A stretch of DNA of 36,927 nucleotides from a virus (taxonomy: Duplodnaviria > Caudoviricetes). The stretch is from IMG/VR virus record IMGVR_UViG_3300016476_000336, positions 1 through 36,927 of that record; one strand, 5' to 3'. Below, piece by piece: positions 1-36,927 of this stretch. Under the pieces are notes generated by a model. It was not told the origin of the DNA and did no database searches. It saw only the letters and a program-made list of their open reading frames with translations. The stretch's first letter is position 1; every line of letters begins with the position of its first letter. The position numbers were made by a program, and so were the translations under genes.

Positions 1-1145
1 TCCTTGAGAATAATCTTGTCCTGACGCGCACCGTTAACCGCCAGTATGACGACTCTTTCGCCGTTGAAGGCGCTAAGATCGGCTCGACCCTGCGTATCCG
101 CCTGCCCGACCGCGCTCTGGTCACGGACGGCGCTGCCCTTCAGGTGCAGGACGACAACGAACAGTACACGACCCTGACCGTTTCGTCGCAGAAGCACATC
201 GGCGTGAACTTTACGACCGCCGAGCTGACGATGCAGTTGGACGACTTCGCGGAACGCGTTCTGAAGCCGCGTATTTCGCAGCTCGCCGCCAGCATTGACG
301 CTGACGTTGCGAACAGCTTCAAATACATCGGCAACTCGGTCGGCACGCCCGGCACGACCCCGGCCACCTCGCTGGTTCTGTTGCAGGCGCAGCAGAAGCT
401 GAACGAGAACGCTGCGGTTATGATGCCGCGCTATGCGACGGTCAACCCGGCTGCTAACGCCGCGCTGATCGAAGGCATGAAAGGCCTGTTTAACCCGGTT
501 TCAGCTATCAGCAAGCAGTTTAAGAACGGCATGTTTGGCGAAGGCATCCTTGGCTTTGACGAGCTGAATATGTCGCAGTCGATCAAGCAGTTCACGACCG
601 GTTCTCGCGCCGGCACCGTGACGGTCAGCACCTCGGTCACGACCGAAGGCTCGACGACCATTGTTCTGACGGGCCTCGGCTCTACGACGATCAAGGCGGG
701 CGATGTGTTCACCATTGCTGACTGCTATGCCGTCAACCCGCAGACCCGTGAGTCGACCGGCTCGCTGTATCAGTTCGTTGCGCTGGCTGACGTTACGGCG
801 TCCACCACGGCTTCGGTCACTGTCCCGGCGATGTATTCGGCTGGCCAGGCTCTCGCCACGGTTGATGCTCTGCCGGTGTCCGGTAAGGCCGTTACCTTCT
901 ACGGTTCTGCTTCGACGCAGTATCCGCAGAACATGATTTACCACCGTGACGCCATCGCGTTCGCCACCGCCGACCTGCTTATGCCGCAGGGCGTCGACAT
1001 GGCTTCGCGTCAGGTCCACAATGGTATCTCGCTGCGTGTCGTGCGTCAGTATGACATTAACAACGACCGCCTGCCGTGCCGTATTGACGTGCTGTATGGC
1101 TATTCGGTCATTCGTCCGCAGATGGCTGTCCGTCTGTGGGGCTAA
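1..1145 (+). CDS. Major capsid protein, P22 coat (gp5)-like, 3' part; gene begins at 36876 across the window junction (398 aa in total)
   Basis: Frame is open from base 3 (LENNLVLTRTVNRQYDDSFAVEGAKIGSTLRIRLPDR) into ORF 144..1145. C-terminus RIDVLYGYSVIRPQMA is typical of P22-like coats. It follows the scaffold gene. Confidence 0.93.
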   Translation, partial: LENNLVLTRTVNRQYDDSFAVEGAKIGSTLRIRLPDRALVTDGAALQVQDDNEQYTTLTVSSQKHIGVNFTTAELTMQLDDFAERVLKPRISQLAASIDADVANSFKYIGNSVGTPGTTPATSLVLLQAQQKLNENAAVMMPRYATVNPAANAALIEGMKGLFNPVSAISKQFKNGMFGEGILGFDELNMSQSIKQFTTGSRAGTVTVSTSVTTEGSTTIVLTGLGSTTIKAGDVFTIADCYAVNPQTRESTGSLYQFVALADVTASTTASVTVPAMYSAGQALATVDALPVSGKAVTFYGSASTQYPQNMIYHRDAIAFATADLLMPQGVDMASRQVHNGISLRVVRQYDINNDRLPCRIDVLYGYSVIRPQMAVRLWG

Positions 1146-1153
1146 TATTAGAC

Positions 1154-1176
1154 GGGGCTTCGGCCCCTTCTTCTTC
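1154..1176 (+). terminator. Probable intrinsic terminator after the capsid gene
   Basis: GGGGC-TTCG-GCCCC hairpin (C-UUCG-G tetraloop) followed by TTCTTCTTC. Confidence 0.75.
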
Positions 1177-1195
1177 TAACTCAAGGAGTTAATCC

Positions 1196-1645
1196 ATGAC
1201 GACTACTTCGAATGCGGCGTATCCGCTTGAGACGTTTGGCCCCTATACTGCCATTCCGAATGGCGATGGCGGCTATCAGCTTGGCGACGGCAACCTTAAA
1301 GAAGTTTCGCTCGGCGCTATGTCGGCTCCGTCTACCTACGATGAAACGGCCTCGGCTCTGACGAACCTCGATCTGGAAACGGGTCTGGTTGTCTATACGT
1401 CATCCAGCACGGCCAATCTTGCGCTTCCGACTGTCGCGGCTTTTGAAGCCGAAGTCAGCAGCGCCAAAATTGGTAGCTGCTTTGACTTCGCGCTGCTTTG
1501 CACCACGACGGGCGTTGCCACTATCACGGTCGGCACCGGTTGGACGCTGGTTGGCTCGGGCGCTGGCGTTGCCTCTAAGGCTGTCCAGTTCCGAGCTCGC
1601 AAGACCAGCGCGACCACTTGGTCGATGTACCGCATCGCGGGCTAA
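1196..1645 (+). CDS. Putative capsid decoration/structural protein
   Basis: AAGGAG RBS; Thr/Ala/Gly-rich 149 aa with 'LALPT' and 'TITVGTGWTLVG' segments; directly after the coat gene. Confidence 0.6.
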   Translation: MTTTSNAAYPLETFGPYTAIPNGDGGYQLGDGNLKEVSLGAMSAPSTYDETASALTNLDLETGLVVYTSSSTANLALPTVAAFEAEVSSAKIGSCFDFALLCTTTGVATITVGTGWTLVGSGAGVASKAVQFRARKTSATTWSMYRIAG

Positions 1646-1660
1646 CAATAGGAGAAGGCA

Positions 1661-2140
1661 ATGCCTAACACTAAAGCTGTCGGTGTTGCCTTCTCTGATC
1701 CCGAACTCGTTGCTGGCACGACCATCACGGGTGCGACGATCAGCGGAGGCTCACTCTCCGGCGCTACCACGCTCTCAGGCGCGGCAGTTACCGGCACTAC
1801 CTCAGTCACGGCTTCTGGCGACCTTTACATTGCTTCGGCAACTGTAGCGGCTGCTGGCGCTAACCAAGGCAATGCGGCTCAGCTTGCAGGCGGATTTACG
1901 CTTGTTAGTGGCGCTGATGACGCCAAGGGAGTCAAACTGCCGGCTGCGGCGGCGGGCCGTATTGTCATTATTAAAAACAATACGTCTGCTAAGAATCTTC
2001 TCGTCTATCCGGCCACCAGTGACAAAATCAATGGCGGCACGGCGACGACGGGTTCTCTGACCATGGCCGGTTTGACGGCGGCTATGTTTGTTGCTTACGA
2101 CGATGTAGACTGGTATTCGCTACCGTTGTTGCCGTCGTAA
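1661..2140 (+). CDS. Putative capsid decoration/structural protein
   Basis: AGGAG RBS; Gly/Ala/Thr-rich with GVKLP..AAG and VYPATSDKING motifs seen in virion proteins next to coat genes. Confidence 0.6.
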   Translation: MPNTKAVGVAFSDPELVAGTTITGATISGGSLSGATTLSGAAVTGTTSVTASGDLYIASATVAAAGANQGNAAQLAGGFTLVSGADDAKGVKLPAAAAGRIVIIKNNTSAKNLLVYPATSDKINGGTATTGSLTMAGLTAAMFVAYDDVDWYSLPLLPS

Positions 2141-2154
2141 TAGATAACCCTACG

Positions 2155-2172
2155 GGCGGGCTACGGCCCGCC
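2155..2172 (+). promoter_or_regulatory. Intergenic GC-rich hairpin with UNCG loop (attenuator or mRNA-stabilising stem)
   Basis: GGCGGGC-TACG-GCCCGCC; no clear U-tract. Confidence 0.45.
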
Positions 2173-2194
2173 TGGCCCTTACCATAGGTGAAAA

Positions 2195-2497
2195 ATGGCC
2201 CTTATTTATTTGCGCCATGAGCGTCATGGCGTTAAGATCGCTACGCTAGAAATGGAAGCGGAAGCCGACGAAGAGAACGGCTGGGAAAGGTTCGATCCGA
2301 ATGACGACGACAGCCGGGGACCAGATCAACGGAGCGTTGCGGCTACTGGGCGTCCTCGCAGAGGGCGAAACGCCCTCGGCCGAAACATCGCAGGACGCGC
2401 TGACTGCTCTGAATCAGATGATCGACTCGTGGGACACGGAACGTCTAGCGGTCTTTTCAACAATGGACCAAACTTTTCTGTGGACTCCGGGTCTTAG
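2195..2497 (+). CDS. Hypothetical phage protein overlapping the next gene
   Basis: AGGTG RBS; N-terminus IYLRHERHGVKIA..EAEADEENGW resembles small proteins preceding head-completion genes; last 197 nt overlap 2301..3014. Confidence 0.6.
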   Translation: MALIYLRHERHGVKIATLEMEAEADEENGWERFDPNDDDSRGPDQRSVAATGRPRRGRNALGRNIAGRADCSESDDRLVGHGTSSGLFNNGPNFSVDSGS

Positions 2498-3014
2498 GTC
2501 GCAGACGCTTGGTCCTACGGGCGATTTTGTTGGTGAACGCCCTGTCTTACTAGATGATTCGACTTACTTCCGCGATCCGCAGACGAACGTAAGTTATGGC
2601 GTTAAATTTATTAACCAACAGCAATACGATGGCATCGCCGTAAAAACCGTCACGTCTACATACCCGCAGGTTATGTGGATCAATATGTCTTACCCGGACA
2701 TTGAGATGGTTATTTATCCGGTGCCTTTGCGGCTTCTGGAATGGCATTTTATCTCGGTTGAGAAATTACACCAGCCAGCTACGCTGGCGACATCGCTGAC
2801 GTTTCCTCCGGGCTATCTTCGCGCATTTCGATACAACCTAGCTTGCGAACTTGCACCTGAGTTTGGCGTCGAACCGTCAGCACAGGTGCAGCGTATCGCC
2901 ATGTATAGTAAACGCAATCTTAAGCGCATTAATAATCCCGACGACGTGATGGCGTTGCCGTATAGCATCGTCGGCACTCGCCAGCGGTATAATATTTACG
3001 CGGGCAACTACTGA
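2301..3014 (+). CDS. Head-completion/tail adaptor protein (P22 gp4-like)
   Basis: TAGDQINGALRLLGVLAEGETPS..DAL..LNQMIDSW and YNLACELAPEFG motifs; located just before the gp10-like gene. Confidence 0.75.
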   Translation: MTTTAGDQINGALRLLGVLAEGETPSAETSQDALTALNQMIDSWDTERLAVFSTMDQTFLWTPGLRSQTLGPTGDFVGERPVLLDDSTYFRDPQTNVSYGVKFINQQQYDGIAVKTVTSTYPQVMWINMSYPDIEMVIYPVPLRLLEWHFISVEKLHQPATLATSLTFPPGYLRAFRYNLACELAPEFGVEPSAQVQRIAMYSKRNLKRINNPDDVMALPYSIVGTRQRYNIYAGNY

Positions 3015-4546
3015 TGCACACCCCTATTCTTGGGTCATCTTATGTAACGCGCAGCGTTAATGCGGCTGATAACCGCATGGTTAATCTTTACCCTGAGATT
3101 GTTTCGGAAGGGGGTAAAGAACCGGCGTATCTTCAACGTTGCCCAGGACTTACACTTCTTAATACTATTGGCGACGGCCCGATCCGGGGCTTGTGGACGT
3201 ATGCTGGATCGGGGTTTGTCGTATCCGGGAACGCGCTGTATGAAATTACGGCGGGATCGTGGAATGCTGAGTATCGCGGTTTTATAACTGGAACTGGTCC
3301 GGTAAGCATATCCGATAACGGCGTTCAAATGTTTATAGCCTGTAATGGGCCTAGCTACATATACAACATAAACACTAGCGTATTGGCGCAAATAATAGAC
3401 CCGGATTTCCCTGGCGCAGTTGGCGTAGGATTTATTGATGGGTATTTTGTTTTTAACGAGCCAAACAGTCAAAAAGTTTGGGTTACGTCTTTATTAGATG
3501 GCACATCGGTTGATCCGTTGGATTTTGCCAGCGCCGAAGGTTCACCGGATGATCTTGTCACGTTGATCGTGGATCATCGTGAAATATGGCTTTTTGGAAC
3601 AAACTCTGTCGAAGTTTGGTATGACGCCGGAAATTTGGATTTTCCACTCGCCCGTATTCAAGGCGCGTTCAATGAAATTGGCTGCGTAGCTCCTTATTCC
3701 GTGGCTAAATTGGATAATACTTTATTCTGGCTGGGCGCGGATGCTCGCGGTCGCGGTATTGTTTACCGCGCTGAAGGCTATACTGGTAAGCGTATATCTA
3801 CGCACGCTATTGAATGGCAAATTCAACAATATACCGATTTGTCCGACGCCGTTGGCTACACTTATCAACAAGACGGTCATAGCTTTTATGTGTTAAACTT
3901 TCCTACCGCAGATACAACATGGGTTTTTGACGCCGCTACGGGTGTTTGGCATGAACGCGCCCGTTGGGACGACGGCATTTTTAGAAGACATAGAGGTAAT
4001 TGTCAGATGGTATTCAATGACAAAGTTGTCATTGGGGACTATGAAAACGGCGACATATATTATTATGACCTTGAAAGCTACACCAATAATGGCGGTGTGC
4101 AACGATGGTTACGCCGATGGCGTGCATTACCTACGGGCGAAAACAACCTAACTAGAACCGCGCAGCATAGTCTTCAGTTAGATTGTGAAACAGGCGTAGG
4201 TCTTAATGGTATTCCCACCGGGACTATCCTAATTGATTATTTGGCGACCGAAGTTCCGCAGCGGCTTTTGGCGGAAAATGGCAACAATATAATTTTAGAT
4301 TATGTCACTGTGCAAGGGACTAACCCGCAAGCTATGCTGCGGTGGTCGGATGATGGCGGCCATACTTGGTCTAATGAACATTGGCAGTCTATGGGAAAAA
4401 TAGGCCAATATGGGTTTAGAACTATCTGGCGTCGTTTGGGCATGACTCAAAAACTTCGTGACCGCGTTTACGAAGTTTCAGGAACCGATCCAGTGCGAAT
4501 AGCCATTATGGGAGCCGAATTGCATTTGAGCCAAACGAATGCCTAA
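3014..4546 (+). CDS. Tail hub/DNA stabilization protein (P22 gp10-like)
   Basis: 510 aa with FASAEGSPD, EIWLFGTNSVEVW, RISTHAIE and WSDDGGHTWS motifs; TGATG coupling to the upstream gene. Confidence 0.88.
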   Translation: MHTPILGSSYVTRSVNAADNRMVNLYPEIVSEGGKEPAYLQRCPGLTLLNTIGDGPIRGLWTYAGSGFVVSGNALYEITAGSWNAEYRGFITGTGPVSISDNGVQMFIACNGPSYIYNINTSVLAQIIDPDFPGAVGVGFIDGYFVFNEPNSQKVWVTSLLDGTSVDPLDFASAEGSPDDLVTLIVDHREIWLFGTNSVEVWYDAGNLDFPLARIQGAFNEIGCVAPYSVAKLDNTLFWLGADARGRGIVYRAEGYTGKRISTHAIEWQIQQYTDLSDAVGYTYQQDGHSFYVLNFPTADTTWVFDAATGVWHERARWDDGIFRRHRGNCQMVFNDKVVIGDYENGDIYYYDLESYTNNGGVQRWLRRWRALPTGENNLTRTAQHSLQLDCETGVGLNGIPTGTILIDYLATEVPQRLLAENGNNIILDYVTVQGTNPQAMLRWSDDGGHTWSNEHWQSMGKIGQYGFRTIWRRLGMTQKLRDRVYEVSGTDPVRIAIMGAELHLSQTNA

Positions 4547-5402
4547 TTCAAACACATATTCTACTACGCAAATTCCTGCGCCGCGCGTTCCATTTTTGGA
4601 CCCGCGGACGGGGCTTATGTCGCGCGAATGGTATTTGTATTTTTATAACCTATATACGTTGACAGGCGGCGGCCAAAATGCCGTTTCTTTACTAGACGTT
4701 CAAGTTGGCCCATCTGATTCATTATTGGCGTCCACACAAGCCAATATAGAGGCCGCCTTTCAAGCGCTTGAATCATCGGCGCCACTTGATACGTTAAATT
4801 CCGAACAATTCCGCATCGCGCAAGAGATACAGGGGCTTGAACAATCGCCTTTGATCAATGCTCTTGAGGCGGCTGTAGCTAAATTAACAGCGGACGTTCA
4901 AGGACTCGGGTTAGCACCGACTTATACGCCACAATTACTAGATACTCGCTACGGGGTGTTTTCTGACACAACTACTCAAACGGCGGCGGCCATAAATACC
5001 GCGTATGCGGTTACTTTTAACACAACAGATCTTACAAACGGCGTTTACATTGGGTCGCCTACGTCGCGCGTATATGTAGACAGGATGGGCGTCTATAACT
5101 TTCAATTTTCGGCTCAGTTAGATCAATCATCATCAGCTGCGCATGATGTGTGGATCTGGGCCGATATAAACGGAACTTCAGTCGCCAATTCGGCCACCAA
5201 AGTTACCTTAGTCGGAAATAATGCTGCGGTTGCTGCCGCGTGGAATTTTGTGCTTCAGATGAACGCCGGGGATTATTTTAGGCTTATGTGGGCTGTCAGT
5301 AATACTTCATGCCAGATAAGTGCTGTCGCTGCCGCAGCTCCAATTCCTGCCATACCATCTGTAATTTTGACTGTGACCGATAATATAGGGGTCGATAGAT
5401 AA
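4539..5402 (+). CDS. Putative tail structural protein (position of a tail needle-like gene)
   Basis: N-terminal PAPRVPFLDPRTGLMSREWY, heptad-like middle, beta-rich C-terminal domain (GVYNFQFSAQL); follows the gp10-like gene. Confidence 0.55.
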   Translation: MPNSNTYSTTQIPAPRVPFLDPRTGLMSREWYLYFYNLYTLTGGGQNAVSLLDVQVGPSDSLLASTQANIEAAFQALESSAPLDTLNSEQFRIAQEIQGLEQSPLINALEAAVAKLTADVQGLGLAPTYTPQLLDTRYGVFSDTTTQTAAAINTAYAVTFNTTDLTNGVYIGSPTSRVYVDRMGVYNFQFSAQLDQSSSAAHDVWIWADINGTSVANSATKVTLVGNNAAVAAAWNFVLQMNAGDYFRLMWAVSNTSCQISAVAAAAPIPAIPSVILTVTDNIGVDR

Positions 5403-5926
5403 TGGCGTCACTTGGACAACCCCCTAGAGCTCAGTTTTTTGACGGTGATGGCGTCCCGCTATACGGTGGAAAAGTCTACACCTACACAGCGTATTCAAGT
5501 AGCCCGTTAGAGACATACACAGATCCGACTAAAACAGCGTATAACCCTAATCCGGTTATCTTAGATTCCCGCGGGGAATCAGGTATTTGGGCAAATGATG
5601 CGACTTTTAAGATCGTCGTTTATGACGCGGACGGAAATTTAATTTCATCTTCAAACACTTACCCGCCGTCACCAGCGTCAAAAGCTACGTTTTATGACGC
5701 CGCCGGCGAGCGTTTGGCGTATGGTAAAGTTTACACTTATGAAGCTGGAACCTCTGCGCCTCTCGCCACCTATACCGATACTACAGGGGCGACAGAAAAT
5801 ACAAATCCTGTTATTCTAGACGTCAACGGGCAGGCCGATTTGTGGTTTGGCCCCAAGCTGTATAAGATAATATTAAAGACTTCCATGGACGTCGAGATAT
5901 ACTCTGTTGACAATTATGGGGCTTAA
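5402..5926 (+). CDS. Protein made of two tandem tailspike/fibre N-terminal anchor-like domains
   Basis: Two copies of F(F/Y)DxxGxxLxxGKVYTYxAxxSxPLxTYTDxT...NxNPVILDxxG...W...KI; no fibre body follows. Confidence 0.6.
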   Translation: MASLGQPPRAQFFDGDGVPLYGGKVYTYTAYSSSPLETYTDPTKTAYNPNPVILDSRGESGIWANDATFKIVVYDADGNLISSSNTYPPSPASKATFYDAAGERLAYGKVYTYEAGTSAPLATYTDTTGATENTNPVILDVNGQADLWFGPKLYKIILKTSMDVEIYSVDNYGA

Positions 5927-5929
5927 TCT

Positions 5930-6280
5930 ATGACCGTAACCGCTACGACATTATTTGAGTCGACAGGGCTGACAACTTCAGCGGCGACAATCTATACGTC
6001 TTCCAACGTAAAGACCATCATAGATAAGTTTACCGCCACAAATTACACCTCGTCCACAACGCCTGCTGCGGTTTCGTTCACCGTTTATCTTGTGGCGTCG
6101 GGCGGCACGGCGGGGGACTCGACAAATTCCGTAGTCCTAACAAAGACACTTCAGGCTGGCGAAACTTATACTTTACCGGAAGTTGTGGGGCACATCCTTA
6201 ATTCCGGTGATTTTATATCGGTTAAGGCCAGCGCCAATTCGTCAATTAATGTCCGCGCCAGCGGTCGACTTGTAACCTAG
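5930..6280 (+). CDS. Hypothetical virion protein
   Basis: 116 aa, beta-rich, with IIDKFTATN and ETYTLPEVVGHILNSGDFIS; within the tail operon. Confidence 0.65.
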   Translation: MTVTATTLFESTGLTTSAATIYTSSNVKTIIDKFTATNYTSSTTPAAVSFTVYLVASGGTAGDSTNSVVLTKTLQAGETYTLPEVVGHILNSGDFISVKASANSSINVRASGRLVT

Positions 6281-6289
6281 TGGGGAATC

Positions 6290-7153
6290 ATGGACCCGTT
6301 TACATTAGCCCTCTTAGGTAGCACAGCCTCTAGCGTAGTGGGGGGCGGTCTTGGCGCGCTTAGTTCTCAGCGGGCGGCGGGGGCGCAAAGCGCTGCTGCG
6401 CAGCAAGCCGGCATCTTAGGCGTCATCGGGCAGCAGCAAGCGCAAGAACGTGCATTAGCGGCGCTAAGAGAAGCGCAGGCCAAGGGTGCTGGGGCTATTG
6501 AGAGCTACTACGGTAAAGCGGCAGGCGCTTATGATCCGTATTCGCAGTTCGGGGCAGAATCGACTAATCGACTGGCTACTTTAATGGGCCTTCGTCCGGG
6601 CGAAGGCGCAGGTAGTCTTATGGAGCAGCCTACTCTTTCGCAGCTCCAGATGGACCCTGGGTATGCGTTCCGCGAGCAGCAAGGCCAGCAGGCTATGGAG
6701 CGCGCGGCCGCGGCGGGTGGATTGCGCGGATCGGGCGCGGCGCTCAAAGCAGGACAGAGATTTGGGCAAGAGATGGCGTCGCAAGAATACGGCAACGCCT
6801 ACAATCGGTTTATGCAGAACCGCGCCAATATTATTGGGATGCTTCAAGGCGGCGTCGGTACTGGCATGGGCGCGGCGCAAGGCGTATCTGGTGCGGCGTC
6901 TACGGCAGGCGGTCAACTTGGCAGTCTTTACTCTGGTACGGGCGCTAATATTGCTCAGACCACGGGCGTCAATACTTTAGCGCCGTATGCACAGGCGATG
7001 GAAAATGTCGGTCAAGCGCGCGCGTCTGGCTACATGGGTGGTGCGACTGCACTTGGGCAAGCGCTTCAGGCTCCTGCGCAAAATTATATGCTTTACAGCA
7101 TGATGAACCGCGCGCCGACAACGCGATTTGGTTCTTATGGCCCGCAGCTTTGA
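6290..7153 (+). CDS. DNA ejection/transfer protein (P22 gp7-like)
   Basis: Hydrophobic Gly/Ala N-terminus; DPGYAFREQQG...AAAGGLRGSGAALKA...GQEMASQEYGNAYNR motif. Confidence 0.75.
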   Translation: MDPFTLALLGSTASSVVGGGLGALSSQRAAGAQSAAAQQAGILGVIGQQQAQERALAALREAQAKGAGAIESYYGKAAGAYDPYSQFGAESTNRLATLMGLRPGEGAGSLMEQPTLSQLQMDPGYAFREQQGQQAMERAAAAGGLRGSGAALKAGQRFGQEMASQEYGNAYNRFMQNRANIIGMLQGGVGTGMGAAQGVSGAASTAGGQLGSLYSGTGANIAQTTGVNTLAPYAQAMENVGQARASGYMGGATALGQALQAPAQNYMLYSMMNRAPTTRFGSYGPQL

Positions 7154-7163
7154 GGTTTAGCTA

Positions 7164-8864
7164 ATGCCTGTTCGTTACGACATAGCTTCGCAGGTTCCGC
7201 AAGCCGGGAGCTCCGGGATAGATCCGTTAAATATGATGGCGCAGTTGCGTCAGCAGGAATATCAGCAGGCTCAACTTGCGCGCATGGCAAAAAGCATGGA
7301 CGTGCAAGATCTTCAAGCTCGTATAGCCGCCGAACGTGAAATGCGTCAGGCAGAAGCCGCGCAGCGTCAAGCCGGCCTATATGGCGCGCAGCAGCAGGAA
7401 GCCGAACAAAAGGTTCAAGCCGGTAAAGTAGAACTTTACCGCAATATGTTCGATAAATTCGTTAACGATCAAAAGTCTTTGGATCATTTTGTCTCCCTCA
7501 TGGAGAAAGATTTTCCCCAAGGCGTCGCTGCGTTCAAAGACAAAAAATACTCCGACGACTGGAAACTTGGGCTATTAAATCCAGAAAAAGCGGCTGAGTT
7601 AAAGAAACCGGAGTTTGCCGAATACGGCGGTGAAGTTTACCGGAAGACGCCGCAAGGACTTATTCCCGCGCCGATTCTTCAGCCGGGCGCGGAAGGTATG
7701 CCCGGCCCGCGGCAGGATCTGGCAACAGATCTAATCAAACAGCGCGAAGGTTTTATCGAAAAACCTAAGTATGACGTGAACGCTTATCGCGGCGGTTACG
7801 GCAGCGATACGGTTACGCTTCCTGACGGCACCGTGCAGAAGGTGACGCCTGGCATGTCGATCAGCCGCGAAGACGCGGAGCGCGATCTTCAGCGCCGCGT
7901 CAATACGGAATTTGTGCCGAAGGCCGCCGCCAAAGTGGGCGAAGAAAACTGGGCGCGCTTGCCGGAGAATACGCGTGCGGCGCTTACGTCGGTCGCGTAT
8001 AACTACGGCACGATCCCCAGCCGGATTGTTCCGGCGGTGCAGTCGGGCAACCCGGAAGCCATCGCCAAGGCAATCGAAAGTCTTGCCGACGATAACAAGG
8101 GCATCAACGCTGGTCGGCGTATGCAGGAAGCCAACATTGCGCGCGGCACCAATCTGCCGGGATCGCAGGCGGTGCCGGCGTTTGCGGCTGGCGGCCTTCC
8201 GACCTATATGGGCGGCCCGCAGATCAATCCGCCGATCAATATGATGGCTGGCCTCGCTCCGGCTGCTGCACATGCTATGACCGCCCCGCCAGAATTGCCG
8301 TCAACTACGGCTGTTCCTGCGCAGCCGGTTACGGTCGGCACTAAAAAACAGGTAATCGGCCAATCAAATGTCGAAAACACGCTCGACAAAATGATGGATA
8401 AATACAACCGTCTTGACGCGCTGAAAGCCATTCCAAGCGCGCAACGCGGCATTGCCGAAAATGTCCCGGCATATCTTGCTGGCACGACGTTCGGGCAAGA
8501 AGTCGAAAAAGCACGCGCCACGCCGGCGCAGCAGCAGCGCAACGAGCTGAAGGCGCTTCGACGCTCGCTGTTGAAAGATATTATGGCGGCTACGGGCGCA
8601 TCGGCAAAAGAACTTGACTCGAATTTCGAGCTGAAAAGCATGCTCGAGTCGTTGTCTGACGAAACGATGGATATTGATTCCGTGCGCCGGATCATCGCGG
8701 ACCTGTCGGCGCGCTATGGCAAGGGCGCGGTCAAAGCGCCGGAAGAAGCGCCGATGGGCGCGCCGCCAGCGCCTAGCACCGGCAAAACGATTACTCGGCG
8801 CGGAACATATAATGGCCGCCCTGTGGTCGAATACAGCGACGGGACAGTAGACTATGCCGATTGA
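7164..8864 (+). CDS. Internal virion/ejection protein with a lysozyme-like domain
   Basis: Gln-rich helical N-terminus; central DLIKQREGF...GGYGSDT...AALTSVAYNYG...RRMQEA resembles a GH24 phage lysozyme. Confidence 0.75.
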   Translation: MPVRYDIASQVPQAGSSGIDPLNMMAQLRQQEYQQAQLARMAKSMDVQDLQARIAAEREMRQAEAAQRQAGLYGAQQQEAEQKVQAGKVELYRNMFDKFVNDQKSLDHFVSLMEKDFPQGVAAFKDKKYSDDWKLGLLNPEKAAELKKPEFAEYGGEVYRKTPQGLIPAPILQPGAEGMPGPRQDLATDLIKQREGFIEKPKYDVNAYRGGYGSDTVTLPDGTVQKVTPGMSISREDAERDLQRRVNTEFVPKAAAKVGEENWARLPENTRAALTSVAYNYGTIPSRIVPAVQSGNPEAIAKAIESLADDNKGINAGRRMQEANIARGTNLPGSQAVPAFAAGGLPTYMGGPQINPPINMMAGLAPAAAHAMTAPPELPSTTAVPAQPVTVGTKKQVIGQSNVENTLDKMMDKYNRLDALKAIPSAQRGIAENVPAYLAGTTFGQEVEKARATPAQQQRNELKALRRSLLKDIMAATGASAKELDSNFELKSMLESLSDETMDIDSVRRIIADLSARYGKGAVKAPEEAPMGAPPAPSTGKTITRRGTYNGRPVVEYSDGTVDYAD

Positions 8865-10413
8865 CCCTACCAAGGTAAAATGGGACGACGCCGGTGCTAT
8901 TGACCCCAACAAAGTAGATTGGTCAACGGGCGGCATGTCGCTTGGACGCGCGGCTGAAGTTTCCGGCGGTGCGGCTGCGCCGTTGGCGGCGGCTGCCGGT
9001 GCGGGGGCGCTATTAGGTGGCCCCGCGGGCGCAGCGCTCGCGGCCGGCGGTCTTGGCGCAGCGGATCTGGCCACGACGCTTTACAATGTCGCCGCGCCTC
9101 GTTTTGGCGGTCAGCCTGTCCGCACGCCGTCTGAAATCGTGCGCGGCTATCTCACGCCGGAATCGTTTAAGCCCCGCACGCAGGCCGAAGAACTTTTGGC
9201 GTCTGCGGTCGAGGGCGGCGCAGGCGCGCTGACCGGCGCGGGCGCAGCAAATGTGCTGGCCAAGCGCGCGGCCCCTGGTATGTTGCGGAACGCGCTGGCG
9301 ACGATGGCGGAACGTCCGGCCGTGCAGACTGGCGCGGGCGCTGTTGGCGCGGCGGCCCCGGTTCGCGCAGAACAGATGGGCGTCGAAGATCCGCGGGCGC
9401 TGCTGGCCACGAGCCTTGTTGGCGGTCTGGCTGGCGCGCATGGCGCGGCCGGGCTACAGCGCGGGCTTGAGTCGGGCGTCGCGGCCGCAGAGCGCGGCGC
9501 TATGCGAATGGTCGGCAAGCCGCCATCAACGGAAGCGCTTGGTGAACGCGCATCAAAGTCCTTTGAAACCGCTACGTCGCTCGGTGTTCAGTACGACCCG
9601 GCTAAATATCAGGCTTTTGCGGATACTATTGAGTCTAAACTTAAAGGTTATGATCCACGATTCAGCAAATTCTCTGATGTAAAGGTAGCCGTCGACGCGT
9701 TGAAAGATCTCGGAAGCCAGCCGCTGACGATAGAAAGTCTGCACAATGCGCGGCAGATGATTGGCGTTCTGCGTGACGACAAAGAAAAAGACGTGCGCCG
9801 ATTAGCGGGTATTCTGACTGACAAATTGGATGAATTTGTCACGAATGAAAAGAACGCCGGTATTACTGAACGCATGTCTGGCACAGGTAAGAAAGCCGCT
9901 GATGCTCTCATGGCGGGCATTAAAGATTACCGCATGATGTCAAAAAGTTCGGAAATCGAGCGGCTGATCGAGCGCGCCGATCTTGTCGGCGGTTCGGCGG
10001 AAAATATCGAGACGCAATTTCGTTCTTTGGCGCGTAACCCGGCGCGGCTTCGCAAGTTCTCGCCTGACGAACAGTCAATGATTAAGCGCATCGCCAAAGG
10101 ACAAGAAGGCTCGTCGCTTGTGAATCTCGTCAGCCAGCTCTCCCCGACGCGTAACCCGGCGGTTATGGCCGCGGAAATGCTCGTCGGCGGTTATGGGCTT
10201 AGCTCGCAAGATCCTTATGCCGGGCCGGCGGCTGTCACCGCTGCGGGCGCTGGACTTATGGGCCGCGCAGTTCGCAATGCACTGGCCAAACGCGCCGCCA
10301 GCAACGTCGCCGCTATGACGCGCGGCGCTCCGACCGCCGTTCCGTTCTCTGTTCAATACGCGCCGCTTGCCATGCCGTTGGCCACGCAAGGCGTCAACGC
10401 AATGGCGAGGTAA
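8854..10413 (+). CDS. Large DNA ejection/transfer protein
   Basis: 519 aa; Ala/Gly-rich hydrophobic stretches and a helical C-terminal half; third gene of the ejection cluster. Confidence 0.65.
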   Translation: MPIDPTKVKWDDAGAIDPNKVDWSTGGMSLGRAAEVSGGAAAPLAAAAGAGALLGGPAGAALAAGGLGAADLATTLYNVAAPRFGGQPVRTPSEIVRGYLTPESFKPRTQAEELLASAVEGGAGALTGAGAANVLAKRAAPGMLRNALATMAERPAVQTGAGAVGAAAPVRAEQMGVEDPRALLATSLVGGLAGAHGAAGLQRGLESGVAAAERGAMRMVGKPPSTEALGERASKSFETATSLGVQYDPAKYQAFADTIESKLKGYDPRFSKFSDVKVAVDALKDLGSQPLTIESLHNARQMIGVLRDDKEKDVRRLAGILTDKLDEFVTNEKNAGITERMSGTGKKAADALMAGIKDYRMMSKSSEIERLIERADLVGGSAENIETQFRSLARNPARLRKFSPDEQSMIKRIAKGQEGSSLVNLVSQLSPTRNPAVMAAEMLVGGYGLSSQDPYAGPAAVTAAGAGLMGRAVRNALAKRAASNVAAMTRGAPTAVPFSVQYAPLAMPLATQGVNAMAR

Positions 10414-10415
10414 TC

Positions 10416-10673
10416 GTGGTCGAATATCAAGTCCTTTTCGACGTAGCCATCGCGGTTATTGGCGTGTTGGGCGGCTGGACGCTTAACACCGTTTGGAGCG
10501 CCGTGCGAGATCTTCAGGTCGCTGACAAGGCGCTGGCGGAAAAGGTCGCAGATATAGAGGTGCTGGTCGCCGGCCGTTATATTACCCGCGATGAGTTCAA
10601 CGCTACGCTTAACCAAGTATTCGAGCGACTGGATCGCATACGCGATCTTCTCAGCACAAAGGCGGACAGATAA
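10416..10673 (+). CDS. Small membrane protein (holin/antiholin-like)
   Basis: GTG start with GAGG RBS; one N-terminal TM segment plus coiled coil; immediately before the endolysin. Confidence 0.55.
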   Translation: MVEYQVLFDVAIAVIGVLGGWTLNTVWSAVRDLQVADKALAEKVADIEVLVAGRYITRDEFNATLNQVFERLDRIRDLLSTKADR

Positions 10674-11065
10674 TGGGCTATAAACTTGGCGCGCAGTCCG
10701 AACTGCTCTTGCGAGGCGTTCACCCTGATCTGGTCAAGGTAATCCGCCGCGCGATTCAGATTTCCAAAATAGACTTTAAGGTTCTTGAAGGCGTTCGATC
10801 CGTCGCGCGTCAGCGTGAGCTGGTTCAGAAAGGCGCGTCGCAAACGATGAAGTCGCGGCACATTCACGGTTTCGCCGTTGACATCGCGCCGTTCGTCGCC
10901 GGTCAGATCCGTTGGGATTGGCCGCTTTATTTCCAGTTGGCGGCTACCGTCAAGCAAGCCGCCAAAGACGTTGGCGTGTCTGTCGAATGGGGCGGCGACT
11001 GGAAAACTTTTAAAGATGGGCCGCACTGGCAGTTGCCGGCGCGCAAATACCCGGACCCGAAATGA
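10673..11065 (+). CDS. Endolysin, M15-family L-Ala-D-Glu peptidase
   Basis: GVHPDL...EGVRS..RQ...SRHIHGFAVD...WGGDW..FKDGPHWQL zinc-peptidase motifs. Confidence 0.9.
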   Translation: MGYKLGAQSELLLRGVHPDLVKVIRRAIQISKIDFKVLEGVRSVARQRELVQKGASQTMKSRHIHGFAVDIAPFVAGQIRWDWPLYFQLAATVKQAAKDVGVSVEWGGDWKTFKDGPHWQLPARKYPDPK

Positions 11066-11163
11066 GACTAGCTCTTATCCTCTGTCTGTTTCTCGGCGGC
11101 TGCGAAGCGGCTACCTTGGCGGACTGTATTGTTCGCGATAATACGCCGCGGCCGTGTAACTAG
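11062..11163 (+). CDS. 33-aa predicted lipoprotein (not in ORF track)
   Basis: MRLALILCLFLGG-CEAATLADCIVRDNTPRPCN; lipobox LGGC; ATGA overlap with the endolysin stop. Confidence 0.6.
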   Translation: MRLALILCLFLGGCEAATLADCIVRDNTPRPCN

Positions 11164-11175
11164 GAGTGAACCATA

Positions 11176-11349
11176 ATGACGAATTGGATGACGACGATTC
11201 CGGGCGTTCTGGCGCTGCTGTCCGTTCTTTGGAACGCTTGGCAGACCAAGACGGTCAACTGGGAAGACCTTCAGGGCGCGCTCGTGGCCATTGGTCTGAT
11301 CGCGGCCAAAGATTTTAACGTGACCGGCGGGTCTAAGGTTCAGGACTGA
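11176..11349 (+). CDS. 57-aa holin-like membrane protein (not in ORF track)
   Basis: AGGAG RBS; MTNWMTTIPGVLALLSVLWNAWQ...GALVAIGLIAAKDFNVTGGSKVQD has two hydrophobic segments; lysis-module context. Confidence 0.7.
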   Translation: MTNWMTTIPGVLALLSVLWNAWQTKTVNWEDLQGALVAIGLIAAKDFNVTGGSKVQD

Positions 11350-11365
11350 AAGAGGCAGGCCGAAG

Positions 11366-11587
11366 TTGCCAAACCTAAGACTGTCGAAGAGACTGCTGCT
11401 GATCTTGACGCTGGCAAGTTCTAGCGGTTGCGCGTCTACCAGCGGGGGCGCATGTCCCCCACTGGTTGATTACTCGGCGGAACGCCAAACCAAAGCCGCC
11501 AAGGAATTACGGTCACTCCCCAAGGGAAGCGAGCTGGCCAACTTTATCGTGGACTACGGAAAGCTCCGCAGCGCGTGTCGGCTTTAG
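11366..11587 (+). CDS. Outer-membrane spanin-like lipoprotein (Rz1-like)
   Basis: TTG start; signal peptide with lipobox (SSGC), then CPPLVDYS...AAKEL..LP.GS...DY..LR..C; last gene of the lysis module. Confidence 0.65.
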   Translation: MPNLRLSKRLLLILTLASSSGCASTSGGACPPLVDYSAERQTKAAKELRSLPKGSELANFIVDYGKLRSACRL

Positions 11588-11917
11588 GGCTTTGGCGACC
11601 TTACGGTCAGCCTTCTTCTGGTAGTCAATAAATTCCGTGCCGACCTTAGTTGCCACGTAATCATCGGCAAACGTCGCCGCAAATAGCTCATAATTCACGG
11701 CGTCGACATGGCTGTCCAGATGGTTGGGCGACGCAAACGCGCGGGCGTTCTTAACGCAAGCCAGGATGATGGCGATTTCGTAGGGGTGAAAGTCACGGCC
11801 TAGACGCAGGCTGGCTAGGTCAGCGGCGAGCTGGAAATTGTTCTCAATCCCGCCGTAGCCTTCCCCACGCTGGTCAATAATATTAGCTGCATCAAGCAGT
11901 AGTTCTTGCGGTGTCAT
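11513..11917 (-). CDS. DUF6378-like phage protein
   Basis: LLDAANIIDQRGEGYG..ENNF...VKNAR...HLDSHVDAVNY pattern. Confidence 0.65.
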   Translation of the reverse strand: MTPQELLLDAANIIDQRGEGYGGIENNFQLAADLASLRLGRDFHPYEIAIILACVKNARAFASPNHLDSHVDAVNYELFAATFADDYVATKVGTEFIDYQKKADRKVAKALKPTRAAELSVVHDKVGQLASLGE

Positions 11918-12104
11918 TTATCATCTCCATTAGAGCCGCCCTTTCTCGCAACATGCGCAGCGTCGTGTAACGCTGATGCAGTCGCACTAAGATCGTAGAG
12001 CGCCGGGCGTGACGCATCTCGTCTTCCAAAAGGTCTTTCACCTCTTGTTCCGTAAAATCGGCAAGCTGGTCGTTAAGCGCTTTCCACGTCAGATAGTTCG
12101 GCAA
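11892..12104 (-). CDS. Hypothetical phage protein
   Basis: 70 aa, coupled to the helicase gene; WKALN.....RLHQRYTTLR..RER pattern. Confidence 0.65.
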   Translation of the reverse strand: MPNYLTWKALNDQLADFTEQEVKDLLEDEMRHARRSTILVRLHQRYTTLRMLRERAALMEMINDTARTTA

Positions 12105-13362
12105 GGGCCAACTCCGCTAAAGATTTTTTGTCGTGTAGCGCACTAAATATGCGTTCGTCAATAGTTTTATTGCACATGATGACGTAGCACCACACGTCGC
12201 GCGTTTGGCCGCTACGATGCAGACGGCCCACAGTCTGCTCGAATAGTTCAAGCGACCACGGCAGCGACAGGAAGATGATCTTGTTACCCCCGAACTGAAG
12301 GTTAAGCCCGTGCCCGGCGCTTTTGGGGTGAATCGCCAGCAGCGGGATCTTGCCCTCATTCCAGCGCTCGACGGCGTTGGGCTCGTCAATCGTGCTGACG
12401 TTAAACTGGCGCTGTAACTCGGCTAGTTCTTCTTTGTAATTGTAGACGATGATGGTATTGTCGCGCTGGTTTTCGTCGATGATGTCGCGCAACGTGTCGA
12501 ACTTCTGGCGGCCAAACCAATGAGCAACGCCTTGGCTATCATAAGCGAAGCCGGAGGTGAGCTGCTGAAGTTTGTTTGTGACAGCAGCCGCTGTCGCAGC
12601 CGTGATTTCCTCATGCACGTATTCCTTCTTCATGTTTTCATACGGTTCGCGGTCGTCCAGATCGCAGCGCATTTCGACGACGTGCAGCGGCGGCAGCTTG
12701 TCTTTATACTCGCCAGGCTCTAGCACGTAGGTTGCCGGCTTGATCGTTTCCATGACTTTTGGCAGCGCTTGCGGCAGCGGTTCCCATTGGCCGTAATCGC
12801 GGTTCACGCAATAGAAATATTGCTGTAAAAACGCGCCCTTGCTGCGGCCCAGCAGCGTCTGATCGACGACCTTGCACTGGCCAAACACGTCTTCTAAACC
12901 GTTGGACGTGAACGATCCTGTGCAGCCCCACCGGATCTTGAACTGGTCAAGGATTTTAAGAAGATGTTTAAACCGTTTGCCGCTCGGGTTTTTCAGCCGC
13001 GTCAATTCGTCGAACACAACGCCTGTGAAGCCTTTGGGGTCGATAGAAGGGATATTGTCGTAGTTGGTTACAACAATGTCGGCATCGCTTTCGAACGCTT
13101 TCTTACGCTGCGCGGGCGTTCCAACAGCGACGGCAATGTCAGTGTCAGGAGCCCATTTGCGCCCTTCGACCGGCCAAACGTCTGTGCAAACGCGCTTCGG
13201 CGCTAGCACAAGCCAACGGTCGCAATGGCCATGCACAAGCATCTCGGTCATGGCGGTCAGCGTAATTGCGGTCTTGCCAGCGCCAACAGGCGCTAAGATC
13301 ATGGCGCGGTCGCGGGAGAACAGGAAATCAGCGGCGTCGTGCTGGTATGGTCGGAGATCCAT
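12073..13362 (-). CDS. SNF2-like SF2 helicase
   Basis: LRPYQ Q-motif, GAGKT Walker A, VFDELT Walker B, SAGHGLNLQ, QTVGRLHRSGQ. Confidence 0.92.
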   Translation of the reverse strand: MDLRPYQHDAADFLFSRDRAMILAPVGAGKTAITLTAMTEMLVHGHCDRWLVLAPKRVCTDVWPVEGRKWAPDTDIAVAVGTPAQRKKAFESDADIVVTNYDNIPSIDPKGFTGVVFDELTRLKNPSGKRFKHLLKILDQFKIRWGCTGSFTSNGLEDVFGQCKVVDQTLLGRSKGAFLQQYFYCVNRDYGQWEPLPQALPKVMETIKPATYVLEPGEYKDKLPPLHVVEMRCDLDDREPYENMKKEYVHEEITAATAAAVTNKLQQLTSGFAYDSQGVAHWFGRQKFDTLRDIIDENQRDNTIIVYNYKEELAELQRQFNVSTIDEPNAVERWNEGKIPLLAIHPKSAGHGLNLQFGGNKIIFLSLPWSLELFEQTVGRLHRSGQTRDVWCYVIMCNKTIDERIFSALHDKKSLAELALAELSDVESA

Positions 13363-13616
13363 TTGTCAACCTCGTCTTTAGACCAAAGACAATCATAACT
13401 CTGATTTAACAACGCCATTTCACGCGCGAACATATCTTGCAGCGGCGACACTTTACCGCCGGGTCGCTTTAGTTCTATGAAGTGCGTCGTGCCATCCGGT
13501 AAACAAACGATCCGGTCGCTGACGCCGCGATTCGATGACGACACGAACTTATACGCGCGCCCACCGACTGATTTTACTCGTTTTACGAGATACGCTTCAA
13601 TATCTTTCTCAAGCAT
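13299..13616 (-). CDS. VRR-NUC domain nuclease
   Basis: EKDIE.YL...GG.AYKFVS...GVSDRIV...FIELKRPGG..SPLQ. Confidence 0.88.
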   Translation of the reverse strand: MLEKDIEAYLVKRVKSVGGRAYKFVSSSNRGVSDRIVCLPDGTTHFIELKRPGGKVSPLQDMFAREMALLNQSYDCLWSKDEVDKWISDHTSTTPLISCSPATAP

Positions 13617-13818
13617 GTTTCGCCCACTTAATCACCGCGATACATTGGTCTACGTTAAACTGCTGTATGTGGCATTGGTCTTTGGTCATGCCCATGTGCC
13701 TCGCCAACGCCCGATAAGCCCGCGTTCGTGACATGCGGCCAGACTTCCAAAGCGCGTCAAAAACATCGTGCGCTACGGCACGCGCGGCCCCTGTTCCGAT
13801 GTGGTGTAGGTCAAACAT
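13609..13818 (-). CDS. Small protein resembling the C-terminal part of DUF3268
   Basis: AHDVFDALWK...SRTRAY..LA..MG....CHI..F..DQC; the N-terminal Cys knuckle is absent. Confidence 0.6.
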   Translation of the reverse strand: MFDLHHIGTGAARAVAHDVFDALWKSGRMSRTRAYRALARHMGMTKDQCHIQQFNVDQCIAVIKWAKHA

Positions 13819-13828
13819 AAAAAAACTA

Positions 13829-13858
13829 TTGACACACTCACTGCAAATTGTCTAGTGT
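13829..13858 (+). promoter_or_regulatory. Sigma70-like promoter for the replication operon, in the divergent intergenic gap
   Basis: TTGACA (13829-34), 18-nt spacer, TAGTGT (13853-58); A-tract upstream. Confidence 0.55.
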
Positions 13859-13880
13859 CGAATCACTGAAAGGTAAGATA

Positions 13881-14975
13881 ATGGCCCATAGCAACATCGT
13901 CGGCGGTTCGACCGCTAAACGTCTCATCAACTGCCCCGGTTCGCGCGCGTTAGTCGCGACAATGCCGGAAAAGCCCACAAGCAAATACGCCGAAGAAGGC
14001 TCGCGTTTGCATGACGCTATGCACATGATTTTGTCGCATGGTGCGAAGGTTGAAGATTATCCTGACAATGAGAAGTTAATCCTTGCACTTGACTCATTAA
14101 ACGAGATCGACCCTAATAATGAGCTTGAGTTTGCCACGGAGGTAAATGTCCATTTCAATGACTTTCTTGCCGGAGTTTACGGTTCTTGCGATCTCGCTGG
14201 CCGTATACGCAATCGTGCGATAGTCCTCGACTGGAAGTTCGGGGATGGCGTTGCGGTAGACGCCGAAGAAAATGAGCAGCTTATGTTCTATTGCGCCGCA
14301 GGTATGCGGACGGAACAACTGCGTTGGGTGTTTGAAGGCGTTGACGAGATCGAACTTATCATCGTGCAGCCGCCGTATGTGAAGCGTTGGCTGACGACGC
14401 CCGGTCGCATTAAGGCGTTCGAGCGCACGCTGTATGACGCCGTGCAGGCATCGTTCAAGCCTAATGCGCCGTTTAACGCTGGCGATCACTGCCGTTGGTG
14501 CGCAGCCAAGCCTGTCTGCCCGTTGCTGACGGGTCAGCTTGAGCGCGCGGTTGCGACGAAGATTAAAGGTATAGACCCGGAGAAAGTTGGCAATGCTTTG
14601 GCGTTTGCGATCCTTGCGGAAGAATGGGCTAAAAGCGTCCGTGAGCTGGCCCAGACGATGTTGGAAAACAACGCGGCCGTGCCGGGGTGGAAACTTGTCC
14701 CAAAACGGCCCACTAGACAGTGGGTTAATGATGAAGGAGCGCGCGAAGCTCTTGAACAAATGGGACTGGATAATTCGGAATTGATGGTGACGGAACTGAA
14801 ATCACCGGCGCAGATTGAGAAGGTGCTGAAGAAGCATAAGCTCGAACTGCCGGCAGATCTTGTCGTCGCTGTCTCACCAGGTCAGACAATCGCACCGGAG
14901 TCAGATCCGCGTCCGGCAGTCTTGACAATAGGCAAGAACATTTATTCTGCCTTCTCTAAACTCGAGGTAAAGTAA
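13881..14975 (+). CDS. DUF2800-like PD-(D/E)XK exonuclease (Cas4-like fold)
   Basis: HS.IVGGSTAKR...CPGS, AEEGS.LH, GSCD, VLDWKFGDG, QLMFY, HCRWC..K..CP; AAGGT RBS favours the ATG at 13881. Confidence 0.85.
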   Translation: MAHSNIVGGSTAKRLINCPGSRALVATMPEKPTSKYAEEGSRLHDAMHMILSHGAKVEDYPDNEKLILALDSLNEIDPNNELEFATEVNVHFNDFLAGVYGSCDLAGRIRNRAIVLDWKFGDGVAVDAEENEQLMFYCAAGMRTEQLRWVFEGVDEIELIIVQPPYVKRWLTTPGRIKAFERTLYDAVQASFKPNAPFNAGDHCRWCAAKPVCPLLTGQLERAVATKIKGIDPEKVGNALAFAILAEEWAKSVRELAQTMLENNAAVPGWKLVPKRPTRQWVNDEGAREALEQMGLDNSELMVTELKSPAQIEKVLKKHKLELPADLVVAVSPGQTIAPESDPRPAVLTIGKNIYSAFSKLEVK

Positions 14976-15604
14976 TGTCTAATATTGTAAAGTTCGGCAA
15001 CGCCAATCTCCCCACCGCTGCGTCTCTGGCTGAGTCGCTTCGCAAACTCGACACCGACGCTTCTGTCGGTTCGGTTATCCTGAAAATGGATAAGACCGGC
15101 CATTGGGTTTACGGCGCGGATCAGACTGAGACCGACAAAGACGGACGCTGGGCGGTCAATCCGTTCTCGTTTGTCCACGGTTTCATCGCGTGGGGCGAAG
15201 GCGAGGTGCTTGGCGAGAAGATGGTGTCTATTACGGAGCCGCTTCCCGAACTGGACGTGCCCCCGCCTGGCGCGAAGCGCGGGTGGGAGCCCCAGGTTGG
15301 CATGAGCGTCAAGTGCCTTGATGGCGAGGACGCTGGCGTTGAAGCGCGTTACACTGTCACATCTGTTGGCGGTAAGCGCGCGATGCACCAGCTCGCCATG
15401 AAGGTCGCCGATCAGGTCGAGAAAAATCAAGACGCGCCTGTGGCCGTCGTGAAGCTCGGCTCGGAATATTATCAGCACAAATCCTATGGCCGCGTCTACA
15501 CTCCGGTGTTTGATGTGATCGAATGGATCTCGCTCGACGGTGCGCCGGCTGAGACTACGGTCGATGGCTCTACCGCAGACACCGGTCGTCGTCGTCGCGG
15601 CTGA
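14975..15604 (+). CDS. Putative single-stranded DNA-binding protein
   Basis: Sits between the exonuclease and polymerase genes; aromatic beta-rich core (WVYGAD, WAVNPFSFVHG, YQHKSYGRVYTPVF). Function inferred from position. Confidence 0.55.
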   Translation: MSNIVKFGNANLPTAASLAESLRKLDTDASVGSVILKMDKTGHWVYGADQTETDKDGRWAVNPFSFVHGFIAWGEGEVLGEKMVSITEPLPELDVPPPGAKRGWEPQVGMSVKCLDGEDAGVEARYTVTSVGGKRAMHQLAMKVADQVEKNQDAPVAVVKLGSEYYQHKSYGRVYTPVFDVIEWISLDGAPAETTVDGSTADTGRRRRG

Positions 15605-15613
15605 TAATAGGGA

Positions 15614-15643
15614 GGGCGGGGGCTAACAACCCCCGTCTTTTTT
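15614..15643 (+). terminator. Intrinsic terminator
   Basis: GGGCGGGGG-CTAACAA-CCCCCGTCT stem followed by a T-run. Confidence 0.75.
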
Positions 15644-15644
15644 C

Positions 15645-16193
15645 ATGGCATTTGATATGAAGGCTTGGAAAGAAGCCAACCGCGAAAAAATTAAACTCTA
15701 TTCGGTTCGAGCGCGTTTGAAGAAAAAAGGTCTGCTTTCGCCTGAGACGGTCGAACAAATGATGGCGGAACGTGCGGCCAAGAAAGCCGCGTCTGCCGAA
15801 CGTGCTAAACAGCGTAAGCGTGAATGGGCGGCAGCTAACAAAGAGCGCAAGAACGCGCGCTATCGGGAGCGCTATCACAGCGACCCTGAGTTTAGACGCC
15901 GTGAGATCGACAAGCGTATGAAGAGTTTTGACCGGGAAGCGCACAGCGCTGAACGTCAAGCCGCTAGAGAGGCCAAGAAAGCGGCTAAAGAGTTAGCAAA
16001 ACAAGCGGCGAAGGAAAGCCGTCAACGGGCAAGAGAGGAAGACAGACTAAAAAAGAAAAAGCTAGAGAACGCCAAGCGGCACGCGCTGGCGATGGAAAAG
16101 GCGGCGAAAATCGCGCCTAAACCTAAGAAAGTAACGATGAACACAAGGAAGCCGGGAAGGCTTGTAGCACTAGCGGGATGGATGGGATGGTAG
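15645..16193 (+). CDS. Highly basic, charged helical hypothetical protein
   Basis: K/R/E/A-rich, with two W.xANxE(K/R) motifs. Confidence 0.65.
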   Translation: MAFDMKAWKEANREKIKLYSVRARLKKKGLLSPETVEQMMAERAAKKAASAERAKQRKREWAAANKERKNARYRERYHSDPEFRRREIDKRMKSFDREAHSAERQAAREAKKAAKELAKQAAKESRQRAREEDRLKKKKLENAKRHALAMEKAAKIAPKPKKVTMNTRKPGRLVALAGWMGW

Positions 16194-16390
16194 CTCTTAA
16201 TACTAATCGTCGATTCAAAGATCCTTCAGAATTGACTGAGTATGAGAAGAAGATTTTAGCCTTGCGCCGCCAAGGACTCACATGGAGACAAATCGCCGAA
16301 AAGATTGGCAATATTAGCCCACGTTCAGTCAGCGTCAAATGGGTCGTCATTAAAGAAAAGCTGGAAGCGATGGGCGTGTCGCCGCATTGA
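16178..16390 (+). CDS. HTH DNA-binding protein (LuxR/sigma region 4-like)
   Basis: LTEYEKKILALRRQGLTWRQIAEKIG; start may be the ATG at 16187. Confidence 0.7.
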   Translation: MDGMVALNTNRRFKDPSELTEYEKKILALRRQGLTWRQIAEKIGNISPRSVSVKWVVIKEKLEAMGVSPH

Positions 16391-16402
16391 AGGAGACGGG
16401 GG

Positions 16403-16645
16403 ATGAGTGAAGTAGCGACGCATTTGCTGCAAAAGCGGATTGAGCAACTTATTTACGAACGCGACTTAGCCCGCGCAGAGAACGAGAAGCTACGTGCGGC
16501 GTTGAAGCCGTTCGCTGCATACGTCGATCAGCCGACAAAGATTTACGAACATGAGGGCGTCCGCGTGGCGTTAGTCGATCAAGACGTTTTGCGGCGGTTA
16601 TGTCGCGCCGCAGCCGCCGCATTGAAGGAGACGGGGGATGAGTAA
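16403..16645 (+). CDS. Mosaic small protein 1 (RAENEKLRAALKP / AAAALKETGDE family)
   Basis: AAGGAG RBS supplied by repeat A; shares the coiled-coil and C-terminal motifs with its neighbours. Confidence 0.75.
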   Translation: MSEVATHLLQKRIEQLIYERDLARAENEKLRAALKPFAAYVDQPTKIYEHEGVRVALVDQDVLRRLCRAAAAALKETGDE

Positions 16646-17033
16646 GAAAGATAACGTGGCTTATAGCTTGCAGACGCTATGTCATCCTGCGTCTGAGTTT
16701 TTGGCTGACGGACAGCGATTGACACTTTTCATTAAGCGAGGAAATGAAGCCGCCTCCGAAATCCTCCGCCTCCGCGCAGAGAACGAGAAGCTACGTGCGG
16801 CGGCTAAAGAGGCGCAAGTCACTTTCGACGCAACATGGAGTGAGGCCGACCTATTGCGGGTTGAAAATAATGAGCAGCGTCAGGAAATCGAGAAGCTACG
16901 GGCGGTGTTGAAGCCGTTTGCTGACATTGCAGCGCAATTCGAATTTGCTGACGACAATGAAGGTATCTCCGGCGTTTTGCTTGGCGAACTACGCGCCGCC
17001 GCCGCCGCATTGAAGGAGACGGGGGATGAGTGA
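16638..17033 (+). CDS. Mosaic small protein 2 (two coiled-coil motifs)
   Basis: Same RBS repeat; contains EILRLRAENEKLRAA and EIEKLRAVLKPFA; ends AAAALKETGDE. Confidence 0.75.
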   Translation: MSKKDNVAYSLQTLCHPASEFLADGQRLTLFIKRGNEAASEILRLRAENEKLRAAAKEAQVTFDATWSEADLLRVENNEQRQEIEKLRAVLKPFADIAAQFEFADDNEGISGVLLGELRAAAAALKETGDE

Positions 17034-17298
17034 AGTAAAAGAGGCCTATGACGAATTTGTAGCGTCATTAGGATACGACAATATTGCTGACGTTGCAGAA
17101 GAAATCCTCCGCCTCCGCGCAGAGAACGAGAAGCTACGTGCGGCGTTGAAGCCGATAACAGACATAAAAGCGTTTACCTGTATTTTCGAATGGACGCCGG
17201 TAGAAGCATTGCGCGACGATGAAAAAGTGCATGTGAAGCTAACAGGTGCGCAGATTAAGGCCATGCGCGCAGCCGCCGCATCGAAGGAGACAGAATGA
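17026..17298 (+). CDS. Mosaic small protein 3
   Basis: Same RBS repeat; EILRLRAENEKLRAALKP; ends AAAASKETE. Confidence 0.75.
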   Translation: MSEVKEAYDEFVASLGYDNIADVAEEILRLRAENEKLRAALKPITDIKAFTCIFEWTPVEALRDDEKVHVKLTGAQIKAMRAAAASKETE

Positions 17299-17399
17299 CT
17301 TATGCTGAAATACTAACTGATACGTCACTGTATCTTTTTTTCTACGGCTTCGGCCTTATGTCGGGGATCTTTGTGTCATGGATCGAATTGAGAAAGTAA
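17295..17399 (+). CDS. 34-aa single-pass membrane peptide (not in ORF track)
   Basis: MTYAEILTDTSLYLFFYGFGLMSGIFVSWIELRK; AAGGAG RBS from the fourth repeat A copy; ATGA coupling. Confidence 0.6.
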   Translation: MTYAEILTDTSLYLFFYGFGLMSGIFVSWIELRK

Positions 17400-17974
17400 G
17401 CCGGTATATTCCGGCGGTGTTGCCAACCCGCGGCGCAGGTGGAGAGGCCAGCGACAACGGCAGCACAGTGCGTCACATGCTCTTGTCCATTCCTCGCGTT
17501 AAGTTTTTAGAGGGCGGCGAGACTGAACATTATCACAAGTATAAAGTGCTAGAGAACGAGCCTGTTATTATTAGCCCGTCCTACAGCGACAAATGGTGCG
17601 AGGCCGTCAAAGCCGAACCGCTGACCGAACGTGAGCTGTTGGTAGAGAAGATGGTCAATGACGGCGCGTCGCGTAACGCTATAGCCGACCACCTCCACAT
17701 GGCGCGCGGCGCAATCGCTAACCTGCTGTCACGCATACGCGTGAAGCGCGCATATCAGGCGCTAAAAAGCTGCCTGCTGATCGGCGCGGCGATCTCCGTG
17801 TGGGATGGCCCGAACGGCCCTTATGCGGTCGAGCTGAGCTATCCGAACGAATCATTCTATTACACGCCGCAGGGCATGATCTCTGCACCCAAAGTCGGAA
17901 ACATGACCGTCTACAACGGACCTAATGGAGAGTATCTTGGCTATCATCTGGGTGGACTTCGAGACGCGGAGTGA
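17378..17974 (+). CDS. Protein with a central LuxR-like HTH and an unrelated C-terminal segment
   Basis: PLTERELLV..MV.DGASRNAIADHLHM....IANLLSRIRVK, followed by a GPNG-repeat beta segment. Confidence 0.6.
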   Translation: MDRIEKVSRYIPAVLPTRGAGGEASDNGSTVRHMLLSIPRVKFLEGGETEHYHKYKVLENEPVIISPSYSDKWCEAVKAEPLTERELLVEKMVNDGASRNAIADHLHMARGAIANLLSRIRVKRAYQALKSCLLIGAAISVWDGPNGPYAVELSYPNESFYYTPQGMISAPKVGNMTVYNGPNGEYLGYHLGGLRDAE

Positions 17975-19871
17975 GTGCGATCTGAAGGTGGCGGGCGTAT
18001 ATAACTACGCCCGTCATCCGTCTACGCAGGTCATTTGCATGTCATGGGCGCGCGATGGCGGCGACGTGCAAACTTGGACACCGCAAGAAAAGTTTCCTGA
18101 GAGAATTTTTCGCGCTGGCGAACAAAACATACAGATCCGCGCGCATAACGCCGCGTTTGAACGTCTGATTTTTTGGCATGTGTTAGGGATACACATACCA
18201 CTAGAGCAATTCTATTGCACCGCTACGCAGGCGCGGGCGAACTGTGCGCCAGGGAGCTTAGAAGATGTCGGACGTTTTGCCGGTCTTGACATGCGTAAAG
18301 ATCATCGCGGTGCAGCGCTTGTGCGCGCCTGCTGCGTGCCGCCTTATCGTTACGATCTCATACCCGAACTGATAGAATATTGTGAACAAGATGTGCGAAC
18401 AATGCGCGCCGCCAGTAAAGCCATGCGGGAACTGACGCAGGAGGAACTAGATGACTACCATGTTAACGAGCGCATCAATGATCGTGGCGTTCTTGTTGAC
18501 CGGGATCTATGCCGCGCGGCGGTCAAATACGCGGCTACAGAACTTCAAGAGATCGAAGCTGCGGTTAAAGAAATCACTAACGGTGCGGTCACGACTGTTA
18601 GAAGCCCTACAATGCGATTGTGGGTGCAAGAACGACTCGGCCCTGAAGCCGTCAAACTCATGGAGCGCGACGGTCGCCAGTCCGTTGACAAAACCGTCAG
18701 GGCTAACCTTTTGGCCATAGACAACCCTGAAGAGGTGCCTCCTGATGTCAGAGAAGTCATACAATGCGCGGACGATCTTTGGGCGTCTTCTGTTGCTAAA
18801 TTTGACCGTCTTGCTGGTCTTGCTTGCGATGATGGCCGTGTCCGTGGTGCGTTCGTTTTCGCTGGAGGATCAGCCACAGGCCGCGCCAGCTCCTACGGCG
18901 CTCAAGTCCACAACTTCACACGTAAATGCGCCGATGACCCGGAAGCCGTGCGACATGCAATGGTTCGGGGTCATGCAATCGTGCCTCGTTACGGACGACG
19001 CGTCACGGACGTATTGCGAGGTATGCTTCGGCCTGCCCTGATACCGGCTAAAGGTAAACAGTTCGTCGTCGCTGACTGGTCAGCCATCGAGGGTCGTGTG
19101 AACCCGTGGCTGTCCGGTCGCGGTGAGGATAAGTTACAGGCGTTCCGCGACAAGCTAGACCCCTACATCGTCAACGCTGCCGCTACGTTCCGCGTCAAAT
19201 ACGAAGAGGTCAATAAGTCGCAGCGCCAGGTCGGCAAGGTGCAGGAACTGGCGTGCGGCTTCGGTGGCGGCGTTGGAGCCTTCGCTGCGATGGGCCGCGT
19301 CTATGGGTTGACGCTACCGGAGGATGAGGCACGACGTATGGTTGACGCCTGGCGTCGCGCTAACCCGTGGTCGGTTCCGTTCTGGTCTGATCTTGAGGTT
19401 GCATACACCCGCGCTCTGCGCAATCCCGGTAAAGTATTCGAGGCTGGCAGGATAAAATACTTGGCCGACAAGCAGCACCTTTGGTATGCTCTGCCTTCCG
19501 GCCGCGTGCTTTGCTACCCGAACGCCAAGTTTGAGAAAGATGGTTCGATCTCCTATTCAAAGGCGTCTTGGAAGCCTGCGGCAGATGCTAAAGAGTGGCC
19601 GCGTGGTCGGCTTTGGCGAGGGCTTGCGTGCGAGAACGTCACACAAGCGACCGCCCATGATCTTTTACGTGAGGCTCTGCGCCGTGTTGATAAGTTGGGC
19701 CTTGAGGTCATTTTACATTGTCACGATGAAATTGTGCTGCAATGCGATAAAGAGAAAGCGCTTGACTCAAAAGACAAATTAGAAGAGATTATGTGTACGC
19801 CTCCTGACTGGTGCGATAATTTACCCTTAGAGGTCGAGGCGTCAATTATGGATCGGTACGGAAAGGGTTAG
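17925..19871 (+). CDS. DNA polymerase family A with 3'-5' exonuclease
   Basis: Exo motifs DFETRS, AHNAAFER, YCEQDV; motif A VADWSAIEGR; motif B RQVGKVQELACGFGG; motif C HCHDEIV. Confidence 0.95.
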   Translation: MESILAIIWVDFETRSECDLKVAGVYNYARHPSTQVICMSWARDGGDVQTWTPQEKFPERIFRAGEQNIQIRAHNAAFERLIFWHVLGIHIPLEQFYCTATQARANCAPGSLEDVGRFAGLDMRKDHRGAALVRACCVPPYRYDLIPELIEYCEQDVRTMRAASKAMRELTQEELDDYHVNERINDRGVLVDRDLCRAAVKYAATELQEIEAAVKEITNGAVTTVRSPTMRLWVQERLGPEAVKLMERDGRQSVDKTVRANLLAIDNPEEVPPDVREVIQCADDLWASSVAKFDRLAGLACDDGRVRGAFVFAGGSATGRASSYGAQVHNFTRKCADDPEAVRHAMVRGHAIVPRYGRRVTDVLRGMLRPALIPAKGKQFVVADWSAIEGRVNPWLSGRGEDKLQAFRDKLDPYIVNAAATFRVKYEEVNKSQRQVGKVQELACGFGGGVGAFAAMGRVYGLTLPEDEARRMVDAWRRANPWSVPFWSDLEVAYTRALRNPGKVFEAGRIKYLADKQHLWYALPSGRVLCYPNAKFEKDGSISYSKASWKPAADAKEWPRGRLWRGLACENVTQATAHDLLREALRRVDKLGLEVILHCHDEIVLQCDKEKALDSKDKLEEIMCTPPDWCDNLPLEVEASIMDRYGKG

Positions 19872-19873
19872 CC

Positions 19874-20368
19874 GTGGTTACGCATGAACGGCTTGTGGAA
19901 TTATTTATCTACCTTAGAAGATCCGGCGATTTTATTCGTCGGATTTCTACGGGAAGAAATGGGTGCCACAAAGCAGGAGAATATGCCGGTACAATTCAAA
20001 ATCATGGCTATCTTGTCATATCCATTGATAAACGTCGGTATATGGCTCATCGGTTAGCGTGGTTTTATGTGAATGGAACTTGGCCCAAAGGAGACTTAGA
20101 TCACATTAACGGCAACAAATTAGATAACCGTATATCTAATCTGCGTGAGGCAACACGTAAACAAAATATGCAAAATGTGCGTCGGCACAAACACAATACA
20201 AGCGGGCATAAAGGCGTCGCTTGGCATCCACAGCGTAATAAATGGCGCGCGTATATATTCGATAGCTATCGGCAAATCCATCTTGGTTTGTTTGACTTTA
20301 AAGAAGCGGCATTTGCAGCGCGGTTAAAAGCCGAAAAACAATACCATAGCCATAGGGTGGAATCATGA
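19874..20368 (+). CDS. HNH homing endonuclease with AP2-like C-terminus
   Basis: YMAHRLAW...DHINGNKLDNRISNLR...NTSGHKGV.W...KWRAYI...HLGLF. Confidence 0.9.
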   Translation: MVTHERLVELFIYLRRSGDFIRRISTGRNGCHKAGEYAGTIQNHGYLVISIDKRRYMAHRLAWFYVNGTWPKGDLDHINGNKLDNRISNLREATRKQNMQNVRRHKHNTSGHKGVAWHPQRNKWRAYIFDSYRQIHLGLFDFKEAAFAARLKAEKQYHSHRVES

Positions 20369-22653
20369 ATTTGCGCGACTATTTTGTCGGATTAGCCCCG
20401 AAAGGTGAAACGGCGCTTATCGTTCGTCAGAAAGCAACAGGCGGGTTTCATTTAGACGGGTCATCAAAATATACTTGGCCCGCTTATATGCCGTCCTATC
20501 GCGGCAAAGAAGGCGACTCACTTTTTTTGAATACAGGCTCTTTTATTCTTGATCGTATGCCGGGCAAGCCGTCCGCCAGCGTCGCCAACTGCACGCACGT
20601 CCTGTTTATGATGCTGGACGATATTGGCACAAAGTCGAAGACGCCACCGCTTACGCCGACCGCTATCGTCGAGACAAGCCCCGGTAATTTTCAATGGTGG
20701 TATGCCTACAGCGATCAACCGACCGTCGAGGAACATTGTGCGGCGCTGACGGCGATTGCAGCCGCCGGATACACTGATCCTGGCGCGACTAACGCGGTGC
20801 GTAACTGCCGTCTTCCGGGTTCCGTAAACCAGAAGCCGGGACGCGAAAGTTTTGTTTGCCGTGAGGTGGAGTTCCACCCCGAACGCGAATACACGCTCGC
20901 GGAGATTTGCGCGGCGCTTGAGGTTACGCCTGCTGAAGCCGGCACCGCACGCGGTATTACGTTTCGCGTAAAAGACACCGGCAACGACACGGTGCTGGCA
21001 TGGCTGAACGAGCAGGGGCTTGTGTTATCCGGCACGAACGCCGAAGGTTGGTGCGGCGTTGTATGCCCTAATCATGAGGCGCACACCGATGGGCAGATTG
21101 AATCACGGTATAAGCCGCAGGATCGGTCGTGGTGTTGTTATCATGGCCATTGCGATGGGCTGGACAGTAAGTTTTTTTGCGATTGGGTCGCGGATCAGGG
21201 CGGCCCTCGAACCCTCCCCGGTCTGCGTGACGATCTTATCGCCGACTACACCAATCGCATTAACAAACTGACGCCGACTGAGGCGTTTCCCGACGAAGGT
21301 GCAGCTAGGGTTGCGGAGGTGGAGCGCAAGCAGGCGGGGCGCGAGGAACGCGAAGGCTGGCACGGTCGCTTCGCCTATATCATGGACGACGACGCCTATT
21401 TCGACAAAGAGACGTGCAGCGAGGTTAGCCGTCGCGCGTTCAATGCGATCTTCAAGCATATTACCTGCACGTCGATCACGGCTGGCGGCAAGCCGTCGAA
21501 GGTCGAGGCGTCACACTGGTTTGACGAACACCGCGAGGCGATGGGCGGCTACGCCCTGAAGGGTCTGACCTACGCCGCCGGCGAGGACTGGATGGTTCAC
21601 AAGGATGGGCTGGTCTATGGCAATGTCTGGCGTGACGCTAGGCCGAAGGTCGCGCGCGGCGGCGATCCGACGCCGTGGCTAGAGCATTGCCGGCGGTTGG
21701 TGCCGGACGAACGCGAGCTTAACCATATATGGGACGTAATGGCGTTTAAGGTTCAAAACGCTAACGTCAAGATCAATCACGCGATCCTGCACGGCGGCAA
21801 AGGCGGCTGCGGTAAGGATACGATGTGGGCTCCCTTTATCTGGGCGGTCTGCGGCCCGCATGAAAAGAACAAAGGTTTGATCGACAATGACAATCTCGCA
21901 AGCCAATGGGGCTATCAGCTAGAGGCTGAGATCGTCGTTCTTAACGAGCTGAAAGAACCGGAAGCAAAAGACCGCCGGGCGCTGGCGAACAAGTTAAAGC
22001 CGATCATCGCCGCGCCGCCGGAGATGCTGACGATCAACCGGAAGGGTCTGCACCCCTACCAGATGGTCAATCGCCTTTTCATGTTGGCGTTCACCAACGA
22101 GGACATGCCGATCACGCTGGACAGCGACGACCGCCGTTGGTTCTGCGTCTGGTCGGACAGCGCCAAGATGACGATGGCCGAAGCGCAGGCGATTTGGGGC
22201 TGGTATAAAAACGGCGGGTTTGAGGCCGTCGCGGGTTGGCTGCACGCTCGGGACGTGTCGGCGTTCGGCCCCCAGGCGATCCCGATGATGACCGACTACA
22301 AGCAGAAGCTGATCTATGTCGGCATGAGCAACGCGGAGAGCTTTATCCATCACATGATTGAGAAGCGCGAAGCGCCGTTCAACGTCGATGTTATTTCTGG
22401 GCCATGGCATGAGACTATCAAACAAATCTCACAGGTCGCGCCCGATAACTTGCGTATGCGGATTGTGCAGCCGGCGCTGTTCCATGCGTTGAAAGAGGCG
22501 GGATGGGTTGATAAGGGGCTCTGCATGTCCCCGAAATACACGTCGAAGCGGCACATATTCGTGCAGGCAGAGATGGCGCACCTGACCAAAGCGCAGCTTC
22601 GCAACGCGGTCGAGCCGGAGGCGCGCGATAATGTCGTCCAACTTAAAAATTGA
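20365..22653 (+). CDS. Primase-helicase (RepB-like AEP primase, Zn finger, DUF5906/SF3-like NTPase)
   Basis: MLDDIG...ETSPGNFQWWY...RLPGS; CPNHEAH...CYHGHC; GGKGGCGKDT Walker A; DDRRW. Confidence 0.88.
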   Translation: MNLRDYFVGLAPKGETALIVRQKATGGFHLDGSSKYTWPAYMPSYRGKEGDSLFLNTGSFILDRMPGKPSASVANCTHVLFMMLDDIGTKSKTPPLTPTAIVETSPGNFQWWYAYSDQPTVEEHCAALTAIAAAGYTDPGATNAVRNCRLPGSVNQKPGRESFVCREVEFHPEREYTLAEICAALEVTPAEAGTARGITFRVKDTGNDTVLAWLNEQGLVLSGTNAEGWCGVVCPNHEAHTDGQIESRYKPQDRSWCCYHGHCDGLDSKFFCDWVADQGGPRTLPGLRDDLIADYTNRINKLTPTEAFPDEGAARVAEVERKQAGREEREGWHGRFAYIMDDDAYFDKETCSEVSRRAFNAIFKHITCTSITAGGKPSKVEASHWFDEHREAMGGYALKGLTYAAGEDWMVHKDGLVYGNVWRDARPKVARGGDPTPWLEHCRRLVPDERELNHIWDVMAFKVQNANVKINHAILHGGKGGCGKDTMWAPFIWAVCGPHEKNKGLIDNDNLASQWGYQLEAEIVVLNELKEPEAKDRRALANKLKPIIAAPPEMLTINRKGLHPYQMVNRLFMLAFTNEDMPITLDSDDRRWFCVWSDSAKMTMAEAQAIWGWYKNGGFEAVAGWLHARDVSAFGPQAIPMMTDYKQKLIYVGMSNAESFIHHMIEKREAPFNVDVISGPWHETIKQISQVAPDNLRMRIVQPALFHALKEAGWVDKGLCMSPKYTSKRHIFVQAEMAHLTKAQLRNAVEPEARDNVVQLKN

Positions 22654-22837
22654 CGCCTATCCGGTCTTTATGAGCGTGCTGGCGAATTTGACAACATCAG
22701 TCGAACTTTACCTTGACTGGGCGGCGACTCCGGGGGACGATGAGTGTCCGCCGGAGATCGTCGATAGGCTGTGCCACGCCCAAGAGACGGCTCGGGAGCT
22801 GTTGGAGGGCCTGGGCTATGGTCAGGACTTTAATTGA
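22631..22837 (+). CDS. Hypothetical protein
   Basis: 68-aa ORF overlapping the primase 3' end; GGAGG upstream. Confidence 0.5.
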   Translation: MSSNLKIDAYPVFMSVLANLTTSVELYLDWAATPGDDECPPEIVDRLCHAQETARELLEGLGYGQDFN

Positions 22838-23067
22838 TCTTCTGATTTGTTGCGGTGCATGGCTGCTAGAATACGGATGCGCCGGTTTTCATCCTGCACC
22901 TCGTCTAGCGCCCATTCGAGCGCGTTGCGCAGGCGGGTGCTTTCATCGACAGCCGCCGCAATAGTCCATTGCGCCCGTTGCCTGGCTTCCTGATAGCCTT
23001 TCAGGTATGATTCGGAGACTTCTTGTTGCAGCGCCTTTAGGCGTCGCTCAAATTCTGATTCAGTCAT
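22822..23067 (-). CDS. Hypothetical coiled-coil protein
   Basis: 81-aa helical ORF; last gene of the leftward block. Confidence 0.55.
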   Translation of the reverse strand: MTESEFERRLKALQQEVSESYLKGYQEARQRAQWTIAAAVDESTRLRNALEWALDEVQDENRRIRILAAMHRNKSEDQLKS

Positions 23068-23078
23068 GTCAGCCCCGC

Positions 23079-23106
23079 AAAAAAGAAGCCGGCTTGCGCC
23101 GGCCTC
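23079..23106 (-). terminator. Intrinsic terminator on the minus strand
   Basis: Minus strand reads GAGGCCGGC-GCAA-GCCGGCTTC-TTTTTT. Confidence 0.8.
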
Positions 23107-23126
23107 AGTTCACCATTGGGAGGAAA

Positions 23127-23336
23127 CTAGCCAGTGTGGCACGTTCCGTCCCCGAAGTAAAATAAATCCAGCCGCCGGACGATCTCTTGCTCCGTGTAGA
23201 CGGGATGCTCTTGCGACGTGGGCTCTAGTCGCCGCCAGAACGCCCATAGGGGCGGGTTTATGACGTAGCATGGGGCGTCGCGCGGCCAGTCGGGCACGAC
23301 GGCCCCATATTCTTCGAATTGCTCTTCAAATGTCAT
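23127..23336 (-). CDS. Hypothetical protein
   Basis: 69 aa; ATGA-coupled to the HNH gene. Confidence 0.6.
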   Translation of the reverse strand: MTFEEQFEEYGAVVPDWPRDAPCYVINPPLWAFWRRLEPTSQEHPVYTEQEIVRRLDLFYFGDGTCHTG

Positions 23337-23806
23337 TTTGTTTCGCCCTTCAATCGCGCGGCTTTAGCCTCGTCTATTGTGTGGTAGTAGCCAAGATATT
23401 TTAACACGCCATTTATTCTGATTTTGGCTTGCCAGCGTTTTTTGCGCCGGTCGCCGTGATAGGTAATCCCCGGAACGCCGTATTTATTATCGCGGCGTAG
23501 CGGCATGTTTTGGCAATTTTCAACGTGAGTCGCCAATCGCAAATTGGCTATTCTGTTGTCTGTTTTATTGCGGTTTATGTGGTCTATTTCATCAGGTGGC
23601 CAAACCTCATGAACATAGAACCAAGCAAGCCTATGTGCGCGGTATGCTTTGCAGTCGGCGCATATTTTCAGATAGCCTTTTTCGGTTAACGTGCCGGCAA
23701 TTTTGCCGACACGCTGAAATCGTCCTTTACCGTTTACGCGCCATGTAAATTGGCCCGTTTGCGGATCATACTGTATGATCTGTTTTAGTCGTTCATGTTC
23801 TATCAT
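23333..23806 (-). CDS. HNH homing endonuclease with AP2-like C-terminus
   Basis: YDPQTGQFTW...YRAHRLAW...IDHINRNKTDNRIANLR...WQAKI...YLGYY. Confidence 0.9.
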   Translation of the reverse strand: MIEHERLKQIIQYDPQTGQFTWRVNGKGRFQRVGKIAGTLTEKGYLKICADCKAYRAHRLAWFYVHEVWPPDEIDHINRNKTDNRIANLRLATHVENCQNMPLRRDNKYGVPGITYHGDRRKKRWQAKIRINGVLKYLGYYHTIDEAKAARLKGETK

Positions 23807-23815
23807 TGTTATATC

Positions 23816-23866
23816 TTACTTCAGGCCAAGAAGTATTTCAATAACAACCGCCAGTAAGATTGCCAT
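23816..23866 (-). CDS. 16-aa hydrophobic micro-peptide (not in ORF track)
   Basis: MAILLAVVIEILLGLK; AGGTG RBS; fills the gap between two genes. Confidence 0.4.
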   Translation of the reverse strand: MAILLAVVIEILLGLK

Positions 23867-23870
23867 CACT

Positions 23871-24128
23871 TCACCTATTTTCATAGCGGGCCACCCCATA
23901 CATCACGGTGCTATGGTTGCGCCCGCCTAACACGGCCCCGATTAGTTCATAGCTGGCCCCGATCTCGTGTCGTGCGCGCCACATGATCTCAAACCGCGCC
24001 CATGCGACGCCTGCCCGGCGGCAGTGGCCGATAAGATATTCTGTTGAGACGTTATGTTTGAGCGCCGTCTCCCACAGGATCTCTCGTATCTGCGCCGCCT
24101 GGTGCTTTTGTTCCGGTGTTAGTATCAT
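23871..24128 (-). CDS. DnaA C-terminal (domain IV)-like HTH protein
   Basis: NVSTEYLIG..RR.....AR...MW.AR...GASY..IG..LGGRNHSTVMYG matches the DnaA DNA-binding signature. Confidence 0.8.
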   Translation of the reverse strand: MILTPEQKHQAAQIREILWETALKHNVSTEYLIGHCRRAGVAWARFEIMWRARHEIGASYELIGAVLGGRNHSTVMYGVARYENR

Positions 24129-24318
24129 TGTGTGACCTCAACATAAAATTAAGTGCATGGGCGGCGGTCGATAGCGCGCGCTCGTCGGCCGTAGGGGCGT
24201 GGATCCGCATGATAAGGGATCCGTCTCGCCTGTGCAGCGACAGGTAACAGTCGCCGCCCTTTTTGCGCCAGTGGGCGCGGACGCCCCCCGGCTGCGTGTC
24301 TAGGTCAATCTTTAGCAT
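24052..24318 (-). CDS. Hypothetical protein
   Basis: ORF 24052..24354; likely start MLKIDLD at 24318, overlapping the upstream gene's end. Confidence 0.5.
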   Translation of the reverse strand: MLKIDLDTQPGGVRAHWRKKGGDCYLSLHRRDGSLIMRIHAPTADERALSTAAHALNFMLRSHNDTNTGTKAPGGADTRDPVGDGAQT

Positions 24319-24457
24319 GACCGCGCGCCTTGAGTTCATTGAGGATAATGTCACGCCGAAAACCGTTTTCTTCCGTTTCTAGCAGCATTTCCAGCGCCTC
24401 GACGGACAGCCAATGTAAGAGCTGGCTGAACTCAAAATAATCTTTCATGCGTGACAT
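24305..24457 (-). CDS. 50-aa hypothetical protein (not in ORF track)
   Basis: MSRMKDYFEFSQLLHWLSVEALEMLLETEENGFRRDIILNELKARGHAKD; TAATG coupling. Confidence 0.55.
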   Translation of the reverse strand: MSRMKDYFEFSQLLHWLSVEALEMLLETEENGFRRDIILNELKARGHAKD

Positions 24458-24555
24458 TATAGACCCCCCAGAATGTAGGTTAGGAACAGGGCGAGCGCTG
24501 GTATCGCCAGCGCCGCCCCTATGGCGAATGCGATCAAATCAGCCTTCGTGATCAT
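24457..24555 (-). CDS. 32-aa single-pass membrane peptide (not in ORF track)
   Basis: MITKADLIAFAIGAALAIPALALFLTYILGGL; overlaps both neighbours. Confidence 0.55.
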   Translation of the reverse strand: MITKADLIAFAIGAALAIPALALFLTYILGGL

Positions 24556-24808
24556 CTATACAGGCCTGTATGACGTGATCGGACCATTGAAGGTAGGATT
24601 CTATTGCTTCATATAGCGGATGATTCTTAGGCATAGGCTCTGGCCCTACCGTAATGCTTTCGACCTCTATGTCGTACGGGCCGCCCCTATACCCCACGTC
24701 GGGATCTGGCCCCTCCCATGAGTAGGTTATGACCGCGCTGCCATAGGCATAGACGGCATAGTTTTCGTACATGGGAAGCTCGTCAAAATCATAGGTGAAG
24801 TGCGCCAT
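24539..24808 (-). CDS. Acidic hypothetical early protein
   Basis: GGAG RBS; D/E/Y-rich; PDPDVGY motif. Confidence 0.65.
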   Translation of the reverse strand: MAHFTYDFDELPMYENYAVYAYGSAVITYSWEGPDPDVGYRGGPYDIEVESITVGPEPMPKNHPLYEAIESYLQWSDHVIQACIDDHEG

Positions 24809-24809
24809 T

Positions 24810-24968
24810 TTAATAACTCCAGATTTGAGTCCAATATTCTTCAGCCGCGTCCGTGTGGGCGTCGAGCAGGGCTTTATAGGTCACGTCGAGCAGCGGTGAC
24901 CGCTCGACTGATTTGAGATGATCGAGCAGCGCCTCTAGCTGGTCGATCTCGATCTGTAGGTCGATCAT
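24810..24968 (-). CDS. Hypothetical early protein
   Basis: ORF 24810..25016; likely start MIDLQ at 24968 behind a GAGG RBS. Confidence 0.55.
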   Translation of the reverse strand: MIDLQIEIDQLEALLDHLKSVERSPLLDVTYKALLDAHTDAAEEYWTQIWSY

Positions 24969-24979
24969 TGCTCGCCTCT

Positions 24980-25198
24980 TTAATGGTGATAGGGGTCGTT
25001 TCGCATAGCGTGCCAATTAGGCAGCAAGCGCCTGGCGCGTTTTAATAGCGCCTTATCCCATGCGGGTTTTCGTGGCGCGCCGGGGCGTCCAATAGGACGC
25101 AATTCACCATTTACTTGCACCATATGCCATGCGGTCAAATGGCCGGCCTGTATGACGCCCGGCAAGCGCCAAAAATATTCCATTTGTTCTTTTGTCAT
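24980..25198 (-). CDS. Hypothetical early protein
   Basis: ORF 24980..25276; likely start MTKEQ at 25198 by TAATG coupling. Confidence 0.5.
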   Translation of the reverse strand: MTKEQMEYFWRLPGVIQAGHLTAWHMVQVNGELRPIGRPGAPRKPAWDKALLKRARRLLPNWHAMRNDPYHH

Positions 25199-25503
25199 TA
25201 CCACACCCCCATTGATTCGAGATTGCGTCGATCCTGGTCTATTAGGACGGCCGCGCCTTTTGTCGCGGCTTTCCATTGTTCCATGAATGTCTCTATCTCC
25301 CGGTAGATCGCGCGCTCGTCATCCGCGCATGTGATTAACCAATAGATCGAGAGCTTGTATGGGTTGCAAACGGATTGCGCGCCATACCATGCGGCGCGCG
25401 CTAGTCGATCCTTTGGGGCTGTTTTGAGTAACAGCCCTTTATTTTTGCCTTTGGTGACTGTCGCGCCATAAAGCGCTTGCGCGGCTTGATCTGATATTTT
25501 CAT
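25198..25503 (-). CDS. Hypothetical early protein
   Basis: ORF 25198..25599; likely start MKISDQ at 25503; ends DQDRRNLESMGVW. Confidence 0.6.
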   Translation of the reverse strand: MKISDQAAQALYGATVTKGKNKGLLLKTAPKDRLARAAWYGAQSVCNPYKLSIYWLITCADDERAIYREIETFMEQWKAATKGAAVLIDQDRRNLESMGVW

Positions 25504-25507
25504 CTCT

Positions 25508-25723
25508 TCATCCTCTCGAATAGTGTACGGGCCGTTCATATCGACCTTGTTCGTCGCGGTATATTGAGACGGCGCGCCCATATCGCGAGCCGTCGTCATA
25601 GGTGAATTGACGCGTTTCGTCGCGCCCGATGGGCCGCCAATCGCATTGCCACGCGTCTAATAGATTTTCCGATTCAAGCGCGGCGTTTAGCGTTTCGAAC
25701 CAATTTTGCTTTGCCTTTATCAC
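25508..25723 (-). CDS. Hypothetical early protein
   Basis: GTGA coupling with GGAGGG RBS; SIYRDEQGRYERPVHY. Confidence 0.65.
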   Translation of the reverse strand: MIKAKQNWFETLNAALESENLLDAWQCDWRPIGRDETRQFTYDDGSRYGRAVSIYRDEQGRYERPVHYSRG

Positions 25724-26487
25724 GCGGCCCTCCCTACTCTGAAACCATGCAAGTTGATGACGATATCTTTGGCGCTTTTGCTGCTATTGCCGGCGCACAA
25801 GCCGCAACGGTCGCAAGACGTGCGCGCGCCGTTTTCTTTGGCGGCCGGGCAACCTATTTCACTAGATGATTTGACCTCGGAGCTTTTTTTGGCGCGAAAC
25901 GTACGCCACCCGCAAGCGCTCGCGAGTAGATGATCCGATTCCGTCTCACAACTTGCCATGCATAACAGCGCGAATGCCTGAAAACGCGGATCCCGCCATT
26001 GGTGGCTGTATCCGGTGATTTTGGCGGCTTTCAGGGTCGCGGCGCGCCAGATCTGAAACGGCGCGGCTGCCGGGTCGCCATACGTTCCCAAACGGAAGGC
26101 GCGCCCGGCGAATAGATCCGGCAATATTGCGGGGTCGTAATCTACGCCCGGCCGCGCGTATCGGCCGCGCTCATAAGCGCCATAAACAGACGCAACCGAT
26201 TTGGCGACGTCGACATAGCATTTGCCACCCTTAAACGGTCGCTGCGGGCAGTCGCCGCAGACTGATTCGTCTTGGCCTGTTTTCAGCGCGCGGTACGGGT
26301 TCACATCGGCGCGGATGATAAACGTCTGCACCATAGCGCCGGTTTTCGCGTTACCGCTCGCTGTTTCTATCCGATTGGCGATAACAACCACAGGCGCGCC
26401 ATCAATAGCGCTCGGTCCTTCATACAATATGACGCCGGCGTATTGCTTGCGCTTAAACGCGCGGTTCAATTCGGTCAGATTCAGCAT
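25720..26487 (-). CDS. Cys-rich conserved phage protein (DUF7227-like; possibly Fe-S or metal binding)
   Basis: GGAAAGGA RBS; NAKTG.MVQ, CGDCP...CYV, RLGTYGDP, TGYSHQW, GWRTFR, CPA...CDRCGLC. Confidence 0.7.
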   Translation of the reverse strand: MLNLTELNRAFKRKQYAGVILYEGPSAIDGAPVVVIANRIETASGNAKTGAMVQTFIIRADVNPYRALKTGQDESVCGDCPQRPFKGGKCYVDVAKSVASVYGAYERGRYARPGVDYDPAILPDLFAGRAFRLGTYGDPAAAPFQIWRAATLKAAKITGYSHQWRDPRFQAFALLCMASCETESDHLLASACGWRTFRAKKSSEVKSSSEIGCPAAKENGARTSCDRCGLCAGNSSKSAKDIVINLHGFRVGRAA

Positions 26488-26521
26488 GTCGTTTCCTTTC
26501 CTTGTGGATACGTTACGAATA

Positions 26522-26549
26522 AGGGCCGCGCCATTGCTGGCGCGACCCT
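26522..26549 (-). terminator. GNRA-loop hairpin after the first early gene (weak terminator or processing site)
   Basis: Minus strand reads AGGGTCGCGCCA-GCAA-TGGCGCGGCCCT-TATT. Confidence 0.55.
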
Positions 26550-26554
26550 GTAGG

Positions 26555-26818
26555 TTAGGCGTATTCTTTTATCTTATGCGTGGCGATTTCATACCAATTC
26601 ACATCGGCCATAAACGCTAACGCATAGTCTAGCGCCAGTCCAGTCGCGCGATCCTCCATAATAAGCTCCGCATATTCTTTCATGGCCTGTCCTAATTCAT
26701 ACGCCTCCACGTCGCGGGTATCGGTTACATCGCGCGGCGACATACCGTCGAATATCTCCAAATTGACGCGCCATGTCGCGTAATTGGTCCAGCCATTGTA
26801 AGTGTTGTCGGTTGTCAT
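26555..26818 (-). CDS. First early gene; acidic protein with YNGWTNYATW motif
   Basis: GGAG RBS before the ATG at 26818; YNGWTNYATWRVNL...VNWYEIA pattern. Confidence 0.75.
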   Translation of the reverse strand: MTTDNTYNGWTNYATWRVNLEIFDGMSPRDVTDTRDVEAYELGQAMKEYAELIMEDRATGLALDYALAFMADVNWYEIATHKIKEYA

Positions 26819-26848
26819 CGTTTTGGCTCCATCTGATTCGGATGTCAT

Positions 26849-27172
26849 GACTATAAAACTATCTTTAGCGCTGTCAACACATTTATGCACAAAATAGTCG
26901 GGGATAGTCGCGAGATCGCCTGACGACGTGGCGCTGAAGGCAAGGCGCGGGTTGAGATAGTCTTATAGTCTTGGAAGTTTACTAGAGAGAAGTTTAAGAT
27001 AAATGTAAACATAAGTATAAAAGTATAAGGGCGGACTGAAATAGTCATTACTATTCGACTATATGACTATACCCACCCCTGCCGCCCCACGCCCGCGTCG
27101 TCTCCCGCCGATCCCGATCCGCGCTTGGCTGGCGCTTGCATCGACATGCCCGTTGCATGGCTACACGACTAT
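26849..27172. repeat. Cluster of nine ATAGTC/GACTAT hexamers around an AT-rich core
   Basis: ATAGTC at 26894, 26904, 26957, 26965, 27041; GACTAT at 26849, 27057, 27065, 27167. Confidence 0.8.
26850..26877 (-). promoter_or_regulatory. Near-consensus sigma70 promoter driving the leftward early operon
   Basis: Minus strand TTGACA (26877-72), 16-nt spacer, TATAGT (26855-50). Confidence 0.75.
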
Positions 27173-27357
27173 TGATTGTCAACTTAACGTTATGCTTTAA
27201 GTTTACATTCATGAAGCTGGTCGGGATCGGCCAGGGCGCAGATCGGGGGGGGGTCTGGGCCGAGGGATCTCCTTTAAGAAATACGTAGCTATCACGAACA
27301 ATTTTTAAAAATTTTTATAAGTTGTCACCAAACAATTTATTGCGTATATTTCCCCGC

Positions 27358-27879
27358 ATGACGTTTGAATCCCTACCTTATGAACCGCGCAAGATCGAAG
27401 CGACCGAAGCGGTGCTAGAGCGCATCTATCTCGCGGCCAAGAAAGGCTTGAAGGGCGACACGCTGGCCTATGCGGCTGGATTGACCCCGCAAGAGTATCG
27501 CAGACTGATACAACTTGACCCCATCGCGGAGTACGCCGAACAAAAGGGCCGCGCTGAAGGTGAGGCTGAAATGTCCGAAGTGCTGCACAAGGCGGCGCGT
27601 GAGGGCGACACCAAGGCGGCGCTGGACATACTCAAGCATGTACACAAGTGGACAGCCCCGCAGTCGGTGCAAGTGCAGGTCGAGCAGCGCATATCCATAC
27701 TGGCGGCGCTGGAAGAGGCGCAGACAAGAGTAATCGAGGGCGAAATTGCAGACTCCCATATACTCAGCGGACGAGGAACAGAAACTGATGGCGACCCTGT
27801 GGTCGGCCAACATCAAGAACGATCCCGTCGCGTTCGTGAGACTGGCGTTCCCGTGGGGGAAGGCGGGAACGCCGCTTGA
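27358..27879 (+). CDS. terS: Terminase small subunit (putative)
   Basis: Immediately upstream of terL; HTH-like N-terminus; EQKGRAEGE...LH.AA.EGD.KAA..ILKH.H.W; RVIEGE tail. Confidence 0.7.
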   Translation: MTFESLPYEPRKIEATEAVLERIYLAAKKGLKGDTLAYAAGLTPQEYRRLIQLDPIAEYAEQKGRAEGEAEMSEVLHKAAREGDTKAALDILKHVHKWTAPQSVQVQVEQRISILAALEEAQTRVIEGEIADSHILSGRGTETDGDPVVGQHQERSRRVRETGVPVGEGGNAA

Positions 27880-29272
27880 ACACTTCACCGGACCGCGCCG
27901 CTGGCAGCTAGAGGTTCTGATCGAACTACGCGATCACATTAAACAGAACAATGGCAAGTTAGATTACGAGACGTTTCGGCTGGCGATGTCGTCCGGGCGC
28001 GGTATCGGTAAGTCGGCCCTCGTGAGCTGGCTCGTGATCTGGATGCTGACGACCCGGATTGGCGGGACGACCATCGTGTCGGCTAACAGTGAAGCGCAGC
28101 TCCGCAGCGTCACCTGGGCCGAGATCACCAAATGGTTGAGCATGGCGTTGAACAGCCACTGGTTTGAGGTAAGCGCGACGCGAGTGCTGCCGGCCAAGTG
28201 GATCGCAGAACTGGTTGAGCGCGATCTGAAGCTCGGCACGCGCTATTGGGGCGTCGAGGGGCGGCTGTGGTCGGCGGAGAACCCGGACAGCTACGCGGGC
28301 GTCCACAACTTCGCGGGCGTCATGCTGATCTTCGATGAGGCGTCGGGTATCGACGACAGTATATGGGCGGTGTCCAGTGGCTTCTTTACAGAGAACACTC
28401 CTAATCGCTTTTGGCTTGCTTTTAGCAACCCCCGCCGTAACAGCGGATACTTCTACGAGTGCTTCAACTCAAAACGCGAGTTTTGGCGAACAAAGGTTGT
28501 TGACGCCAGAAGCGTGGAGGGAACTGATAAGGCAGTCTATCAGCAGATTATCGACGAATACGGACCCGACAGCTCTCAGGCCCACGTCGAAGTCTACGGA
28601 ATGTTCCCCAACGCAAGCGATGACCAGTTCATACCGTCCTCGCTGGTCATGGACGCACAAACACGCCCGGCATCGAAGGATCCGACAGCGCCGATAGTCG
28701 TGGGCGTCGATCCGGCACGGTTCGGGGCGGACGCGACGGTCATCGCCATCCGGCAGGGCCGCGACATCATCGGCATACGTCGCTATCGGGGCGACGACAC
28801 AATGGAGATCGTCGGTAAGGTCATCGACGTGATCGAGGAGTTCAAGCCCCAACTTGTGGTAATAGATGAAGGGGGATTAGGCGCGGGCGTGGTCGACCGT
28901 CTCAAGGAGCAGCGCTACAAGATCCGGGGCGTCAACTTCGGGATGAGATCCACGAAGCCCATCATGTTCGGGAACAAGCGCGCCGAAATGTGGCACGCCA
29001 TGCGGGAGTGGCTGAAGACCGCCTCGATCCCAAACGACCGCTTCCTCAAGTCAGACCTGACCGGCCCTCTGACAAAACCCGACTCAAAAGGGACTATATT
29101 CCTAGAGAGTAAGAAGGACATGCGGGCGCGTGGGCTGGCCTCACCGGACGCCGCCGACGCTATCGCCGTGACGTTCGCGTATCCGGTGGCGCATCGCGAG
29201 GCGCGCGTAGACAACCGCCCACGCGTAAGCTATGGTGGCGGGACAGCCTCTTCAGGATGGATGGGACACTAA
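27746..29272 (+). CDS. terL: Terminase large subunit
   Basis: Walker A SGRGIGKS, Walker B LIFDEASG, FSNP, nuclease motifs GVDPARFG and SPDAADA; TTG start with GAGGG RBS. Confidence 0.93.
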   Translation: MQTPIYSADEEQKLMATLWSANIKNDPVAFVRLAFPWGKAGTPLEHFTGPRRWQLEVLIELRDHIKQNNGKLDYETFRLAMSSGRGIGKSALVSWLVIWMLTTRIGGTTIVSANSEAQLRSVTWAEITKWLSMALNSHWFEVSATRVLPAKWIAELVERDLKLGTRYWGVEGRLWSAENPDSYAGVHNFAGVMLIFDEASGIDDSIWAVSSGFFTENTPNRFWLAFSNPRRNSGYFYECFNSKREFWRTKVVDARSVEGTDKAVYQQIIDEYGPDSSQAHVEVYGMFPNASDDQFIPSSLVMDAQTRPASKDPTAPIVVGVDPARFGADATVIAIRQGRDIIGIRRYRGDDTMEIVGKVIDVIEEFKPQLVVIDEGGLGAGVVDRLKEQRYKIRGVNFGMRSTKPIMFGNKRAEMWHAMREWLKTASIPNDRFLKSDLTGPLTKPDSKGTIFLESKKDMRARGLASPDAADAIAVTFAYPVAHREARVDNRPRVSYGGGTASSGWMGH

Positions 29273-29409
29273 TGCCCCTGGTTAAATCAAGCAGCAAGTC
29301 TGCCTTCCGCACTAACGTCAAAAAAGAGATCGCCGCCGGTAAGCCGCCGAAGCAAAGCGTCGCAATCGCGTATTCGACCAAGCGCGCGGCAGCAAAGAAG
29401 AAAAAATAA
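29272..29409 (+). CDS. 45-aa basic protein (not in ORF track)
   Basis: MPLVKSSSKSAFRTNVKKEIAAGKPPKQSVAIAYSTKRAAAKKKK; TAATG coupling on both sides. Confidence 0.75.
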   Translation: MPLVKSSSKSAFRTNVKKEIAAGKPPKQSVAIAYSTKRAAAKKKK

Positions 29410-31547
29410 TGGCAAGTGATGACGTAATTGCCGCCGGCAAAGTCTCCGACAATCCAGACGATGACCGTCTGGCCACCATGCGCCATCGGTTTACGGTGGC
29501 GATGGCGGCTTACAGCGACAGTCGTGAAGACGAGCTGGACGACTTACGGTTTATGGCTGGAAGTCCCGATAATAGTTGGCAATGGCCAGCAGACGTGCTG
29601 GCGACACGCGGCGCGGTGCAGGGCCAGACGATCAACGCGCGGCCATGCCTGACGATTAACAAGCTGCCGCAGCACGTGCGGCTCGTGACCAACGAGCAGC
29701 GCCAGAACCGCCCAACCGCCCGCGTCATCCCGGCAGACGAGAACGCCGACCCCGAGGTCGCGGAGATTTTCGACGGCATCGTGCGGCACATCGAGTATAT
29801 GTCGGACGCCGACGTGGCCTACGACACCGCCTGCGACAACCAGGTCATTTACGGCGAAGGCTATATCCGCATTCTGACGGAATACACGAAAGAAGATTCG
29901 TTCGAGCAGGACATCCGCATCGCTCGCGTCCGTAGCAGCTTTAGCGTCTACATGGACCCGATGATCCAGGATCCGTGCGGTCAGGACGCGAACTGGTGCT
30001 TCATTACGGAAGACATTCCGAAGCGTGAATACGAGGATATGTATCCAGACGCGACGCCTGTGACCGGCATGATGTCGCAAGGCGTGGGCGACCAGACGCT
30101 CAGCATGTGGGTCAGCCAAGAGACGGTGCGCGTCGCGGAGTATTTTTACGTTGAGACGCGCAAAGCGACGCTTAATCTCTATCCGGACAACATCACGGCG
30201 TTCAAAGGCACGCCAGAGGACAAGCGGCTGATGGCTGCCTACGGCAAGCCGCTGCGCAGCCGTGAGAGCGACCGTAAGCAGGTCAAATGGATTAAGACCA
30301 ACGGTTATGAGGTGCTGGAAGAACGCGAGTGGGCGGGCAAATACATCCCTGTCATTCGCGTCGTCGGCAATGAGTTTGAGGTCGACGGTCAGATCTATAT
30401 TTCTGGCCTTGTGCGCAACGCTAAAGACGCGCAGCGCATGTATAACTACTGGGTCAGCCAGGAAGCGGAGATGCTCGCTCTGGCCCCTAAAGCGCCATTT
30501 ATTGGCTATGGCGGCCAGTTCGAGGGCTACGAAACCAACTGGAAGACGGCCAACACGAACAACTGGCCGTATTTGGAGGTCAACCCGGATGTTACTGACG
30601 GAGCCGGAAACCCGCTTCCCTTACCTGAACGCGCCCAGCCTCCGATGGCTCAGACGGGCCTTATCCAAGCCAAGATGGGCGCTGGGGAAGACATTAAGTC
30701 GACCACTGGCCAATACGACAGTAGCATTGGGGCGACTTCCAATGAACGGACGGGTCGTGCGATCCTCGCTCGGGAGCGGCAAGGCGACACGAGTACTTAT
30801 CATTATGTCGACAACCTGGCGCGCGCGGTAAAATACGTCGCCCGTCAGCTCGTGGATCTTATACCGAAAATCTACGACACGCAGCGCGTCGCCCGCATCA
30901 TCAATGTTGAGGGCGAAGTCCGCATGGCGAAGATCAATCCTTCGCAGCCAGAAGCGGTGCGCAAGATCGTCGACGAGCAAGGCATAGAGATCGACAAGAT
31001 CTACAACCCGAATGTCGGCGTCTACGACGTGCAAGTGTCCTCTGGCCCCAGCTACATGACGCGTAAGCAGGAGGCTATGGATACGATGGGCCAGATCCTG
31101 CAAACCAACCCCGCGCTGTGGGGCGTCGCAGGCGATCTGTTTGTCAAGAACATGGACTGGCCAGGCGCAGAGACGATGGCCAAGCGGTTCGAGAAGATGC
31201 TTGATCCGAAAGTGCTTCAAGATACGGACGAGTCGCCGGAAGCGCAGGCTATGCGTATGCAGATGGAGCAGATGGCGCAGGCTATGGAGCAAACCAACGC
31301 TCAGATTCAGCAGCTTATGCAGAGCTATGAGATGAACAAGCTCAAGATAGATGAGTTTAACTCTCAAATAAAAGCTTTTGACGCCGAAACTAAACGCATA
31401 AGCGCGGTCCAAAATTCATTGAATCCTGAGCAATTGCAAGATATCATTCAGGGGACAATAGCGGCTGCTTTGGACACTGGCGATCTTATCGGCCAAATGC
31501 CTAGCGGCCCTAATCTCAACCCTAGAATGTTGCCGGAAGCCGAATAA
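29409..31547 (+). CDS. Portal protein, P22-like
   Basis: 712 aa; DDLRF..G..WQW, RPCLTINKL, GLVRNAKDAQRMYNYW, LIPKIYDTQR, GPSY.T.KQEA; helical C-terminal barrel. Confidence 0.92.
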   Translation: MASDDVIAAGKVSDNPDDDRLATMRHRFTVAMAAYSDSREDELDDLRFMAGSPDNSWQWPADVLATRGAVQGQTINARPCLTINKLPQHVRLVTNEQRQNRPTARVIPADENADPEVAEIFDGIVRHIEYMSDADVAYDTACDNQVIYGEGYIRILTEYTKEDSFEQDIRIARVRSSFSVYMDPMIQDPCGQDANWCFITEDIPKREYEDMYPDATPVTGMMSQGVGDQTLSMWVSQETVRVAEYFYVETRKATLNLYPDNITAFKGTPEDKRLMAAYGKPLRSRESDRKQVKWIKTNGYEVLEEREWAGKYIPVIRVVGNEFEVDGQIYISGLVRNAKDAQRMYNYWVSQEAEMLALAPKAPFIGYGGQFEGYETNWKTANTNNWPYLEVNPDVTDGAGNPLPLPERAQPPMAQTGLIQAKMGAGEDIKSTTGQYDSSIGATSNERTGRAILARERQGDTSTYHYVDNLARAVKYVARQLVDLIPKIYDTQRVARIINVEGEVRMAKINPSQPEAVRKIVDEQGIEIDKIYNPNVGVYDVQVSSGPSYMTRKQEAMDTMGQILQTNPALWGVAGDLFVKNMDWPGAETMAKRFEKMLDPKVLQDTDESPEAQAMRMQMEQMAQAMEQTNAQIQQLMQSYEMNKLKIDEFNSQIKAFDAETKRISAVQNSLNPEQLQDIIQGTIAAALDTGDLIGQMPSGPNLNPRMLPEAE

Positions 31548-32023
31548 TGGACCAGAAAACGGCTCTTGAGCTATTTGAATACCGTGATGGCGCGCTGTTT
31601 TGGCGAAAATCGCCGCGTCGAGGTATTCGCAAAGGTAGCATGGTCGGCTGCAAAACTAACAGATATGTGCAGATAAGGCTAAAAAATAAGACTTATTATG
31701 CGCATCGAATTGTGTATTTAATGTTTTACGGCCACATCCCTGTTGAAGTGGACCATATAGATTGCGATAAGTTAAACAACAAAATTGAAAATCTACGCGC
31801 CGCCACTCGCGTCGAAAATGGCGCAAATCTACCTCTTAGGAAAGATAGTAAATCCGGCGTTAAAAATGTCTGTTGGCATAAAGCGGCTAACAAATGGCAA
31901 GTTTCAGTTAAAGCTAATGGTAAACGACATAATTTTGGGCTATTTGATGATCTTGAACTAGCCGCGCTTGTCGCGTCTGAAGCCCGTGACAAATATCACG
32001 GCAAATTTGCGAGGACGGCATGA
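31547..32023 (+). CDS. HNH homing endonuclease with AP2-like C-terminus
   Basis: YYAHRIVY...VDHIDCDKLNNKIENLR...SKSGVKNV.W...KWQV...AR.KYHGKFA. Confidence 0.9.
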   Translation: MDQKTALELFEYRDGALFWRKSPRRGIRKGSMVGCKTNRYVQIRLKNKTYYAHRIVYLMFYGHIPVEVDHIDCDKLNNKIENLRAATRVENGANLPLRKDSKSGVKNVCWHKAANKWQVSVKANGKRHNFGLFDDLELAALVASEARDKYHGKFARTA

Positions 32024-32376
32024 GCTGTGCAGATCTGATCGGACACCTGTTTTTGGCGCGCGATGTCACTCATTCTGTGCATCTGAACACGCGTTCTTAC
32101 GCAAAACATAAGGCGCTTGGCGGGTTTTATGAGAAAATCATCGACTTGGCGGACGATTTGGCTGAAGCCTATCAGGGCAGATATGGTCTAATCGGGCCAA
32201 TTACGCTTCATTCGGCCAAAAAGACCAATAATGTCGTCGAGTTTCTTGAAGATAGCCTGAAAGAGATCGAGGAAGCGCGCAAAGAGTATAAAGACGATTC
32301 GGCGCTTCAAAACATCATTGACGGCATTGTAGACTTATATCTGTCTACGTTGTATAAGTTGAAATTCCTAGCCTAA
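32020..32376 (+). CDS. Ferritin/Dps-like four-helix protein (DUF5856-like)
   Basis: H..HLNT.SYAKHKAL..FYE....LADDLAEAYQG...LQNIID.I......TLYKL. Confidence 0.7.
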   Translation: MSCADLIGHLFLARDVTHSVHLNTRSYAKHKALGGFYEKIIDLADDLAEAYQGRYGLIGPITLHSAKKTNNVVEFLEDSLKEIEEARKEYKDDSALQNIIDGIVDLYLSTLYKLKFLA

Positions 32377-32386
32377 AGAGGGCATT

Positions 32387-32662
32387 ATGGGTCTAAAGTC
32401 TACTACTGTCTGCCTTGGATACCAGCAGATCACGTCGCTTAGTGCGGCTACAGGGCTTACGCCTCCGAAAGGCGCTACTATGGCTCTTATTGTTCCGTTG
32501 ACGCAGGGCATTCGATGGCGCGACGACGGCACAAATCCTACTGCGTCGGTAGGAATGCCCGTGGCGGCAAACGCATACTTTAACTATGACGGGGATCTTA
32601 ATCGGATCAAATTCATAGAGCAGACTGCTAGCGCTGAACTCAACATCAGCTATTACGCATGA
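32387..32662 (+). CDS. Hypothetical virion protein
   Basis: GYQQITSLS...IRWRDDGTNPTASVGMP...LNISYY; small beta-rich protein before the fibre genes. Confidence 0.65.
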   Translation: MGLKSTTVCLGYQQITSLSAATGLTPPKGATMALIVPLTQGIRWRDDGTNPTASVGMPVAANAYFNYDGDLNRIKFIEQTASAELNISYYA

Positions 32663-32859
32663 TAAAAGTTTCTTCCGCGTCGGTTAATCAAATATCTCTT
32701 AAGCATATGGCTTCTGACTATATGCAAGGAGTGGGGCCGACTGTCGGTTTTTCTGGCGTGACTATATCACCTTCGACTGGCGACATAATTCTTCTAGAAG
32801 ATAATGTTAGTTATCTCATGCTAGAGGATAACATTAGCGAATTACTGTTAGAGGCGTAA
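32659..32859 (+). CDS. 66-aa protein ending in three L(L/M)LE(DN) repeats
   Basis: ATGA coupling; GDIILLEDNVSYLMLEDNISELLLEA. Confidence 0.6.
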   Translation: MIKVSSASVNQISLKHMASDYMQGVGPTVGFSGVTISPSTGDIILLEDNVSYLMLEDNISELLLEA

Positions 32860-32861
32860 AA

Positions 32862-34190
32862 ATGGCTAACACTAGCATTTCAAATCTTAGCCCAGGCGCA
32901 GCAGTATCCGCTACCGATGTGCTGCCTAATGTCCAGACGACCGGTGTTGGCCCGGTAAAAACAACGGCGGCGCAGCTCAAAACTTTTATGAGCGCAAGCC
33001 CTACTCTTGTCACGCCCACGTTAGGCGTTGCGACGGGGACAAGTTTGGCGCTAGGCGGGGCTACGTTAGGCTCCAATGCTCTTGCAGTAACCGGCACGAC
33101 GGCGTTAAGCGCGGGACTCACCAGCGGCGCAAACGGCGGCACGAACGGCAGCTTAAAATTGTTCGGGTCTACGTCGGGCGATGTGACAATAAACACCGCC
33201 GCGGTCGCGGGCACTAGCACTATGTTTACATTGCCGGCAACTAACGGCACTAATAAATACGCGCTTACGACAAATGGTTCGGGCGTCACGTCTTGGGGTC
33301 AGATTGATCTTACTGCCGCCGTTACAGGCGTTTTGCCTGTCGCAAACGGAGGAACCGGCGCATCGTCCGCGAGTATTACGGCGTTCAATAATATCACAGG
33401 TTATACGGCTTCGGGCGCGACGGGCACTACCAGCACGAATCTTGTTTTCTCTGCATCGCCCACCTTTACCGGAACTGTAACGGCCCCTATTATTAATGGC
33501 GGCGGCGCGTCTTCATTGTCACTTCAGGCAGGTTCGGCAACAGCAATCTATATTGACACGTCGCAGAATGCTACTTTCGGTGGGACAAGCGGCGGCTATA
33601 AACTTAGCGTTGTTAAGAACGGAACCGTTGGTTCTGCGGCCAGCACATCGGGCATTATTATTCGAACTGATGACACGGCATCGTATAGCACCGCTTTGTG
33701 TCTTGGTGCTGATGGCACCGGCAATATTTCGTATATCCAGTCTCTCAACTATAATAGTTATACTATCCGTCCTCTTGCTCTTATGCCACAAGGCGGCGAA
33801 GTGCTTTGCGGAGGTACGACGGACAATGGTGCGTATAATCTTCAGTGTAATGGAACCGCCGTATGGGGCGCAGGCGCGTATGTAAATGGCTCTGACGCAC
33901 GCATTAAAGAACAAGTGGCGGACATAGACGATTGTTTGGCCCTCGTAGCGACGTTACGTCCGGTCACGTTCCGATACAAAGATACTTTTTCGTCCGACGT
34001 TGATATTCAGCCAGGATTTATCGCGCAAGAACTTCAGACAGCTCTTGATGGGCAGATTTATTTGGACGGCATAGTAAAGTCGGGCCCAGAATATCTTAGC
34101 GTTGCGTATCAGTCCTTGATACCAATTCTCACGAAAGCGCTTCAGGAACTAAAAGCTGATTTTGACGCGTATAAAGCGACGCATCCGTAA
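32862..34190 (+). CDS. Fibre protein with a C-terminal intramolecular chaperone (peptidase S74-like)
   Basis: N-terminal ISNLSPG motif; T/G/A/S-rich shaft (SPTLVTPTLG, VLPVANGGTG); SDARIKE...LRPVTFRY...GFIAQEL...LTKALQEL. Confidence 0.85.
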   Translation: MANTSISNLSPGAAVSATDVLPNVQTTGVGPVKTTAAQLKTFMSASPTLVTPTLGVATGTSLALGGATLGSNALAVTGTTALSAGLTSGANGGTNGSLKLFGSTSGDVTINTAAVAGTSTMFTLPATNGTNKYALTTNGSGVTSWGQIDLTAAVTGVLPVANGGTGASSASITAFNNITGYTASGATGTTSTNLVFSASPTFTGTVTAPIINGGGASSLSLQAGSATAIYIDTSQNATFGGTSGGYKLSVVKNGTVGSAASTSGIIIRTDDTASYSTALCLGADGTGNISYIQSLNYNSYTIRPLALMPQGGEVLCGGTTDNGAYNLQCNGTAVWGAGAYVNGSDARIKEQVADIDDCLALVATLRPVTFRYKDTFSSDVDIQPGFIAQELQTALDGQIYLDGIVKSGPEYLSVAYQSLIPILTKALQELKADFDAYKATHP

Positions 34191-34205
34191 TTTGGGATTG
34201 AACAA

Positions 34206-36020
34206 ATGACCGACGTAAAAATATCGCAGCTCCCAGCAGCATCTCTTCCTCTTACGGGATCTGAGGTATTTCCTGTCGTGCAGAGCGGCACAACCGTCAA
34301 GGCGTTAATCGGCTCTATCTCCGCGCGTACTGACACGATAGCGACCTTAAAAACTTTGTCGCCAGCAAATTATGATACGATTTATGTCGGTGGATACCGC
34401 ACGATTGGTGATGGCGGCGGCGGGTTTTTTTATGGCTCGTCAGGTTTTGCGCCGGGGCATTTTACCGATAATGGCGGGACAATCATTCTTCCTACCGGCG
34501 GAAATGGCTCTAGCGCATGGATTCGCGTTCCCGAACCCATGATTTCGGTCAAGGCTTTTGGCGCGTATGGAAACGGGTCTAATAACGACACTACTTACAT
34601 TCAGAACGCTATAAATTACGCGGACGGAAGCACGATATATTTTCCAGATGGCACTTATCTGGTATCAACGACTATCTCATTTGACGGAACTGGGCGCGGC
34701 TATATAGATGGGCCTAAAGTCGTCGGTGAAACGCGTGACGGAACTATCATTGATAATCGAACCGGCGGCCCTCTTTTTAATATTACCGCAGGCACGTCCC
34801 ATGATGATTACGTAGAAAATATTTTCTTTTCTACGTTCAAAATAACTAACTCTCTTTCACAAGTTACTACCACGGGTATTAAATTAAGCGGCGTTCGTAA
34901 CGGAACAATACAGAATCTATTCATAGATTCACAGGGCGACCACGGCATTCATTTATACGCATATGCTACTGATGCCACTAATGTGGTGCATATTGATATA
35001 TCTCAGTGCGAAATGTTTAACTGCAGTAGCACGGGCATTTATTGCCAAGGCGATGTTACTTTAGGCGGTGTTAATGCCAGCATATACATTCGGCAAACAC
35101 GTTTAATTGCTTGTGCTTACGGCATTATATTTGAAGGAATGCAAGCCGGCACTATTGATTCTTGCGCTATCGCCAGAAACCATGTTTACGGATTGTTAAT
35201 AACAAAAGGCCAGAGCTACTCAAAAAATTGTATTGTGGTTAACAATGAATTTGACAGCAATGGCGGAAACTCTGCAATTTCGTCTCGAAGTCAAATCTAT
35301 GTGGATTACGCTGAAAATGTGCAGCTTAACGGTAACTATTTTGTGGTCAATGTGGCCGATCCGCCCGATGTCCAAGCAGATAAAAATATATCGCTTACTG
35401 CAAACGCACTGAGCATAACTATTACAAATAGCCTCCCTCGCGCGCCTGCCGGTATTACTGGCTTAACTATGTATTCGCTGTCCGCTGCGGCTACCAATAT
35501 TACCATTGCTAATACAGATTGGAGCGCTTGGTCGACTACAGGCAATACTAAGTATTCTGGAACTCCTACTTCAGGATATGTCGTCATAGATGGAGGCCGA
35601 TATCTTACGGGGGTATCATTTTCGCCCACACCATTTAATTCTTCTGACCCATATACAATGAGTCAATACGACGAAAATATATGGACGGCTACTGTTTCTG
35701 CATCTACGGGCTTTACTGGCACCCCCGCAGCCGGTTCGACAAATTATGTGCGTGTAGGGTCATTGATAACATTAGAAGGTATTTTCTACGGCACGTATTC
35801 GGGCGCAGGACTTGCAACCATTACGTTTACTCTTCCGTTTGCCGCCGCTGCCGCGTTAAGTGGGGCTACTGGCGCTGTGTTCGACCTAGGGCCATCGCTT
35901 GCTGTGGGTGCCGTAGTTGATTTTACTTCAGGGTCGTCAAATGACGCTAGAATTTATGTTACCGCCACCGGCGCATACACAGCCGAGATACACTTCTCAT
36001 ACAGTTACCTGGCGGCCTAA
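34206..36020 (+). CDS. Tailspike-like beta-helix protein (pectate lyase-like depolymerase)
   Basis: N-terminal VKISQLPAA; GYRTIGDGGGGFF; SVKAFGAYGNG..NDT..IQNAI....IYFPDGTY, then parallel beta-helix repeats. Confidence 0.82.
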   Translation: MTDVKISQLPAASLPLTGSEVFPVVQSGTTVKALIGSISARTDTIATLKTLSPANYDTIYVGGYRTIGDGGGGFFYGSSGFAPGHFTDNGGTIILPTGGNGSSAWIRVPEPMISVKAFGAYGNGSNNDTTYIQNAINYADGSTIYFPDGTYLVSTTISFDGTGRGYIDGPKVVGETRDGTIIDNRTGGPLFNITAGTSHDDYVENIFFSTFKITNSLSQVTTTGIKLSGVRNGTIQNLFIDSQGDHGIHLYAYATDATNVVHIDISQCEMFNCSSTGIYCQGDVTLGGVNASIYIRQTRLIACAYGIIFEGMQAGTIDSCAIARNHVYGLLITKGQSYSKNCIVVNNEFDSNGGNSAISSRSQIYVDYAENVQLNGNYFVVNVADPPDVQADKNISLTANALSITITNSLPRAPAGITGLTMYSLSAAATNITIANTDWSAWSTTGNTKYSGTPTSGYVVIDGGRYLTGVSFSPTPFNSSDPYTMSQYDENIWTATVSASTGFTGTPAAGSTNYVRVGSLITLEGIFYGTYSGAGLATITFTLPFAAAAALSGATGAVFDLGPSLAVGAVVDFTSGSSNDARIYVTATGAYTAEIHFSYSYLAA

Positions 36021-36021
36021 T

Positions 36022-36051
36022 TTGACTATGCGGCAGTAAATGCTGCATAAT
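36022..36051 (+). promoter_or_regulatory. Sigma70-like promoter for scaffold/capsid, overlapped by an inverted repeat
   Basis: TTGACT, 18-nt spacer, CATAAT; TATGCGGCA-GTAAA-TGCTGCATA dyad at 36027-36049. Confidence 0.55.
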
Positions 36052-36092
36052 GTCTACAACCGACTAGCCGGATAGCTAGGATAGGAGACGTA

Positions 36093-36872
36093 ATGTCTGA
36101 AGAAGAACAGGCTGTAGCGGAGATCAGCCCCGCGCCGGAACCGGAAGCCACGGCAGCACCGGAATCTGTTGATACGACGCCGGAGGAACAGCCGCCTACA
36201 AAATCGTTCTCTCAAGAAGAGTTGGACGCTATTGTAAGCAAGCGCCTTGCAAGAGAACAGCGCAAATGGGAAAGAGAGCAGGCCCAACGGCTTGCGGAGC
36301 AGCAGGCTAGACAGCCTGTCGCACCTCCACCTGCGCCGGATGATTTCGAGTCGGCTCAGCAATACGCGGAAGCGTTAGCAGAGCAAAAGGCGAGAGAGCT
36401 TCTGGCCCAGCGAGAGGCCGCAGCCCAGCAAGCCGCGATCTTGGACGGCTATAAAGACCGTGAAGAAGAGGCGCGGGACAGGTACGAAGACTTTGAACAA
36501 GTCGCGTATAATCCTAACCTTCCCGTCACGGACGTTATGGCTCAAGCCATCCAGGCTTCCGATATTGGCCCCGAAGTCATCTATTGGCTGGGGTCCAATC
36601 CAAAGGAAGCCGGACGGATTTCCAAACTGCCGCCGGTCTTGCAGGCAAAAGAGATCGGGAAAATCGAGGTCAATTTGACCACAAACCCGCCGGTTAAGAA
36701 AACCTCAACCGCGCCCGCACCTCTTGCTCCTGTCACGGCTACCCGATCAAACTCAGGACCGCGCTACGACACGGCAGACCCCAGGTCTATCAAGTCAATG
36801 TCAACGTCAGAATGGATTGAAGCGGAACGCCAGCGTCAGATCAAGAAGTGGGAAGCGCAGAATCGGAGATAA
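36093..36872 (+). CDS. Capsid scaffolding protein
   Basis: AGGAG RBS; acidic N-terminus; FSQEELDAIVSKRLAREQRK coiled coil; GPEVIYWLGSNP; immediately before the coat gene. Confidence 0.85.
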   Translation: MSEEEQAVAEISPAPEPEATAAPESVDTTPEEQPPTKSFSQEELDAIVSKRLAREQRKWEREQAQRLAEQQARQPVAPPPAPDDFESAQQYAEALAEQKARELLAQREAAAQQAAILDGYKDREEEARDRYEDFEQVAYNPNLPVTDVMAQAIQASDIGPEVIYWLGSNPKEAGRISKLPPVLQAKEIGKIEVNLTTNPPVKKTSTAPAPLAPVTATRSNSGPRYDTADPRSIKSMSTSEWIEAERQRQIKKWEAQNRR

Positions 36873-36875
36873 GGT

Positions 36876-36927
36876 ATGTCTAATTCAATTCTTACGATTG
36901 ACATGATTACTCGCAAGGCTCTTGAAA
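36876..36927 (+). CDS. Major capsid protein, 5' part (continues at base 1)
   Basis: MSNSILTIDMITRKALE plus a final A; A+TC at bases 1-2 gives Ile and joins the frame at the window start. Confidence 0.9.
   Translation, partial: MSNSILTIDMITRKALE

Follow-up and report, generated by a model that had tools for sequence, protein, structure and literature searches.

Variable modules joined at two kinds of short coding linker in the replication operon of an uncultured podophage, and their re-partnering in other phages

In the window, the whole analysed stretch of 36,927 nucleotides, which is a near-complete (98%) record of an uncultured phage, three translationally coupled small genes appear to be composed of variable modules joined at two kinds of short coding linker, and modules of the same array are found with different partners in other phages. 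In the account that we consider probable, co-infecting phages would exchange these modules by ordinary homologous recombination at the linkers. At linker A, which comprises the end helix of one gene, its stop, and the SD and start of the next, whole genes differ between copies, and at linker B, made of mid-gene coiled-coil heptads, it is gene halves and middle pieces that differ; the DNA of both linkers is nearly the same in different phage backbones, and every junction preserves the frame. Exchange and gene conversion would keep the linkers alike (exact blocks of 29-60 nt), the enzyme being either host RecA or the neighbouring phage exonuclease together with the SSB-like protein. Selection would then retain those products in which the frame is intact and heptad register and translational coupling are kept, and the resulting predicted coiled-coil proteins with a variable acidic loop would probably bind host targets.

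Layout of the array in the window

The window phage, a podophage, has head and connector genes of P22-like type and also encodes tail fibres, a DUF2800 exonuclease, polA, a primase and a helicase. The runs containing the stretch are metagenomes from freshwater, wastewater, estuary and soil, and the phage is aquatic. The array sits in the replication operon between the SSB-like gene and polA, in the order exonuclease, 209-aa protein, 182-aa protein, HTH gene, three array genes, 34-aa hydrophobic gene, 198-aa ORF and polA (Table 1). An HTH-like gene precedes the arrays of L001, L036 and L245 as well. The 198-aa ORF (17378-17974) looks like a fusion; in L085 we find a separate 129-aa HTH protein and a 70-aa secreted-type protein.

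Table 1. Positions of the linkers, the array genes and the neighbouring operon genes in the window
Feature	Position	Strand	Composition or remark
DUF2800 PD-(D/E)XK exonuclease	13848..14975	+	candidate resection partner
209-aa OB-fold, SSB-like protein	14975..15604	+	upstream anchor of the slot; candidate strand-annealing helper
70-aa LuxR/GerE-type HTH gene	16178..16390	+	directly upstream of the array
Linker A, copy 1	16380..16408	+	stop of HTH gene (other frame), SD-like GGAG, ATG of gene 1
Array gene 1, 80 aa	16403..16645	+	v1 N-module (16409-16470), B, v2 C-module (16516-16603), A tail
Linker B, copy 1	16471..16515	+	RAENEKLRAALKPFA
Linker A, copy 2	16604..16643	+	RAAAAALKETGDE-stop; overlaps SD and ATG of gene 2 (8-nt overlap)
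Array gene 2, 131 aa	16638..17033	+	v3 (16644-16757), B, middle module v4 (16803-16883), B', C-module v5 (16926-16991), A tail
Linker B, copy 2	16758..16802	+	45 nt identical to copy 3
Partial linker B'	16884..16925	+	EIEKLRAVLKPFAD
Linker A, copy 3	16992..17031	+	tail of gene 2, SD and ATG of gene 3
Array gene 3, 90 aa	17026..17298	+	v6 (17034-17100), B, C-module v7 (17155-17267), A' tail
Linker B, copy 3	17101..17154	+	repeat B
Degenerate linker A'	17268..17298	+	tail of gene 3; overlaps at ATGA with the 34-aa membrane-type gene, the last of the array
Family A DNA polymerase	17925..19871	+	downstream anchor of the slot

The initial annotation had described a repeat A with three exact copies and one degenerate copy, and a repeat B of 31-45 bp with three exact cores and one partial copy. 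Both descriptions hold. The 28 nt of A recur exactly at 16381-16408, 16616-16643 and 17004-17031, and the 31-nt core of B, encoding RAENEKLRAA, recurs exactly at 16471-16501, 16772-16802 and 17115-17145, each with 0 matches in 100 shuffles; compared copy against copy, the exact lengths are 29, 35 and 31 nt for A and 31, 40 and 45 nt for B. The mapped coordinates bear out the proposed order A-v-B-v-A-v-B-v-B'-v-A-v-B-v-A', and the genes overlap at linker A by 8, 8 and 4 nt. The seven v segments (62-114 nt) are as dissimilar as had been claimed: the longest DNA match between them is 10-11 nt, and they are not simple tandem duplicates. Identity of the repeats reaches synonymous positions, again as stated, the probability that all 10 codons are equal in three copies of the B peptide being 2e-9 under the codon usage of the genome. 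The reading of A as the end of one gene plus the SD and ATG of the next needs a small correction for the first copy, which is not read as AALKETGDE. Because the upstream HTH gene stops inside it (16388-16390) in another frame, the first copy serves as stop and ribosome-binding site only.

Module exchange in relatives and other phages

The slot was compared through a search anchored on the SSB and blind to the repeats, from which the best 80 of 598 confirmed loci were kept. Fifteen of these 80 have an SSB 91-98% identical to that of the window, and 11 are informative, L079, L087, L088 and L092 being too short to show the slot. Counted by eye, these 11 relatives carry from 0 to 6 array-type genes per slot (none in L083, one in L082 (= L084), L085 and L090, two in L078, about 2-3 in L089 and L091, four in L080 and L081, six in L086), and the v segments of the window occur in none of them. 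The slot of L091 also contains a 92-aa repeat protein rich in Gly and Tyr, surrounded by array-like genes whose linkers are of a divergent type. L036, retrieved through repeat A, has upstream genes at 84-92% DNA identity and two array genes, both different from those of the window, and array-type genes are present in L093 (SSB 72%). For 64 more distant loci (SSB 61-72%; 57 complete slots, 37 of them of at most 350 nt), a strict pattern finds no array, a pattern that undercounts, scoring 0 for L078 where two genes are seen by eye. From the comparison of slots we therefore consider the array to be variable, dispensable and limited to one clade of the window phage type. A fixed array was not found in these relatives, which differ in copy number and in content.

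Arrays are also found outside this phage type. The repeat searches yielded 68 contig groups with array genes after 3 chance groups had been dropped; L054, L056 and L060 were taken out before counting, and the chance matches dropped include 4 of 11 metagenome loci (L070, L074, L075 and L077) and most of the 61 loci from one repeat search. Several backbones surround the arrays. A window-type polA flanks those of 18 other groups; further arrays lie beside one of two different polA types, an AAA module, a helicase module or one of two terminase-type neighbours, where labels beyond the window's own genes are a motif reading of the flanking long ORFs. When 1.84 billion representatives were searched with a profile of 36 members, 192 clusters matched at E<=1e-10. 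The pattern that the initial annotation predicted, with the same repeats, other or reshuffled v segments and variable copy number, is thus present in metagenome relatives.

At linker A, whole genes change partners. The 111 unique A junctions include 14 C classes that continue into 2-7 different next segments and 17 downstream classes that are each preceded by 2-6 different C classes; the junctions form 4 cycles. L001 and L245 have 633 nt in common at 97%, which end exactly at A and are followed by divergent sequence; the shared blocks of L001/L245, L025/L061, L025/L034 and L080/L061 all terminate inside A or B, and L034 differs from L025 by an insertion at B. Swaps located at A occur even between different phage backbones. 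With these whole-gene swaps and 0-6 genes per slot, the proposed gain and loss of whole genes by A-A exchange is supported by the comparison of contigs; exchange is read here from assembled contigs, and k-mer contigs cannot show exact repeat-to-repeat deletions.

Two observations concern larger or fused products. Positions 3014-5100 of L080 are 96% identical over 2,090 nt to positions 3279-5368 of L061, a stretch that holds the AAA-ATPase module of another phage type. In L080, a window-type SSB (97%) runs through an A linker into this L061-type module, a mosaic joint at the scale of the genome. The 204-aa protein P0044 is a read-through of the A tail into the next gene, that is, a two-gene fusion at linker A.

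At linker B, it is the halves of genes that change partners. The C-half of gene 3 recurs in 14 other proteins, where at least 13 different N-halves precede it and the switch lies at B; 13 of the 14 non-self matches carry it behind other N-halves, P0023 is one more, and the N-half in front of it in P0057 is one typical of L025-type phages. The C-half of gene 1 likewise occurs in 14 other proteins, none of which has the N-half of gene 1, while P0071 has this exact N-half with a different C-half. For gene 2, the N-half occurs with other C-halves in P0002 and P0003 and the C-half with another N-half in P0004. Contigs of independent runs show a different N-part joined to B-v2-A (X10, record 2), B-v7-A followed by 220 other letters (X6, record 20), and v3 preceded by 939 unlike letters (X3, record 18). 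Two of the window's seven modules, v4 and v6, have no match elsewhere, and the assembled contigs of runs X5-X7 and X10 do not cover them. The claim that B-B exchange swaps N- and C-terminal halves in frame is supported by these changes at B across contigs, with the frame kept.

We assessed the position of these changes in a DNA set of 122 genes (105 types from 68 contig groups), using shared blocks of at least 75 nt. All 153 internal block ends in the 105 gene types keep the reading frame. Linker zones defined from the protein contain 103 of the 156 unique breakpoints, where 67 are expected (0 of 100,000 simulations). The remaining 53 lie outside the linker zones, many of them at a third linker or a few codons off. 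The location of breakpoints at B may come from the survival of products that are in register, and not from a preference of crossover. For the 97 types with both tags we count 69 N classes and 76 C classes, which form 95 combinations. These include one four-way cycle, which divergence alone cannot produce. Sixteen N classes have 2-6 C partners and 9 of 10 recurring C classes have 2-6 N partners, counts that are partly a matter of construction, near-identical genes having been collapsed beforehand.

A second linker dialect (ARAAYLGEKE; ARIAELEAALKPF) and a third linker (AADALEAQARRIAELE) are seen in L025, L034, L080 and related loci. Recurring middle modules go with the second and third linkers, and both dialects are mixed within one array.

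Alternative explanations and the likely mode of recombination

The geometry of the array is cassette-like and shared blocks stop sharply in the linkers, as in an integron-like system in which a site-specific recombinase cuts at A and B. The 98%-complete record, however, contains neither a tyrosine recombinase (integrase) nor a serine recombinase (resolvase), none of five repeat stretches has a significant hairpin, fold or inverted symmetry (z 0.93 to -0.96), and there are several linker sequences of varying exact length without one invariant core; we regard this explanation as extremely unlikely. That the reshuffled combinations are chimeras of metagenome assembly at the repeats is very unlikely. 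The linkers are common to many phages in complex samples, depth piles up at them, and the module order of the window is not bridged by a single piece, but exact matches between module-unrelated types do not exceed 60 nt, less than the length of a read, 24 genes are present in identical form in 2-7 contig groups, and single contigs from independent runs hold C-modules of the window with other neighbours. In run X1, a possible source, at least 8 contig pieces tile 15900-17700 without a mismatch or an alternative joint, at a depth of 18-28 outside the repeat and with only these seven modules among the contigs listed. Misassembly is accordingly unlikely for the window itself, although no X1 piece spans the whole array and the module order therefore lacks independent proof.

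A possible, if rather unlikely, explanation is that the pattern is a by-product of tandem paralogues with two conserved helices, in which A and B are protein motifs plus a ribosome-binding site, alike by recent duplication, and ordinary recombination survives where frame and heptad register are kept, with no selection for shuffling. All family members share the scaffold ALKPF...acidic loop...G(D/E)LRAA, whose helices may be structural, and there are several linker dialects (A1/A2, B1/B2 and the third linker), both of which fit this explanation. Against it stands the synonymous identity across contigs, far over codon expectation. Linker codons are identical in 84-95% of cases, where 33-37% is expected; the loci were mostly retrieved with repeat patterns, so the values for A1, A2 and B1 are inflated, but B2, never a search pattern and the only linker free of search bias, still has a codon identity of 0.835 against 0.326 expected. 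The rare codon CTA, with a genome use of 5%, is used in 7 of 8 cases in B1. In addition, A is retained at the first junction though outside the peptide frame, and identical linkers stand beside modules that have nothing else in common. These three kinds of evidence indicate homogenisation at the DNA level; they do not separate linkers selected for exchange from linkers alike as a consequence of it. The array could also be neutral or selfish filler that spreads by recombination without a function of its proteins, and its dispensability would agree with this, given its absence in L083 and, by the strict pattern, in 57 of 57 complete distant slots. However, the variable modules have a pN/pS of 0.17 over 263 pairs with the linkers masked, and their unique differences are 198 synonymous versus 81 non-synonymous (neutral share 0.22), from which we conclude that the modules are under purifying selection and encode a selected protein. 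The coupled frames are intact and the acidity of the loops is consistent (49 of 51 C-loops are acidic in one count and 108 of 115, from 65 classes, in another; their length is about 26-28 residues), so that filler is decidedly unlikely.

The reading that we prefer is exchange by general homologous recombination. Among 5,290 pairs of gene types without a shared module, exact matches reach 23 nt in 1,320 pairs, 31 nt in 473 and 45 nt in 20, the longest being at most 60 nt. The minimal pairing length is given as 31-34 bp for RecA and 23-27 bp for Red-beta (PMC3945230). Since the exact lengths of the linkers lie in this minimal range and no site-specific enzyme was found, we infer homologous recombination, which, judging from the sequences, is the likely engine of the swaps. 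The description of the system as recombinase-free is therefore apt as regards a dedicated site-specific recombinase but not as regards general recombination. Genes of the RecT, ERF and Rad52 families are absent from the record, in which the exonuclease and the OB-fold protein would be candidates for resection and annealing. The model of the 209-aa protein has an OB fold, with phiC31 gp3 as the best match (Z 7.9, rmsd 4.7, 145 aligned), and a TG1 factor related to phiC31 gp3 is a working SSB (PMC11795197). We call the protein SSB-like with moderate confidence on the basis of this predicted fold; a PDB sequence search with it gave nothing, and T7 gp2.5 is not among the 50 matches listed for the fold search. 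Its match to PHROG 9528 (14975-15604) is labelled nucleotidyltransferase, a label that is probably wrong for this protein and also for its homologues in Caulobacter phages.

Known systems, predicted proteins and genome context

The closest parallels are published cases of shuffling at short conserved sequences. In T4-type phages RB49 and phi1, promoter-early stem-loop (PeSL) cassettes are short conserved repeats in a plastic region that act as sites of homologous recombination, where small genes of unknown role are added, dropped or replaced with no dedicated recombinase (PMC2839356). Gain, loss and replacement of genes bounded by repeats is likewise what we see among relatives of the window phage. 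Mini-circles released by excision are another mark of PeSL cassettes, and the material compared for the array consists of assembled contigs. PeSLs, however, are intergenic and consist of a promoter and a stem-loop, whereas the A and B repeats contain neither a promoter nor a stem-loop terminator and the array shows no excess of promoters or terminators and no hairpin (4 sigma-70-like sites in 13300-18200 against 2.9 expected, all on the minus strand and none in A or B). The array linkers, unlike PeSLs, code for protein and couple translation, a second linker swaps halves in frame, and the linkers are common to different phage backbones.

The boundary or linker sequences of modular theory were reportedly treated by Clark et al. 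in 2001. Short conserved crossover points at gene boundaries between different phages are part of modular phage evolution (PMC2839356, PMC3029335), and mosaic junctions between phages in our data also map to a short conserved sequence at gene boundaries, linker A (L080/L061). The array differs in that its linkers are repeated many times per array and an intragenic tier is added.

The initial annotation had likened the genes to ead/ea22. Lambda Ea22 is mosaic, with a variable N part, a central coiled coil and variable, acidic C-terminal domains (PMC10834534), and the array genes are likewise small early-region accessory genes with a variable N part, a central coiled coil and unrelated acidic C parts. 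The nearest named ESM Atlas clusters include Ead_Ea22 at 0.83-0.84, which we treat as a lead only. The likeness in architecture stands, but the Pfam profile PF13935 matches 0 of 36 aligned members at E<=0.01 and nothing in the record. Ea22 is a single gene with a shared N part and coiled coil, whereas array genes vary in both halves and their C part is a loop closed by a constant helix; the window record has no integrase, and the site is a replication operon, not the lambdoid exo-xis region that is typical of Ead/Ea22 genes with their pro-lysogenic effect.

Integron cassettes are promoterless small genes between repeats that are gained and lost as units. The array resembles them as a cassette-like series of small genes between repeats and differs in having no tyrosine integrase and no attC-like hairpin, and in exchange that also takes place inside genes.

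In the literature, covered mostly through open texts, we found no description of the array family or of a two-tier array of coding linkers. The earlier claim of an undescribed system goes too far: the shuffling of modules at linkers is published for PeSLs and boundary sequences, as are mosaic coiled-coil genes for Ea22. What is new is a two-tier linker kit that is coding throughout, recurs within arrays and is common to several phage backbones. The array offers a clearly mappable case of phage genes assembled below the level of the gene out of common parts, its crossover points can be specified at base resolution, and it makes the linker hypothesis of modular evolution directly testable with sites of 30-60 nt. 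One shared kit of parts gives many predicted coiled-coil proteins. In one search, 47 of 48 protein matches were single-member 90% clusters; this explains why many small phage 'ORFans' stand alone in protein databases, being old parts in new combinations.

The array proteins are predicted coiled-coil proteins with a variable acidic loop. In the model of gene 3 (pLDDT 70, pTM 0.35), helices at residues 2-14, 20-46 and 74-88 surround a low-confidence loop, the long helix spanning B and the helix after the poorly predicted loop running through A; a homodimer prediction (residues 16-90, two copies, 15-row alignment) has a median of 0.37 where the mark is 0.42 and is given no weight either way. Searches of PHROGs, Pfam, PADLOC, cultured phages (tblastn) and BFVD gave nothing specific for the array genes: PADLOC returned weak matches only, the BFVD fold search with the gene 3 model nothing at E<=0.001, and cultured phage records only chance-level matches (blastn of the array, tblastn of gene 2 and P0032), one of them a 34-residue match with E 0.9 to a gene annotated as Ead/Ea22-like. 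The proteins would be dispensable early accessory factors; that they are small, acidic and hypervariable, and that their genes are dispensable and lie in an early replication operon, suggests a role in host interaction. That they are host-takeover or anti-defence binders is a tentative assignment, to which we give somewhat less than an even chance, and the acidic modules form a ready list to screen for anti-defence activity. A further-reaching reading, speculative and doubtful, is that phages of one aquatic host group share an antibody-like library, in which the constant two-helix scaffold is the linker, dozens of interchangeable acidic loops and N-modules each bind or inhibit a host defence or regulatory protein, and the identity of the linkers is itself selected to keep the library exchangeable across unrelated lineages.

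Homologues of the SSB at 25-30% identity are mostly from alphaproteobacterial phages, a weak hint from sequence similarity at an alphaproteobacterial host. A search of GTDB genomes with a B pattern gave 0 matches, and four weak coiled-coil matches in actinobacteria were judged to be chance.

Elsewhere in the window there are three HNH endonuclease genes of one PHROG family (phrog_99), located after the polymerase (19874-20368), in a reverse-strand block (23333-23806) and directly after the portal gene (31547-32023). A gene at 32020-32376, among the head and tail genes, matches a family labelled 'starvation-inducible transcriptional regulator' (phrog_858).
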